The notes under the pieces were generated by a model, which saw nothing but the letters and a program-made list of their open reading frames with translations, made no database searches and was not told the origin of the DNA. A stretch of DNA of 64,000 bases from Gammaproteobacteria bacterium (GTDB taxonomy: Bacteria; Pseudomonadota; Gammaproteobacteria; SZUA-152): contig JAKIUN010000005.1 of the NCBI GenBank assembly GCA_021647505.1, forward strand, positions 33,927-97,926, in the 5' to 3' direction. Below, in pieces: positions 1 to 64,000 of this stretch (positions are counted from its first letter, which is position 1; each line of letters opens with the position of its first letter). The translations under genes were made by a program, and so were the position numbers.

Positions 1-533
1 CCGGCTACAGCGTCTCCAGTATCGTTACGGCCATGAACCGGCAGCTGCACGCACTGATGCCGCGGGATCGTTTTGTCGCCGCCACCGTGGTGGCCTTCGA
101 TGAAAGAAACCGGCTTTTCGAGGTGTGGAACGGCGGCAATCCCGAGGCGCTGCTGGTGGATGACAACGTCGGCGTCATCCACCGCTTCGAGCCGCGTTCA
201 CCGCCGCTGGGCATCGTCGGCGAAGACGACTTCGATGCACGTACCGAGATATTGCAAGTGACTCAGGGTGCGGAGTTGTTGCTGTATTCGGATGGCGTGC
301 TGGATGCTGACGATGTACAGGGAAATACTTTCGGTGAGGGTGGGTTGGCCATGGCCATCGATGGGAAGGGCGAGCCGAGTGTCTGCGGACGTGTTGCTGC
401 GGCGCTACAGACACACCTCGGTCAGCGCCATGGTCAGGACGATATCAGCGTGGTGGGTATACGCTGTCCTGCACCGGATCAGCCTGAACCGGATTCCCCC
501 GAGGTTGGCGAGTCGCCCGATGAGATGAAGTGA
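1..533 (+). CDS. PP2C/SpoIIE-type protein serine/threonine phosphatase domain protein, 3' part (5' end lies outside the window)
   Basis: The ORF runs off the left edge of the window. Its translation carries PP2C/SpoIIE phosphatase C-terminal motifs (DGVLDA, GDDISVVGI). GC content is high, as in the core genome. Confidence 0.55.
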   Translation, partial: GYSVSSIVTAMNRQLHALMPRDRFVAATVVAFDERNRLFEVWNGGNPEALLVDDNVGVIHRFEPRSPPLGIVGEDDFDARTEILQVTQGAELLLYSDGVLDADDVQGNTFGEGGLAMAIDGKGEPSVCGRVAAALQTHLGQRHGQDDISVVGIRCPAPDQPEPDSPEVGESPDEMK

Positions 534-783
534 AACCCAGAAAGCGTGGCGTCGTCCCATCTCAGGTTCCACTTCATTATCCACCGGGGGCTCTTCGAAG
601 AATTGTGTGAAGGCCTATGGGGCCATTTTCAGGCCACCACAATAAAACAATATGCTATTTCTGAATCCATCGAAGAACCCCACCGGGCTACCCTCCAGGC
701 TTTTCTCAAGACCGCATCCACATTTGTTGCCTTATTGAAATACTCTGATTTTTAGGTTAATAGGGGGACAGACCACGGTTCCC

Positions 784-2014
784 ATGAAAAATATGGGCAA
801 ACCATGGCCTTCCCCCTATTTGCTCTATTTGCGTTCAAACGACGCAGAGGACTGTCCGTGCCAATTGTTTTTGATAGCTGTTTTAATGTTACTGATCGGC
901 AGGTGCCCGTCTTCGGCATTTTACTTATCGGATTCGGCATCGTTTCAGGTTTTTGCTCGATTACCCGCCCATTTTTTTCCAAAAAAATCGGTATTACAAA
1001 AAACGATTAGTTGCATTCAGGATGATACCTGGGAACGTATTAACAAACGCCTCATGAAACAAGCAAAACAGGAAAAAATAGAGCACGGCAAAAAGTCCGC
1101 ATTGATAGTACCGTTACCGAATCGATGATACATGCACCGACGGACAGCAGCTTGCTACTGGATTGTGTGACGGTGATGGTGCGCTTACTGAAACAGCGCC
1201 AGGAGATGGAGGGTATACCCCCAATAGCGTTTGCAATCATCGACGAGTCGCTAAAAAACGTGCGCGTGCGATTGTTTATACGCGAGGAAAAAAGGCTAAA
1301 GCAAAGCTCTATGCTGGCCTGCTCAGCGCCACCCATAAAACCGTCGGTTATCTGGAGCAGGCACAACACATCCCGGCTACAACGCCATCACAGGCATGGG
1401 ATCTTTGGAATGCCCACGTCAACCACTATAAGCCCTTGATAAAACGCATAATTGACCAGGCAAAACGCCGCGCATTTGCAGGGGGAAAGGTGCCGGCAGT
1501 AGAGAAATTATTCAGTATTTTTGAAGTGTATACAGACATTATTATCAAAGGCGGTCGGGAAATACAGTACGGACATAAGCTTAACTTGAGCACCGGGAAA
1601 AGCGGCTTGATTCTGGATGTTGTCATTGAACAAGGTAATCCTGCTGACAGCGAGAGATTAATGCCGATGGTAGCCCGCCACATCAAAAATTATGGCAATG
1701 TGCCACGGCAGCTTGCAGTTGATGGTGGTTATGCGAGTAAAGAAAACCTGGAGGCGGCCAAGGCTCTTGGAATAGAAGATGTTGCGTTCCATGAGAAATG
1801 TGGACTGCACGTTGAAGACATGGTGAGAAGCACCTGGGTCTACCGACAGTTACGAAACTTTCGAGCAGGCATCGAAGCGGGGATCTCCTGTTTGAAGCGG
1901 GCCTATGGGTTATCGCGTTGTACTTGGAAAGGGTTTGAGCATTTTAAATCCTATGTCTGGTCATCGGTGGTATCGCACAATCTTGCGTTGTTAGCGCGAC
2001 TATCGCCGACGTAG
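784..2014 (+). mobile_element. IS4/IS5-superfamily (IS1182-like) insertion sequence with a transposase ORF split over three frames (likely degraded)
   Basis: Three consecutive overlapping ORFs (784-1128, 1125-1439, 1163-2014) lie in different frames. The last one carries a DDE transposase C-terminal region (VDGGYASKEN ... SHNLALLAR). Together they would give about 410 aa. GC content is low compared with the flanks. Confidence 0.55.
1163..2014 (+). pseudogene. DDE transposase, C-terminal catalytic portion (frameshifted relative to the N-terminal ORFs)
   Basis: A 283-aa ORF with an IS4/IS5-type DDE domain. The N-terminal segments lie in other frames upstream. Confidence 0.55.
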
Positions 2015-2218
2015 ACAAGCGAAGAACATATTTTTTTCTTGGGATGGTCGTCTCGGGGGTTGGTATGCCGAAAAACAGGGAAAATCGATATTACCTGACA
2101 AGTAGGGTAAGACTTTTGGCTGCAAACAAAAAAATCAGCACGCAAGAATCACAAATCTGGCGTTTTTTTAAGTAGAATTTTGAAATATGGTCGTTTATGG
2201 ACGGGCACTAATTAGTTA

Positions 2219-3397
2219 TCAAGTTTCTATAACTTTAAGCATATTTTTTCTCCAGGAATCCCAAGAGCATTTCTTTAAAAACACTTTATATGAAAAGTAA
2301 CAAGCTTCTTCGTATAAAGCCTTATCCTTATAATTTTTTATAATGTAATCTACATATTCACTTGTTTTCGTTGATACACATCCATTCTTTGATGTTACAA
2401 GCTCCGGAACACCTCCTGTTGGAGAAGTAATAATTGGGCATCCAAATGACATTGCTTCAATAATTGAAATGGCTAAGCATTCAGCCTTAACTGGAAATAA
2501 AAAATAATTTGCTTTTTTATATAGTGAAATCAAATCACCAATCCCTTGTCTTGTTGATTTTTGAATATAGGGAATGACTGTAAGAAAGTCAGGCTTATGC
2601 AAATTATCAGGCATCTTAACACCACAAATAGTTAATTTAGATTGGATCCCCTTTTTATTTAAAATATGCACAACATCTAAGGCTTGTTGACATCCTTTTC
2701 TTTCCCAATCAACCCCTATAAGTAAAAACTCAAGAATATCATTTTTATGTTTTTTCTGAATACACGCATCAATATCACTTATTAAAAATTCATCTGGAAT
2801 ATTAGGGCCTAATGGAAAAGCATGAACATCACTTATATTTTTACCATAATCATTAATTGCTGAAGTTGCAGCCCATTGAGAACGATAAACACATTTATAA
2901 GCTTTCTCTATAGAAGATTTTTCTAAAAAACTAAGAAATTTTTCATGATGTTTTGGTAAATTAGTAAACCCTGGGTAATAATTCACCATTAAGCTACATG
3001 TGGCATCTGACATATATATGATTGGAATATGCGATTCTAATAACCCAATAACTAAGCTACCCTTGTCTGAAATTAAATAATCATAATTATTATTATTTTC
3101 TAAATGACAGTTAATTTTTTTTGTATAATATTTAACAATTAAAGAAAATCCTTCCCAGTTATAAGGCTTATTAAATGCTTTCCAAAAATACGCCGTCATT
3201 TTAGCAAGAAAAAACCTCCAGTAGAAATCTATATACTTGCACTCAAAATGTTTACTTTTAGGGCATAAATTATCTAACATATCTACATTGAAAATTTTTC
3301 TAAGATTTTCAACTATAGAATATGATGTCCCTGAAAGAATATTTGGATTAGAAATATCCCGACTAGAAATAACTAACACATTTTTCATAATGCCCAT
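2219..3397 (-). CDS. glycosyltransferase family 4 (GT-B, GT1/GT4-type)
   Basis: A 392-aa ORF with a typical GT4 C-terminal motif (FPVKAECLAISIIEAMSFGCPIITSPTGGVPELV). It is very AT-rich (foreign composition) and flanked by the IS element and non-coding AT-rich DNA. Confidence 0.7.
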   Translation of the reverse strand: MGIMKNVLVISSRDISNPNILSGTSYSIVENLRKIFNVDMLDNLCPKSKHFECKYIDFYWRFFLAKMTAYFWKAFNKPYNWEGFSLIVKYYTKKINCHLENNNNYDYLISDKGSLVIGLLESHIPIIYMSDATCSLMVNYYPGFTNLPKHHEKFLSFLEKSSIEKAYKCVYRSQWAATSAINDYGKNISDVHAFPLGPNIPDEFLISDIDACIQKKHKNDILEFLLIGVDWERKGCQQALDVVHILNKKGIQSKLTICGVKMPDNLHKPDFLTVIPYIQKSTRQGIGDLISLYKKANYFLFPVKAECLAISIIEAMSFGCPIITSPTGGVPELVTSKNGCVSTKTSEYVDYIIKNYKDKALYEEACYFSYKVFLKKCSWDSWRKNMLKVIET

Positions 3398-3970
3398 TCT
3401 CTCTTAGATAATGCCAACCTTATTGGATTAACTTTATTTTTATCACTATTGTTCACTTCTAAAAGCGTTACATCCCCATTATAGGGCCAATGGAGGGCAG
3501 GCCACAATTAATGCACACTACAACGCCATTCGATTATTACGCCCGACTGGACGACTGAATTGGATCTGACCCGAACGGGCCGATTGATCAGCGGTGTTCC
3601 CTACCATTCTACTGTCCCCACTTCATGTTATTTTCACCTCTGTGTATGCGGCTTCACCTGTGATTTTAGTGGGTGTTGCGGAGATGTGCCGATAAAAATC
3701 CAAGTATTTCGATAAGGAATGCGCATGTTTTTTGGTATTTCGGCAGCATTTTGGCCCGGTTGCAGTGTGAGTAACATGATTAGGGGGTTGGGAATAACAA
3801 GCCGAGGCAATATAGCCAGAAGTGTAGCTTGGCACATTAGGTATATTTAGTAAACTGGTAAACTGGTAAACTGTTACCGTAATTTTTGGCGCTTCAGGGT
3901 GATACCCGGAATTTCGGCTAGGCGTTGCAGGGAAACTTCTTGCTCGAGTCATTCGATTTCTGTTTCCGGG

Positions 3971-4158
3971 ATTCGGGAGATTTGGTGCGCGCTCTTCCCG
4001 GATTCCACTTTTTTTATCCGGGCGGCTTGCTCAAGACAGTGATAGCCGCTGAACCTTGAATCTCCGTCCCTTAATTTTCCCCTCGACCATGTGTCGCAAG
4101 GCATCTTTTGCCACTTTGTTGCTGACGGCGACACAGCTGTGCCTGTCGAAGATGTCTG
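3971..4158. repeat. direct repeat copy 1: a duplicate of the 3' end of dbpA (about 120 bp of coding sequence) plus about 67 bp of downstream DNA
   Basis: Nearly identical by eye to 5322-5509 (a few mismatches). It carries no start codon and cannot encode a functional protein. Confidence 0.8.
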
Positions 4159-4271
4159 ATGGGCAGGGGTCAAGTCTTGCCTTTTGCCTTTTTTAGACTA
4201 TTTTTGATATATGGCTAGACTATTACGAATAGGGCAAAAGGAAAGACCTGACCCCCATCTCCCATCTCCCG

Positions 4272-5183
4272 CTACTGGGCTTCTTCATTTGCTTGCAGGT
4301 TGAGCAATATGCCTTTCTCGGACTCAACTACAAGTGGTTGAAAATTATCATCGAGCTTTAGTTTTAAGTTAGGTGTAGATGTATACTCAACCAAAGTTTC
4401 CTTTATGACGGGATAGTTATCCTTAACATAAGCTTGAAGCTGTTTAACCGTAAGGAGCAGAGAATCTGATTGAATAACCGCGAGAATAGGATATTTACTG
4501 TGCGAAAAGCCACCACCTAAAGGCATGTATTCTGTCCCATCGCTGACCACAATAGTGGTATTTGCCGCTTTTTTCCGCAAAGTTCTCCTTTGCTCAGTAG
4601 TTAACACTGGTGTGTCGGAATCAATCTTGAAAATATAAGGCTCAATTACATGAGGCCAATTATCATGCATAATTTGAATTAAATCGGTGTTCGTCCATGT
4701 GACAGATGAACCATCAGCTTTCTCATGTTTCATGATATCAATTAGGTACGCATTGTTCATATTAAAGTAAACAAATAACAACTTTTCACTTCGACTTTCT
4801 TTAAAATGTAAGTGATAAATACCCCACTCTGATCTAAGCAAATCTGCATGCTTAGCTTGATTTAATTTTTTAGATTTATTGCTCAGTAATCCATTGACAT
4901 CTTCGCCACTCTCGAGTTTTCGTGCAATATCACTAATTTCATTCCATCTTTCTAATTTGCTTGAGATATGAACATTCCATTGAGTGACTGGAATTCTTCT
5001 GGAGTACACTGTGAAAAAGTTAACCAGAAAATTGCTTAAATCGTAGTGTTGAATTTTGTTTTTTAGTTCTTCACTGCGTTTATCTTGTGATCGCAGTTGT
5101 TCGTATGTAGGAACTGTTAGTTCAGCTTCTTGAAGTAGTCTTTGAAGCTCATCAGCTAGGTCGGATAAAAAATCAAAATTCAT
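4272..5183 (-). CDS. hypothetical protein (303 aa, AT-rich, no recognisable domain)
   Basis: A long clean ORF with low GC. It lies exactly between the two 188-bp direct repeats derived from the dbpA 3' end. Confidence 0.5.
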   Translation of the reverse strand: MNFDFLSDLADELQRLLQEAELTVPTYEQLRSQDKRSEELKNKIQHYDLSNFLVNFFTVYSRRIPVTQWNVHISSKLERWNEISDIARKLESGEDVNGLLSNKSKKLNQAKHADLLRSEWGIYHLHFKESRSEKLLFVYFNMNNAYLIDIMKHEKADGSSVTWTNTDLIQIMHDNWPHVIEPYIFKIDSDTPVLTTEQRRTLRKKAANTTIVVSDGTEYMPLGGGFSHSKYPILAVIQSDSLLLTVKQLQAYVKDNYPVIKETLVEYTSTPNLKLKLDDNFQPLVVESEKGILLNLQANEEAQ

Positions 5184-5321
5184 CTATGAACTCCTTGTTG
5201 GATAAGTGCCTAACATTTGCAAACCGAGCCCTGGGAGATAACAAAGCGACCCCTGTATTTGATATTCGCTTAATCTGCTGACTGGATATACAGCAATCTA
5301 GTCCGGATAGTGCGAAGCGTA

Positions 5322-5509
5322 ATCCGGGAGATTTGGTGCGCGCCCTTCCCCGGATTCCACTTTTTTTATCCGGGCGGCTTGCTCAAGACAGTCACAGTCG
5401 CTGAACCTTGAATCTCCGTCCCTTAATTTTCCCCTCGGCCATGTGTCGCAAGGCGTCTTTTGCCACTTTGTTGCTGACGGCGACACAGCTGTGCCGGTCG
5501 AAGATGTCG
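5322..5509. repeat. direct repeat copy 2: the native 3' end of dbpA and downstream DNA (att-like site)
   Basis: It matches 3971-4158. It overlaps the last ~40 codons of dbpA, which ends at 5392. Confidence 0.8.
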
Positions 5510-6771
5510 ATCTTGCCAATCTGCTCGCCGGGGATGCCGCCGTCGCGGGTGAGGGCGCCGAGGATGTCACCGGGGCGGAGTTTGTCTTTGCGGCCGCCGC
5601 CGATTTGCAGGGTGACCATGCTGGCGGTGTTGGTCTCGGCGGTTTTTTGTTGGGGACGCAGACTGTCGAGCGGGGTCAGTCTGGCGGGTTCATGCTGTTC
5701 GGCTTCGATGGCGCTGAGGCGGTGAGTTTCTTCCGGGGTAAACAGACTCAGGGCGCGGCCGCTCTTGCCGGCGCGCCCGGTACGGCCGATGCGGTGGGTG
5801 TGTACCTGCGGGTCGGGGCTTAACTGGAAGTTGATGACCAGTGGCAACTCGTCGATGTCGAGGCCGCGCGCGGCGACATCGGTGGCCACCAGGATGTTGC
5901 AGCTTTTGTTGCTGAACTGTACCAGTACGTCGTTGCGCTGGCGTTGTTCCAGGTCGCCGTGCAGGGCCTGGGCGTGATAGCCCTTGTGTTGCAGGTGTCT
6001 GGCGACGTCGTCGCATTGTCGCTTGGTGTTGCAGAAGATCAGTGCGGCCTCGGGCAGGTAGTGGGCCAGCAGGGTGAGCAGGGCGTCGTTTCGCGTCTCC
6101 TCGCGGGTTTCAAAAAAGTGTTGTTCGATGTGCGGCGCGCTGTGTGTCGGTTCGGCGCTGACGCGCTGAGGCTGGCGCTGAAAGCGCTGGCTGATTTGCT
6201 GGATGGCGTCGGGGTAGGTGGCGGAAAAGAGCAGTGTCTGGCGGCTGTCTGGGGTGTGTTTGATAATGGCGCCGATGTCGTCGATGAAGCCCATGTCGAG
6301 CATGCGGTCGGCCTCGTCCAGCACCAGGCTGCGCAGGTGATGCAGATCCAGTGAGCCTTTTTGCAGGTGTTTCTGAATCCGCCCGGGGGTGCCGACGATG
6401 ATGTGTGCGCCGTGTTGCAGGGTCGCTATCTGCGGGCCGAGGCTGGTGCCGCCGCACAGGGTGACCAGTTTGACGTTCCGCAGGCCGCGCGCCAGCCGAC
6501 GGATTTCCTTGCCCACCTGCTCGGCCAGTTCGCGGGTGGGGCAGAGCACCAGCGCCTGTACCTGACGCGTGCCCGCGTCGAGTGCGTTGAGCAGGCCGAG
6601 GCCGAAGGCGGCGGTCTTGCCGCTGCCGGTTTCCGCCTGGGCGATGAGGTCGTGGCCGGCCAGAATCGGTGGCAGGCTGAGGGCCTGGATCGGTGTCATG
6701 TGGTGATAGCCGAGGCTGTCGAGATTGCTCAGCAGGGCGGTTGGCAGGGAGAGTTGGCTGAATCCGCTCAT
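5392..6771 (-). CDS. dbpA: ATP-dependent RNA helicase DbpA (DEAD-box)
   Basis: Motifs GSGKTAAFGLGLL, PTRELAEQV, LVLDEADRMLDMGF, SAT and HRIGRTGRAG, plus a C-terminal DbpA RNA-binding domain. The track ORF starts at 7050, but the homology-supported start is the ATG at 6771 (MSGFSQLSLPTALLSNLDSLGYHHMTPIQ), giving 460 aa. Confidence 0.85.
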   Translation of the reverse strand: MSGFSQLSLPTALLSNLDSLGYHHMTPIQALSLPPILAGHDLIAQAETGSGKTAAFGLGLLNALDAGTRQVQALVLCPTRELAEQVGKEIRRLARGLRNVKLVTLCGGTSLGPQIATLQHGAHIIVGTPGRIQKHLQKGSLDLHHLRSLVLDEADRMLDMGFIDDIGAIIKHTPDSRQTLLFSATYPDAIQQISQRFQRQPQRVSAEPTHSAPHIEQHFFETREETRNDALLTLLAHYLPEAALIFCNTKRQCDDVARHLQHKGYHAQALHGDLEQRQRNDVLVQFSNKSCNILVATDVAARGLDIDELPLVINFQLSPDPQVHTHRIGRTGRAGKSGRALSLFTPEETHRLSAIEAEQHEPARLTPLDSLRPQQKTAETNTASMVTLQIGGGRKDKLRPGDILGALTRDGGIPGEQIGKIDIFDRHSCVAVSNKVAKDALRHMAEGKIKGRRFKVQRL

Positions 6772-6925
6772 AGGTTGTGCTCTGGTGTAAAGTGGGGCCG
6801 GGAGAAGTCCCGCGTTGCGGGCATGATAGCAGTTGCGTGGGGTGTGGTTGATACGTGCGAGCATCTCAACTCTCACCCCAGGCCCCTCCCAGTCTTGGGA
6901 GAGGGAGAGAAAAGCAGGAGAAGGT

Positions 6926-7837
6926 ATGAGCACTGAGGCAGTGGCTGAATTAAATGCGTGTTTCGGCATCCGTGAGCGGGTGACGTTCAAGCAGACGGAG
7001 GGCGGCCTGATTGTGGCTGAGGTGGGCAATGCGCAGGCCACGGCGCGCATTGCGCTGCAGGGCGCGCAGGTTCTCGACTGGACGCCAGCGGGCGGGCAGC
7101 CGGTGATCTGGGTGTCGCCGGGGGCGATCTATACGGCGGGCAAATCGGTGCGCGGCGGGGTGCCGGTGTGCTGGCCGTGGTTTGGGCCGCATGCGACAGA
7201 GGCGGAATCCCCCGCCCACGGCTTCGCCCGCACCCAGTGCTGGGAGATGGTGCAGGCTCAACAGTTGTCCGACGGCAGCACCACCCTGAGCCTGCGGCTG
7301 TTGCAGGATGCCAATACCCGTCTGCTGTGGCCGCATGATGCCGAGTTGTTGCTGCTGGTGAATGTCGGCCGACGTCTGCAGATCGACCTGCTGACGCGCA
7401 ACACGGGTGATGAAGCCTTCACGGTGACTCAGGCGCTGCACACCTATTTTGCCGTCAGCGATGTGCGTGAGGTCTCGGTGCAGGGGCTGGAAGATCTGCC
7501 TTATATCGACAAGGTGGATGACGGCGCGCGTCGCGTGCAGTCCGGGCCGGTGACCTTTTCCGCCGAGACCGACCGCATTTATCTCGACCAGGGCGGCGAG
7601 TGCGTGATCCATGACCCGGGCCTGCAGCGGCGTATTGTCATCCGCCGCGAGGGCAGCCGCTCGACGGTGGTGTGGAACCCGTGGATGGAGAAGTCCGTGG
7701 CGATGGCGGATATGGGCGAGGGTGCATACCGGGGCATGCTGTGTGTCGAGGCGACCAATGCGGCGGAGGATGCCGTTGTTGTCGAGCCGGGCGGGGAACA
7801 TCGCTTGCAGGTGAGTTATCGGCTGGCGTCGCTGTGA
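6926..7837 (+). CDS. yeaD: D-hexose-6-phosphate mutarotase (glucose-6-phosphate 1-epimerase, YeaD family)
   Basis: Conserved RGGVPVCWPWFGP and AHGFAR motifs. ATG at 6926 preceded by AGGAGAAGG. 303 aa. Confidence 0.75.
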   Translation: MSTEAVAELNACFGIRERVTFKQTEGGLIVAEVGNAQATARIALQGAQVLDWTPAGGQPVIWVSPGAIYTAGKSVRGGVPVCWPWFGPHATEAESPAHGFARTQCWEMVQAQQLSDGSTTLSLRLLQDANTRLLWPHDAELLLLVNVGRRLQIDLLTRNTGDEAFTVTQALHTYFAVSDVREVSVQGLEDLPYIDKVDDGARRVQSGPVTFSAETDRIYLDQGGECVIHDPGLQRRIVIRREGSRSTVVWNPWMEKSVAMADMGEGAYRGMLCVEATNAAEDAVVVEPGGEHRLQVSYRLASL

Positions 7838-7852
7838 GGGGAGTGGCTTTCT

Positions 7853-10084
7853 GTGAGTGACGATGGGGTTGCCGAGTCTTTCGCGGCTGAAGCCGCTCCC
7901 ACAGTGGATGTGCCGCTGTGGCGTCTCGATGGCATCCGGCGGCTGGCGAGCCGTCTGCGTGAACAGGCTCGGGCCTCGCGGCAGCGCCGGGCGCTGATAC
8001 TGGCGGGAGATGCCGACTGGGGGCGGGCGCTGGCAGACGACCTGTGCCACACGTTGCCGTTGTCGCCGGCAAGCTGGGTAAGTGCTCACTCACCGGATAC
8101 AACGGATTCCCTGAGCGGCCGACGGGCGCTGGCCCTACTGGGGCAGGAGCGCGAGGCGGTGGTCTTTGATGCCCATAGCGGCTTCGACCCGGACGTGTTC
8201 GGTGCCGTATCGGGCGCGGTGGTGGGCGGCGGCCTGCTGATCCTGTTGACACCGTCGCTGGACCAATGGCCTGACTTCGCCGACCCGGCGGCCGAGCGCA
8301 TCAGCATCGCGCCGCTGACCTTTGCGGATGTGTCGGGGCGTTTTCTGCAACGGCTGGTGCGGCTGTTGAGCGCGGCGGAGGGCGTCACCGTGGTGGAACA
8401 GCAGGCCGAACAGTTGCTGGTATTGGCAACGGTTCCTGTGCAGCCCGAGCCTGCGCCACTATTCGAGAGCGGCGGCTTCCGCAGCGCCGATCAGCAGGCC
8501 GCCGTGGCGGCGCTGGAGCATGTGATCCACGGTCACCGCCGCCGGCCGGTGGTGCTGGTGGCTGATCGCGGCCGTGGCAAGAGCGCCGCGCTGGGTATTG
8601 CCGCGGCCCGGCTGTTGTGTGATGGATTGCAACGTATCGTGATCACGGCGCCGCGCATCGATGCTGTCGCCGCGTTGTTCGAGCAGGCCGCGTGCCTGCT
8701 GCCGGAGGCCCGCCAGCGGCGCGGCCGGTTGCAATGGCGTGAGGCCAGTATCGAATTTCATCCACCCGACGAACTGCTGTTGAACCCCCGTGATGCCGAT
8801 CTGCTGCTGGTGGACGAGGCCGCCGCCATTCCCGTGCCCCTGCTCACCTGCCTGCTCAAACGTCATTCGCGCATCGCCTTCGCCACCACTGTGCACGGCT
8901 ACGAAGGCACTGGGCGCGGCTTCGCGGTGCGCTTTCGGTGCATACTGGATGTCTTGACACCGGGCTGGCGCGAAGTACACCTGCAGACACCGATCCGCTG
9001 GGCCGCCGATGACCCCGTCGAGCGCTTTATCTTCCGCGCCCTGTTGCTGGACGCCTCGGCCGCCGCCGATGACGATGTCGCCGATGCCGTCCCCGCCCGC
9101 TGTGAGTTCGTTCGCTTTGATCGCGACGCCCTGGCGGCCGACGAGCCGATCCTTTCGCAATTATTCGGTCTGCTGGTACAGGCCCATTACCGCACCCGCC
9201 CCAACGACCTGCGCAACTTGTTGGACGGCCCCGGCCTGCGCGTCTATGCGTTGCGCCTGCGGGGACAGATCGTGGCCACGGCGCTGGTGGCGACAGAGGG
9301 CGGATTCGATGCCGACATGGCGGAGGCCATCGCCACGGGCAAGCGCCGTCCGCGCGGGCACCTGATCCCGCAATCACTGGCGGCGCACCTGGGGTTGAGC
9401 GACGGCGCACGCCTGCGCTGCGTGCGGGTCATGCGCATCGCCGTGCACCCGGCGGCACAGCGCCGGGGGCTGGGCACGCTGCTGCTGCAACGGATACGCG
9501 AGCAGGCAGAGATTGACGGTTTCGACCTGCTCGGCGCGAGCTTCGGTGCCAGCGAAGACCTGCTGGCGTTTTGGCGTAACGAGAAGTTGCTGCCCGTGCG
9601 ACTGGGTTTCAGCCGTGACCACGCCAGCGGTACCCATTCGGTGATGGTGTTGCAGGCGCTGAGCGATAAAGGCGCAATGGCCTATACCGCCGCCCGCGCA
9701 AGATTTCTTACCGATTTTCCTCTGCAGCTGGCCGATCCTTTGCGTGAGCTGGACTCGCAACTGGCGGCGCTGCTGCTATGCCGGAATGTGGCTGATACGG
9801 TGTTGGATGTATCACTGTATCCGTGGGACAAGCGGGAAGTCGATGCCTTTGCCGAGGGCGCACGCAGCTTCGAGGATGTCCTGGCGTCACTGTGCCGGCT
9901 GTCGTTGTCTGCACTGGCAAAGCCCGGTAATGGGCTGGATGCCGGGGCTCGGGGCTTGCTGGTGGCAAAGCTACTGCAAAAACGCCCCTGGGGCGAGGTC
10001 GCTGAATGGATGAACCTGGCGGGCCGGGCAGCCGTGGTGGCGGATCTTCGGCGCATCGCGAAGGTCATAACGGATTCGGCATGA
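7853..10084 (+). CDS. tmcA: tRNA(Met) cytidine acetyltransferase TmcA (helicase-like plus GNAT domains)
   Basis: RRPVVLVADRGRGKSAALG Walker A, TTVHGYEGTGRGF, and a C-terminal GNAT (RIAVHPAAQRRGLG). Collinear with E. coli TmcA. GTG start at 7853. A REP-like 24-mer lies in the first 50 nt, so the true start could be the GTG at 7904. Confidence 0.8.
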   Translation: MSDDGVAESFAAEAAPTVDVPLWRLDGIRRLASRLREQARASRQRRALILAGDADWGRALADDLCHTLPLSPASWVSAHSPDTTDSLSGRRALALLGQEREAVVFDAHSGFDPDVFGAVSGAVVGGGLLILLTPSLDQWPDFADPAAERISIAPLTFADVSGRFLQRLVRLLSAAEGVTVVEQQAEQLLVLATVPVQPEPAPLFESGGFRSADQQAAVAALEHVIHGHRRRPVVLVADRGRGKSAALGIAAARLLCDGLQRIVITAPRIDAVAALFEQAACLLPEARQRRGRLQWREASIEFHPPDELLLNPRDADLLLVDEAAAIPVPLLTCLLKRHSRIAFATTVHGYEGTGRGFAVRFRCILDVLTPGWREVHLQTPIRWAADDPVERFIFRALLLDASAAADDDVADAVPARCEFVRFDRDALAADEPILSQLFGLLVQAHYRTRPNDLRNLLDGPGLRVYALRLRGQIVATALVATEGGFDADMAEAIATGKRRPRGHLIPQSLAAHLGLSDGARLRCVRVMRIAVHPAAQRRGLGTLLLQRIREQAEIDGFDLLGASFGASEDLLAFWRNEKLLPVRLGFSRDHASGTHSVMVLQALSDKGAMAYTAARARFLTDFPLQLADPLRELDSQLAALLLCRNVADTVLDVSLYPWDKREVDAFAEGARSFEDVLASLCRLSLSALAKPGNGLDAGARGLLVAKLLQKRPWGEVAEWMNLAGRAAVVADLRRIAKVITDSA

Positions 10085-10181
10085 TAGCGCGCGATGAGAC
10101 AGCCGTATTTTTTCGTAGTAGATTTGTTGTTGAGAGCGAGTACGGAAAACATTGCCCACGGGCAGTGAGGAGGCGCGGAAA

Positions 10182-12647
10182 ATGATATGGACAAGAGGCT
10201 TTTTTCGATCGGCGCACATGCTTAATAGTGTGTTGATCACCCTGCTGTTGTCAGCCTGTAGTACAGGTGATAACGATAAGGAGACACCTGTGGCGTTGCG
10301 TGTCGATGCCGGCGCCGACCAGACCATCGCCCTTCCTGACGGCCTGAGCCTGGATGCCACCGTCACCGAGAACGGCCAGCCTCCACAGGGGGCGATGGGC
10401 TACCGTTGGTTGCAGGTTTCCGGGCCGGGAACCATAGTCTTTGCCGCGCCCGACGCGGAAGACACCACCGCAACCGTGTCCGCAGTCGGCAGCTACCAGG
10501 TAAGCCTCACCGCTGACAATGGCAGCCAGACCGTCAGCGATGTCGTGGAGATCAGCGTCAACCTCAAGGCGGCGGGAGACAGTGGCCTGAGCGCGCGGCC
10601 CGGCAATACGAGTGAATGCGTCGCACCCGCCGCGCCCCCGGTGGCCTCGACGATCCGTCTGGAAGACCCCTATCCATCGTTGCCCGGCCTGTCGTCGCCA
10701 CTGGCCATGTACATGGCGCCGGGTGACAGCCGCGACTGGTATGTGGTGCAGCAGGGGGGACAGATCAAGCGCTTCGCCAATAATCCCTCGGTCAACGCTC
10801 TTTCCACCTTTATCGATATCGATGATGGCAGGTTGTCCAGTGGTGGTGAAAAGGGGTTGCTGGGCATGGCCTTTCATCCCGATTTTGCCACCAATGGTTA
10901 CGTTTATCTCTCTTACACCAACAATGACTCGGGGCTGGTTTCGCGTATCTCGCGCTTTCAGCTCGATGACAGAGGTGAGGCCCTCGACCCGGCGTCCGAG
11001 CAAATCATCCTCAGCGTGACGCAGCCCTTCGACAACCATAATGGCGGACAGATTGCGTTTGGCCCCGATAGTTATCTCTACATCGGCTTCGGTGATGGTG
11101 GTTCAGGTGGCGACCCACGAGGGCACGGGCAGAATACCGACAGCCTGCTCGGTGCCATGCTGCGCATCGATGTGGGGGATGGCTCCTCTGGCGGTTACAC
11201 CATACCGGCAGACAATCCCTTCGCCAGCGGCGGCGGGGCGACGGAGATTTTCGCCTGGGGCCTGCGTAACCCCTGGCGCTGGAGTTTCGACCGTGCCACC
11301 GGTGACCTCTGGGTGGGTGATGTGGGGCAGGGGGCCTACGAAGAGATCGACATCGTCACCAAGGGCAACAATTATGGTTGGAATACCATGGAAGGCATGC
11401 ACTGCTATAACGCCAGCAGTTGCGACCAGACCGGCCTGACCCTGCCGGTGGCCGAGTACGACCACTCCGTCGGCAAATCCATAACCGGTGGCTACCTCTA
11501 TCGGGGCAATGCGATCGGTTTTCTGCAGGGGCAATACCTCTATGGCGATTTTGTCTCCGGGCGGATCTGGGGTTTGCAGGAGACGGCTCCCGGTCAGTAC
11601 AACAGCACGGAGTTGCTTGATAGCAGCCTGAATATCGCCTCATTCGCCGAAGACCATGCGGGCGAACTCTATGTGATTAACCTGGGTGGGAGCATCCGCA
11701 AGATTGTTGACGATAGCGGCGGGCAAGCGGGGCAGATTCCTTCAGAGCTTTCCGGCTGGGGCTGTTTTCAGTCGGATGATACCAGTGTCTTTTCCGGCAG
11801 CGTCATCCCCTACGACATCAATGCCTTGCTCTGGAGCGACCAGGCAGACAAGGGCCGTTTCATGGCGATCCCGGACGGCACGACGATTGCCGTGGATGCC
11901 GAAGGCCGCTTCGACTTTCCCGTGGGCAGCGTGGTGGGCAAGCACTTTTGGCTGAATAATCAGATCATCGAGACCCGCCTGCTGCTGCATCACGAGCAGC
12001 CCTACGGCTGGCGGGGCTACAGCTACGAGTGGAATGGCCAGGGGAGCGACGCCAGCCTGCTCAGCGGCGCCAAGGACAAGGTATTTGGTGGGCTGACCTG
12101 GCACTATCCCAGCCCGGCGGAGTGCGACAGCTGTCATACAGCGGTGGTCGGCATCACCATCGGGCTGGAGGTCGGCCAGCTTAACCGCACCTACCAATAC
12201 CCCTCGACAGGCCTGGACGCCAACCAGCTGATCACCCTGGAGAGTATCGGTGTTATGTCGAGCGATTTCAGCGAGCAGCAGAAGTCCACCGCCTTCTACG
12301 CCATCGATGATACGGCCTACTCGGCGGAGCGGCGGGCACGCAGTTATCTACACGCCAATTGCGCTGGTTGTCACCAGCCTGGCGGCACCAGTGGTCGGGC
12401 CATGGATCTACGCATGGACACGACCCTGGATGAGATGCAGGTCTGCAACGAGGCGCCCATGGGCAGTTCCATGGGCATGAGCAATACCGTGATCGTTGCC
12501 CCCAGTGACCCCGATAATTCCATCCTGGTGCGCCGCATGGAGGATCTGGGGCAGCATCGCATGCCACCCCTGGGTACGGTGGCAGTGGATACCCAGGCCA
12601 TGACGGTGATCAGGAGCTGGATCAATGGTCTGGCGGGATGTTCCTAG
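10182..12647 (+). CDS. PQQ-dependent sugar dehydrogenase (soluble GDH/sorbosone dehydrogenase beta-propeller) fused to a C-terminal di-heme cytochrome c domain; lipoprotein with an N-terminal Ig/PKD-like domain
   Basis: Lipobox LLLSAC. HNGGQIAFGPDSYLYIGFGDGGSGGDP and WGLRNPWRWSFD motifs. Two CXXCH sites (CDSCH, CAGCH). GGAGG lies 9 nt upstream of the ATG at 10182. Confidence 0.75.
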   Translation: MIWTRGFFRSAHMLNSVLITLLLSACSTGDNDKETPVALRVDAGADQTIALPDGLSLDATVTENGQPPQGAMGYRWLQVSGPGTIVFAAPDAEDTTATVSAVGSYQVSLTADNGSQTVSDVVEISVNLKAAGDSGLSARPGNTSECVAPAAPPVASTIRLEDPYPSLPGLSSPLAMYMAPGDSRDWYVVQQGGQIKRFANNPSVNALSTFIDIDDGRLSSGGEKGLLGMAFHPDFATNGYVYLSYTNNDSGLVSRISRFQLDDRGEALDPASEQIILSVTQPFDNHNGGQIAFGPDSYLYIGFGDGGSGGDPRGHGQNTDSLLGAMLRIDVGDGSSGGYTIPADNPFASGGGATEIFAWGLRNPWRWSFDRATGDLWVGDVGQGAYEEIDIVTKGNNYGWNTMEGMHCYNASSCDQTGLTLPVAEYDHSVGKSITGGYLYRGNAIGFLQGQYLYGDFVSGRIWGLQETAPGQYNSTELLDSSLNIASFAEDHAGELYVINLGGSIRKIVDDSGGQAGQIPSELSGWGCFQSDDTSVFSGSVIPYDINALLWSDQADKGRFMAIPDGTTIAVDAEGRFDFPVGSVVGKHFWLNNQIIETRLLLHHEQPYGWRGYSYEWNGQGSDASLLSGAKDKVFGGLTWHYPSPAECDSCHTAVVGITIGLEVGQLNRTYQYPSTGLDANQLITLESIGVMSSDFSEQQKSTAFYAIDDTAYSAERRARSYLHANCAGCHQPGGTSGRAMDLRMDTTLDEMQVCNEAPMGSSMGMSNTVIVAPSDPDNSILVRRMEDLGQHRMPPLGTVAVDTQAMTVIRSWINGLAGCS

Positions 12648-12705
12648 TGTGACGCCCCTAGGGGGTACAGAGCAATGTCATTAAGTTAACAAAATCACGA
12701 CTGTT

Positions 12706-12782
12706 TTGTAGGTTGGCGGTGACGGAGGAACCCCAACATTGTTGGCTTTGTTGGGGTTCGCAGGCTCACCACCAACCTACAA
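12706..12782. repeat. nested hairpin (18-bp outer stem ttgtaggttggcggtga / tcaccaccaacctacaa, with an inner stem ccccaaca / tgttgggg)
   Basis: Inverted repeats read directly from the sequence, in the intergenic region between the dehydrogenase gene and msrA. Confidence 0.45.
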
Positions 12783-12859
12783 CAAGCAGGATCTCAGGCT
12801 TAACTTAATGGTATTGGGGCATAGAGTGAATAGTGGCACTGATGACTGAGGTGGGTGAC

Positions 12860-13498
12860 ATGAAGCGGGGTGTCGGACACAGGCCGGAAATGTCTGCGTC
12901 GGGAGAGGTATTGCCGGGCCGGCAGCAGGCCATGACTGTTGCCGCGACACATGCCGTGACTGGGCAACCAATGCAGGGGCCATTTGCGGCGGGCCTTCAG
13001 TTGGCGATGTTTGGCATGGGCTGCTTCTGGGGTGTGGAGCGGCTGTTCTGGCAATGTGACGGGGTGTATTCGACGGCAGTGGGCTACGCAGCAGGGGGTA
13101 CGTCGAATCCCACCTATGAAGAAGTCTGCTCCGGGTTGACCGGGCACAATGAAGTGGTGCGCGTGGTGTTTGATTCGCAGCGTATGAGTTATGCGCAATT
13201 GTTGCGCCTGTTCTGGGAAGGCCATGACCCCACTCAGGGTATGCGGCAGGGCAATGACGTGGGCACGCAGTATCGTTCGGGTATTTATGTCTTCGATGCT
13301 CCGCAGAGATACGCGGCGGAGTCGTCGCGGGAGCAGTATCAAGCCGCCTTGACGGCGGCGGGCCGGGGCGTGATCACGACGGAAATGATAGATGCCCCGG
13401 TGTTCTATTTTGCGGAAGACCATCATCAGCAGTATCTGGCAAAAAATCCGCGTGGCTATTGTGCCTTGGCCGGCTGTGGGGTTCCCTTTCCTGGTTAG
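12860..13498 (+). CDS. msrA: peptide-methionine (S)-S-oxide reductase MsrA
   Basis: [13 protein letters not shown] active-site motif. Collinear with E. coli MsrA. GAGGTGG RBS before the ATG at 12860 (the track ORF starts at 12833). Confidence 0.85.
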
Positions 13499-13507
13499 GA
13501 GATATTT

Positions 13508-14053
13508 GTGACGACCGCTGAAGAGATTGTAGCGTTCTGGTTTTCTGCACGTGTACAGCCGTTGTGGTTTCAGTCTACAGCAGAATTCGATGCTGAATTA
13601 ACGGCGCATTTTTTGCCGGTCTGGCAGGCGGCCCATGAAGGGGCGTTGTCGGATTGGGAAGAGACCGCCGAGGGTGCGCTGGCGCTGGTGATCTGCATGG
13701 ATCAGTTTCCGTTGAATATATTTCGCGGCCGTGCGGAGAGCTTTTCCTCGGAGACGGCTTCACGCGAGGTGGCCGGGCGAGCCATTGGACGGGGTTTTGA
13801 TCAATCCCTCAATGATCCGCAAAAGGCCTTTTTGTATATGCCCTTCATGCACAGTGAGAGCTTGGCGGATCAGGATCGCAGCGTGGTGCTGTTCCGGGCT
13901 GTGGGTCTGAACGAGAATTTGCAGTTTGCCGAACATCATCGTGAAATCATTCGTCGCTTTGGGCGCTTCCCCCACCGTAATGCCATTCTCGGCCGCGAGG
14001 ACACGCCGCAGGAACGGGCGTACCTCTCCTCTGCCGAGGCCTATCGAGGTTGA
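13508..14053 (+). CDS. DUF924 family protein
   Basis: Matches the DUF924 signature pattern (FWF, LVICMDQFPLNIFRG, LYMPFMHSESL, RRFGRFPHRNAILGREDTPQE). GTG start with AGGAGA RBS. Confidence 0.7.
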   Translation: MTTAEEIVAFWFSARVQPLWFQSTAEFDAELTAHFLPVWQAAHEGALSDWEETAEGALALVICMDQFPLNIFRGRAESFSSETASREVAGRAIGRGFDQSLNDPQKAFLYMPFMHSESLADQDRSVVLFRAVGLNENLQFAEHHREIIRRFGRFPHRNAILGREDTPQERAYLSSAEAYRG

Positions 14054-14055
14054 CG

Positions 14056-14139
14056 CCATGAGGGATGACTCGAAACTCGATTTGACGCATTTTCGCCATT
14101 TGTTATTACAGCGTGGGGCAAAGAAACGTAGCCTGGGTT
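14056..14139 (+). pseudogene. 27-codon duplicate of the 5' end of the downstream DksA/TraR-family gene (MRDDSKLDLTHFRHLLLQRGAKKRSLG), ending in a long palindrome
   Basis: Nucleotide and amino-acid similarity to 14219-14300 (MKDDMNPDLTYFRQLLLQRRAKLQG). Confidence 0.45.
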
Positions 14140-14207
14140 GAGCTTGCGAAACCCGGGGGAGGCGGTACGATAAACCCCCCGGGTTTCGCAAGCTCAACCC
14201 AGGCTAC
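14131..14207. repeat. perfect about 30-bp-stem palindrome (agcctgggttgagcttgcgaaacccggggg ... loop ... cccccgggtttcgcaagctcaacccaggct)
   Basis: Read directly from the sequence. A perfect inverted repeat with a 15-nt loop, lying between the 5' duplicate and the full dksA-like gene. Confidence 0.75.
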
Positions 14208-14218
14208 TTGCTGACGCC

Positions 14219-14581
14219 GTGAAGGACGACATGAATCCTGACCTGACATATTTTCGCCAGTTGTTACTACAGCGGCGGGCAAAGCTGCAAGGAATGGCGG
14301 AAACGGGGGCGGCGGCTGCCCGCACGGTGGAGCTGGATCAGACGCGGGTCGGCAGGTTATCGCGCATGGATGCCTTGCAGGGGCAGGCCATGTCGCAGGA
14401 GGCCATTCGGCGGCGGAGATTGGAATTGCAGCGCATTAGCGAGGCATTGGCTGCTATCGATGCGGATGAATACGGCTATTGCCAAGTGTGTGATGCGCCC
14501 ATCGTCCAGGCGCGACTGAACATTGATCCGACAACCCGCTTGTGTATAGCATGTGCGGAGCAGAGTGAACAGAATGGATAG
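14219..14581 (+). CDS. DksA/TraR family C4-type zinc-finger protein
   Basis: C-terminal CQVCDAPI...CIAC zinc finger, 120 aa, coiled-coil N-terminus. Confidence 0.8.
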   Translation: MKDDMNPDLTYFRQLLLQRRAKLQGMAETGAAAARTVELDQTRVGRLSRMDALQGQAMSQEAIRRRRLELQRISEALAAIDADEYGYCQVCDAPIVQARLNIDPTTRLCIACAEQSEQNG

Positions 14582-14602
14582 TCTATACATTGAGGATATG
14601 AC

Positions 14603-14929
14603 GTGATTGAAAATCTGAAAAATTTCGATGAGGAAGTTCCCAAGTGGGATATTGCCCTTGCGGCGCTGGCCCGGGAGGAGTTTGACAAGGGTGGCCGTAA
14701 CCTGAGCCTGGAAGATTTCAAACGCCAGGCCGCAGAGCATGCGATCCGTTTTGACGACATCATGGTGACCCTGTTCGAATTGTGCATTCAGGGGGAGTGG
14801 CAGTATCAGGATGCCGACAGCAATGATCGTGCCATCACGCGTGAAGAGGTGGACAATCTCTATATCGGCGGCCGTCTGGCGGATAAGGACGTGGCAGGCT
14901 ATACCGGTTCCTGGTATCCACTGAAGTAG
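14603..14929 (+). CDS. hypothetical protein (108 aa)
   Basis: ORF with GAGGA RBS 6 nt before a GTG start. No recognisable domain. Confidence 0.45.
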   Translation: MIENLKNFDEEVPKWDIALAALAREEFDKGGRNLSLEDFKRQAAEHAIRFDDIMVTLFELCIQGEWQYQDADSNDRAITREEVDNLYIGGRLADKDVAGYTGSWYPLK

Positions 14930-15028
14930 GCCACGCTGTTTGGTTTTTAGATGAATTTGTTGATTAGCAGACACTTAGATTCACCTCGACGCAGTCAACT
15001 GATTAATCTGGGATTATAGGATTTTCCG

Positions 15029-15532
15029 ATGAAACGATTCTTGACGTTGGCCTTCGTTGTGGCCGGTCTGACCTCAACGCTGCTGGCGGCCGGGCCCTTT
15101 GCGCCAAAGGCGGCGATCCCGGCCGGTATGGAGGAGAGCCATCTGGGCGAGGGTATTCGCCTGGCGGCGATTCCCGATACTGATCAGGTCGCTATCCCGG
15201 TCTATCCCGGGGCCGTGGTGATTCGCAGTTACGCCGTTGCGGAACGGCCGGCAGGGTACGCGGGTCTGCCGGTCGTGGAGCTGATCAGCGTGGCCGATCA
15301 TGATACCGTCGTGGCTTTTTACAAAAAGAGCCTACCGGACTGGGGCGAGGCGGAGCTGATGTCGGCGTATTACTTTGCCGAGCACGGCAACATCAACTTC
15401 TTTACGCCGGAAGAAGCGCATGTGGGCATCCACCGTATGGCGAGCTACTTCCGTGAGGCGGAGCGTGAAATGCTGCAACGAGTGCTGCCGGGGGCCAAGA
15501 CACTGATCAAGGTTTTTTATCCATACAAATAA
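15029..15532 (+). CDS. hypothetical secreted protein (167 aa)
   Basis: N-terminal signal peptide MKRFLTLAFVVAGLTSTLLAAGPFA. High-GC codon usage. Confidence 0.55.
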   Translation: MKRFLTLAFVVAGLTSTLLAAGPFAPKAAIPAGMEESHLGEGIRLAAIPDTDQVAIPVYPGAVVIRSYAVAERPAGYAGLPVVELISVADHDTVVAFYKKSLPDWGEAELMSAYYFAEHGNINFFTPEEAHVGIHRMASYFREAEREMLQRVLPGAKTLIKVFYPYK

Positions 15533-15552
15533 CAATGTTTTTTTCGGCAACA

Positions 15553-15592
15553 AAAGGCCCCGGCTGTGGCAATAAGCCGGGCCTTTTGTTGT
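15553..15592. terminator. bidirectional rho-independent terminator (aaaaggccccggct...agccgggccttttgtt)
   Basis: GC stem with T-runs on both sides, placed between convergent genes. Confidence 0.5.
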
Positions 15593-15604
15593 ATCGGATG
15601 AAGG

Positions 15605-16150
15605 CTACTGACCGCCCTGGGTCTCATCGATGGGTGCTTCGGGCGGAAGCTTATCGGTGACAGGTGGAGTATCCTGCTGAGTAATGGGCGTCGCATCCTG
15701 TGAGGCATCAAAATATTCAAACATACTGGCCTTCAGCGGCCAACCGGATTCATCCAGTACCACCACGGTCCACTTGCCGATCCATTCGGGCAGCAGGTTT
15801 TTGCTGGAATAGACGCGCCAGCGCGTCCCACTGCCGACACGGAATTTCACCTCGGCCATCACCTGGCCATCGTATTCCCAGCGATGGGTGATGATTTCAC
15901 CATCCATCCCACGCAGGTCGGAGAAAAAATAGATGCGGTCTGCTGAGCTGGGTATGCGCACCAGATTGTCGATGGGCTCACGATCCTCGATACGGCTGGT
16001 GAAGACCGCGCGCGCGACGCTGCCGCGTGGCGTGTAGGTTTCGGCGCCAGTGGCGGTTTCTTTGGCGCCAGCCGTCACCGGGGCGATGAAAATCAATACC
16101 GTCAGCAGTGCCAGTGTCCGTGTGCCGATTCGCTGCAAATGACGTTTCAT
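15605..16150 (-). CDS. secreted protein, possibly DUF2914-like
   Basis: Start set at ATG 16150 (MKRHLQRIGTRTLALLTVLIFIAPVTAGA signal peptide) with GAAGGA RBS. The track ORF extends to 16228. The DUF2914 assignment is from memory of the domain and is not verified. Confidence 0.55.
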   Translation of the reverse strand: MKRHLQRIGTRTLALLTVLIFIAPVTAGAKETATGAETYTPRGSVARAVFTSRIEDREPIDNLVRIPSSADRIYFFSDLRGMDGEIITHRWEYDGQVMAEVKFRVGSGTRWRVYSSKNLLPEWIGKWTVVVLDESGWPLKASMFEYFDASQDATPITQQDTPPVTDKLPPEAPIDETQGGQ

Positions 16151-16297
16151 GATTGTCGTTCCTTCTGTGTTAATGGTGGGCTCGTTCGCTATGTCGGGCA
16201 GGTTGTCAAAGACAGAATATACCAACATCCCTGCCTATATCTCTCGACAACTCTCCAGATTGCTCATGGTAGCGTATTTGCCGTTATCCCGGCAGTG

Positions 16298-18235
16298 TCA
16301 ATCCTCCAGATAGGTGTAACCGCTCAGTCCGGCCTCCAACTCGGCCAGATAGGCTGCCTGTGTCTGGGCGGGCAGAGTGGTCGCGGCCAGTTGTGCACGG
16401 TAGCTGTCCAGCAACCAGGCCGGTTCAAAGTGCACATGCCGCAGCACCGCCGCGACCGTATCGCCGTGCTGGATGTGCGCCAGTTGATGACGGCCATCGG
16501 CGTCGAGATGCACGTCCACGGCGTTGGTGTCACCGAACAGGTTGTGCATGTCACCGAGGATTTCCTGATAGGCGCCGAGCAGGAAGATACCCAGCCAATA
16601 GGGCTCGCCATCACGGGGTGCATGCAGGGGCAGGCTGCTCTCCAGGCCTTCGCCGTCCACGTAGCGGTCGATACGGCCATCGGAATCGCAGGTAATGTCT
16701 TGCAAGGTGCCGCGCCGGTCGGGCGTCTCGTCGTGGCGGTGCAGGGGCACGATGGGGAACACCTGCTCGATGGCCCACACGTCCGGCATCGACTGGAACA
16801 GGGAGAAGTTGCAGAAATATTTGTCGGCCAGTTTTTCGTTCAGTTCGTCGAGGATTTCGTGCTGGGCGCGTATGCCGGGGTTGAGGCGTTGGCGCAGGCG
16901 CGCACAGGTGGCGAAATAGAGAGTCTCGGCACGCGCCTTGGCGGCCATATCCAGCACGCCGTGCACGTACAGGGTCTGCGCCTCGGCCAGCCAGTGTATG
17001 GCATCGTGGTAGACCTCCACCACCGCGCGCGAGTCGCTGCTGGGCGTGTCGAGTGCCCGCAGGCCCTGCCACAGGTCGCGTAGGATCTGCGGTTCGTCGG
17101 TTGCGGGCGGGGCGATGGGCGTGTCGCTGACGGCCTGCTCCACGTCCGTGACCTCGGTGATCAGCATGGCATGATGGGCGGTGAGGGCGCGGCCGGATTC
17201 GGTGATGATGTGTGGTTGAGGCAGGCCCTTGGCGCAGCAGACCTCCCATAAGGTGTGTACCACGTTGTTGGCGTATTCCTGCAGGCTGTAATTCATCGAG
17301 CAATTGCTGCGTGAGCGGGTGCCTTCGTAGTCCACGCCCAGGCCGCCGCCCACGTCCACGCTGCGGATGTTGACCCCCAGTCGGTGCAGCTCAGCGTAAT
17401 AACGCGCGCATTCGCGCAGGCCCTGCTGGATGTCGCGGATGTTGGCCAGCTGCGAGCCCATGTGGCAGTGCAGCAGCACTAGCGCGTCGAGCAGGTCGGC
17501 CTCACGCAGTTGCGCCACGGCGACCAGTACTTGTTGCGCGGAGAGGCCGAACTTGGCCTTCTCACCGCCGCTGTTCTGCCAGTTGCCGTGACCGATGGAG
17601 GTCAACCGCACGCGCACGCCGAGGCGCGGTGTCACGCCCAGGGTGCGTGACTCGCGGATGATGAGCGCGAGTTCCGAGGGTTGCTCCAGCACCAGGGTGA
17701 TGTGATGCCCCAGCCGTTGTCCGATCAGCGCCAGGCGGATGTATTCGCGATCCTTGTAGCCATTGCAGATGATACGCCCGCTGCGGACATTGGACAGTGC
17801 CAGCACCGCCATCAGCTCCGGCTTGCTGCCGGCCTCAAGGCCGACACGGATCTGCTCGCCATCGGCCGCATCCAGCAGCTCGCGTACCACGCTCCGCTGC
17901 TGATTGACCTTGATGGGGTAGACCGCCGTATAGCCGCCATCGTAGTCGTGTGTTCGCATGGCCTCAGTGAAGGCACCGCACAGGCGCGCCATGCGGTCGT
18001 GCAGAATGCCACTGAAACGCACCAACACCGGCAGCGCCAGCCCCGCCTGACGGATTTCCCGGGTCAGGGCGTGCAGGTCGATACCGTGGCCATCGCGCGC
18101 GGGGAAGGCGCTGAGGTGACCGTTGTCGGTAATATCGAAATAGCCGCCGCCCCAGTGGGCGAGGTTGTAGATGTTGCGGGCTTTTTGGATGTTATTCATG
18201 GTAGGGCGCTTTTGCCACAGAGGTACGGAGGACAC
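16298..18235 (-). CDS. speA: biosynthetic arginine decarboxylase SpeA
   Basis: Collinear with E. coli SpeA (YPIKVNQ, GLEAGSKPELMAVLA, C-terminal GYTYLED). The start may instead be the internal ATG at 18199. Confidence 0.85.
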   Translation of the reverse strand: MSSVPLWQKRPTMNNIQKARNIYNLAHWGGGYFDITDNGHLSAFPARDGHGIDLHALTREIRQAGLALPVLVRFSGILHDRMARLCGAFTEAMRTHDYDGGYTAVYPIKVNQQRSVVRELLDAADGEQIRVGLEAGSKPELMAVLALSNVRSGRIICNGYKDREYIRLALIGQRLGHHITLVLEQPSELALIIRESRTLGVTPRLGVRVRLTSIGHGNWQNSGGEKAKFGLSAQQVLVAVAQLREADLLDALVLLHCHMGSQLANIRDIQQGLRECARYYAELHRLGVNIRSVDVGGGLGVDYEGTRSRSNCSMNYSLQEYANNVVHTLWEVCCAKGLPQPHIITESGRALTAHHAMLITEVTDVEQAVSDTPIAPPATDEPQILRDLWQGLRALDTPSSDSRAVVEVYHDAIHWLAEAQTLYVHGVLDMAAKARAETLYFATCARLRQRLNPGIRAQHEILDELNEKLADKYFCNFSLFQSMPDVWAIEQVFPIVPLHRHDETPDRRGTLQDITCDSDGRIDRYVDGEGLESSLPLHAPRDGEPYWLGIFLLGAYQEILGDMHNLFGDTNAVDVHLDADGRHQLAHIQHGDTVAAVLRHVHFEPAWLLDSYRAQLAATTLPAQTQAAYLAELEAGLSGYTYLED

Positions 18236-18452
18236 AGGGAAAGAATTTGCATCACGGGCTGGCTCGGTCGATGTGAAATGAATCTGACTTTATACCGTTT
18301 TCCATCAATTATTTACAATAAAAAAACTCCGTGTCCTCTGTGTCTCTGTGGAAAATCAGAAGACCGTCGCCGTTTTTCCTTGTAGGTTTGCAACGCTGGA
18401 TGAAACGCGGATAATTACCCGCCACTTTCCCCGTCAGACAGAGGATCCCCCT

Positions 18453-19307
18453 GTGAGCACACTCGATGCCAACTGGTTCACTGAAATTCACCAGGATGCC
18501 GGCTCGGCCTTTTCCCTGCGTATCCGCAGGAAGCTGGCCGACGAACAGACGCCCTACCAGCACATCGAGGTGTTCGAGACCACTGACTTCGGCAACTTCA
18601 TGGTCATCGATGGCTGCACCATGGTGTCGGCGCGGGAGAACTTCATTTATCACGAAATGATGACCCACCCAGTGCTTTACACTCACGCCGCGCCGAGGAA
18701 TGTCGTCATCATCGGTGGCGGTGACTGCGGTACCCTGCGCGAGGTGTTGCGCCATCCCGAGGTGGAATCCGTCGTGCAGGTGGAGATCGACGAACGCGTT
18801 ACGCGCCTTGCCGAGCAGTATTTTCCCGAGCTGTGCGAACTCAATGATGACCCACGTGCCACGCTGATCTTTGGTGACGGTATCCAGTGGGTGAAGGACG
18901 CCGCAGGGGAAAGTCTCGACGTGGTCATCATCGACAGCACCGATCCCATTGGCCCCGCCGAGGGCCTGTTCTCACGCTCCTTCTACGAAGACTGCCTGCG
19001 TGTCCTGCGTCCCGGCGGGATGATCGTACAGCAGAGCGAATCGCCGCTGTTGCACCTGCACATCCTGCGTGACATGCATAGCGCCATGTGTGGGGCCGGC
19101 TATGCGGACGTCAAGACCCTGCAATTTCCGCAGATGATTTATCCTTCCGGCTGGTGGTCCGCCACCATCGCGCGCAAGGGTGAAAAGATAGAGGGCCTGC
19201 GGGAGGCCGACGTGGCCGCAAAGCCCTTCGAGACGAAATACTACACTGCCGAGATTCATTGGGCGGCATTTGTCTTGCCGATGTTTTTGCGGCAGGTGGT
19301 GGTTTAA
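18453..19307 (+). CDS. speE: polyamine aminopropyltransferase (spermidine synthase) SpeE
   Basis: PYQHIEVFET, VIDG, IIGGGDCG motifs. The GTG at 18453 after AGAGGA gives 284 aa. The track ORF starts at 18348. Confidence 0.85.
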   Translation: MSTLDANWFTEIHQDAGSAFSLRIRRKLADEQTPYQHIEVFETTDFGNFMVIDGCTMVSARENFIYHEMMTHPVLYTHAAPRNVVIIGGGDCGTLREVLRHPEVESVVQVEIDERVTRLAEQYFPELCELNDDPRATLIFGDGIQWVKDAAGESLDVVIIDSTDPIGPAEGLFSRSFYEDCLRVLRPGGMIVQQSESPLLHLHILRDMHSAMCGAGYADVKTLQFPQMIYPSGWWSATIARKGEKIEGLREADVAAKPFETKYYTAEIHWAAFVLPMFLRQVVV

Positions 19308-19469
19308 TTCCCCGCAGCTTGCTGCGGGGTAGTGTTACCCGGCACTTCCCGCTCATCACTTTTCGACAGGGAAATTCACACCGCCCGATTTGTCGAAAAA
19401 CTTTACATAAACAACTTTTTGAAATCCTCAATATTTATATATTACTGATTTACAAAGAAATAATTTTCA

Positions 19470-19485
19470 TGGCATAAGCTGTGCT
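19470..19485 (+). promoter_or_regulatory. sigma54-type -24/-12 element candidate (TGGCAT-N5-GTGCT) upstream of PEP-CTERM gene A
   Basis: Correct GG-N10-GC spacing. A conserved counterpart (GGCATAAATAATGCT) lies at 21193-21208 upstream of paralog B. Confidence 0.35.
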
Positions 19486-19537
19486 TAACCTGTTTCTCTT
19501 AACTTTAATTTTAATTTCTCATAACAAGGAGGTGATC

Positions 19538-20215
19538 GTGAATATCACTATGAAAGAGGTTTTCATTTTTTCAGTACTCAGCACGGCCAGTGTTTCTGCC
19601 CAAGCAGCTATCATAAACTTTGCAGACATGGCAAATGGCGCCTGGGGAGAAAGTGCGTGGACTAGCCTGGCTTTGCCGGGAGGTCTGGGATCGGTTACGG
19701 CTAGCTTCAATGGCGGTACTACCTATGCATATCTTGACAGGAATACGGGAGGCTTAGGCGCATGCCGGAACCTGAACGCTGCGGGTGATGCCAGTGTCAA
19801 TACAATGACTGGTAGTAGCGCCAACCTCTGTAACCCCAGTGATGATGACAATATGACGCTTGGCGAGACCTTGCATTTCGTCTTCAATGTCGATGTCATT
19901 ATCGAGACCATCTGGTTCAACAACTTCCATAATGGCGACAGGAGCCTGTTGAATGACAGCATTGATATTGATGGAGCCGCCTATACGTTCACAAATGGTG
20001 AGGCATATGTAGAATCATTTACAACAACGCCTTACCTCGTATCTGCCGGGACGATTTTCGATATCGGCTATAACAATGAGCTGTTCTACGTTCAATCCAT
20101 GGACGTTTCTTCGGTAGTCGTTCCGGAACCTGCCTCACTCGCGTTAATGGGCATGGGCCTCGTTGGACTTGGATTTGTTGCTAGACATCGCCGCCGCACA
20201 CAAAGTAAGTCGTAA
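19538..20215 (+). CDS. PEP-CTERM sorting-domain secreted protein (paralog A)
   Basis: Signal peptide, C-terminal VPEPASLALMGMGLVGLGFVARHRRR motif. Start GTG at 19538 (MNITMKE...), matching the ATG start of paralog B. AAGGAGG RBS. Confidence 0.8.
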   Translation: MNITMKEVFIFSVLSTASVSAQAAIINFADMANGAWGESAWTSLALPGGLGSVTASFNGGTTYAYLDRNTGGLGACRNLNAAGDASVNTMTGSSANLCNPSDDDNMTLGETLHFVFNVDVIIETIWFNNFHNGDRSLLNDSIDIDGAAYTFTNGEAYVESFTTTPYLVSAGTIFDIGYNNELFYVQSMDVSSVVVPEPASLALMGMGLVGLGFVARHRRRTQSKS

Positions 20216-20252
20216 TTCGCAGACAAGCAGGCGTTTTCTGCTGGTCGACTGG

Positions 20253-20290
20253 GACAGGGCACGCTAAGGCGTGCCCTGTTTTGTTTGTCG
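20253..20290 (+). terminator. rho-independent terminator (cagggcacgc...gcgtgccctg tttt)
   Basis: Hairpin plus T-tract directly after PEP-CTERM gene A. Confidence 0.5.
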
Positions 20291-20436
20291 AGTCACAAAA
20301 TACTGCCGGAAAAGGTGTCTATTCCTGCGGCTTGATAGGCTCCTTAGAGAACAAGATGAAAGAAACAGGGTAGCCCTCCAGTGTCGGGATCGGTAGTTGG
20401 AAGATGTTGCATTTCCCGAATTGCGCGGTATTTTAT

Positions 20437-20595
20437 TTACCCTGCCTGGCTAAATGAACGTGACTCGCAACAAAAAAACCAGGCGTGCTTGGTTTTACGG
20501 GCACGATATCCAAGGCCAATCAGTCCAAGGCCGAGTAGGGCCAGGGTTCCCAGCTCTGGAGCCGGTGTGGCCGGTGGGCAGTGACCATTCATGCC
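20437..20595 (-). pseudogene. remnant 52-codon ORF ending in a PEP-CTERM motif (PELGTLALLGLGLIGLGYRARKTK); no signal peptide
   Basis: Translated by hand from the minus strand. It holds a C-terminal sorting motif but nothing of a mature protein. Confidence 0.35.
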
Positions 20596-20734
20596 ACCAA
20601 CACCTGAATCGCCGCTTCTGCAACCGTGTCAGGCACATAACTTTTTGTTTTAATAGGTAGAAGGTTTTCTCTTGCAGCCTCTTGGGAGGGGCGTAAAATT
20701 TTCCGACATGACATTGTGGGGGCGAGTGTCAGTA

Positions 20735-21085
20735 ATCCCGTATCACGAAATAATGATCCATCCGGTGCTGTACACTCACGCCGCGCCGAGGAATGTCGTC
20801 ATCATCGACAGCACCGACCCCATTGGCCCCGCCGAGGGCCTGTTCTCACAGCCCTTCACGACGACGGCCTGCGTGCTATGCGCGGTGCTGGCTGTAACGA
20901 TGTGAAAACCCTGCAATTTCTGCAGATGATCTATCCGTCGGGCTGGTGGTCTGCCACTCTTGCGCGCAAAGGAGAAAAATAGAAGGCTTGCGTGAGGCCG
21001 GCGTGGCCGCTAGGCCCTTCGAGACGAAATACCACAATGCCGAGACTCATCGGGCGGCATTTGTCTTGCCAGTGTTTTTGCGGCA
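20735..21085 (+). pseudogene. speE pseudogene fragment (internally deleted partial duplicate of 18660-19300)
   Basis: Peptides IMIHPVLYTHAAPRNVVII, DSTDPIGPAEGLF, DVKTLQFLQMIYPSGWWSATLARKGEK and IEGLREAGVAARPFETKY match SpeE segments. Reading frames are broken. Confidence 0.7.
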
Positions 21086-21246
21086 GGAAATCTACACTAC
21101 CCAGTTTGTCGGAAAATTTTACACTAATAATCGTTCTTAAATTCGAGAATTTGTAAGGTGCTGATTTGTAAACATTTAATATGCCGGCATAAATAATGCT
21201 TGACTATTGTGCGACTTAAACTTTCAATACTTTCGGGGGTATTATC

Positions 21247-21927
21247 ATGAATATCACTATGAAAGAGTTGCTTGTTTTTTCAGTGCTCAGTACCGCAAGT
21301 GTTTCAGCCCAGGCGGTTGTTATTGACTTTGCGGTGATGGCAAATGGTGCCACAGGTGAAAGTGCGTGGGATAGCCTGAATTTGTCATATGCGGATTTTG
21401 ATGTATCGATTACGAGTACCTACAATGGCGATGCTATCTATGCGTACCTTGACAGGGACACGGGTGGCCTGGGTGCATGCCAGAACCTGAACGCTGCCGG
21501 TAACGCCAATGTCAACACAAGCACCAACAGTGGCGCCAATCTTTGCGCCCCCGGCAATGATGACAATATAACGCTTGGCGAGACCTTGCACTTCGTCTTC
21601 AATACCGATGTCATCATCGATACCATTTGGTTCAACAACTTCCATGATGGCGACAGGAGTTTGCTTGGTGACAGTATTGATATCGATGGATTTACCCATA
21701 CGTTCGCGAATGGTGGTGCAAACATACAATCATTTACAACGGTTCCTTACCTTGTATCTGCCGGGACAATGTTCGATATCGCCTATAATAGCGAGGAGTT
21801 CTATGTTCACGCCATGGATATTTCGGCAGTCACTATTCCGGAGCCTGCCACACTCGCATTAATGGGTATGGGCCTCGTTGGACTTGCGGGTATGCACCGG
21901 CGGGGCCGTACACAAAGTAAAAAATAA
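21247..21927 (+). CDS. PEP-CTERM sorting-domain secreted protein (paralog B)
   Basis: Similar along its whole length to 19538-20215. C-terminal IPEPATLALMGMGLVGLAGMHRRGR. Confidence 0.8.
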   Translation: MNITMKELLVFSVLSTASVSAQAVVIDFAVMANGATGESAWDSLNLSYADFDVSITSTYNGDAIYAYLDRDTGGLGACQNLNAAGNANVNTSTNSGANLCAPGNDDNITLGETLHFVFNTDVIIDTIWFNNFHDGDRSLLGDSIDIDGFTHTFANGGANIQSFTTVPYLVSAGTMFDIAYNSEEFYVHAMDISAVTIPEPATLALMGMGLVGLAGMHRRGRTQSKK

Positions 21928-22083
21928 GCCGTAAAGGCAATTCGCAGGTAAGTAAGAGTTTTCTGCTGGTCGGCGTGGTTGGGGTGCCCTGCTTGGCTAA
22001 ATGTAACCATCATTAAAGTGGCTAACAGATAAAAATCCCTGCATATGGCAGGGATTTTTGTTGCAAACTTACTCCCTCAAAAA

Positions 22084-22200
22084 TCAGGCTTGCTTGGTTT
22101 TGCGGGCTCGATATCCAAGGCCGATCAGTCCAAGGCCCAGCAGAACCAGGGTAGCTGGCTCTGGGACAGATGTGACTGAGCACAGTTACTGTTCTACCAT
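22084..22200 (-). pseudogene. frameshifted remnant encoding a PEP-CTERM C-terminus (VPEPATLVLLGLGLIGLGYRARKTKQA)
   Basis: Hand translation of the minus strand. No in-frame start. Counterpart of 20437-20595. Confidence 0.35.
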
Positions 22201-22254
22201 CAACGCCTGAACCCCCGTTGTTGCTCAGGCTAGAGCAGGCTGTTCCCACAAAGA

Positions 22255-22290
22255 TAAAAAACTCGGTCGCTTGCGGCCGAGTTTTTTATT
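22255..22290. terminator. bidirectional rho-independent terminator (aaaaaactcggtcgcttgcggccgagtttttt)
   Basis: GC stem flanked by A- and T-runs. Confidence 0.5.
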
Positions 22291-22741
22291 TGCACCACTT
22301 GCCCACTTCCTTCTGCGTTGCTTCCAGGCGCTGCTGGATGTCACTGTCGCTGAGATAGCTGCGCTCGCCCTGTTCGTCTATTTCGTAGATGCGGCCGCCG
22401 ATCCGGTAGCCGGCCAGTCTACGCTTTGAGCGTGAGCAGTTGGCTTCACGGGCCTTGCGTTCCTTCTCAGCGGTGGCCTTTTTCTCGGCCTTTTGCTGGC
22501 GTTCTTTCTGCAGGGTAACAAGCAGTTTGTTGGTCTCTTGCAGGGAGTTTCCCGCCGGGAGGGCGTTGCGGCTCGATGGAGGGGCCTTGTGGATATCGAC
22601 CTCTTTGGCCTGTGTGCTGGGCGGTCTTTCACCGTAATGAATATTGCCTTCGCTGTCGGTCCATTTGTAGACCTTCCCGGCGAGGGTGCTGGTGGTGGCG
22701 CAGAGCAGACTGAGGCTGATGATGGCGATAAGTTTTTTCAT
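22286..22741 (-). CDS. DUF4124 domain secreted protein
   Basis: Start at ATG 22741 (MKKLIAIISLSLLCATTSTLA signal). A KVYKWTDSEGNIHYGERPP motif typical of DUF4124, then a charged coiled region. The track ORF extends to 22966. Confidence 0.6.
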   Translation of the reverse strand: MKKLIAIISLSLLCATTSTLAGKVYKWTDSEGNIHYGERPPSTQAKEVDIHKAPPSSRNALPAGNSLQETNKLLVTLQKERQQKAEKKATAEKERKAREANCSRSKRRLAGYRIGGRIYEIDEQGERSYLSDSDIQQRLEATQKEVGKWCK

Positions 22742-22837
22742 GAGGGTCTCGGGAGCGGGGTGAACAGTATTAACCCGACTGAGCGTGACATATATCGCTG
22801 TCGGGTTACAAAAGCATAGCCTGCCGGGCGGGCAAAA

Positions 22838-22862
22838 AAAAGCGGGCGCCTGGAGCGCCCGC
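22838..22862 (-). terminator. rho-independent terminator after amtB (gcgggcgc-ctgga-gcgcccgc, followed by a T-run on the minus strand)
   Basis: Hairpin plus poly-U on the transcribed strand, 65 nt after the amtB stop. Confidence 0.5.
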
Positions 22863-22926
22863 GGAATTGTGTCACATAAGTTTGTATTTTCGACTGCTCG
22901 TTGTAGTGCATCCTGCGGTCTTGTGC

Positions 22927-24225
22927 TTATTTGTTGGTGAACTCCGGATAGGCTTCCATTCCGCACTCGGAGAGGTCGACACCGGTGTATTCGTCTTCTT
23001 CGCTGACGCGCACACCCATGATGGCCTTGATGGCGAGCCAGGTTACGAGGCTGACGCCGAAGACCCAGACGAAGATGGTTACGGCACCCACGATTTGACC
23101 GAGGAAGCTGGCGTCACTATTGGTCAGCGGCACAGCCAGCAGACCCCACAGGCCGACCACACCGTGTACCGAGATGGCGCCGACCGGGTCGTCGATTTTC
23201 AGCTTGTCCATGCCGACGATGGAGAATACCACCAGGGTGCCGCCGACGGCACCGATGAGGCTGGCCATCAGCGGGGTGGGGGTGTCAGGGCCAGCGGTAA
23301 TGGCGACCAGTCCGGCCAGGGCGCCATTGAGGGCCATGGTCAAATCGGCCTTGCCAAACATCAGTCGCGCCATGATGAGGGCGGCGATGACGCCACCCGC
23401 AGCGGCGGCATTGGTGTTGAGGAACACCATCGCCACGGTGTTGGCGCTGGCCATATCGCCCAGTTTGAGCACGGAACCACCGTTGAAGCCGAACCAGCCC
23501 ATCCACAGGATGAAGGTGCCGAGGGTGGCCAGCGGCAGGTTGGCGCCCGGAATGGGGTGAACGGAACCATCGACACCGTATTTACCCTTGCGGGCGCCGA
23601 GCACCAGTACACCGGCCAGGGCCGCTGCGCCGCCGGCCATGTGTACGATGCCGGAGCCGGCAAAGTCGAGGAAGCCGAAGCCGCCTTCTTCAACAGATGC
23701 CGTAAGGCTAAACAGGCCAAATACGTCTCCGCCACCCCAGGTCCAGTAACCTTCCATCGGATAGATGAGACCGGTCATCACCACCGCGAACAGCATGAAA
23801 GACCACAGCTTCATGCGTTCCGCCACGGCGCCGGAGACGATGGACATGGCGGTGGCCACAAAGACCACCTGGAAGAAAAAGTCCGCAGCGTTGGAATAGA
23901 CCGAACTGCCGGCGAAACCGGCCTCGGCAGACTCCTTCAGCGCTGTTGCGGTCAATGCGTCAGCACTGGCGGCGCCATCCAGTGCGATGCCCTCGAGGAA
24001 GATGCCGCCGTCATACATGATGTCGTAGCCGACGATCATGTACATGGTGCAGGCGATGGCGAACAGCGCCACATTCTTGGTAAGAATCTCGGTGGTGTTC
24101 TTTGAGCGTACCAGGCCTGCTTCCAGCATGGCGAAACCGGCTGCCATCCACATCACCAGGGCACCCATTACCAGGAAGTAAAAGGTGTCCATGGCGTACT
24201 GTAATTGAAAAATCTGATTTTCCAT
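22927..24225 (-). CDS. amtB: ammonium transporter AmtB
   Basis: Eleven-TM Amt family sequence. Start at ATG 24225 (MENQIFQLQY...), giving 432 aa. Immediately downstream of glnK. Confidence 0.85.
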   Translation of the reverse strand: MENQIFQLQYAMDTFYFLVMGALVMWMAAGFAMLEAGLVRSKNTTEILTKNVALFAIACTMYMIVGYDIMYDGGIFLEGIALDGAASADALTATALKESAEAGFAGSSVYSNAADFFFQVVFVATAMSIVSGAVAERMKLWSFMLFAVVMTGLIYPMEGYWTWGGGDVFGLFSLTASVEEGGFGFLDFAGSGIVHMAGGAAALAGVLVLGARKGKYGVDGSVHPIPGANLPLATLGTFILWMGWFGFNGGSVLKLGDMASANTVAMVFLNTNAAAAGGVIAALIMARLMFGKADLTMALNGALAGLVAITAGPDTPTPLMASLIGAVGGTLVVFSIVGMDKLKIDDPVGAISVHGVVGLWGLLAVPLTNSDASFLGQIVGAVTIFVWVFGVSLVTWLAIKAIMGVRVSEEDEYTGVDLSECGMEAYPEFTNK

Positions 24226-24247
24226 TGTGACTATCCCCAGGAGTGTT

Positions 24248-24844
<597 letters not shown>

Positions 24845-24900
24845 TCAATTGAGGCGCGCTGGTCAAGCTTGGTCGCTTGTGGTTAGACTGCCTGCCATTC

Positions 24901-25187
24901 GTACACCGTCCGGGTTACATTGATGGGTTCAGCGTTGCTGTGATGCTTTGCAACAAGGCACAACTTGCAGGCAATGGCCGTCGTCCTTGCCAAAAACTGT
25001 ACCAACAGTAGGCGCTTTAGGCGGCGCCGTGGCGGAGCATCACAGCAACGCCCAAAGGGTTGATCTGTCAGCACCCATGACGGCGTTACGTTTCTTGCAA
25101 AGGACTAAGGCCATTTGCTGCGAGACGTGCCTTGTCATGAGCACTGACAGATCAACTAAACCCGCCAATATAACCCGGACGGTGTAC
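24901..25187. repeat. composite element of three imperfect ~85-bp repeat units in alternating orientation (24901-24986 plus strand; about 25030-25100 and 25100-25187 inverted)
   Basis: Hand alignment: gtacaccgtccgggttacattgatgggttcagcgttgctgtgatgc... against the reverse complement of 25100-25187, gtacaccgtccgggttatattggcgggtttag.... A partial copy sits in the centre. Confidence 0.6.
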
Positions 25188-25200
25188 CAGGAGGACTGCC

Positions 25201-25434
25201 ATGTTTGACGCCAAACAACTCGATGAACTGACCCGCAACGTATTCAATATCTTGCCCGCCGGGGTGGGGGATATGCAGCGCGACGTAGAGAAAAACCTGC
25301 ACTCGGTGCTGCAAAGCGCACTGGCCAAGCTGGATCTGGTCACGCGTGAAGAGTTTGAGGTGCAGTCCGCCGTGCTGGCACGCACCCGGCAGAAGCTGGA
25401 AGACCTGGAAAAACGTGTCGCGGTGTTGGAATAA
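25201..25434 (+). CDS. ubiK: ubiquinone biosynthesis accessory factor UbiK (YqiC/BMFP family)
   Basis: 77 aa coiled-coil. A DLVTREEFEVQSAVLARTRQKLEDLEKRVAVLE pattern like E. coli YqiC. Confidence 0.65.
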   Translation: MFDAKQLDELTRNVFNILPAGVGDMQRDVEKNLHSVLQSALAKLDLVTREEFEVQSAVLARTRQKLEDLEKRVAVLE

Positions 25435-25461
25435 GATTAGCGTGTCGAATGTCATCTATTT

Positions 25462-25523
25462 GTGGGAGCGGCTTCAGCCGCGAAGCATGGGTGGTAAAAG
25501 CTTCGCGGCTGAAGCCGCTCCCA
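25462..25523. repeat. REP-like palindrome (25-bp arms gtgggagcggcttcagccgcgaagc / gcttcgcggctgaagccgctcccac)
   Basis: Perfect inverted repeat. The right arm recurs at 7878-7902 inside the 5' end of tmcA. Confidence 0.55.
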
Positions 25524-25589
25524 CTAACTGATACGGATCATTATTATTTAGTCCGTAGGGTGGGTGCTGCCCACCCTACCAAACAAGCC

Positions 25590-25738
25590 CTTTTTACACT
25601 GAACCACCGGCAAGGAATGCTATGTCTCTCGCTATTATCTACAGCCGCGCCCTGGTGGGCATCGATGCCCCGCTGGTGACCGTGGAAGCACATCTCTCCA
25701 ACGGCCTGCCCAGCCTCTCCATCGTCGGCCTGCCCGAT
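25590..25738 (+). pseudogene. duplicate of the comM 5' end (about 30 bp of upstream DNA plus the first ~40 codons, MSLAIIYSRALVGIDAPLVTVEAHLSNGLPSLSIVGLPD)
   Basis: About 93% identical to 47650-47795. It diverges after codon ~40 and is not followed by the rest of the gene. Confidence 0.8.
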
Positions 25739-26158
25739 TTGGCTGTTACCACTCTTTGCAGGAGATAACAGTCAGGCCAAGTTTAGCCGATAAACTTTTC
25801 TTCCAGGTTTGTTTTCCTTCCTCCAGGATGGTTTCTGGCGTCTGAGGAATATTCCAGCGCCGTGTTGGTGGACAGTGACTATCCCCCTCTCTTCTGCGTC
25901 TGCGGTCAGGCAAACGTTCTTTGGGATTGCGTGTTTTTTCGTCTGTGCGAATACCTGAGCGTTACCTCATAAACGATCCGATGATTTTGGGTCGCACCAT
26001 TCATTGTTATTGGCAAGCCTTAAAACGACTCTCGGGATGGGGGGGGGTGGAAGGATACCTTCCATTTGGAGGCTGTTTGCCTTGCCTTTGCTTCCCCTTT
26101 TCCTTGTTGATGTAGTTGGATGGTTTCTAACTATCTGATAATAAAATAATTATTTTGC

Positions 26159-26174
26159 TGGCAAGATCGTTGCA
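26159..26174 (+). promoter_or_regulatory. sigma54 promoter of the membrane-bound hydrogenase operon (TGGCAA-GATCG-TTGCA)
   Basis: Near-consensus -24/-12 element 80 nt upstream of the hoxK ATG. An AT-rich IHF-like tract lies directly upstream. Confidence 0.55.
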
Positions 26175-26253
26175 TTGGATCCTGGTCGAGGTGCGTGGAT
26201 AAAAACCTAAAGTCGCGTGCGCATCTGTCATACCGAACTGGAGGATACCGGCA

Positions 26254-27339
26254 ATGATCGAAACCTTTTACGACGTGATGCGACGTCAGGGCATCACGCG
26301 TCGCAGTTTTCTGAAGTACTGCAGCCTGACGGCGGCAGCCATGGGGTTGGGGCCCGCTTTTGCGCCCAAGATCGCCCATGCTATGGAAACCAAGCCGCGT
26401 ATCCCGGTGCTCTGGTTGCACGGGTTGGAGTGCACCTGTTGTTCCGAATCTTTCATTCGTTCCGCCCATCCCTTGGCCAAGGATGTCATCTTATCGATGA
26501 TCTCGCTGGACTATGACACCCTCATCATGGCGGCGGCGGGTCACCAGGCAGAATCGATTATCGACGAAATTATCGAAAAGTATAAAGGCAACTACATTCT
26601 GGCTTGTGAGGGTAATCCGGGTCTGGATGAAGGCAAGACGGGTGGCATGTCCTGCATCGTCGGAGGTAAACCTTACACGGAGCAATTGAGGCGGGTGGCG
26701 AAAGATGCCAAGGCCATCATTTCCTGGGGGTCCTGCGCATCCTGGGGTTGCGTGCAGGCGGCAAGGCCCAACCCGACCGGTGCTACGCCCATTCACAAGG
26801 TGCCTGACATCGGTGACGCGCCCATCATCAAGGTGCCGGGTTGCCCTCCGATTGCTGAGGTTATGACCGGCGTGGTGACCTATATGCTGACCTTCGACCG
26901 GCTGCCTTCCCTTGATCGCCAGGGACGGCCACTGATGTTCTACAGCCAGCGCATCCACGACAAGTGCTACCGGCGATCGCATTTCGATGCGGGGCAGTTC
27001 GTTGAGAAATTTGACGATGAAGGGGCACGCAAGGGCTATTGCCTGTACAAAATGGGTTGCAAGGGACCCACGACCTATAACGCCTGTTCCACCATCCGCT
27101 GGAATGGCGGCTTGTCCTTTCCCATCCAGGCCGGACATCCGTGTATCGGCTGTTCCGAGGATGGGTTCTGGGACAAGGGCGGTTTCTATGACCGCCTGAC
27201 CAGCATCGACCAGTTCGGTATCGAATCGAATGCCGACGACGTCGGTCTGGCCGCCGTGGCCGCCGTCGGTGTTGGTGTGGCCGCGCATGCAGCGGCTTCC
27301 GCCGTTAAGCGAGCGCAACAGAAGGGGGATCAGGAATAA
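26254..27339 (+). CDS. hoxK: [NiFe] membrane-bound hydrogenase small subunit (HoxK/HupS/HyaA) with Tat signal
   Basis: [19 protein letters not shown] twin-arginine signal, Cys clusters for FeS centres, GGAGGA RBS. Confidence 0.9.
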
Positions 27340-29144
27340 TGAGTATCAAGACGACACCCAACGGTTATACCCTCAACACAGGCGGGCAGCGCGTGGTGGT
27401 CGATCCCGTCACCCGCATCGAAGGTCACATGCGTGCCGAAGTGAACATCGACGAAAACAACATCATTACCAATGCCGTTTCCAGCGGCACCATCTGGCGC
27501 GGCCTGGAGGTTATTCTCAAGGGGCGTGATCCGCGTGATGCCTGGGCCTTCGTGCAGCGCATCTGCGGCGTCTGCACCGGCACCCATGCCTTGACCTCGG
27601 TACGTTCCGTGGAAGATGCGCTGGGTATCAATATTCCCGAGAATGCCAATTCCATTCGCAATATCATGCAGCTATCCCTACAAGTGCATGATCATCTGGT
27701 GCACTTTTACCACCTGCATGCACTGGATTGGGTCAATCCAATGAATGCGCTGAAGGCCGACCCTAAGGCAACCTCGGAATTGCAGCAGGAGGTAGCGCCG
27801 CATCATCCCAAGTCTTCGCCAGGCTATTTCCGGGACGTCCAGAACCGGCTGAAGCGGTTTGTCGAATCCGGCCAGCTGGGGCCGTTCAAAAATGGTTACT
27901 GGACTAACCCTGCCTACCTGCTGCCACCCGAAGCGGATCTGATGGCCGTGACCCACTACCTGGAAGCGCTGGATTTCCAGAAAGAGATCATGAAGACCCG
28001 CACCATCTTCGGTGGTAAGGATACGCACCCCAACTGGACTGTTGGTGGCGTGCCCTGTCCCATTAATATGGATGGTGTCGGCGGCGTGGGCGCCCTCAAT
28101 ATGGTGAACCTGAATCAGGTCCATCAGATCCTGAAAGACACCAAGACCTTCGTGGACGACGTCTATTTGCCGGATATCCTGGCGATCGGCAAGTTCTACA
28201 AGGGCTGGATGTATGGCGGCGGCCTGTCCAGCCAGAACATCCTTGCCTATGGCGACATTCCAGACAAGGCCAACGACTATTCGCTGGAGAATCTGATGAT
28301 GCCGCGTGGCGCCATTATCAATGGAAATCTCAACGAAATTCACGAGGTTGACCTGCGCGATCCGGAGCAGATCCAGGAGTTTGTGCCTCATTCCTGGTAC
28401 AAGTACCCAGATGGCGTCAAGGGCCTGCACCCCTGGGATGGCGTCACCGATCCGAATTTTGACGTCAGCAGCGCGAAAGGCAGCAAGCATCACATCGAGG
28501 AGCTGGATGAAAACGCCAGTTACTCCTGGATCAAAGCGCCGCGTTGGCGGGGGCATGCCATGGAGGTGGGCCCCCTGGCGCGCTATGTCATTGGTTACGC
28601 GCAGGGGCATGAGTACTGGAGTGATCAAATCAACCGCTTTCTCAAGGATCTGGATGTGCCGGTGGATGCACTCTTCTCCACTCTGGGCCGCACGGCGACA
28701 CGCGCCTTGGAGGCGCAGTGGGCGGCGGATCAGCAGTTGTATTTCTTCGACAAGCTGATGACCAACATCAAAAATGGCGATTCGTCGACCCATGGTGGTG
28801 AGCTGTGGGATCCTGAGGAATGGCCCAGCGAGGCCAAGGGCGTGGGCTTTTCCGAGGCGCCGCGCGGTGCGCTCGGTCACTGGATCCGCATCAAGGACAA
28901 GAAGATCGAGAACTACCAATGCGTGGTGCCGACCACCTGGAATGGCTCGCCGCGCGATGAGGCAGGCAATATCGGCGCCTTCGAGGCCTCGTTGATGAAC
29001 ACTAAGGTGGAACGGCCGGAAGAGCCCGTGGAGATCCTGCGCACCTTGCACAGCTTTGATCCGTGCCTGGCTTGTTCCACGCATGTGATGAGTGAGGATG
29101 GCGAAGAGTTGACCACAGTCACCACCAGTCCAATCGGTTCATAG
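27339..29144 (+). CDS. hoxG: [NiFe] membrane-bound hydrogenase large subunit (HoxG/HupL/HyaB)
   Basis: N-terminal [10 protein letters not shown] and C-terminal [10 protein letters not shown] Ni-binding motifs, followed by a C-terminal extension (a protease substrate). Start overlaps the small-subunit stop (TAATG). Confidence 0.9.
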
Positions 29145-29165
29145 GTTTTCGAGGAGTATTCAGAG

Positions 29166-29753
29166 ATGAAGACAAACACGATTCGAGTTGTTGTGGCTCT
29201 GGCAGCCAGCGTGGCATCCGGCCTGGCGGCAGCTCACACCGGCGAGCATGAGCTTGGCGGATTCCTCAGCGGCCTGTCCCATCCGTTGATGGGGCTGGAT
29301 CACCTGGCCGTGATGCTGGCGGTTGGGCTGTGGATAGGCTTTCGCGCGCAACGGCAGGCGGGCCAGCTGGTGGCGGCGTATGTGGGATTCCTGGTGCTGG
29401 GGGCGGTCGTTGGTATGTCGGCCCCCATTCTGCCCGGCGTGGAGACCGGTATTGCCGCTTCGGTGCTGGTCGCAAGCCTGTTGATGGCAACGCTGGTGCG
29501 CCTGCCACTGGCGGCCAGCATGCTGCTGGTGGCTGGCTTCGCTTTGTTCAATGGTGCCGCGCATGGTGCAGGAATGCCGCTGGCATCCATGCCCCTGTTG
29601 TACGGACTGGGTCTGTTGTTCGCGAGCGGTGCATTGCAACTGGCAAGTGTCCGGTTGGGCGGTTTGCTGCAGCGTGGCCGTGCTGCGTGGGTGCTGCGAG
29701 GTCTGGGCGTACTGGGCGGTGGTTTGGGTGCCTGGTTACTGTTGGGCGCCTGA
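29166..29753 (+). CDS. hupE: HupE/UreJ family nickel transporter
   Basis: Signal peptide plus the HTGEHE...GLDHL HupE/UreJ signature, six TM helices. Confidence 0.8.
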   Translation: MKTNTIRVVVALAASVASGLAAAHTGEHELGGFLSGLSHPLMGLDHLAVMLAVGLWIGFRAQRQAGQLVAAYVGFLVLGAVVGMSAPILPGVETGIAASVLVASLLMATLVRLPLAASMLLVAGFALFNGAAHGAGMPLASMPLLYGLGLLFASGALQLASVRLGGLLQRGRAAWVLRGLGVLGGGLGAWLLLGA

Positions 29754-29780
29754 TCGGGCGGGCAAAATGGAGAGCAGACG

Positions 29781-30494
29781 ATGACAACTAAACCTGTTGT
29801 AGCGCATTCAGAAGCCGCCGTGTATGTCTATGAGGCTCCCTTGCGGTTATGGCACTGGATCAATGCCCTGAGCATTACGCTATTGGCCATCACCGGCTGG
29901 TTCATCGCCAGCCCCCTGCCCAGCGTGTCTGGCGAGGCTATCGACAACTATGTCATGGGCTACATGCGTTTTGTCCATTTCGCTGCGGCCTACATCTTTG
30001 CGGTCGGTTTCCTGTTTCGCATCTATTGGGCCTTTGCCGGCAACCATCACGCGCGGCAGATCTTTCTGCCAGCCATTTTTGACAAGGATTGGTGGGGAGG
30101 GGTGTGGCACGAACTGAAATGGTACGCCTTCCTGGTCAAGGAGCCGCGCAAGTATATTGGTCACAACCCCATGGCGACTCTGTTCATGCACCTAATGCTG
30201 GTCTGGGGGTCGGTGTTTCTCATTATCACGGGTTTTGCCCTGTACGGTGAGGGTACCGGCATGGATAGTTGGCAATATGCCTTGTTCAGCTCGTGGGTGA
30301 TCCCACTATTCGGGCAGAGCCAGGATGTGCATACCTGGCATCATTTGGGCATGTGGTACATCGTCATCTTCGTCATCATCCATGTCTATGTGGCCATCCG
30401 TGAGGACATCATGTCCCGCCAGAGCATGATCAGCACCATGGTCAGTGGTTGGCGCATGTTCAAGGATGCGCGTGATGTGGAAGACAAGCCCTGA
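29781..30494 (+). CDS. hoxZ: Ni/Fe-hydrogenase b-type cytochrome subunit (HoxZ/HupC/HyaC)
   Basis: Four-TM di-heme cytochrome b with the RLWHWINALSITLLAITG motif. Confidence 0.85.
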   Translation: MTTKPVVAHSEAAVYVYEAPLRLWHWINALSITLLAITGWFIASPLPSVSGEAIDNYVMGYMRFVHFAAAYIFAVGFLFRIYWAFAGNHHARQIFLPAIFDKDWWGGVWHELKWYAFLVKEPRKYIGHNPMATLFMHLMLVWGSVFLIITGFALYGEGTGMDSWQYALFSSWVIPLFGQSQDVHTWHHLGMWYIVIFVIIHVYVAIREDIMSRQSMISTMVSGWRMFKDARDVEDKP

Positions 30495-30600
30495 GCACGG
30501 GGTAGGAAAATCCACGTCGTCTTCGTCCGATTGATTGTCGGTGGTGACTCGGCCTGGCAGCCGCAACCCCTGGCTCAAAGAGCAAGGTTGGGGAGCGACG

Positions 30601-30951
30601 ATGAAATTTACATCCGAGGCATGGCTTAATTTATCCAGCCTGGGCTTGTCCATTCGCGTATTGTTCACTGGCTACCTGCTGGCGGCGGGTTTTGGCCTAG
30701 CCACGGCCGGCGGGCAAATCCTGTTGACGCACGGCATGGCCGATGGAAAGTTCGGGCTGTCCATTGACGATATCGTGTACAGCTATTACGGCAATCGTAA
30801 CAACAGCAAGCTCGATGGCTCGATGCAAGACAAGGCGCCGCCCGAGGTGCGTCTGGAGATGGTCAAATGGGCCTGTAACGGCGCTTCTGAGGCGGAGTGG
30901 GATCAACCGTATCGAACCGTTGTTCGAAGAATACTGCGTGATGTGCCATAG
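30601..30951 (+). CDS. hypothetical small membrane protein (116 aa) embedded in the hydrogenase cluster
   Basis: ATG 30601 after GGGGAG. One TM helix (LSIRVLFTGYLLAAGFGLATAGGQILL). No homolog I recognise in canonical hox/hup operons. Confidence 0.4.
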   Translation: MKFTSEAWLNLSSLGLSIRVLFTGYLLAAGFGLATAGGQILLTHGMADGKFGLSIDDIVYSYYGNRNNSKLDGSMQDKAPPEVRLEMVKWACNGASEAEWDQPYRTVVRRILRDVP

Positions 30952-31235
30952 CTCGGTGCCCGGATTGCCAGACTTTACCCGCTACGAGGTTGGTGGCGGA
31001 GGTTGCTAAGGTCGATGAGAGTGCCGGTGTGGGCGCGCTGACCCGGGTTTCGCATATCCACCTAGCCGTCGTGCGCCATCATCGGCTTCATGCTTCGGCA
31101 ATCATCCTTTTGCGGCTGATTGGTTTTCATGTTTTCATCTATGTGGAATGTTAGTTTTCGATTTAGAGTGATTTTCTGTGGAATAGAGATGGATAATATC
31201 CACGAAATGAGGGGGTTACAGCCACCTCGGCTTGT

Positions 31236-31251
31236 TGGCGCAGCTCTTGCA
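31236..31251 (+). promoter_or_regulatory. internal sigma54 promoter candidate (TGGCGC-AGCTC-TTGCA) upstream of hoxM
   Basis: One mismatch to the consensus, 135 nt before the hoxM ATG. Repeated GTGGAAT / ATATCCAC motifs lie 50-100 bp upstream. Confidence 0.45.
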
Positions 31252-31385
31252 CTGCACGTGTAAGGAGCCGGTAAGTACGGAATGATTCCTTGCTAAGCCT
31301 CGGCCGCTGGGTACACAGCCCGAAATCCGCGTTTAGCCGCTGGATCCGGGTTTCAGACATAAATAAGAGATTTGGGAGAGAGTCC

Positions 31386-32090
31386 ATGGACTCAGGGAAA
31401 TCCGTTCTGATTCTGGGTATCGGCAATATTTTGTGGGCCGATGAAGGTTTTGGCGTCCGTGCCGTCGAGGCATTGCATCGTCATTATGAATTTTCAGCCA
31501 ATGTCACGTTGATGGATGGCGGGACGCAGGGAACCTACCTGTTACAGCACATCGAGGCCGCCGATGTCCTGGTGATTTTCGATGCCATTGATTACGCCCT
31601 TCCCCCAGGTACTCTGCAACTCATCGAAGGCGACGAGGTTCCCAGTTACATGGGGGCAAAGAAGATGAGCCTGCATCAAACCGGCTTCCAGGAAGTTCTC
31701 TCCATGGCGGCCATGCTGGATCGCTACCCCAGCCGTCTGCTCTTGGTTGGCGTTCAGCCGACACAGTTGGAAGACTATGGCGGTAGTCTGCGTCCAGAGA
31801 CCAAGGCCTGTATTCAGCCCGCCATTGATGCGGCACTGAGGTGGATGGCCGACCTCGGCATTCATGCCAGCAAGAGAGAAATCCCCTTGTCTGAAAATGA
31901 CTCCATCGTCGGCGCCGAAGTGGTGATGGCGCGTTACGAAGGCGAGAGACCGACGCCAGAGCAGGCCTGTCGCATTGGCGATGAGCGCGTGTTGGCCTCG
32001 CCTGCCTTCAAGGTCGAATACCGCCACCATGAGATGGGGGCAGACCGGAATGGCACTAAGTTAAGGGTGTTTAGCACCGACTATCAATAG
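31386..32090 (+). CDS. hoxM: hydrogenase maturation endopeptidase (HoxM/HupD/HyaD)
   Basis: VLILGIGNILWADEGFGVRAVE motif with Asp/His metal ligands. ATG at 31386 after GGGAGAGAG. Confidence 0.85.
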   Translation: MDSGKSVLILGIGNILWADEGFGVRAVEALHRHYEFSANVTLMDGGTQGTYLLQHIEAADVLVIFDAIDYALPPGTLQLIEGDEVPSYMGAKKMSLHQTGFQEVLSMAAMLDRYPSRLLLVGVQPTQLEDYGGSLRPETKACIQPAIDAALRWMADLGIHASKREIPLSENDSIVGAEVVMARYEGERPTPEQACRIGDERVLASPAFKVEYRHHEMGADRNGTKLRVFSTDYQ

Positions 32091-32208
32091 CTTAGCCTCG
32101 TTCTGGCGCGGCTTTCCCGCAGGTCATCCCTATGCAAAAAGGCTTAACTTAGTGCCATTCGGGGCAGACCGTATGGGTGTGGATGTCGATCACCGGGGCA
32201 AGTACTGA

Positions 32209-32526
32209 ATGTGCATGGCCATTCCCATGCAGGTCATCGAGGTTGGCGAAGGCTATGCCTGGTGTGAAAGTGCCGGTGAGCGAAGACGGATCGATACGTT
32301 ACTGGTGGGGGAGCAGCCCGTGGGTACCTGGTTGCTGACGTTTCTCGATGGCGCGCGAGAGGTGTTGTCGGCTGACGAGGCCCGGCGTATTTCTGATGCG
32401 GTTCAGGCCGTGCGGCTGGTGATGCAGGGCAATCACGATATTGATCATCTGTTTGCCGACCTGCTCGATCATGAGCCAAAGGTTCCTGGCGATACCACGT
32501 CAAGTAATGACAACTCGCCGGCATAA
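32209..32526 (+). CDS. hoxL: HypC/HupF-family hydrogenase assembly chaperone (HoxL)
   Basis: MC(M)AIPMQV N-terminus diagnostic for the HypC family. Confidence 0.8.
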   Translation: MCMAIPMQVIEVGEGYAWCESAGERRRIDTLLVGEQPVGTWLLTFLDGAREVLSADEARRISDAVQAVRLVMQGNHDIDHLFADLLDHEPKVPGDTTSSNDNSPA

Positions 32527-32622
32527 AGGGATTTGGGCCTTTTCATCTGACACCTGGTGAGCTTTCTTGATGGACAGGCATCGAGCTTCCGAGACGTTTC
32601 AAGAAACATGAGGGGGAGACCG

Positions 32623-33057
32623 ATGTTTTCGACGCTTACGGAAAATATGATCGAGCAGTACGGCTATCCGGTGGTTACCCGGGAGAGTCTGAATGAGTTT
32701 GCCGCCGTGCATGACGTCGTGGTGCTTTTTTTTACAGAAGACGCGAAAAGGTTTCCCGAGACCGATGATGTGGCGATGATTCTCCCGGAGTTGGTCAAGG
32801 CCTTCGAGGGGTGTTTTGCGGCGGCGGTGGTCGCCCGCCCGGATCAGTTCCACTTACAGATCCGTTATGGATTCAATGAATGGCCAACGCTGGTGTTCCT
32901 GAAAAAGGGGGAATACCTGGGGGCTATTTCGCGGGTGCAGGACTGGCATGACTATCTTGAGCGGATCAGCCGCCTTCTGGCGTCGAAGCCTGAGGAAACG
33001 TCTCGTTTGGGGCGTTCAGTGTCGAGTGTGGGTGGCCGTGCAAGAACAACGGAGTGA
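32623..33057 (+). CDS. hoxO: hydrogenase-1 operon protein HyaE/HoxO (thioredoxin-like)
   Basis: HyaE-family sequence. ATG 32623 after GAGGGGGAGAC. Confidence 0.8.
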   Translation: MFSTLTENMIEQYGYPVVTRESLNEFAAVHDVVVLFFTEDAKRFPETDDVAMILPELVKAFEGCFAAAVVARPDQFHLQIRYGFNEWPTLVFLKKGEYLGAISRVQDWHDYLERISRLLASKPEETSRLGRSVSSVGGRARTTE

Positions 33058-33064
33058 AAAACCG

Positions 33065-33922
33065 ATGAACGAGATAGGGATACCCATTGTTGTTGGGCCA
33101 GGCTCTCAGCCAGCGGAAGCGGACGGTTTGGAGATGGACTACCGGATGCCGGATGGCGACATGCTGATCTATACGCCGCCGGTGTTGCCCGAGCCTGAAG
33201 AAATCGCTGGCGTGGATCAGGCTATCGATTTGTTTGGGAAGGTTCTGACTGCGCTCGAGGCCTATCGGGTGGAGGAGCCCGCTGTGGCGTTTTCGCTGGA
33301 TGGTCTTGACGAACACAATGTCGACCTGGTCAACCAGATGCTGGGTAGTGGCGAAGTCAGCATGACATACCAGGGCGAGGAGAAGGCCCAGATTCAGGAG
33401 TCGGTACTGGCAGGGGTCTGGCGCATACAGTTTTTGGGGCCAGCGGGAGAGATCCAGCGTGACGTAATCGAAGTGGCCGGCATTCCCCGTTTGATCCGGG
33501 AGTCCACCTTTGCCCAGGCCGCCACATCATTGAAACTGGATTCTGCCTCGATCCCGGACAATGTTTATAACGCACCGCCTTTGTTGTCGGAAATCGCGGA
33601 GAAAATGCCCGCCTACCGTCTTGGTGATGAGCCGCACGTGATCAACCTGTCGCTGTTGCCGCATACCAATGAAGACATCGAATACCTCTCTGCAGAACTG
33701 GGTGTGGGGCCGACGGTTATTTTGTCGCGGGGTTATGGCAACTGCCGGGTCAGCAGCACGACGACACGAAATGTCTGGTGGGTGCAATATTTCAACTCGC
33801 AGGACACCCTGATCCTTAATACCCTGGAGGTCAGCGATGTGCCCAATGTAGCCTGCGCGGCACAGGAAGATATCGAGGATAGTGCCCAGCGCTTACGGGA
33901 GATTCTGGAAGTTTATGCCTAG
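33065..33922 (+). CDS. hoxQ: hydrogenase expression/formation protein HupH/HyaF (HoxQ)
   Basis: 285 aa, the length of HyaF. Conserved position after hyaE. Confidence 0.8.
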   Translation: MNEIGIPIVVGPGSQPAEADGLEMDYRMPDGDMLIYTPPVLPEPEEIAGVDQAIDLFGKVLTALEAYRVEEPAVAFSLDGLDEHNVDLVNQMLGSGEVSMTYQGEEKAQIQESVLAGVWRIQFLGPAGEIQRDVIEVAGIPRLIRESTFAQAATSLKLDSASIPDNVYNAPPLLSEIAEKMPAYRLGDEPHVINLSLLPHTNEDIEYLSAELGVGPTVILSRGYGNCRVSSTTTRNVWWVQYFNSQDTLILNTLEVSDVPNVACAAQEDIEDSAQRLREILEVYA

Positions 33923-34142
33923 TGGTGACTTTATTCCGGGCTCTTATGGCGGCGATGCCAGCAAGCTTCGCGAGGACTCGAAACTGGAATGCAAGATCTG
34001 CTGGTATGTCTATGACCCGGATCAGGGGGACGAATACTGGCAGATTCCGCCAGGAACCCCTTTTGCGCGGCTGCCCGGACACTGGGTCTGTCCTGAGTGT
34101 GACGGCAAGAAGATCGATTTCATGCTACTTACGGAGGACTGA
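33915..34142 (+). CDS. hoxR: rubredoxin (HoxR/HupI)
   Basis: CKICWYVYD...CPEC rubredoxin Cys pairs. The start overlaps the hoxQ stop. An alternative GTG start lies at 33882. Confidence 0.8.
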   Translation: MPSGDFIPGSYGGDASKLREDSKLECKICWYVYDPDQGDEYWQIPPGTPFARLPGHWVCPECDGKKIDFMLLTED

Positions 34143-34781
34143 TTGGTGGGTCGTCCAGACCGTTTGATGACCGACCTGGAGGCAGTCTTCAGCGCCATCC
34201 AACGGGAGCGGATGGTGGATATCCCCATCCTCAATCCTCGTCTCGAGGTACGGGCGGTGGGATTCCAGGATTGGGACGGCCATTGGCTGGGCGTGTTGAT
34301 CACGCCCTGGTTTATGAACCTGATGTTGCTGCCTGGGGAGGGCAAGATCTGGCCCGAAATGGCTACTGGCGACAAGCTGAGCCACGTCTTGCCTTCCGGC
34401 CGCTACGAATTCATCGTCGGCGACGAAAATGACATCGGTCAGTATCAGATGTGCTCACTGTTTTCGCCCATGTTCGAGTTCGAGGATCAAGCCGCTGTCG
34501 TTGCCACGGCCGAGGCGGTGATGGCGGCCATTTTCGATCAGGCCAATAAGGACGAGGCGATGACGCGAGAAAGTGAAATCGTACGTCTTTGGCAGGGGGA
34601 AGAGAATACCGAAGATGTCGAGCCCTCCATTGTGCCGACGACGGATGAGGCACAAACCGAGCAAGAAGCGGCACCACCCTCCCTGCAGGAACGGATTGAA
34701 AAGCCCCTCAGCCGGCGTGATCTGTTGCGTGGCGCCTTTTTGCGCCGGGAGGCCAAGGAAACTCTGCCGCGTGCAGATTGA
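34143..34781 (+). CDS. hoxT: hydrogenase assembly chaperone HupJ/HybE family (HoxT)
   Basis: HybE/HupJ N-terminal domain with an acidic C-terminus. TTG start 6 nt after GGAGG. Confidence 0.7.
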   Translation: MVGRPDRLMTDLEAVFSAIQRERMVDIPILNPRLEVRAVGFQDWDGHWLGVLITPWFMNLMLLPGEGKIWPEMATGDKLSHVLPSGRYEFIVGDENDIGQYQMCSLFSPMFEFEDQAAVVATAEAVMAAIFDQANKDEAMTRESEIVRLWQGEENTEDVEPSIVPTTDEAQTEQEAAPPSLQERIEKPLSRRDLLRGAFLRREAKETLPRAD

Positions 34782-35949
34782 AGGACAACTGAAGATTGAT
34801 ATCCATGCGCAGGATGGGCGACCCTGCCGGGTTGAGATCCGCTCCAGCCGCCCGTTGCAGATGACACGGATCTTCGAGGGCAAGGCGCCGGAACAAGTCT
34901 TGGCCACCTTGCCACGGCTCTACAGCATGTGCGGCATGGCGCAGGGCGTGGCGGCCATCGACGCCTTCCGGCAGGTTTTGGGGCGCGAAGACGTGGCACC
35001 GGCGGTCGCGGCGCGGGCCTTGCTGGTGATGATGGAGACGGCCCGCGAACACCTGTGGCACATCATGCTGGGTTGGCCTGGCCTGATGGAGGCGTCGGCC
35101 GAGGCGCACTCGGCATCGTTGGTGCAGCCTTTGCTGCCGGGCCTTCGTCAGTCCTTGTTCGGGGACGGGGATCCTTTCTCGCTGACGGCACAGGTCAGGC
35201 CGAATATTTCCGGGGTGGCGCAGAAAATCGACTCTCTGGAGCGAATTATCGATGAACAGGTATTCTGTGAGTCGGCGGCTTTATGGAGAGCTATTGATAG
35301 TTATGCCGGCCTGGGCCGCTGGGCCGATGAGGCGGAAACGGTTGCGGCGCGGCTGATACGGCGTATCGTGCAGGCAGGTTGGGAGGGTGTGGGCGCGAGT
35401 GATAGCAAATTACTCCCCGCCTTGAGTGCAGCGGCCCTGACGCGGTGTTTGCGCGCCGCCGATGCCGAACGCTTCGTTGCCGAGCCGACCTGGCAGGGGC
35501 AGACCATGGAGACCTCGCCACTGACGCGGCAGATCGGGCAGCCGCTGATCCGCACCCTGCACGGCGAGTTCGGTAACGGCCTGCTGACACGCTTCGCGGC
35601 GCGGCTGGTCGAACTGGCGGGGCTTGCCGAAGCGATGCGGGTGATGCTGCCGCGCTTGCAGGAGTCAGCGCAGACGCCAGCCGCCGACGCAGTGGTCACG
35701 ACCGGCACCGGCATCGGCGTGGTGGAGGCCGCCCGGGGACGCCTGGCGCACCGGGTTGAAATGGCCGGGCCGGTGGTGAGGCGCTACCAGATACTGGTTC
35801 CCACGGAATGGAATTTCCATCCCGCAGGCGTCGTTGCCAGGGGGCTTGCGGGCTTGCCCGAGGGCGACCCTTTGGTGCGGCGGCGACAGGCCGAGATGCT
35901 GGTCGCCGCCGTCGACCCCTGCGTCGGATACGAACTCAGGGTACATTGA
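34771..35949 (+). CDS. hoxV: HupK/HoxV hydrogenase large-subunit-like scaffold protein
   Basis: 392 aa, with a degenerate large-subunit N-terminal motif (RLYSMCGMAQGVAA). GTG start at 34771. The track ORF starts earlier, in a region that overlaps hoxT. Confidence 0.75.
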   Translation: MQIEGQLKIDIHAQDGRPCRVEIRSSRPLQMTRIFEGKAPEQVLATLPRLYSMCGMAQGVAAIDAFRQVLGREDVAPAVAARALLVMMETAREHLWHIMLGWPGLMEASAEAHSASLVQPLLPGLRQSLFGDGDPFSLTAQVRPNISGVAQKIDSLERIIDEQVFCESAALWRAIDSYAGLGRWADEAETVAARLIRRIVQAGWEGVGASDSKLLPALSAAALTRCLRAADAERFVAEPTWQGQTMETSPLTRQIGQPLIRTLHGEFGNGLLTRFAARLVELAGLAEAMRVMLPRLQESAQTPAADAVVTTGTGIGVVEAARGRLAHRVEMAGPVVRRYQILVPTEWNFHPAGVVARGLAGLPEGDPLVRRRQAEMLVAAVDPCVGYELRVH

Positions 35950-35954
35950 TAGAT

Positions 35955-36296
35955 ATGCATGAAATGTCCCTTTGCGAAGGTGTCCTGCAGGTTTTGCAGG
36001 ACAGCGCCCGGCAGCAGGGTTTCCTGCGCGTGAAGACCGTTTGGCTGGAAATCGGCGCCCTGGCGAGCGTCGATGTCGAGGCCATGCGCTTCAGTTTCGA
36101 CGTGGTGGTGAACGGTTCCCTGGCCAACGGCGCGCGACTGGAGATCATCGGATTGCCAGGTCGCGCCTGGTGTATGCCCTGTGGGCAGACGGTGTCCGTC
36201 GAGCAACGCTTTGATGCTTGTTCGGAGTGCGGCAGCTACCAGCTGCAGGTGACCGGCGGTGACGAAATGAGAATCAAGGAACTGGAGGTGGAGTGA
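35955..36296 (+). CDS. hypA: hydrogenase nickel-incorporation protein HypA
   Basis: 113 aa, [10 protein letters not shown]-terminus, CxxC...CxxC zinc site. Confidence 0.85.
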
Positions 36297-37123
36297 TGTG
36301 TACGGTATGTGGGTGCAGCGAGGGAGAAGCTCGCATCGAAGGTCATGACCATGGTCATACGCACCACCATGAACAGGGTCATGGCCATTCCCATGCTGAG
36401 CCGCTACACGACTATAGCCAAGGGCCGGCGCATGCCCACGCGCCTGGCCTGAGCCAGGCGCGCATGGTACAGATCGAGCAGGACATCCTGGGCAAGAACA
36501 ACGAGTACGCCGCCGCCAACCGCCGCTGGTTCGCCGAGCGCGGTATCCTGGTGTTGAATCTGGTTTCGAGTCCCGGATCGGGCAAGACGACCCTGCTGAC
36601 CCGAACCATCACCGATCTCAAGCAGGCGCTCGAACTGGCCGTGATCGAGGGCGACCAACAGACCACCTTCGATGCCGAGCGCATCCGCGATACCGGCGTC
36701 AAGGCCCTGCAGATCAATACCGGCAAGGGCTGCCACCTGGATGCGCACATGGTCGGGCACGCCCTGGAGAGCCTGTCGCCCGGCGATGGCAGTGTCCTGT
36801 TCATCGAGAACGTGGGCAACCTGGTCTGCCCGGCGGCCTTTGATTTGGGCGAGGCGCACAAGGTCGCTATTCTCTCCGTCACCGAAGGCGAGGACAAGCC
36901 CCTCAAGTACCCGGACATGTTCCATGCCGCCGGTCTGATGATCCTCAACAAGATCGACCTGCTGCCCTATGTGTCATTCGACGCAGAAAAGTGCATCGGC
37001 TACGCGCGCCGGGTGAATCCCGGTATCAAGGTACTGCAGGTCTCGGCTACCACCGGTGAGGGGATGGACGACTGGTACTGTTGGTTGCGCGCCAATCGGC
37101 AGCTTGCCGCAATCGGGAGCTGA
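36293..37123 (+). CDS. hypB: hydrogenase nickel-incorporation GTPase HypB (His-rich N-terminus)
   Basis: CxxCGC plus a His-rich stretch, GSGKTTLL P-loop, NKIDLL. Confidence 0.9.
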
Positions 37124-37125
37124 TC

Positions 37126-37362
37126 ATGTGTCTCGCGCTACCGGCAAAAGTTGTGGATATCGACGCCGCCACGGACATGGCCACTGTGGCCCTTGGTGAA
37201 GTACAGAAAGCCATTTCCCTGGCCCTGGTAGAGGACGTGCAGGTGGGCGATTTCGTCCTGATCCACGTCGGCTACGCCCTCAATAAGATCAGTGAGGAAG
37301 AAGCCGAACAGACGCTGCGGATCTTTGCCGAGGCGGGCCTGATCGGGGAGGTGGCTCAATGA
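37126..37362 (+). CDS. hypC: hydrogenase assembly chaperone HypC
   Basis: MCLALPAKV N-terminus, 78 aa. Confidence 0.85.
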   Translation: MCLALPAKVVDIDAATDMATVALGEVQKAISLALVEDVQVGDFVLIHVGYALNKISEEEAEQTLRIFAEAGLIGEVAQ

Positions 37363-38513
37363 AATACGTCGATGAATTCCGTCAGCGCGATCTGGCGCGC
37401 ACATTGGCCACAGGCATCGCCCAGGCTGCCGATACCGGGCGCGAATACCGCCTGATGGAATTCTGTGGCGGCCATACGCATGCCATCTTTCGTTATGGCG
37501 TGCAGGATTTGATGCCGGACAACGTCACCTTCGTACATGGCCCGGGTTGCCCGGTCTGCGTGCTGCCCATCGGCCGCATCGACAACGCCATCGCCCTGGT
37601 GAAGGCGTCGGATGTGATCCTCTGTACCTATGGCGACATGCTGCGGGTGCCGGCCAGTGGCCGCAACAGCCTGCTCAAGGTCAAGGCTGCGGGCGGTGAT
37701 GTTCGCATGGTCTATTCCACCCTGGATGCCCTGAATATTGCCCGTGACAACCCCGGGCACCAGGTGGTGTTTTTCGCCATCGGTTTCGAGACCACCACCC
37801 CGCCAACGGCGGTAGCGATTCGTCAGGCCCAGGCCGAAAGGCTGGAGAACTTCAGCGTCTTCTGTAACCACGTCCTCACCCCAGCTGCGATCCAGGCCAT
37901 TCTCAGCAGCCGCGAAGGGGATGCGGCGGCAGAGGTCGCCATCGACGGCTTTCTGGGCCCCTCTCATGTCAGCTCGGTGATTGGCAGCCAGCCTTACGAG
38001 GGACTGGTGGCGCGTTTCCAGCGCCCCGTAGTGATCGCTGGTTTCGAGCCCCTGGACGTGATGCAAGCGACCCTGATGCTGATCCGTCAGCTCAATGAAG
38101 GGCGCTGCGAGGTGGAGAACGAATACACCCGCGTGGTGACCCGCGAAGGCAATCCCAAGGCTCAGGCCCTGGTGGCCGAGGTGTTCGAGCGGCGCCCCGA
38201 GTTCGAATGGCGCGGCCTGGGTCTGCTGCCCGACAGCGCCCTACGCATCCGGCCCGCCTATGCCGACTTCGATACCGAACGGCGTTTCGCGGTGCCGACG
38301 ATCCAGGCCTCCGACATCAAGGGCTGCGAATGCCCCAGCATTTTGCGTGGTGTAAAGCGGCCGACGGACTGCAAGCTGTTCGGCACCGTCTGCACACCGG
38401 AAAACCCCATGGGCTCCTGCATGGTCTCCTCCGAGGGCGCCTGCGCCGCCTATTGGAGCTACGGTCGCTTCCGCCAGACAGCGGGTAAGGCGCCAACGGA
38501 GAGTGCCGCGTGA
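37359..38513 (+). CDS. hypD: hydrogenase maturation factor HypD
   Basis: CGGHTHAI, GPGCPVC, GFETT motifs. Confidence 0.9.
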   Translation: MKYVDEFRQRDLARTLATGIAQAADTGREYRLMEFCGGHTHAIFRYGVQDLMPDNVTFVHGPGCPVCVLPIGRIDNAIALVKASDVILCTYGDMLRVPASGRNSLLKVKAAGGDVRMVYSTLDALNIARDNPGHQVVFFAIGFETTTPPTAVAIRQAQAERLENFSVFCNHVLTPAAIQAILSSREGDAAAEVAIDGFLGPSHVSSVIGSQPYEGLVARFQRPVVIAGFEPLDVMQATLMLIRQLNEGRCEVENEYTRVVTREGNPKAQALVAEVFERRPEFEWRGLGLLPDSALRIRPAYADFDTERRFAVPTIQASDIKGCECPSILRGVKRPTDCKLFGTVCTPENPMGSCMVSSEGACAAYWSYGRFRQTAGKAPTESAA

Positions 38514-39559
38514 GTGATCCGGGCAAGCGTTTTTCCGTGAAGCTGGATACCCGGCGGGGCCGGGTGGACATGAGTCATGGCAGCGGTGGCCGCGCCATGG
38601 CGCAATTGATCGAACAGCTGTTCGTCAAGCACCTCGACAATCCCCTGCTGCGCCAGGCCAATGACCAGGCGGCGTTCAACGTGCCGGCCGGACGCATGGT
38701 GATGAGCACCGATGGCCATGTCATTTCTCCCCTGTTCTTTCCCGGCGGCGACATCGGCTCATTGGCCGTGCACGGAACCATCAATGATGTCGCCATGTCC
38801 GGGGCGCAGCCGCTCTACCTCGCCGCTGCTTTCATTCTTGAGGAGGGTTTTCTTCTGGCCGACCTGGAGCGCGTGGTGGTGAGCATGGCGGCGGCGGCGA
38901 CGGCGGCGGGTGTGCCGGTGGTGACGGGCGATACCAAGGTGGTGGAAAAAGGCAAGGGTGATGGCATCTTCATTACTACCACGGGGGTGGGCCAGGTGCC
39001 CGACGGCGTGACCATTTCCGGTGACCGGGCCCGGCCCGGTGACGCCATCCTGGTCAGCGGCAGCATGGGTGATCATGGTGTCGCCATCATGTCGAGCCGC
39101 GAGAACCTGGAATTCGAGACCCGTATCGAATCCGATTCCGCCGCCTTGCACGGTCTGGTCGCCGCCATGGTTGGGGCCGTGCCCGGCATCCACTGCCTGC
39201 GTGATCCAACGCGCGGCGGCCTGGCCACGACCCTCAACGAACTGGCTTGTCAGTCGGGCATCGGCATGCGCCTGCAGGAAACGGCGATACCGATCAAGCC
39301 GGCGGTCAGTGATGCCTGCGAGCTGCTCGGCCTGGATCCCCTCTATGTCGCCAACGAGGGCAAGCTGATTGGTATTTGTCCCGGTGCGGACGCCGAGCGC
39401 CTGCTGGCAGTGATGCGCGCGCACCCGCTGGGGCGGCAGGCCGCTATCATCGGCGAGGTGGTGGAAGACCCGGACGGCTTTGTGCAGATGGAAACGGCCT
39501 TTGGCGGTAGCCGCATCGTCGACTGGCTGGCGGGCGAACAATTGCCAAGGATTTGCTGA
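38510..39559 (+). CDS. hypE: hydrogenase maturation carbamoyl dehydratase HypE
   Basis: HGSGG motif. PurM-like fold. GTG start at 38510 overlapping the hypD stop. Alternative ATG at 38570. Confidence 0.85.
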   Translation: MSDPGKRFSVKLDTRRGRVDMSHGSGGRAMAQLIEQLFVKHLDNPLLRQANDQAAFNVPAGRMVMSTDGHVISPLFFPGGDIGSLAVHGTINDVAMSGAQPLYLAAAFILEEGFLLADLERVVVSMAAAATAAGVPVVTGDTKVVEKGKGDGIFITTTGVGQVPDGVTISGDRARPGDAILVSGSMGDHGVAIMSSRENLEFETRIESDSAALHGLVAAMVGAVPGIHCLRDPTRGGLATTLNELACQSGIGMRLQETAIPIKPAVSDACELLGLDPLYVANEGKLIGICPGADAERLLAVMRAHPLGRQAAIIGEVVEDPDGFVQMETAFGGSRIVDWLAGEQLPRIC

Positions 39560-39583
39560 GGCGTTTACGAAGAGGGATCGTGA

Positions 39584-41068
39584 GTGAAGACATTACCAAC
39601 CCTATTGATTGTCGATGACGAAGTCCGCAGCCTAGAGTCTCTGCAGCGCATCCTGGACGATGACTTCGATGTGCAGACCGCGACCAATACCCGTGACGCG
39701 GAGGCCATTTTGGCGCGGGAGTGGGTGCAGGTCATCCTCTGCGACCAGCGCATGCCGGAAGAGAGCGGGGTCGAATTCCTTTGCCGGGTGCGGGAGCATT
39801 GGCCGGATATCATCCGCATGATTATTTCCGGCTACAGCGATTCGACGGACATCATCAGCGCCCTCAACGAGGCGGGCGTGTATCAATACATCATTAAGCC
39901 CTGGTTGCCCGACCAGCTGATTCTCACCCTCAATAACGCGGTCAGGCTGTTCCAGCTGCAGCACGAGAACGAACTGCTGTCCATCGAATTGAAGGCCCTG
40001 CCGCAACACGTCGAACAGGGGCTGGCCGAAAAGCGCGCCGCCCTGCGCAACGGTTACCGGGGTGGTGACGGCATCGTGCGCACCTCGTCCAGCTGCATGA
40101 ACCAGGTGTGCGAGAAGATCCATCGCGTGGCCCCCTACGACATCTCGGTGCTGATCACCGGCGAATCCGGTACCGGCAAGGAGCTGGCAGCACGGGCCCT
40201 GCACTACAACAGCCTGCGCTGGGAAAAACCGTTCGTGGTGGAGAACTGCGCAGCGCTGCCCGACGAGCTGCTGGAAAGCGAATTGTTCGGTTGCAAGCAG
40301 GGTGCCTTCACTGGTGCCATCGAGGATCGCATGGGGCTGTTTGAGCGCGCCAATGGCGGTACCGTGCTGCTGGACGAGATTGGCGAAGTCTCACCGGCCT
40401 TCCAGGTCAAGCTGCTGCGAGTGCTGCAGGAAGGCGAGATCCGCCCGTTAGGCAGTGGCAGGACGCGCAAGGTGGACATTCGGGTGATCGCCTCCACCAA
40501 CCGGGATCTGGAGGCAGAGGTGCGCGCTGGACGTTTCCGTGAGGATCTCTATTACCGCTTGACGCCGGTCACCATCCAGATGCCGGCCCTGCGCGAGCGC
40601 ACCGAGGACATCCCGGTACTGGCCAATGCGCTGCTGGTGTCCGCCATGCAGGCCTTGGGTAAGCAGGTCGATGGTTTTAGCGATGAGGCCTTGGCCTGCA
40701 TGCAGGCCTATCACTGGCCGGGTAACGTGCGTGAGCTACAGAACGAGATACAGCACATGCTGGTGATGTCTGACGAACGGGTATTGGGCGCCGAGCTGCT
40801 TTCGCCCCGTGTCCTGCGGGCCGCTCCCGCGGAAGACGAAGGGCAACTGGATCTTCAGGCGAGCCTCGATGGCACGCTCAAGGAGCGCATCGAGTCGCTG
40901 GAGGCGATGATTCTGCGCGAGTGTCTGATCCGTCATCGCTGGAACAAGAGCCGTGCGGCCAAAGAGCTGGGACTCTCGCGCGTTGGCCTGCGCAGCAAGT
41001 TGGAGCGCTATGGGCTGGAAAAAATTGAACGAATAGACCCGCCCGCCTCGCGCGGGGCAGCGGGATGA
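39584..41068 (+). CDS. hoxA: sigma54-dependent response regulator HoxA (NtrC family)
   Basis: Receiver domain, AAA+ sigma54-interaction domain (GESGTGKE, GAFTGA), C-terminal HTH. Confidence 0.85.
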   Translation: MKTLPTLLIVDDEVRSLESLQRILDDDFDVQTATNTRDAEAILAREWVQVILCDQRMPEESGVEFLCRVREHWPDIIRMIISGYSDSTDIISALNEAGVYQYIIKPWLPDQLILTLNNAVRLFQLQHENELLSIELKALPQHVEQGLAEKRAALRNGYRGGDGIVRTSSSCMNQVCEKIHRVAPYDISVLITGESGTGKELAARALHYNSLRWEKPFVVENCAALPDELLESELFGCKQGAFTGAIEDRMGLFERANGGTVLLDEIGEVSPAFQVKLLRVLQEGEIRPLGSGRTRKVDIRVIASTNRDLEAEVRAGRFREDLYYRLTPVTIQMPALRERTEDIPVLANALLVSAMQALGKQVDGFSDEALACMQAYHWPGNVRELQNEIQHMLVMSDERVLGAELLSPRVLRAAPAEDEGQLDLQASLDGTLKERIESLEAMILRECLIRHRWNKSRAAKELGLSRVGLRSKLERYGLEKIERIDPPASRGAAG

Positions 41069-41081
41069 TGGCAGGGAGGAT

Positions 41082-42455
41082 ATGTCTATGCGCTCACAGC
41101 GATCATCGCACAGCCTGATCCGGGACGCGGGCGTGGTGAGGGCACTCGATCTGAGCCCCGCCACCGAGGTCGCCTGGATCGAAGTGGTGCAAAAGATGGA
41201 GTCCGTTTATGCCGACCTGGTGCAGAGCCAGGTACAGGTCGAGGAGAAAAATGCCGCTCTCGAAGAGGCGCAACAGTTTATTCGCAGCGTCTTGTTTTCC
41301 ATGACCGACGTCCTAGTCGTCTGCGACCTGGAGGGCAGGATACAGCAGGTCAACCGGGCCTTGGAAAGACTGTCGGGAAAACCGGCATCCGAGATTCTGG
41401 GTCAGCCCCTGATCTGTCTGTTTGCCGATGCGGCAGAAATCCTGTCCTGCTCGAACGCTCATCAGCGACCTGAGGGCGGTGCATTGATGGATCATGAACT
41501 CGGCCTGCTGTCTGCCCAAGGCGATGTGGTGCCCTTGGCGGTCAATTGCTCGCCACGTGTCGATGTCGACGGCCGACCTGCCGGCATGGTGCTGCTTGGG
41601 CGTCCCATGGGCGAACTGCAGCGTGCCTACCTGGAGTTGAGCCGTACCCACGAGAATCTCAAGCAGGCCCAGTTGCAGCTGGTTCAGTCGGAAAAGATGG
41701 CCTCCCTGGGCCGTCTGGTGGCGGGCGTGGCGCATGAGCTGAACAACCCCATCAGCTTTGTCTTCGGCAATATGCATGCCTTGCAAAATTATGGCTCGCG
41801 GATCAGTCGCTATCTGTCGGCGGTGGATGACGGTGTGAGCGGTGAGGCCCTCGCACAGTTGCGCGAGGAATTGCGCATTGATCACATCATGGGTGACATG
41901 GACTCTCTGATCGAGGGCACCCTGGAGGGCGCGGAGCGGGTGCGCGACATCGTGCAGGATCTGCTGCGCTATGCGACTCCTCAGCAGGAAGCCCTGTGCC
42001 GATTCGACCTCGTGGAGGTCATCAACACCGCCGTTGAATGGGTGACCAAGGCCAGCCGTGTCAAGCCGCAGATCGATTATGAGATGCCCACAACGCTCAT
42101 GCTGCGCGGGTGCAAAGGCCATGCGCAGCAGATTCTGATCAATCTGATCCAGAATGCCATGGACGTGATGGATGGCCAGAATGTCCCGCGCATGGTGATC
42201 AAGTGCCACCGCACGGAATCTTACGCCGTGGTCAGCATCCGCGATCACGGGCCGGGTATAGCCGAGTCAGTGATGACCACGCTGTTCGAGCCCTTTTACA
42301 CCACCAAGCCGGTTGGCAAGGGCACCGGTCTAGGCTTGTCCATTAGCTACGGTCTGGCGGTGGACATGGGCGGCGAGCTCACCGCCGACAATCACCCCGA
42401 AGGCGGCGCAGTGTTCACCCTGTTCCTCCCCCTGGAGGGCCGGGATGATGACTAA
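41082..42455 (+). CDS. hoxJ: H2-sensing signal-transduction histidine kinase HoxJ (PAS-HisKA-HATPase)
   Basis: PAS domain, H-box HELNNP, G-boxes. Lies directly upstream of the regulatory hydrogenase genes. Confidence 0.8.
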   Translation: MSMRSQRSSHSLIRDAGVVRALDLSPATEVAWIEVVQKMESVYADLVQSQVQVEEKNAALEEAQQFIRSVLFSMTDVLVVCDLEGRIQQVNRALERLSGKPASEILGQPLICLFADAAEILSCSNAHQRPEGGALMDHELGLLSAQGDVVPLAVNCSPRVDVDGRPAGMVLLGRPMGELQRAYLELSRTHENLKQAQLQLVQSEKMASLGRLVAGVAHELNNPISFVFGNMHALQNYGSRISRYLSAVDDGVSGEALAQLREELRIDHIMGDMDSLIEGTLEGAERVRDIVQDLLRYATPQQEALCRFDLVEVINTAVEWVTKASRVKPQIDYEMPTTLMLRGCKGHAQQILINLIQNAMDVMDGQNVPRMVIKCHRTESYAVVSIRDHGPGIAESVMTTLFEPFYTTKPVGKGTGLGLSISYGLAVDMGGELTADNHPEGGAVFTLFLPLEGRDDD

Positions 42456-43464
42456 ACCCGCCAGCGCGAAGGTGAACCTCCTTTGGCTGCAATCCGGCGG
42501 CTGTGGTGGCTGCAGTCAGTCGTTGCTGTGCGCCGAGGCCCCGGATCTGATCATGGCCCTGGAGACTGCGGGTATTCATCTGCTCTGGCACCCCTCCCTG
42601 AGCGAGACGTCGGGCGCCGATTTTCGGGGTTTGCTGGGCCAGATAAAGGTGGGGAATATCCGGCTCGACATCCTTTGCCTCGAAGGATCGGTGATCCGCG
42701 GCCCCGATGGCAGTGGGCGCTTTCACATGATGGCCGGATCCGATCGATCCATGATGGCATGGATCGAGGATCTCGCCCGCCAGGCTCGCTATACGGTCGC
42801 CGTGGGTAGCTGCGCCGCCTATGGCGGGATCACCGCCGCCGGCAGCAATCCCAGCGATGCCATCGGCTTGCAATTCCAAGGCGATAGGCCAGGCGGATTG
42901 CTGGGCGCTGGCTTCAAGGGCGAGGGCGGTCTGCCGGTAATCAATATTGCAGGCTGTCCCACCCATCCCGGCTGGGTGACGGAGACGCTGATGCAGATTA
43001 CCGCCGGAGAGATGAACGGAGGGGGCGTGGATCACTTGGGCAGGCCGCGCAGCTATGCCAACCACCTAGTGCATCACGGCTGTCCGCGCAATGAATACTA
43101 CGAATACAAGGCCAGTGCCGAGAAGCCCTCGGATCTGGGTTGCCTGATGGAGAACCTCGGTTGTCTGGGCACCCAGGCCCACGGTGATTGCAACACCCGG
43201 CTCTGGAATGGCGAGGGTTCCTGTCTGCGCGGCGGCTATGCCTGCATCAACTGTACCGCCCCGGGTTTTGAGGAACCCGGCCATCCCTTTCAGGAGACAC
43301 CCAAGATCGCCGGTATCCCCATCGGTCTGCCCGTCGACATGCCCAAGGCCTGGTTCGTGGCCCTGGCCTCGTTGTCAAAGGCCGCCACGCCTCGGCGATT
43401 GAAGGAGAACGCCGTTTCAGACCATCTCCAACGCATGCCCGACGAGGAAGGAGAACGCCCATGA
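42445..43464 (+). CDS. hoxB: regulatory (H2-sensing) [NiFe] hydrogenase small subunit HoxB (no Tat signal)
   Basis: Small-subunit Cys pattern (GGCGGC) with no twin-arginine leader. Overlaps the hoxJ stop. Confidence 0.85.
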   Translation: MMTKPASAKVNLLWLQSGGCGGCSQSLLCAEAPDLIMALETAGIHLLWHPSLSETSGADFRGLLGQIKVGNIRLDILCLEGSVIRGPDGSGRFHMMAGSDRSMMAWIEDLARQARYTVAVGSCAAYGGITAAGSNPSDAIGLQFQGDRPGGLLGAGFKGEGGLPVINIAGCPTHPGWVTETLMQITAGEMNGGGVDHLGRPRSYANHLVHHGCPRNEYYEYKASAEKPSDLGCLMENLGCLGTQAHGDCNTRLWNGEGSCLRGGYACINCTAPGFEEPGHPFQETPKIAGIPIGLPVDMPKAWFVALASLSKAATPRRLKENAVSDHLQRMPDEEGERP

Positions 43465-44912
43465 GCCGTCGCATCGTGGGCCCCTTCAACCGGGTGGAAG
43501 GCGATGTTGAGGTGCAGCTCGATATCGTTGATGGCATGGTGCATGAGGCCTGGGTGGTCTCCTTGCTGTACCGGGGTTTTGAGCAGATTCTGCAGGGAAA
43601 GCCACCCCAGGATGCCCTGGTCTATACACCACGCATTTGCGGCATTTGCTCGGTCTCCCAATCTGTCGCGGCGGCGGCGGCACTGGCCGACTGCCAGGGG
43701 GTTCGCATGCCGCCCAATGGTGAACTGGCCACCAGCTTGATCCTGGCCAATGAGAACGTTGCCGATCACCTTACCCATTTCTATCTCTTTTTCATGCCCG
43801 ACTTCGCGTGTGAAACCTATGCGACGGATAGCTGGTATCTCCCCATCGCCGAACGCTTCCGCGCCCTGACGGGCAGCGCTATCCAGCAGGTATTGCCGGC
43901 GCGGGCGCAGTTCATGCATCTGATGGGACTGCTGGCAGGCAAATGGCCGCACAGCCTGGCGCTGCAGCCCGGCGGCACGACCCGTTCGGTAGAAATGCAG
44001 GAGCGGCTGCGTATTGCCTGCACGCTGTATAGCTTTCGCCAGTTCCTGGAATCGACGTTGTTTGGCGACCGGCTGGAAAATATTGTGGTGCTCGATTCGT
44101 TGACAGCGTTGCAGGCCTGGGCTGATCGTCACCCCTGGCAGCACAGCGACTTCCGCCGTTTTCTGCATGTAGCGGATGCCTTGAAGCTCGACGAATTGGG
44201 CCGGGGCAGCGATATTTTCATGAGCAACGGCGCCTATGGCATCGATGGCAGGCCGTTGTTCGCGCGCGGCCTGTGGCGCGAGGGCGAACCGGCGGTGCTG
44301 GATCCCGGTACGATCCGCGAAGATCTGAGCCACAGTCGCATGGCGCGCGGGCCGGAGGCCCTGCACCCCTACGAGGGCGTGACCCGGCCCGATGCTGATG
44401 CTCCCGCTGGCTACAGCTGGGGAAAGGCACCGCGTCTCGATGGCCTGGTGGTGGAGGTGGGGGCGCTGGCGCGGCAGGTGGTGGCGGGGCATCCGCTGGC
44501 GCTGGATCTGGTGCGCCACAGTGGTGGCAATGTGCGCAACCGCGTCATTGGCCGGCTGCTGGAGATCGCCCGGGTGGTGATGGCCATGGAGTCATGGGCC
44601 AACGGCCTGCAGGCGGGCGAGCCTTACTGCCATTCTGCTGAGATGCCGGACGAGGCGAGCGGCTGTGGCCTGGTGGAAGCGGCGCGCGGCAGCCTCGGTC
44701 ATTGGCTGCGGATCGAGAAAGGCCGTATCCGTAATTACCAGATCATTGCACCGACCACCTGGAATTTTTCGCCCCGCGACGCCCAGGGCGTGCCGGGTGC
44801 CCTGGAGCAGGCACTGGTCGGCGCGCCCGTGCGAGCCGGCGAAAAGGATCCTGTGGCCGTGCAGCATATCGTACGTTCCTTCGATCCCTGCATGGTGTGT
44901 ACGGTGCATTGA
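43461..44912 (+). CDS. hoxC: regulatory [NiFe] hydrogenase large subunit HoxC
   Basis: RICGICSVSQ and C-terminal DPCMVCTVH, ending exactly at the His (no protease-cleaved extension), as in sensor hydrogenases. Confidence 0.85.
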   Translation: MSRRIVGPFNRVEGDVEVQLDIVDGMVHEAWVVSLLYRGFEQILQGKPPQDALVYTPRICGICSVSQSVAAAAALADCQGVRMPPNGELATSLILANENVADHLTHFYLFFMPDFACETYATDSWYLPIAERFRALTGSAIQQVLPARAQFMHLMGLLAGKWPHSLALQPGGTTRSVEMQERLRIACTLYSFRQFLESTLFGDRLENIVVLDSLTALQAWADRHPWQHSDFRRFLHVADALKLDELGRGSDIFMSNGAYGIDGRPLFARGLWREGEPAVLDPGTIREDLSHSRMARGPEALHPYEGVTRPDADAPAGYSWGKAPRLDGLVVEVGALARQVVAGHPLALDLVRHSGGNVRNRVIGRLLEIARVVMAMESWANGLQAGEPYCHSAEMPDEASGCGLVEAARGSLGHWLRIEKGRIRNYQIIAPTTWNFSPRDAQGVPGALEQALVGAPVRAGEKDPVAVQHIVRSFDPCMVCTVH

Positions 44913-47266
44913 TGCGCGGCGAGGCGATCCGCGTCAGCGGGGTGGTGCAGGGCGTGGGTTTTCGCCCCTTCGTTTGGCGCTTGGCGCGCCAATACGGCGT
45001 GGCCGGCGATGTATGCAATGACGCCGCCGGGGTGCTCGTCCACGCCTGGGCCGATGCCGACACCCTGTGTGATTTCCGCCAGCGCCTGCGCTCGGAGGCG
45101 CCACCCCTGGCCCGCGTCGAGGCAGTGGCGTGTACCGCGTTGGATGAGGCTGCGCCGGCGGGCCCCGGGTTCCACATTGTCGACAGTGGCCAGGGCCAGG
45201 TACGCACCGGCGTGGCTGCCGACGCGGCGACCTGTTCCGATTGTCTGGGCGAGGTGCGAGATCCCGCCAATCGCCGCTACCGTTACCCCTTCACCAACTG
45301 TACCCATTGCGGCCCACGTCTGTCCATCGTCCGTGCCATCCCCTACGACCGGGTCAATACCAGTATGGCGGCGTTCACCCTTTGTCTGCGCTGTCAGGCC
45401 GAATATGACGATCCGGCCGACCGGCGCTTCCACGCCCAGCCCAACGCCTGCCCCGCCTGCGGCCCGCAGCTCTGGCTGGAGGACGACAACGGCCAGTCGC
45501 GGCCTCTGGGCGAGGGCGAGGATGCTTTGGTTGCCGCAGCGCGCCTGATTCGCGCAGGGTGGATCGTCGCCATCAAGGGGCTGGGCGGCTTCCATCTGGC
45601 CTGTGATGCCGGCAATGCCGTGGTTGTTGGTCGCCTGCGCCAACGCAAGCACCGTGATCACAAGGCTCTGGCATTGATGGCGCGCGATCTTGAGATGGTG
45701 GCTCGCTATGCCGAGCTGGATGAGCAAGAGGTTGATTTGTTGCGTAGCGTCGCCGCGCCCATCGTGGTGTTGAAGAAGGCCGGCGAAGCCCTTCCCGACA
45801 ACATCGCCCCAAGCCAGGACAGCCTGGGTTTCATGCTGCCCTATACGCCCTTGCATCAGCTTTTGATGCAGGCGCTGGAGCGTCCGCTGGTGATGACCTC
45901 CGGCAACCGCAGCGACGAGCCGCAGGTCATCGACAACGAGGAGGCCCGCCGGTGCCTCAATGGGATTGCCGACTATTTCCTATTACACGACCGCGACATC
46001 GTCAACCGCCTGGACGACTCGGTGTTGCGCCTGGCCGACGGCCGGCCACGCCTGCTGCGCCGTGCGCGCGGTTATGCGCCACAGACGATGGCCCTGCCCG
46101 AGGGCCTGCCCCCCACCGACGGGCTGTTGGCGATGGGCGCCGACATGAAAAATACCTTCTGCCTGTTGACGCAAGGACGGGCAATCCTCTCCCCGCACAT
46201 CGGCGACCTGCAGGATGCCGTCACCCAGGCGGACTACCGGGAAAAGCTGCGTCTCTACCGGCGTCTATTTGATGTCTCGCCGGCCATGATCGTGGTGGAC
46301 AAACACCCCGACTATCTATCGACCCGGCTCGGCCGTGCCCTGGCCGAGGACGCCGCGGTGCCGCTGGTCGAGGTACAGCATCATCACGCCCACATTGCCG
46401 CCTGCCTGGCGGACAACGGCTGGCCACAGACGGCGGGCCCGGTGCTGGGCGTGGCGCTGGACGGTCTCGGCTATGGGGAAGACGGCGGCCTGTGGGGCGG
46501 TGAATTCCTGCTCGCCGATTACCGGCACAGTGAGCGTCTGGCGCGCTTCCAGCCTGTGCCCATGCCCGGCGGCGCGAAGGCCTCGCGCGAGGCCTGGCGT
46601 AACGCCTACGCGCACCTGTGCACCGCCTTCGGCTGGTCGGCGGTACGCGAGGAATACGGCGATCTGGCGCTGGTTCGCCATCTGGACGAAAAGCCGCTCG
46701 CCACCCTCGATACCATGATGGCGCGGGGCATCAACAGCCCCCTGACCTCCTCCTGCGGCCGCCTGTTCGATGCCGTCGCTGCGGCGTTGGGCATCTGCCG
46801 TGACGTGATGACGCATGAAGGGCAGGCGGCCATGGCGCTGGAGGCGCTGGCCGCACCGGCATTCCAGCAACAGGTCAGCCAAGCCTATGGCTTCGAGTTC
46901 ATCGCGGGGGAGGTCGGCCTATTGGGCTGGAGGCCCCTGTGGCGGGCCTTGTTGACGGATCTTCGCGCCGGCGTACGGCCCGAGCTGATTGCCGCCCGCT
47001 TTCATCAGGGACTGGCGTGGGCGGTGGCGGAGACTGCGCAGCGTTTGTGTGCGCAGCGGCAACTGGGTTGTGTCGCACTCGGCGGCGGAGTGTTTCAGAA
47101 CCGCCTGTTGCTGGAGGGGGTCAGCGAACGCCTGCGGGCGGTGGGCCTGCGGGTGCTTTCTCCCGCGCAGGCGTCCGCCGGCGATGGCGGGTTGGCACTG
47201 GGGCAGGCAGTCATTGGCGCCACGGTTTTCGGGGAATCCGCCCCGACCGTGAGTGGTCAATGTTGA
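44912..47266 (+). CDS. hypF: carbamoyltransferase HypF
   Basis: Acylphosphatase domain (VQGVGFRPFV), two Zn-finger CxxC pairs, YrdC and Kae1-like domains. The ATG at 44912 overlaps the hoxC stop. The track ORF starts at GTG 44897. Confidence 0.85.
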   Translation: MRGEAIRVSGVVQGVGFRPFVWRLARQYGVAGDVCNDAAGVLVHAWADADTLCDFRQRLRSEAPPLARVEAVACTALDEAAPAGPGFHIVDSGQGQVRTGVAADAATCSDCLGEVRDPANRRYRYPFTNCTHCGPRLSIVRAIPYDRVNTSMAAFTLCLRCQAEYDDPADRRFHAQPNACPACGPQLWLEDDNGQSRPLGEGEDALVAAARLIRAGWIVAIKGLGGFHLACDAGNAVVVGRLRQRKHRDHKALALMARDLEMVARYAELDEQEVDLLRSVAAPIVVLKKAGEALPDNIAPSQDSLGFMLPYTPLHQLLMQALERPLVMTSGNRSDEPQVIDNEEARRCLNGIADYFLLHDRDIVNRLDDSVLRLADGRPRLLRRARGYAPQTMALPEGLPPTDGLLAMGADMKNTFCLLTQGRAILSPHIGDLQDAVTQADYREKLRLYRRLFDVSPAMIVVDKHPDYLSTRLGRALAEDAAVPLVEVQHHHAHIAACLADNGWPQTAGPVLGVALDGLGYGEDGGLWGGEFLLADYRHSERLARFQPVPMPGGAKASREAWRNAYAHLCTAFGWSAVREEYGDLALVRHLDEKPLATLDTMMARGINSPLTSSCGRLFDAVAAALGICRDVMTHEGQAAMALEALAAPAFQQQVSQAYGFEFIAGEVGLLGWRPLWRALLTDLRAGVRPELIAARFHQGLAWAVAETAQRLCAQRQLGCVALGGGVFQNRLLLEGVSERLRAVGLRVLSPAQASAGDGGLALGQAVIGATVFGESAPTVSGQC

Positions 47267-47676
47267 GCGGCGCACGCCGATCTTCTCGCTTGATCTCCGA
47301 TCGCTAATGACCGTCGGTGTTTCGGGTGTGGTACATTTGGATCCGTTAATCTCGTGGTAGAAGGGACGGGCGACGATCATTGCCCGCAAGCTGCGTCTCG
47401 CCTAGAGCAGCGCCTACTGTTGGAGGTGCTACGAAACACCACAGGTTCGCTGTATGCGGCAATGTCACATTGAAAGAGCACTAGGAGTCTGTCGGATTTT
47501 GGAATAGTTTACTGCGCTGATGGGAGGGCGGACAAAATATTGCCGGTTTTTCATTAAATAATCCCACTGTTCTCCTGAAAGCCGGGAGAATTTTGGCTTT
47601 CCCTCCTACCGTGCTCGCTATGATTACCCAAACCCGACAGACTCCTTGAACCCACGAACTACCGACAAGGAATGTC

Positions 47677-49191
<1,515 letters not shown>

Positions 49192-49374
49192 CGTGTAGGT
49201 GGGGTGAATGTTTTTTTATGAACCCCAACATGCCAGAGCGACAGACCACTTCCAAAGTCGTGTTCAAGACAGCGAGCCGATTGCCGCTCATGAGTTTTGC
49301 AAGAGGCTCAGCACAAACAAATTAATTTCAATCTGCAATGGACGCTCATTGTCGCCTCTGCGACGCCGATGCCA

Positions 49375-49475
49375 GCCCTGTTAGCTGGAGCACGCCATCG
49401 AACGTCCCGGCCTCTCCAGCCGTGCCTATTACCGTATCCTCAACGTGGCCGGCGCGGCGGAGATTTACACCGCCG
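49375..49475 (+). pseudogene. diverged, internally deleted copy of the comM 3' end
   Basis: Alignable by eye to 49015-49150 (ERLGLSTRAYHRILKVA...EIHTAH) at roughly 80% identity, with a ~33-bp gap. Confidence 0.55.
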
Positions 49476-49536
49476 ATCCATCGAATGTGATACATTCGGG
49501 GCCATTTCCCGACTCTTTTTCACAGGTTTCATTGAC

Positions 49537-49983
49537 ATGAAATATCCCATTTATCCCTTGCTCTTTGTCGGCTTATTGCTGCTTTTTCTCAGCGCTTGCG
49601 ACGAAAAAGGCAAGCCCAACGCCGCGAGTAATCCGGCGGTGGGAGAGAAGGCCTCTGCCATCTTCAGGGCTTTGCAGGCAGAGGACTACGACGCCGCGCT
49701 GGCCCAGTACGACGAAGGCTTTTTCAAGACACAGTCGCCGCAGGTTTGGCGCGACAAACTGGAAGCCCTGCAGGCCGAACGCGGTTCGCCGCGTGAGTGG
49801 CACCTGCGCCGTAGCCAGACCGATACGCGCGTCTCCGGTATATTCTTCCTCCACGAATACACGACGGTACATGACGGTTATAAGCGCCTGCACCACCTGA
49901 TGACCTTCCTGTGGCCCGTCAACGAAAAAGAAATCCGTCTGCTGGGACACAAAATAACACCGTGGCAGGTGGGTGAGGAATAA
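49537..49983 (+). CDS. hypothetical lipoprotein (148 aa)
   Basis: MKYPIYPLLFVGLLLLFLSAC lipobox. The track ORF begins upstream at 49297 in the region carrying the comM remnant. Confidence 0.55.
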   Translation: MKYPIYPLLFVGLLLLFLSACDEKGKPNAASNPAVGEKASAIFRALQAEDYDAALAQYDEGFFKTQSPQVWRDKLEALQAERGSPREWHLRRSQTDTRVSGIFFLHEYTTVHDGYKRLHHLMTFLWPVNEKEIRLLGHKITPWQVGEE

Positions 49984-50017
49984 GCGTGGTGGAATTGATT
50001 GCACTCTTTTTAAGAAT

Positions 50018-50037
50018 TCCTGAATCTGTGGCTTCAG
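50018..50037. promoter_or_regulatory. dyad operator candidate CCTGAA-N8-TTCAGG (copy 1), 110 bp upstream of the GNAT gene
   Basis: 20/21 identical to an inverted copy at 56217-56236. Confidence 0.4.
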
Positions 50038-50148
50038 GGTGCAAGATATTATTGCCGGGTTAATCGATGTTACAGAGGAATCAAAAGCTTGTGTTATGCG
50101 CCATCATGAAGTCACCGATTCAGGAATAGTCAGCTATTAAGGGATAAG

Positions 50149-50595
50149 ATGGAAATTGGATTCACGGGCATGACGGAGGATGATTTAGTCGCGTGTGCAG
50201 AGCTATTTTCGGCGACATTCAAAGAATCACCTTGGAACGAAGAATGGGCGACAGACGATGCCTTTGAACGACTTGCCTGTTTTTTGGCTTGCCCCAGTTC
50301 CATTGCGATAAAGGCAGTAAGCAACGAGTGTATCCAGGGTTTTCTTATTGGGGAAGTTCAGCAATGGAATGAGGGAAAGGAATATTACTTAAAGGAAATG
50401 TGCGTTAGGGGAACCGTGCAAAGGCAAGGAATAGGAAAAGGTATGATGCGTGAACTTGGTAAAATACTAAAAGCGAATGGCGTGTCCAGCATTTACCTGA
50501 TCACTCATAGAAGTGGCATTCCATCAAGTTTCTACTCATCTTTGGGGTTTTCTGAGAACCAAGATGTCATGGTGATGGGTAAATCAATGGGATAG
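50149..50595 (+). CDS. GNAT family N-acetyltransferase
   Basis: Acetyl-CoA-binding motif VQRQGIGKGMMREL. Markedly AT-rich compared with its neighbours. Confidence 0.7.
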   Translation: MEIGFTGMTEDDLVACAELFSATFKESPWNEEWATDDAFERLACFLACPSSIAIKAVSNECIQGFLIGEVQQWNEGKEYYLKEMCVRGTVQRQGIGKGMMRELGKILKANGVSSIYLITHRSGIPSSFYSSLGFSENQDVMVMGKSMG

Positions 50596-50910
50596 TTATG
50601 ATGCAGCCAACGATGACATCAGGCGGACAGGCAAAGCCACCTGCCTTTTTGTGCTGTTGTCCTTTTTTGCTGAAGTTTCACACAGTTTAGGGGGGCAGGT
50701 AGAAGGGGGCATTTATTGGGGTTTTCTCCAGTTTGCGCAAACCTCGATTAGGAACGTGCACGTTCCTTAAACACATACACGGTAGCCTTAGAGTTATCCG
50801 CACTCCAAAAAAGCGTGAAACTTTGGCTTTTTCGTTCGGTCTACGTTTTCTCAGGTAATTTTTTCTCTTCCCACAATCTGTGGATACTTTAATAAACTGT
50901 GCGTGAAATA

Positions 50911-52035
50911 ATGCCTTATAACAAAGCACTCAAGTTATTTACTGTCTCTTACTGGGGAGCTTTTCCGCGATCCGGCTTGCGTCCATTTACGTATCGCTGG
51001 TTGCTGGCCTTGCTGTTGGCCAGTCTGACGCTGCCGGCACTGGCCGAAGATTATTTGGCGATGCCGGTGCGCGTGGCTGAGGCTGTGCGGGTAACGCTGG
51101 CGCCACAGCAATGGTTGGCGGCCACCGTAGTGAGTCGTCACGAGGCGGAAATTGCCGCCGAGGCGAACGGCCGCCTGTTGTCGGTTGCCGAGATCGGCAC
51201 ACGGGTGGCGTCGGGGGAGGTGCTGGCGCATATCGACGATACCTTCGCCAAATTAAAGGTCGACGAACTGACCGCTGCGGTAGCACGCGAGGAGGCCACG
51301 TTGCAATTTCTGCGTAGCGAGATGCGCCGCCTGACCCGCCTGGCCCGGCAGAACAACACGGCGCAGACCCAGCTCGATGATGTGGCGTCTCGTCAGTTGG
51401 TGGCCGTCAACGAACTGAGTATTGCTCACACCCGCTTGGCAGAAGCGAAGGAGCAACTGCGCCGCCACCAGTTGCGCGCCCCCTTCACCGCCGTGGTGGT
51501 CGAGCGGCGCAAACGCGGCGGTGAATGGGTCAGCACCGGTGACACGCTGCTGCGGCTGGTCGATACCTCGGCACTGGAGGTTCAGGCCTCTGCGCCCCTG
51601 TCGGCGCGGCGTTTCGTGCGCCCCGGCGATCATTTGTCTGTGAGTTCGGACGACGGCTCTGTCAGCGGCCGGGTGCGTGCGCTGGTGCCGGCGGCGGATG
51701 CCCGTTCGCACCGGCTCGATCTGCGCGTGACCCTGGTGGGCGATGACTTGATCGTGGGCCAGCCCCTGCGCGTGGCGATCCCGCGCGCGAGAGCACGCGA
51801 GGTGCTGGCAGTACCACGCGATGCCCTGTTGCTGCGCGGCCAGGGCGCGGCGGTATTCCGCATCAATGACGATAATCAGGCCGAGCGCGTGGCGGTGACG
51901 CTGGGCATAGCCAGTGGCGATATGATTGCCGTCAGCGGAGACCTGCAGCCCGGCGACCGGGTGGTGATCCGTGGTGGTGAACGGCTGCGTCCGGGGATGG
52001 CTGTGCAGATCCTCGCAGACAACGATGGGGAATAG
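50911..52035 (+). CDS. efflux RND transporter periplasmic adaptor subunit (membrane fusion protein, HlyD family)
   Basis: Signal/TM then coiled-coil and beta-barrel MFP domains. The start is uncertain: GTG 50899, ATG 50911, or TTG 50974 giving the RPFTYRWLLALLLASLTLPALA signal. Confidence 0.8.
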   Translation: MPYNKALKLFTVSYWGAFPRSGLRPFTYRWLLALLLASLTLPALAEDYLAMPVRVAEAVRVTLAPQQWLAATVVSRHEAEIAAEANGRLLSVAEIGTRVASGEVLAHIDDTFAKLKVDELTAAVAREEATLQFLRSEMRRLTRLARQNNTAQTQLDDVASRQLVAVNELSIAHTRLAEAKEQLRRHQLRAPFTAVVVERRKRGGEWVSTGDTLLRLVDTSALEVQASAPLSARRFVRPGDHLSVSSDDGSVSGRVRALVPAADARSHRLDLRVTLVGDDLIVGQPLRVAIPRARAREVLAVPRDALLLRGQGAAVFRINDDNQAERVAVTLGIASGDMIAVSGDLQPGDRVVIRGGERLRPGMAVQILADNDGE

Positions 52036-52038
52036 GCC

Positions 52039-55000
52039 GTGACCCTCACTCGGCTCGGCCTCGGCAACCCGGTGGCGGTGGTGGTGGGTGTGCTGCTGGC
52101 CATCCTCTTTGGCCTCATTAGTCTGGGTCGCCTGCCGGTGCAGCTCACCCCCGAGGTGGAGCAGCCGCAGATCACCATCACTACCCTGTGGCGCGCCGCT
52201 GCGCCACAGGAGGTGGAGTCCGAGATCATCGAACCGCAGGAGGATGCGTTGCGCGGCCTGCCGGGGATGACCAAGATCCTCGCCCGCGCCCAGCGTGGCC
52301 GTGCGCAGATCGTCATTACCTTTCAGGTAGGCACCGACCTGCGTCGCGCCCTGCTGGATATTCTCTCGCGACTCAACCGTGTGCCGCGTTATCCCGTCGA
52401 CGCCCAGGAACCTACCCTCAGCGCCATCGGCGGCAACTCACGCGCCATTGCCTGGTTTATTCTGAAGCCGGTGGGCGACAATGATCGCGACATCGCCAGC
52501 TACCAGGACTACGTGGAAGAGGTGGTGCAAGCCCGCTTTGAGCGCGTGCCGGGGGTGGCTCTGTCCGAGGTGCGCGGCGGACGTGAGCGTGAGGTACGCA
52601 TTACCTTTGATCCCTATAAAGCCGCCAGTCTTGGCGTGCAGTTGCCCGAGGTGGCGCGCCTGGTGGGCGGGGCCAAGGACATCACTGGTGGCTACGGCCA
52701 CGTCGGCAAGCGCCGCTATACCCTGCGTTTTGCCGGCCAGTACGCCCTGGGTGATTTGGGTGAGATGGTGCTGGACTGGCGCGATGGCAATCCCGTCTAC
52801 CTGCACGACGTGGCCGATATCGAAGTGCGCATGGTGGATCGTACCGGCTTCGTGATCCAGAACGGTGGGCCGGCGATGGCGGTCAATGCCCACCGTGAGA
52901 CTGGCGTCAACGTGCTGCAAGTTATGGCGGGGCTCAAGCAGGCGGCGGAAGAGTTGCGTGAAGGGCCGCTCAAGCGCGCCCATCTGAGCCTCGAACAGGT
53001 CTACGACGAGACCCTGTACATCGACCGTTCCATCGAGATGGTGCAGACCAATCTCGGCCTCGGCATGCTGTTGGCGGTGGGCGTGCTGTGGTGGTTCTTC
53101 CGCCGCCTGCGCGCCACCCTGATAGTGGCGGTGGCGATCCCCGTCTGCGTGGTGTCTTCCTTCGTCGTGCTGGACGCCGCCGGGCGTACCCTCAATGTCA
53201 TCTCCCTGGCCGGTCTGGCCTTCGCCGTGGGCATGGTGCTGGACGCCGCCATCGTGGTACTGGAGAGTGTCGTGCGTCTACGCGAGCGCGGCATGGACGC
53301 GGCCGAGGCCGCCGAGGAGGGTACGCGCCGGGTGTGGGGGGCGTTGTTGGCCTCCACCGCCACCACGGTGGCCATCTTCCTGCCGGTGGTATTTCTTCAG
53401 GACGAGGCCGGGCAGTTGTTCGCTGACTTGGCGCTGACCATTGCCGTGGCGGTCAGCGTATCCCTGCTGGTAGCGGTCGTTGTGCTGCCTGTGGCCTCGG
53501 CCAATTGGCTGGGTCGGACGGCGATGCGTGATCCCCATGCCCACTGGTGGATAGCCGGTAGCCGTCTGATTATGCGGCTTACGGATACGCCGCTGCGCCG
53601 CAACCTGTGGATTATCAGCCTGATCACGCTGCCACTGGCTCTGGCTTGGCAGTTCAAGCCAGAGGCGGACTATCTGCCCGAGGGCAACCGCAATCTGGTC
53701 TTCGCCTTCATCCTGCCGCCCCCTGGCACCAACATCGATACCCTGGAAGAGGAGCTGGGCCGCGTAGTCGCCCAGCGCATGCAGCCGCACATCGACGGCA
53801 CGGCCGAGCCGGCGGTGGACAATTATTTCTTTGTCGCTTTTGCGCGCGGCGTGTTTATGGGTGCGCGCACCATGGATCCGGACAGAACCGATGAGCTGGT
53901 ACCGCTTATCAACCGTATCATTGGCGGTTTTCCAGATACCATCGCCTTTGCCCGGCGCGCCTCTCTATTCGGTGGTTTTGGGGGGGGGCGCACCATCGAC
54001 ATGGACATCCAGGGTTCCGATATCGAGTCACTGCTGGCGGCGGCGCAGGCCGGTTATGTCGCCTTGCAGGCGGCCATGCCCGAGCACGAGCCTCGACCGC
54101 GTCCAGGGTTGGATCTGGCCGAGCCGGAGCTACGCCTGCTGCCGGACGAACGGCGTATCAGCGAGGCGGGTTGGAGCCGCACTGAGATGGCGCAAATCAC
54201 TCGCGCCCTGGGCAGCGGCCTGCTGGTGGGCGATTACTTTGATGGTCAGCAGCGTCTCGACGTGATCCTGCGCGGCCCGGATTGGCACAGTCCCGAGGCC
54301 CTCGCCGACACGCCTCTGGCCACCCCCGACGCGGGTGTGCAATCCCTTGGTGAGTTGACCCGGGTAGTGCGTACCGCCGGGCCGGACGAAATCCGCCGTA
54401 TTGACCGCCGCCGCACCATTACCCTGGAAGTGCAGGCACCCGATGATATGTCCCTGGAAGGCACCATGACGCTGCTGAAACAGACGGTGAACCCCAAGGT
54501 CGAGCCGCTGTTGCCTGCGGATGGCGAGATTCACTACGGCGGCACTGCCGACAAGTTACAGCAGGCCTTAAAGAGCATGAGCAGCAGTTTCTGGCTGGCC
54601 ATCGCCCTGCTGTATCTGCTGATGAGTGCGCTGTTTCGCTCCTTTCTCGACAGCCTGCTGGTGATCCTGGCCATCCCGCTGGCCACTGTGGGTGGTGTGA
54701 TCGCCCTGCACTTGACCAATCTGGTGGTGTTTCAGAGCATGGATCTGCTGACGATGATCGGCTTCATCATTTTGCTCGGTCTGGTGGTGAACAACGCCAT
54801 CCTGCTAGTGCACCAGACCCGTGAGGCCGAGCGCCGAGGCCTGACTCGCCGCGATGCGGTGGCCGAGGCCGTGCACCTGCGCCTGCGGCCGATCCTCATG
54901 AGCACCCTCACCAGCATCTTCGGCATGCTGCCGCTGCTGCTGATGCCGGGCGCGGGCAGCGAGCTGTATCGCGGTCTGGCGGCGGTGATCGTCGGTGGTA

Positions 55001-55089
55001 TGAGTGTCAGCACCGTGTTTACCCTGATCCTGTTGCCCAGTCTGCTGCGTCTGGGCGAGGGCAAGGGACGCAAAGCGGCTATGCCGTGA
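52039..55089 (+). CDS. efflux RND transporter permease (AcrB/CzcA family)
   Basis: 1016 aa, 12 TM, conserved RND motifs (GLISLGRLPVQLTPEVEQP...). GTG start 4 nt after the MFP stop. Confidence 0.9.
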   Translation: MTLTRLGLGNPVAVVVGVLLAILFGLISLGRLPVQLTPEVEQPQITITTLWRAAAPQEVESEIIEPQEDALRGLPGMTKILARAQRGRAQIVITFQVGTDLRRALLDILSRLNRVPRYPVDAQEPTLSAIGGNSRAIAWFILKPVGDNDRDIASYQDYVEEVVQARFERVPGVALSEVRGGREREVRITFDPYKAASLGVQLPEVARLVGGAKDITGGYGHVGKRRYTLRFAGQYALGDLGEMVLDWRDGNPVYLHDVADIEVRMVDRTGFVIQNGGPAMAVNAHRETGVNVLQVMAGLKQAAEELREGPLKRAHLSLEQVYDETLYIDRSIEMVQTNLGLGMLLAVGVLWWFFRRLRATLIVAVAIPVCVVSSFVVLDAAGRTLNVISLAGLAFAVGMVLDAAIVVLESVVRLRERGMDAAEAAEEGTRRVWGALLASTATTVAIFLPVVFLQDEAGQLFADLALTIAVAVSVSLLVAVVVLPVASANWLGRTAMRDPHAHWWIAGSRLIMRLTDTPLRRNLWIISLITLPLALAWQFKPEADYLPEGNRNLVFAFILPPPGTNIDTLEEELGRVVAQRMQPHIDGTAEPAVDNYFFVAFARGVFMGARTMDPDRTDELVPLINRIIGGFPDTIAFARRASLFGGFGGGRTIDMDIQGSDIESLLAAAQAGYVALQAAMPEHEPRPRPGLDLAEPELRLLPDERRISEAGWSRTEMAQITRALGSGLLVGDYFDGQQRLDVILRGPDWHSPEALADTPLATPDAGVQSLGELTRVVRTAGPDEIRRIDRRRTITLEVQAPDDMSLEGTMTLLKQTVNPKVEPLLPADGEIHYGGTADKLQQALKSMSSSFWLAIALLYLLMSALFRSFLDSLLVILAIPLATVGGVIALHLTNLVVFQSMDLLTMIGFIILLGLVVNNAILLVHQTREAERRGLTRRDAVAEAVHLRLRPILMSTLTSIFGMLPLLLMPGAGSELYRGLAAVIVGGMSVSTVFTLILLPSLLRLGEGKGRKAAMP

Positions 55090-55454
55090 GCCGGGCGCAG
55101 TCATTTGCCGATTTCCTCATGCGCATGCGCAACATTCGCGCCTGGGGCGTGGCCATCGGCCTGGCCGGTCTGTTGCTGTGGACGTGGCTGGATTGGCCGG
55201 CGGAACGAATTTCACTGGAGAATTCCATTGCGGAGGTAGTGTCATTGTCGGCGGCGTCAACGGAGAATGCCCTGTCCGTGGTCATGGTACGATTGCCCGA
55301 TGGCCGGCAGGTGCGCTTGATCCTTGCCGCCTCTGACCGGCCGGCCCCGGGCTTGCGTCTGCCCCTGATCCACGAACGCTATGCCGACGGCAGCGAGACC
55401 TTTGCCCTCGACCGCATGCAGTGGCAGCTGGACGGCGCGTCCGCAAGCCCATAG
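55086..55454 (+). CDS. hypothetical small membrane protein (122 aa), translationally coupled to the RND gene
   Basis: The GTG overlaps the RND stop. One TM helix. Confidence 0.4.
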   Translation: MSRAQSFADFLMRMRNIRAWGVAIGLAGLLLWTWLDWPAERISLENSIAEVVSLSAASTENALSVVMVRLPDGRQVRLILAASDRPAPGLRLPLIHERYADGSETFALDRMQWQLDGASASP

Positions 55455-55466
55455 ACGGAGGCTTTC

Positions 55467-56141
55467 ATGACTTTTTCCCTGACTACCGACGACCTCCTTG
55501 AACGCCTGTTTCCCGCCGCCGAGCCCGGCTTGGAGGCGCTGCGCCGGGGTGTGGAGCAGGTATGCCTGCCGGCGGAGCAGGTGGTGTTCCGCCGGGGTGA
55601 CCCCTGTCGCAATTATTTGTTGGTGGTGCAGGGTTCGGTGCGGGTGCAGGTGCTGGCCGCCAACGGCCGCGAGATCACTCTGTACCGGGTGCGTGACGGA
55701 CAGTCCTGTGTGATCACCACTTCCTGTTTGATCAGCATCGAATCCTATCCCGCCGAAGGGGTAGCCGAGGTGGAAACCACCGCGTTGGTGGTGCCGCAGC
55801 CGGTCTTCGATCAGGCGCTGGGCGACTCGGCCGAGTTTCGCCGTTTCGTCTTCGCCAACCAGGGCCAGCGCCTCGGCGACCTGATTCAGCGTGTCGAAGA
55901 TGTCGTCTTCGGCCGCATCGATGTGCGCCTGGCGCGTCTGTTGATGACGCTGAGCGAACACGGTGCGCAGCCCATCGCCATCACTCACCAGCAACTGGCC
56001 AGTGAGCTGGGGTCAGCGCGTGAAGTGATCAGTCGTCAGTTGAAGCAATTTGCCGGGCGGGACTGGGTCTGCATCGGCCGAGGCGTGATCGAAGTGAAGG
56101 CGCCGGCGGCGCTGGATGAGCTTGCCCGGCAGAGTGATTGA
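55467..56141 (+). CDS. Crp/Fnr family transcriptional regulator
   Basis: cNMP-binding beta-roll plus C-terminal HTH (LASELGSAREVISRQL). Confidence 0.8.
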   Translation: MTFSLTTDDLLERLFPAAEPGLEALRRGVEQVCLPAEQVVFRRGDPCRNYLLVVQGSVRVQVLAANGREITLYRVRDGQSCVITTSCLISIESYPAEGVAEVETTALVVPQPVFDQALGDSAEFRRFVFANQGQRLGDLIQRVEDVVFGRIDVRLARLLMTLSEHGAQPIAITHQQLASELGSAREVISRQLKQFAGRDWVCIGRGVIEVKAPAALDELARQSD

Positions 56142-56216
56142 CCCGGCGCCTGCCGATTTTTCGTTAGATGGTACGACTGTCCGTCTCAAATGTGGGAGGG
56201 TTCTTGCCTGCACTTC

Positions 56217-56236
56217 TACCTGAAGCCACGGATTCA
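56217..56236. promoter_or_regulatory. dyad operator candidate CCTGAA-N8-TTCAGG (copy 2, inverted), 110 bp upstream of the DUF2892 gene
   Basis: The reverse complement matches 50018-50037 with one mismatch. Confidence 0.4.
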
Positions 56237-56346
56237 GGTTCTACTCTGTTCACTACAGCTGTGCACTTGTGTGACATTGTCACTGCACTTCGCCAGGATC
56301 GGGAGCAGGATGCGGGTAACTTGAATCGATGTGAAGGAGAAATGTC

Positions 56347-56556
56347 ATGGCGAACGTAGGTGGAGCTGACCGGGCTGTCCGTGTCATTGTGGGTGCTGTA
56401 GTGGTGGGCGCGACGGCGGTGGGCCCCTGGTCCGAGGTTTTATCGCCCTGGGGATATATTGGCGTTGTGCCGTTGCTGAGCGGGCTGATCGGCGTCTGCC
56501 CGGCATATTCTTTGATTGGCTTGAGCACAAAAAAACACGGTGATAACGCTCCCTAG
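56347..56556 (+). CDS. DUF2892 (YgaP-like) small membrane protein
   Basis: 69 aa, an R-x-I/V-G...GW...CPxY...G pattern. AAGGAG RBS. Confidence 0.55.
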   Translation: MANVGGADRAVRVIVGAVVVGATAVGPWSEVLSPWGYIGVVPLLSGLIGVCPAYSLIGLSTKKHGDNAP

Positions 56557-56696
56557 CGCTTACTCTAACCCCAGCGGCTCCCCACAAAAAACAGGTAGGG
56601 TGGGCAGGTTTTTCATGCCCACGTGGGGTATGCGCCAACCGCGTGGGCACAAAAAACGTGCCCTACAAAAATAACCGTTTTCTAGACGTACCGGCT

Positions 56697-58319
<1,623 letters not shown>

Positions 58320-58321
58320 GA

Positions 58322-59305
58322 TCAGGGACGTGGAAAGACCAGATTGAACTGGCGTTGCTGTTGATAGGAAATGCTCAGACCGAGGTGGCTTGCGGTACGC
58401 AGATTGACCGCGATACTGACTTCGCCGGTCGGCCGCAGGCCGGGTTTGGCGTCATTGCCGATGACGCGCAGAGCCAGGCGGCCCAGATCCCGTCCAAGTC
58501 CCTGTTTGTTAGCATAAAGAGAGAACAGTGCACCGCGACGCACATGGGCCGGGCTGCTGGAAAAAATGAGCAGGCGGCGCTGCCACGCCTCTTGCAGGAG
58601 ATAGGACAGCAGCGAAGTATCACCGGTCAGCGTACTGTCCTGTAGTACCCATAGAGCATCGCGGCCAGACTCCATCTCGTTGACCAGCTCGCGGTAGAGG
58701 CGGGCGGCGCTGCGGATATTCGTTGCTGGACGGGTGATGAGCGTCAACCCATGTTGTTTTGCCGCCGTCTCGGCCCAGGGCAGCAGCCACTGATGCCGCT
58801 CGGGGTTATAGATCAGATAAACACGCCGTGTCTTCGGTGCCAGCGCATGCAGGTGCTTGAACAGCAGCGAGGGATCGGACAGCAGGCTGATCGCCGGGTA
58901 AATGCCCATGTCGGCCTTGGACATGGACAGCAGGCCACCGGCAATGACGGGTGTCTTCAGTTGCAAGGCTTTTGCAGTCTCGATGCCCCGTCGTCCCAAG
59001 GCAATGATTACATCGTCAGGCCGCTGTTCAATACGCTGTTGCAGGGTCGCTATATCCGGTTCAAGAGGCACCTCCAGGGGAGTGATGATGCCCTTGGTTG
59101 TCTCTTCGATGCCACGGATGATTTGCTCGAACAGTGTTGCGTAGCCTCCCTTGGCATCGGGATAGATGACCGTGATATGAGGCTGTGCAGCTAGTGAGGT
59201 ATTGTCTGGCCATAGTGCCAGTGCCAATAACAGCAGTCCCGCATACGCCCAGTTTAGAGTGTTGGCGGGGCGCGGCTGAACGCGGCACTTACTGGCCGAA
59301 TTCAT
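58322..59305 (-). CDS. periplasmic ABC-type substrate-binding-like protein (COG2984-like), probable sensing partner of the adjacent kinase
   Basis: Signal peptide. Binding-protein-like fold pattern. The stop lies 3 nt before the kinase start. Confidence 0.55.
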   Translation of the reverse strand: MNSASKCRVQPRPANTLNWAYAGLLLLALALWPDNTSLAAQPHITVIYPDAKGGYATLFEQIIRGIEETTKGIITPLEVPLEPDIATLQQRIEQRPDDVIIALGRRGIETAKALQLKTPVIAGGLLSMSKADMGIYPAISLLSDPSLLFKHLHALAPKTRRVYLIYNPERHQWLLPWAETAAKQHGLTLITRPATNIRSAARLYRELVNEMESGRDALWVLQDSTLTGDTSLLSYLLQEAWQRRLLIFSSSPAHVRRGALFSLYANKQGLGRDLGRLALRVIGNDAKPGLRPTGEVSIAVNLRTASHLGLSISYQQQRQFNLVFPRP

Positions 59306-59816
59306 GGCGGGCCACCTCTGAGCGCAGATGGCCGCCTGCAGCAGATTTGAAGGGACGGGTGAGTAACACGGTGAGGGGCGATTTTAGCCGTAAGACCGAC
59401 TTCCATGAATTGAACAGGGCTTCCCTAGGCATACGAGACTTGGATCCATAATCGCTGGCATAAACAGATGTTGAATCCCGACAGCTGATTCAGTGGTCTC
59501 TTGAACCATTGCGTGATCCTATCGGTCGGCATCCGTTGGACTTGAATCAAGTGGACTCGCTGAACAGGGCATTGTCACTTTACTGTCCGGTACTAACTAC
59601 GCAGGGTACCGACTAAGGGGCTGCGGAGACAAGCGCTTTTTCCCATATATTGTACCTGAATTGCACCTGAATTGCTGGCTCCAGGGCGGATTCGGGGGGT
59701 TAGAATGTCGGTTTCACGGTGTAATCGGAAAATCCTGAGGTTTCCTGTTGGCGGGGAAAGTGTATCCTGCGGGTCGCTGAGAACTTTTGGTTTCACTTTA
59801 TAATCAATGGCTTGTG

Positions 59817-59915
59817 GAGGTGGCTGTATGATAGGCTTTGCCCTGCCTCCCGTTATGTGCAGTTATGTACGGAGGTAGCTGTATGATGCCTATGCGCTGA
59901 CTCCAGTTATGTCCA
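59817..59915. repeat. two tandem ~46-bp repeats (ggaggtRgctgtatgat...ccNgttatgtNcag) in the TonB-dependent receptor leader
   Basis: Direct repeat read from the sequence: 59817-59862 and 59870-59915. Confidence 0.45.
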
Positions 59916-60155
59916 GAGCAAATATCTTCCTCAATAACCTGGCAGCTGGTAAGGTTGGTCGCCGCCGCCTCTGCGCCTGACTGGAATCTTTGGCCGTCAC
60001 GGGGATGATTAGGAGAAAAAAGTACAACGAATGGTTTACACGGACAGGTTGAAGTGACTAAAGTCTGATGATTCGTGGCCGCTGGTGTAATGTCGTTCCA
60101 TATTGTATGCCGCCATGTTGCTGGCAGGAAACAATCCCTTTTTGGGCTATGTCGT

Positions 60156-62294
60156 ATGCAAAATAATACCGAATCTGCAAACCGTATTCGTTGCACGGGA
60201 ATGCCGATAGCATTTCTTTCATCCCTGTTCTTCAGTAGCGCCCTGTTGCTTGCCGCCCCGCTGGCGGCACAGTCGCTGGATGAGGACGATGCCTTCATGA
60301 TGATGGACGAAGAGATGATCTCCATCGCCACCGGTGGCCTGCAGCCGCTTTCGCAGGCCCCGGCCGTGGCGACGGTGATCACCAACCGGGATATCGAAGC
60401 CATGGGAGCCCGCAACCTGGACGAGGTGCTGGAGACGGTGCCGGGGCTGCATGTGTCCTATGCGTCACTGTATTTGAATCCCATTTACAGCATTCGCGGT
60501 ATCCGCACCGATACCAATCCTCATGTCTTGATGTTGGTCAATGGTGTGCCGTTGACGAATCTGTATCAGGGCAACCGTGGCTCTTTTTCCACCCTGCCGA
60601 TCGAGAATGTCGCGCGTGTCGAGGTCATTCGCGGCCCCGGTTCAGCTGTTTATGGTGCTGATGCCTTCTCCGGCGTCATCAATGTGATTACCAAGGGGGC
60701 GGGTGAGATCGATGGCACCGAAGTGATGGGTGAAATTGCCTCCTTTGGCACCCGCCGGACGGCCTTGCTGCATGGGCAACAGTTTGGCAAAATGGCGCTG
60801 GCGTTTTATCTGGGATACCAGCAGACCGATGGCGATGACGGGCGGATGATCGAAGAGGACGCCCAGACTCCGCTGGATCGTAGTCTGGGCACCACGGCAT
60901 CTCTGGCCCCCGGTTCTCTGGATACCCGGGGTAAGCGCCTGGATATACGCCTGGATGCCAAACGTGATCATTGGCAGTTGCGGTTGTGGAACTGGCGCTT
61001 GCAGGATATGGGGGTAGGCCCGGGACTGGCGCAGGCACTGGATCCTACAGGGCGTGTGGATTTTTCTAATTATCTTACCGATGTTACCTATGACAACCCG
61101 GACTTCGCCCGGGATCTGGGCCTACGGGCTACTCTCAGCTATATGGATACCAGCGGCAAGTCACGCCAGCGGCTATTCCCGGCTGGCACGCGCCTGCCCA
61201 TCGGCAGCGATGGCAATATTAACTCTGCGGGTTCATTTGTCGATTTTCCCGATGGCTTCATCGGCAATCCCTCCATCGACGAGCAGCACTGGCGCCTGGA
61301 CAGCAGCCTGTTTTACACCGCTCTGCAACACCATCGCCTGCGGCTGGGCATGGGCGCCTCCCTGGGGCGCTTTCAGGCGAGCGAGACAAAGAACTTCGGC
61401 CCGGGCGTGATCAATGGCACGCTGACCGACGTCACCGGCACGCCCTATATCTTTATGGGCGACCAGGAGCGGCAGGCCTATTACCTTTCCCTGCAAGACG
61501 AGTGGCAGTTTGCCCCCGACTGGAATCTCACCGCCGGTGTGCGCTATGACAACTACTCCGATTTCGGTGACACCGTGAATCCCCGCTTGGCCCTGGTCTG
61601 GCAGTCCCTCTATAACCTCACCACCAAGCTCCTCTATGGCCGTGCCTTCCGGTCGCCATCCTTCCAGGAGCTGTTCAACAAGAACAACCCGGTGGCCATT
61701 GGCAACGAAGACCTGAAGCCCGAGACCATCGAGACCTTTGAGCTGGCCTTCGATTACCAGCCCACCTTCGATATCCACATGACGCTGAATCTGTTCAGTT
61801 ATGAGATCAAGGATCTCATCGAGTTCGTGCCTACGGGTGGGGAAGAGGTTGCGGAGAACGTTGGTCGCCAGAAGGGGCGGGGCCTGGAATGGGAGCTGGC
61901 CTGGGACGTCAGTTCGGCGGTGGATATTCGCGCGAACTACGCCTTTCAGGATGCACGCGATGTCGCCACCGATGAGGCCGCTGTTGGTGTTCCCCGCCAC
62001 CAGTTCTACCTGCGGGGTGATTGGCGCTTTGTCCCGCAATGGAGTATCGACGGGCGCTTCAACTGGATTTCCTCGCGGGCGCGGCCCGCTGATGATCCCC
62101 GATCCGCCCTGGGGGGATACCGAACCGTGGATCTTTTTCTGCGCCGCACTGACATCTTCGGCAAGGGCGAACTGGGCTTCATGGTGCGCAATCTGCTGGA
62201 TCAGGATCGCCGGGAGCCCAGCCCGCAAGCCATCCCCAATGATTATCCCCTGGAAGGCCGTAGCTATAGCGTGACCCTGAAGCTGCATTTCTAG
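60156..62294 (+). CDS. TonB-dependent outer-membrane receptor
   Basis: Plug domain (TonB box region, RGPGSAVYGADAFSGVINVITK), 22-strand barrel, C-terminal aromatic residue (LKLHF). The start could be ATG 60156 or 60201. Confidence 0.85.
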   Translation: MQNNTESANRIRCTGMPIAFLSSLFFSSALLLAAPLAAQSLDEDDAFMMMDEEMISIATGGLQPLSQAPAVATVITNRDIEAMGARNLDEVLETVPGLHVSYASLYLNPIYSIRGIRTDTNPHVLMLVNGVPLTNLYQGNRGSFSTLPIENVARVEVIRGPGSAVYGADAFSGVINVITKGAGEIDGTEVMGEIASFGTRRTALLHGQQFGKMALAFYLGYQQTDGDDGRMIEEDAQTPLDRSLGTTASLAPGSLDTRGKRLDIRLDAKRDHWQLRLWNWRLQDMGVGPGLAQALDPTGRVDFSNYLTDVTYDNPDFARDLGLRATLSYMDTSGKSRQRLFPAGTRLPIGSDGNINSAGSFVDFPDGFIGNPSIDEQHWRLDSSLFYTALQHHRLRLGMGASLGRFQASETKNFGPGVINGTLTDVTGTPYIFMGDQERQAYYLSLQDEWQFAPDWNLTAGVRYDNYSDFGDTVNPRLALVWQSLYNLTTKLLYGRAFRSPSFQELFNKNNPVAIGNEDLKPETIETFELAFDYQPTFDIHMTLNLFSYEIKDLIEFVPTGGEEVAENVGRQKGRGLEWELAWDVSSAVDIRANYAFQDARDVATDEAAVGVPRHQFYLRGDWRFVPQWSIDGRFNWISSRARPADDPRSALGGYRTVDLFLRRTDIFGKGELGFMVRNLLDQDRREPSPQAIPNDYPLEGRSYSVTLKLHF

Positions 62295-62699
62295 CGGCGA
62301 TTCCGGCAAGGGTGCATGCGCCCCGAAACCCCTTTCGGGTTGGCTCTTGCCACAGAATAGACAATTTCTGTGTTTTGTCGGGCGGGCACTGCCCGCCTTG
62401 CACCCGTCTGTAGCGTGCGCCATGCGCACGATGTCCCGAATATATCGTTTTTTTACAGGAGCGGCCGGTCGCATCCTTTGGGCATCAGCTGCGGCGGATG
62501 CCGCTACAAGGGGGCCAGTGGAAGAACCCTCGAAAATGACGAGTCTGCGAAAATCACCATGATCTGTCGGTACCAACTGCCGAAAAATTGCACTCAATAA
62601 ACCCGTTGCGTATATCAGCCTCATTGCTCATTTCTGAGGCCAGGTCATAAATTTGATTTTCAAGATCTTCGTCGTTACTCCAGATTGCCGCTTTATGTA

Positions 62700-62782
62700 T
62701 ACAATATGATAGATGTGCGCTTGATCTATATCGTTCGATTCGACTATAATATTCGAAACGAACGATTAATGTGAGGGCATAA
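62700..62782 (+). promoter_or_regulatory. toxin-antitoxin promoter/operator (dyad tcgttcgattcga-ctataatat-tcgaaacgaacga around a TATAAT box)
   Basis: Inverted repeat centred on a -10-like hexamer, immediately upstream of the antitoxin gene. Confidence 0.45.
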
Positions 62783-62784
62783 TC

Positions 62785-63045
62785 ATGGATTCACTTTCGG
62801 CCAATGAAGCCAAGACACAATTTGGTGACATGCTTTTAAAAGCACAGCGAGCGCCTGTTCAAATAAACAAGAACGGTAAACCCGTTGCGGTTGTTATTTC
62901 GATGGATGAATACGAGAGCATCGAGGCACTCAAGCTAAGACTCTTGCAGTCAAGAGCGACCCAGGCAAAGGCTGATATCGAAGCAGGTCATACCATTGAT
63001 GGCGAGTCATTTTTTAATGACCTGGAATCTGGTCAGCACGACTAA
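62785..63045 (+). CDS. type II antitoxin, Phd/YefM family
   Basis: 86 aa with the Phd/YefM N-terminal pattern (TQFGDMLLKAQRAPVQINKNGKPVAVVISMDEYE). Confidence 0.75.
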   Translation: MDSLSANEAKTQFGDMLLKAQRAPVQINKNGKPVAVVISMDEYESIEALKLRLLQSRATQAKADIEAGHTIDGESFFNDLESGQHD

Positions 63046-63353
63046 TGACTCATTTTCGATTAACGCCGGACGTCAAATCTGATCTTATCGAAATACGTCG
63101 TTTTACGATCAAGCAATGGGACGTTGCGCAATCTCAAAAATACTTGTCGGCACTCCGGCAGACCATTCGCTTATTGGCCGAAACACCCACTCTGGGTAGA
63201 TCAAGGCCAGACCTTGGAACCGATGTGCTGGGCTTTCCCCAGGCAAGCCATGTCATTTATTACGTATTACATGAGCAACAACTGGTCGTGTTCGGTGTAC
63301 TGCACAAACTCATGGTGCCGCTGGATCACCTGTCCGGGCGAGAGGTAATTTGA
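63045..63353 (+). CDS. type II toxin, ParE/RelE family
   Basis: 102 aa. Overlaps the antitoxin stop (TAATG). ParE-like sequence pattern. Confidence 0.75.
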   Translation: MTHFRLTPDVKSDLIEIRRFTIKQWDVAQSQKYLSALRQTIRLLAETPTLGRSRPDLGTDVLGFPQASHVIYYVLHEQQLVVFGVLHKLMVPLDHLSGREVI

Positions 63354-63420
63354 TGTGGCTGATCCTACCGCTACCGTAGATTATATGTAACGACTCAGCA
63401 GCCCCAAGAAATTCGCTGAT

Positions 63421-63565
63421 TATTCACCACGAAGGACACGACGAAGAGCGAAGCGGGCAGTTAACTAGTTGAATTTATAGGTAAAGTTTCTGAAAGGCAG
63501 TATCAGCACGGCTCGTGTGTTGATTTTAAATCCTTTGTGCTCTTCGTGAGCTTCGTGGTGAATAG
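63421..63565. repeat. about 28-bp inverted repeats (ttattcaccacgaaggacacgacgaagagc / gctcttcgtgagcttcgtggtgaata) flanking a 90-bp AT-rich spacer
   Basis: Read directly from the sequence, downstream of the TA pair. Confidence 0.5.
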
Positions 63566-63839
63566 ATACTCCGCATGAAGCTAAGTTACGCGTGGCCACA
63601 TATAGGAAACGGAGTACTGGCTAGAATTACTCAGAGGCATGAACCAGAATCAATGATTGGAATGTTCCAGAATATGCAGATACCCTTTGACCAACATATT
63701 GCCATTGGATCGTAAACAGGGTGTGTGCCGGTTTTGTAGGGTAGCATCGCCCTCCGTTATATTTTCTCCCGGCGGTGATGGTGGGTAGAGCCCACCCTGC
63801 GCCGAAAATCTGCGAATGGTATGGAGACAGCAACGACGC

Positions 63840-64000
63840 ATGAACACAGACAAACCCGGTCGCGGTCGGATCCAGAGCCGCAACGAGCCCTTTGCCGCAC
63901 GCACGGCAACCCGTATCTGCGAAGAGACGCCCAGCGCGGAAAACCCCTACCTCAGCCAGACCTGCCGGTACCACGGTTACGAACTGGGCGAACTGATGCA
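63840..64000 (+). CDS. citrate synthase-like family protein, N-terminal fragment (runs off the window end)
   Basis: ATG at 63840. Translation MNTDKPGRGRIQSRNEPFAARTATRICEETPSAENPYLSQTCRYHGYELGELM resembles the citrate synthase N-terminal pattern (LxYRGYxIxxL). Assignment is weak. Confidence 0.3.
   Translation, partial: MNTDKPGRGRIQSRNEPFAARTATRICEETPSAENPYLSQTCRYHGYELGELM

Follow-up and report, generated by a model that had tools for sequence, protein, structure and literature searches.

A putative PD-T4-7-family defense gene, apparently a stranded integron cassette, between duplicated tails of dbpA

A single low-GC gene encoding 303 amino acids was found downstream of dbpA in the window, the whole 64-kb stretch of DNA that we analyzed, and it is, judging from its sequence, a member of the PD-T4-7 family and a stranded former integron cassette that has kept its 5′ boundary and lost its own attC. 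The gene is flanked by two direct repeats of ~186 bp (3971-4158 and 5322-5509), the right one belonging to the intact dbpA and the left one being a displaced tail fragment (Table 1). The joint explanation that we favor, and consider probable, is that of a PD-T4-7 toxin-sensor carried by a stranded cassette between two stacked dbpA-tail alleles. It is an ordinary defense gene in an unusual location; current concepts remain unchanged, and the wider interest is limited to the origin of the dbpA-tail duplication.

Table 1. Features of the low-GC tract and of the adjoining dbpA gene, with positions in the window
Feature	Position	Strand	Evidence
Left edge of the tract, 3′ end of a response-regulator/SpoIIE phosphatase gene	534..680	.	
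ISNCY-family transposase gene, 3′ two-thirds, pseudogene	1163..2014	+	NCBIfam NF033593
GT4 glycosyltransferase gene, 29% GC	2219..3397	-	Pfam Glycos_transf_1 1e-16
Stretch D, noncoding, 44.7% GC, after the left repeat copy	3398..3970	.	
Left repeat copy (B′), displaced dbpA tail fragment, begins mid-codon-frame at GACATCTTCGAC	3971..4158	-	
Palindrome H, long and near perfect, 113 nt; arms 4166-4193 and 4228-4255	4159..4271	.	
Putative PD-T4-7-family protein gene, 303 aa	4272..5183	-	PADLOC PDLC04066, PDLC04065
AGGAG ribosome-binding site, 7 nt before ATG	5191..5195	-	Read from sequence
GTTAGGC, R′ core (G/TTRRRY) left from an upstream attC, cassette 5′ boundary	5208..5214	-	Gapless colinearity
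Spacer U, 107 nt, between repeat and cassette boundary	5215..5321	-	
Right repeat copy (B), functional dbpA tail of 118 nt including stop TGA (5392-5394), plus 70 nt downstream	5322..5509	-	
dbpA, 459-aa DEAD-box RNA helicase gene, intact	5392..6771	-	Pfam DEAD 3e-50, Helicase_C 3e-30, DbpA 4e-27

Assignment to the PD-T4-7 family

Both PADLOC profiles for PD-T4-7 match the 303-aa protein, PDLC04066 at 8.2e-31 (residues 58 to 289; profile positions 45 to 294 of 337) and PDLC04065 at 2.1e-29, and together they span residues 38 to 289; Pfam, NCBIfam, and PHROGs returned no domain in the protein. A total of 81 close homologues were found, and all 34 that were aligned match both profiles, the best at 5.4e-48. 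A profile search of 1.84 billion representatives recovered 3,366 family members with E ≤ 1e-3, of which 969 reached ≤ 1e-30 (about 3,400 representatives, counted at 50% identity), most of which are 280 to 330 aa long. The open reading frame (ORF) in the window is full length, has 82 to 89% identity to its closest cassette homologues, and retains all of the family-invariant residues; a hypothetical protein from a Gammaproteobacteria metagenome-assembled genome (MAG) has the same sequence as its product. By sequence, then, the ORF is a PD-T4-7-family member, and it is the sole ORF between the repeats, with no partner ORF in the window.

PD-T4-7 was obtained by functional selection from Escherichia coli UMB0103 as one CDS of 1,059 bp, with RRN43039.1 as the prototype (Vassallo et al. 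2022; PMC9519451). It was validated against T4 and grouped with the toxin-antitoxin-like systems that give abortive infection, and its label "RelE toxin-like" goes back to weak HHpred matches to YafO (51%) and to TssC/sheath proteins (28%) (PMC9519451). A later survey still gave the mechanism as unresolved. The PADLOC profiles are the only tie between the protein described here and the validated E. coli protein RRN43039.1; the one enterobacterial homologue compared, a 355-aa protein of a Klebsiella plasmid, has ~27% identity (E value, 6e-20). Like the prototype, the window gene is a single gene associated with mobile DNA, with a profile match over ~250 residues and the same weak pairing of RelE/YafO/YafQ-like and sheath-like resemblances. 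In contrast to the 352-aa prototype, which lies near an integrase in E. coli, the 303-aa protein is ~50 residues shorter and its branch is found as an integron cassette of marine bacteria, so that PD-T4-7 gains a marine, cassette-borne, shortened branch.

The first-pass annotation had called this gene an orphan with no recognizable domain and the most plausible place in the window for an undescribed function. The absence of a domain holds for Pfam, NCBIfam, and PHROGs and fails for PADLOC; the gene is no orphan, given its matches to both PD-T4-7 profiles and the ~3,400 representatives of the family; and a function has been described, since PD-T4-7, a large family, was validated functionally in 2022 (PMC9519451). 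Its guess that the gene serves in defense was borne out by the PADLOC match and, as it had proposed to check, by homologues that lie beside other defense genes: the homologue in Halomonas alimentaria has the candidate defense gene PDC-S06 next to it, and homologues in Vibrio cholerae arrays are accompanied by AbiGi and ParE/Phd cassettes.

Predicted fold and conserved residues

The AlphaFold2 model, built from a 34-sequence alignment (pLDDT, 90.5; pTM, 0.86), consists of an N-terminal helical bundle (residues ~5 to 60), a central α/β unit with strands at residues 122 to 126, 134 to 141, and 144 to 152, and a C-terminal helical-plus-sheet domain. A Foldseek comparison with the PDB placed YafQ on top (probability, 0.89; TM score, 0.54 on the target), with HigB, RelK, YoeB, ParE2, Cami1, and a phage tail sheath protein among the other top entries. 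This RelE-like and sheath pairing independently repeats the original weak HHpred picture. Because no structural match is significant (best E value, 0.11), we regard the RelE-like assignment as weak, in this analysis as in the original paper. When the family profile was searched against the sequences of solved structures, only a chance-level match to a kinase N terminus appeared (E value, 0.04), and a search of viral folds in BFVD gave no significant match and again weak sheath matches.

Across 56 sequences with 23 to 59% identity, G93, D114, L136, and W176 are invariant, and R62, W120, H124, H126, H153, R203, and a DGTxYxPxGGG loop are among the positions at least 90% conserved. The histidines lie on or after β-strands, an arrangement that we take to be comparable to the active sites of YafQ, HigB, and YoeB. 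The model is thus suggestive, and only that, of a RelE-like central core. RelE/ParE mRNA interferases such as YafQ, HigB, YoeB, and RelE are the best, although nonsignificant, structural neighbors of the central domain; in contrast to them, the window protein is three times larger and has no separate antitoxin gene, and its sequence and fold scores against them are nonsignificant.

On the basis of the RelE-type structural neighbors and the conserved residues, we propose a fused toxin-sensor, in which the central α/β core, with the near-invariant D114, W120, H124, H126, and H153, would act as a histidine-based RNase in the manner of the RelE/YafQ/HigB mRNA interferases, and the N-terminal helical bundle and the C-terminal domain would keep this core inactive. 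A phage cue would then free the core, translation would stop, and the infected cell would be sacrificed; we infer both the activation of the core and its RNase chemistry. The high-confidence model and the near-invariant residues offer D114, H124, H126, H153, R62, R203, and W176 as positions to mutate.

Origin as an integron cassette

The surroundings of the homologues are arrays of short co-oriented genes, as is typical of sedentary chromosomal integrons. Such arrays were found in V. cholerae (L006 to L009), V. metschnikovii (L004 and L005), Litchfieldella anticariensis (Halomonas group; L002 and L003), and metagenome contigs (L010 to L012), with VCR-type attC flanks in V. cholerae and V. metschnikovii and attC flanks in the Litchfieldella and metagenome arrays. 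There is one ORF per cassette in these arrays, and the neighbors vary each time. The homologous cassettes carry GCGTTATGCGT 24 to 27 nt ahead of the start codon, and their stop codon lies within the GCATAAC box of the next attC (VCR repeats in Vibrio). The gene travels as a promoterless integron cassette in marine Gammaproteobacteria.

The 5′ end of such a cassette is preserved in the window, where GTTAGGC is gapless and colinear with the GTTATGC of the V. metschnikovii, V. cholerae, and metagenome cassettes, and the minus strand reads caaatGTTAGGCacttatccaacaAGGAGttcatagATG, colinear without gaps with those cassettes and giving a 24-nt untranslated region. The AGGAG ribosome-binding site is also kept in one V. 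metschnikovii cassette (L004) and one metagenome cassette (L010) and reads AAGAG in another metagenome cassette (L012). At the 3′ end, the similarity to the cassettes stops after aatgaagaa (4281), two codons before the stop codon and ahead of the GCATAAC R″ box. Since the last two codons and everything beyond them differ from the cassettes, the protein ends in NEEAQ rather than in the NEE(Y/H)A that is encoded by GCATAAC in the cassettes. A scan of window positions 1 to 6000 for complementary RYYYAAC and GTTRRRY boxes, combined with folding, gave only weak or intragenic attC candidates, and no intI, attI, or array was found in the same interval. These sequence features identify the window gene as a stranded ex-integron cassette with its 5′ boundary kept and its own attC lost.

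The position expected for the attC of the cassette is occupied by palindrome H, the loop of which contains two AATAGTCTA repeats. Its predicted RNA fold is strong (-53.5 kcal/mol; z score, -5.6), and it has no AAC or GTT boxes and no bulged bases. It is unique in the window by blastn. We rejected its identification as a known RNA family, as no Rfam model scored above threshold and the subthreshold miRNA-precursor look-alikes reflect a generic hairpin. Spacer U, at the other end of the gene, likewise shows no attC-like fold between 5205 and 5330, its folding being no better than that of shuffled sequences (z score, -0.1). Neither spacer U, palindrome H, nor stretch D had a match in plasmids, the 39 fetched loci, or viral contigs.

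The same gene has left arrays elsewhere too. The H. alimentaria copy lies outside an array and keeps GTTATGCGT upstream, and two Pseudoalteromonas genomes contain an identical 2,380-bp two-cassette piece at unrelated chromosomal sites. As in the integron anti-phage cassettes of Darracq et al. (bioRxiv 10.1101/2024.07.02.601686), the homologues are single-ORF cassettes that carry a shortened known system; unlike those cassettes, the window copy lies outside any array and lacks an attC. PD-T4-7 is not named in the main text of that study (bioRxiv 10.1101/2024.07.02.601686).

The ORF has the same orientation as dbpA, and its start lies 208 nt past the dbpA stop codon. A consensus scan of the minus strand from 5184 to 5330 found no sigma-70-like promoter, and there is no terminator-like site between dbpA and the ORF, the spacer folding without a hairpin followed by a U run. 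With co-orientation and with neither promoter nor terminator between the two genes, the ORF is probably transcribed by read-through from dbpA, which would stand in for the Pc promoter of an integron. Integron defense cassettes thus also persist outside integrons, behind a housekeeping gene able to drive them.

The low-GC tract and its relatives

dbpA is the core gene that borders a variable tract. Its product has 95% amino acid identity to the DbpA of an Ectothiorhodospiraceae MAG, and the gene has a GC content of 63.7% (GC3, 80%), against 59.3% for the remaining window and 36.5% (GC3, 32%) for the 303-aa ORF. The low-GC tract runs from ~534 to 5321 and is far larger than the repeat-flanked piece. 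Two features had escaped the first-pass annotation, namely the descent of the enclosed gene from an integron cassette and a further 3.4 kb of foreign tract on the left side. The transposase pseudogene of this left part matches NF033593 at 2e-82 over profile positions 172 to 444 of 444, below the curated cutoff; a link between it and the insertion sequence (IS) that interrupts the attC of a Litchfieldella cassette was rejected because the two proteins are unrelated. The GT4 glycosyltransferase gene belongs to this variable tract as older cargo. The ORFs tested within the tract, namely the transposase fragment, the 303-aa ORF, the glycosyltransferase, and five small ORFs between 546 and 3952, yielded no integrase, and neither did, more widely, the ORFs tested in window positions 1 to 7000 or the genes listed for the next 1.3 kb of contig; no recombinase of any kind was found among the ORFs tested in 534 to 5321.

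A second assembly, GCA_021648705.1 (L001), has the same structure, with single-nucleotide polymorphisms (SNPs) and indels relative to the window elsewhere, and the structure is therefore not an artifact of one assembly. An assembly chimera was rejected, because the junction of palindrome H and copy B′ shares no k-mer with dbpA and because the whole structure recurs in the second assembly with different SNPs. The island and the ORF are identical in the two assemblies. Differences between them include a 91-bp indel between CCACCGGG repeats (534 to 680) and the copy number of an array in stretch D, which contains GTAAACTG three times in the window. Within dbpA (5680 to 6741) the assemblies differ by 17 SNPs, 15 of them at third codon positions, and there are 4 SNPs in the other ~13 kb aligned. 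With the nearest relative as the reference, it is the window allele that diverges at 14 of the 17 sites. This SNP cluster therefore indicates that a homologous exchange with a ~1.6%-divergent lineage ends inside dbpA, next to the island.

A DbpA search of genome contigs yielded 21 loci, of which only three are close, and the DNA downstream of the gene is different in all; a RAYT-type transposase gene follows dbpA in L035 and a 1,073-aa ORF in L015. Because the downstream DNA differs in every relative examined, the site behaves, in sequence comparison, as a variable hotspot. The dbpA tail is the fastest-evolving part of the gene in every pairwise comparison. Identity to the nearest relative falls from 97 to 99% to 79%, with the break near 5471, ~38 nt into the repeat, and the repeat starts together with a 38-nt block in which the window and this relative have the same sequence. 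Beyond this block, GC content drops to 52% (45% in the relative).

The two copies of the dbpA tail

Since dbpA occupies 5392 to 6771 on the minus strand, the right copy comprises the last 118 nt of the gene and the 70 nt that follow, and it completes the RNA-binding domain of DbpA. Repeat detection gave 96% identity between 3997-4156 and 5349-5508, with 3971-4015 and 5322-5366 shifted by a 1-nt indel; MAFFT and blastn aligned 3974-4156 with 5325-5508 over 184 columns at 95.65% identity (E value, 3.8e-82). The copies differ by 8 mismatches and 1 indel. Four of the six coding-part differences are synonymous; copy B′ has an alanine-to-valine change, and its stop codon TGA reads TCA. At the coding-part sites where the copies differ, the alignment shows copy B to agree with the nearest relative (L014/L035) at 4 of 5 comparable sites. 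No third copy was found by blastn in the whole 64 kb, and hence none at the far end of the older island. A dif/pdif-like Xer site in the noncoding part of the repeat was considered and rejected, the half-site GGTGCGC alone matching by eye.

The first-pass annotation had correctly noticed the duplicated 3′ end of dbpA (given there as ~120 bp plus ~67 bp downstream), the single low-GC gene enclosed by it, and the lack of an integrase, which extends to the ORFs tested across the tract. Its reading of the repeats as the signature of site-specific integration received no support in that form: no integrase was found, a duplicated tail was seen in none of 17 related dbpA loci, and the copies differ as do alleles from related strains. 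The empty site that it had suggested seeking in related strains was absent among the loci examined, that is, in genome contigs (three close relatives) and one metagenome scan; this single scan, made with a degenerate tail pattern, returned one contig, from the same relative as L014.

Origin of the duplication

The reading that we prefer, to which we give somewhat less than an even chance, is that the repeats are two dbpA-tail alleles from closely related strains with different cargo downstream. The donor would have carried dbpA, tail B, the spacer, the cassette, and the palindrome, and the recipient dbpA, tail B′, and the glycosyltransferase island. Both cargos would have been stacked, and the tail duplicated, through one crossover between homologous dbpA sequences and one illegitimate join where the palindrome meets B′ (ATC(A)/GACATC). 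We prefer stacked alleles because most coding differences between the copies are synonymous, the tail is fast evolving, and recombination tracts end in dbpA; the 4.4% divergence of the copies is in keeping with a rate of evolution several-fold higher in the tail than in the gene body. At the junction itself, CCCATCA/GACATC in the tract stands against AAGATC/GACATC in dbpA, and this speaks against stacked alleles to the extent that the microhomology is 3 nt only, with one extra base. Neither parental haplotype, donor or recipient, was found among the loci examined.

The events proposed resemble homology-facilitated illegitimate recombination of the de Vries and Wackernagel type, known from natural transformation, in having dbpA as an anchor, a junction with ≤3 nt of microhomology, and an allelic SNP tract in the anchor. 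Such recombination usually deletes, rather than duplicates, recipient DNA, in contrast to the 186-bp duplication seen here.

The drop in identity inside the repeat would also agree with an att core behind which lies a surrogate tail brought by an element, and a decayed integrase-type island carrying such a surrogate dbpA tail is the main competitor, unlikely yet serious, at perhaps one chance in a few. The element would have inserted site specifically at a core near GACATCTTCGAC...GTCAGCAA; later deletions would have taken the integrase, everything past the defense gene, and the attC of the cassette; and the left copy would be an att site shared with the older island (glycosyltransferase and IS), integrated likewise. 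Islands of this kind classically leave imperfect direct repeats of a gene 3′ end as their footprint, and as in other 3′-end genomic islands the repeats flank low-GC foreign cargo and leave the gene intact. The start of the repeat at the 38-nt block, followed by the fall in identity from 97 to 99% to 79%, and a deletion breakpoint two codons before the stop codon, as expected if selection kept the ORF alone, also agree with it, and the two AATAGTCTA repeats in the palindrome loop might, speculatively, be arm-type binding sites. In contrast to typical 3′-end islands, however, the ORFs tested in 1 to 7000 or listed in the next 1.3 kb yielded no integrase, the cargo is only 1.16 kb, and the site does not recur in relatives, with 0 of 17 related dbpA loci having a duplicated tail. 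Further points against a decayed island are the far end of the older island, which has no third repeat copy; the tail, which is the fastest-evolving part of dbpA even between two insert-free relatives (60% against ~85% identity); and the need for at least two independent deletions.

A Campbell-type insertion is improbable. Here, a 1.35-kb circle composed of a tail copy, the spacer, the cassette, and the palindrome, looped out of a related strain, would have entered by a single homologous crossover in the dbpA tail. This would yield the exact order B-X-B′ and two diverged copies without an integrase, and the population does show homologous exchange in dbpA. However, the donor must already have carried the duplication or have circularized otherwise, 186 bp at 95.6% identity are a poor substrate, and neither a circle junction nor a donor was found in the metagenome scan, the fetched loci, or viral contigs.

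More improbable still, a long shot in our estimation, is that the 186-bp repeat is a genuine attachment site and that the ex-integron cassette exchanged its attC for a dbpA-tail mimic. The gene would then, at equally long odds, be the cargo of an integrase-less, one-gene microelement of 1.35 kb, mobilized in trans by a recombinase encoded elsewhere, and the palindrome with its two AATAGTCTA repeats would, just as doubtfully, be an arm or accessory site. If this were true, it would constitute a new escape route of defense cassettes from integrons, with the cassettes homing to a housekeeping gene as the source of their transcription.

The least credible reading, that the ORF is a decaying passenger without current function in a locus of recombination debris, draws on the lost attC, the adjacent transposase pseudogene, and a left dbpA tail without a stop codon, but it is countered by an ORF that is full length, is 82 to 89% identical to the closest cassette homologues with the invariant residues kept, retains an intact ribosome-binding site, and is identical in two assemblies.

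PD-T4-7-like cassettes in other genomes

Homologues of the PD-T4-7-family gene were also examined in other genomes. In Pseudoalteromonas, a 2,380-bp piece is present with 100% identity at two unrelated chromosomal sites (L038, 6603 to 8982, and L039, 126 to 2505); its parts are a DUF4238 gene, a VCR-like attC that is intact, the PD-T4-7-like cassette, and an attC that is truncated. GCGGTCATT and AATGACCGC lie subterminally in this piece in inverted orientation, and the piece suggests that cassette pairs have moved by a non-integron route. The homologue of Halomonas alimentaria retains a GTTATGCGT cassette remnant yet is located outside an array, where it adjoins a 797-amino-acid PDC-S06 candidate defense ATPase (PADLOC E value, 0) and umuD/umuC fragments; this locus (L013, 4407 to 8933) is a small defense islet. 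In Litchfieldella anticariensis (L002, 8913 to 10710), the attC that follows the homologous cassette is split by an insertion sequence with a DUF772 and DDE_Tnp_1 transposase and terminal inverted repeats of 36 nucleotides. Kinship of this element with the ISNCY remnant of the window was considered and rejected, the two being unrelated.

Variation in dbpA and its 3' flank

When the window was compared with L001, a second assembly of the same organism (GCA_021648705.1), the island was found to be identical and the remainder nearly identical. Over 5680 to 6772 (dbpA body), the two assemblies differ at 17 sites inside the gene, 15 of them third codon positions, and at one more just outside it, at 6772. 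Judged against the nearest relative, an Ectothiorhodospiraceae metagenome-assembled genome (L035), the divergent allele is that of the window at 14 of the 17 sites. From this sequence comparison, the differences look like a recombination patch adjoining the island. The final 120 nucleotides of dbpA in L035 have a GC content of only 45%. In this clade, foreign DNA may have a hotspot in the 3' flank of dbpA. Approximately 0.6 kb downstream of dbpA in L035 (~8500 to 9091) is an ORF that resembles, by eye only, a REP-associated/IS200-like tyrosine transposase.

Other features of the low-GC tract

The glycosyltransferase gene in the tract is clearly foreign. Its product has a weak, subthreshold Pfam match to GT4-conflict (E value, 0.0025), and a PADLOC search returned no match for it. 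The two ORFs upstream of the transposase gene (784 to 1128 and 1125 to 1439) have no Pfam match.

Genes of the low-GC tract
Feature	Position	Strand	Characteristics
ISNCY-family transposase gene, truncated or frameshifted	1163-2014 (region ~700-2100)	+	NCBIfam NF033593, profile positions 172-444 only
GT4 glycosyltransferase gene	2219-3397	-	29% GC, GC3 20%, versus 59% GC for the genome

At the left border of the tract, the window contains a 91-bp segment (581 to 679), absent from L001, that is flanked by the 8-bp repeat CCACCGGG and alters the 3' end of a response-regulator/SpoIIE phosphatase gene. The tandem array of GTAAACTG at 3850 to 3873, with three units in the window versus two in L001, is a variable-number repeat in the noncoding stretch upstream of the glycosyltransferase gene.
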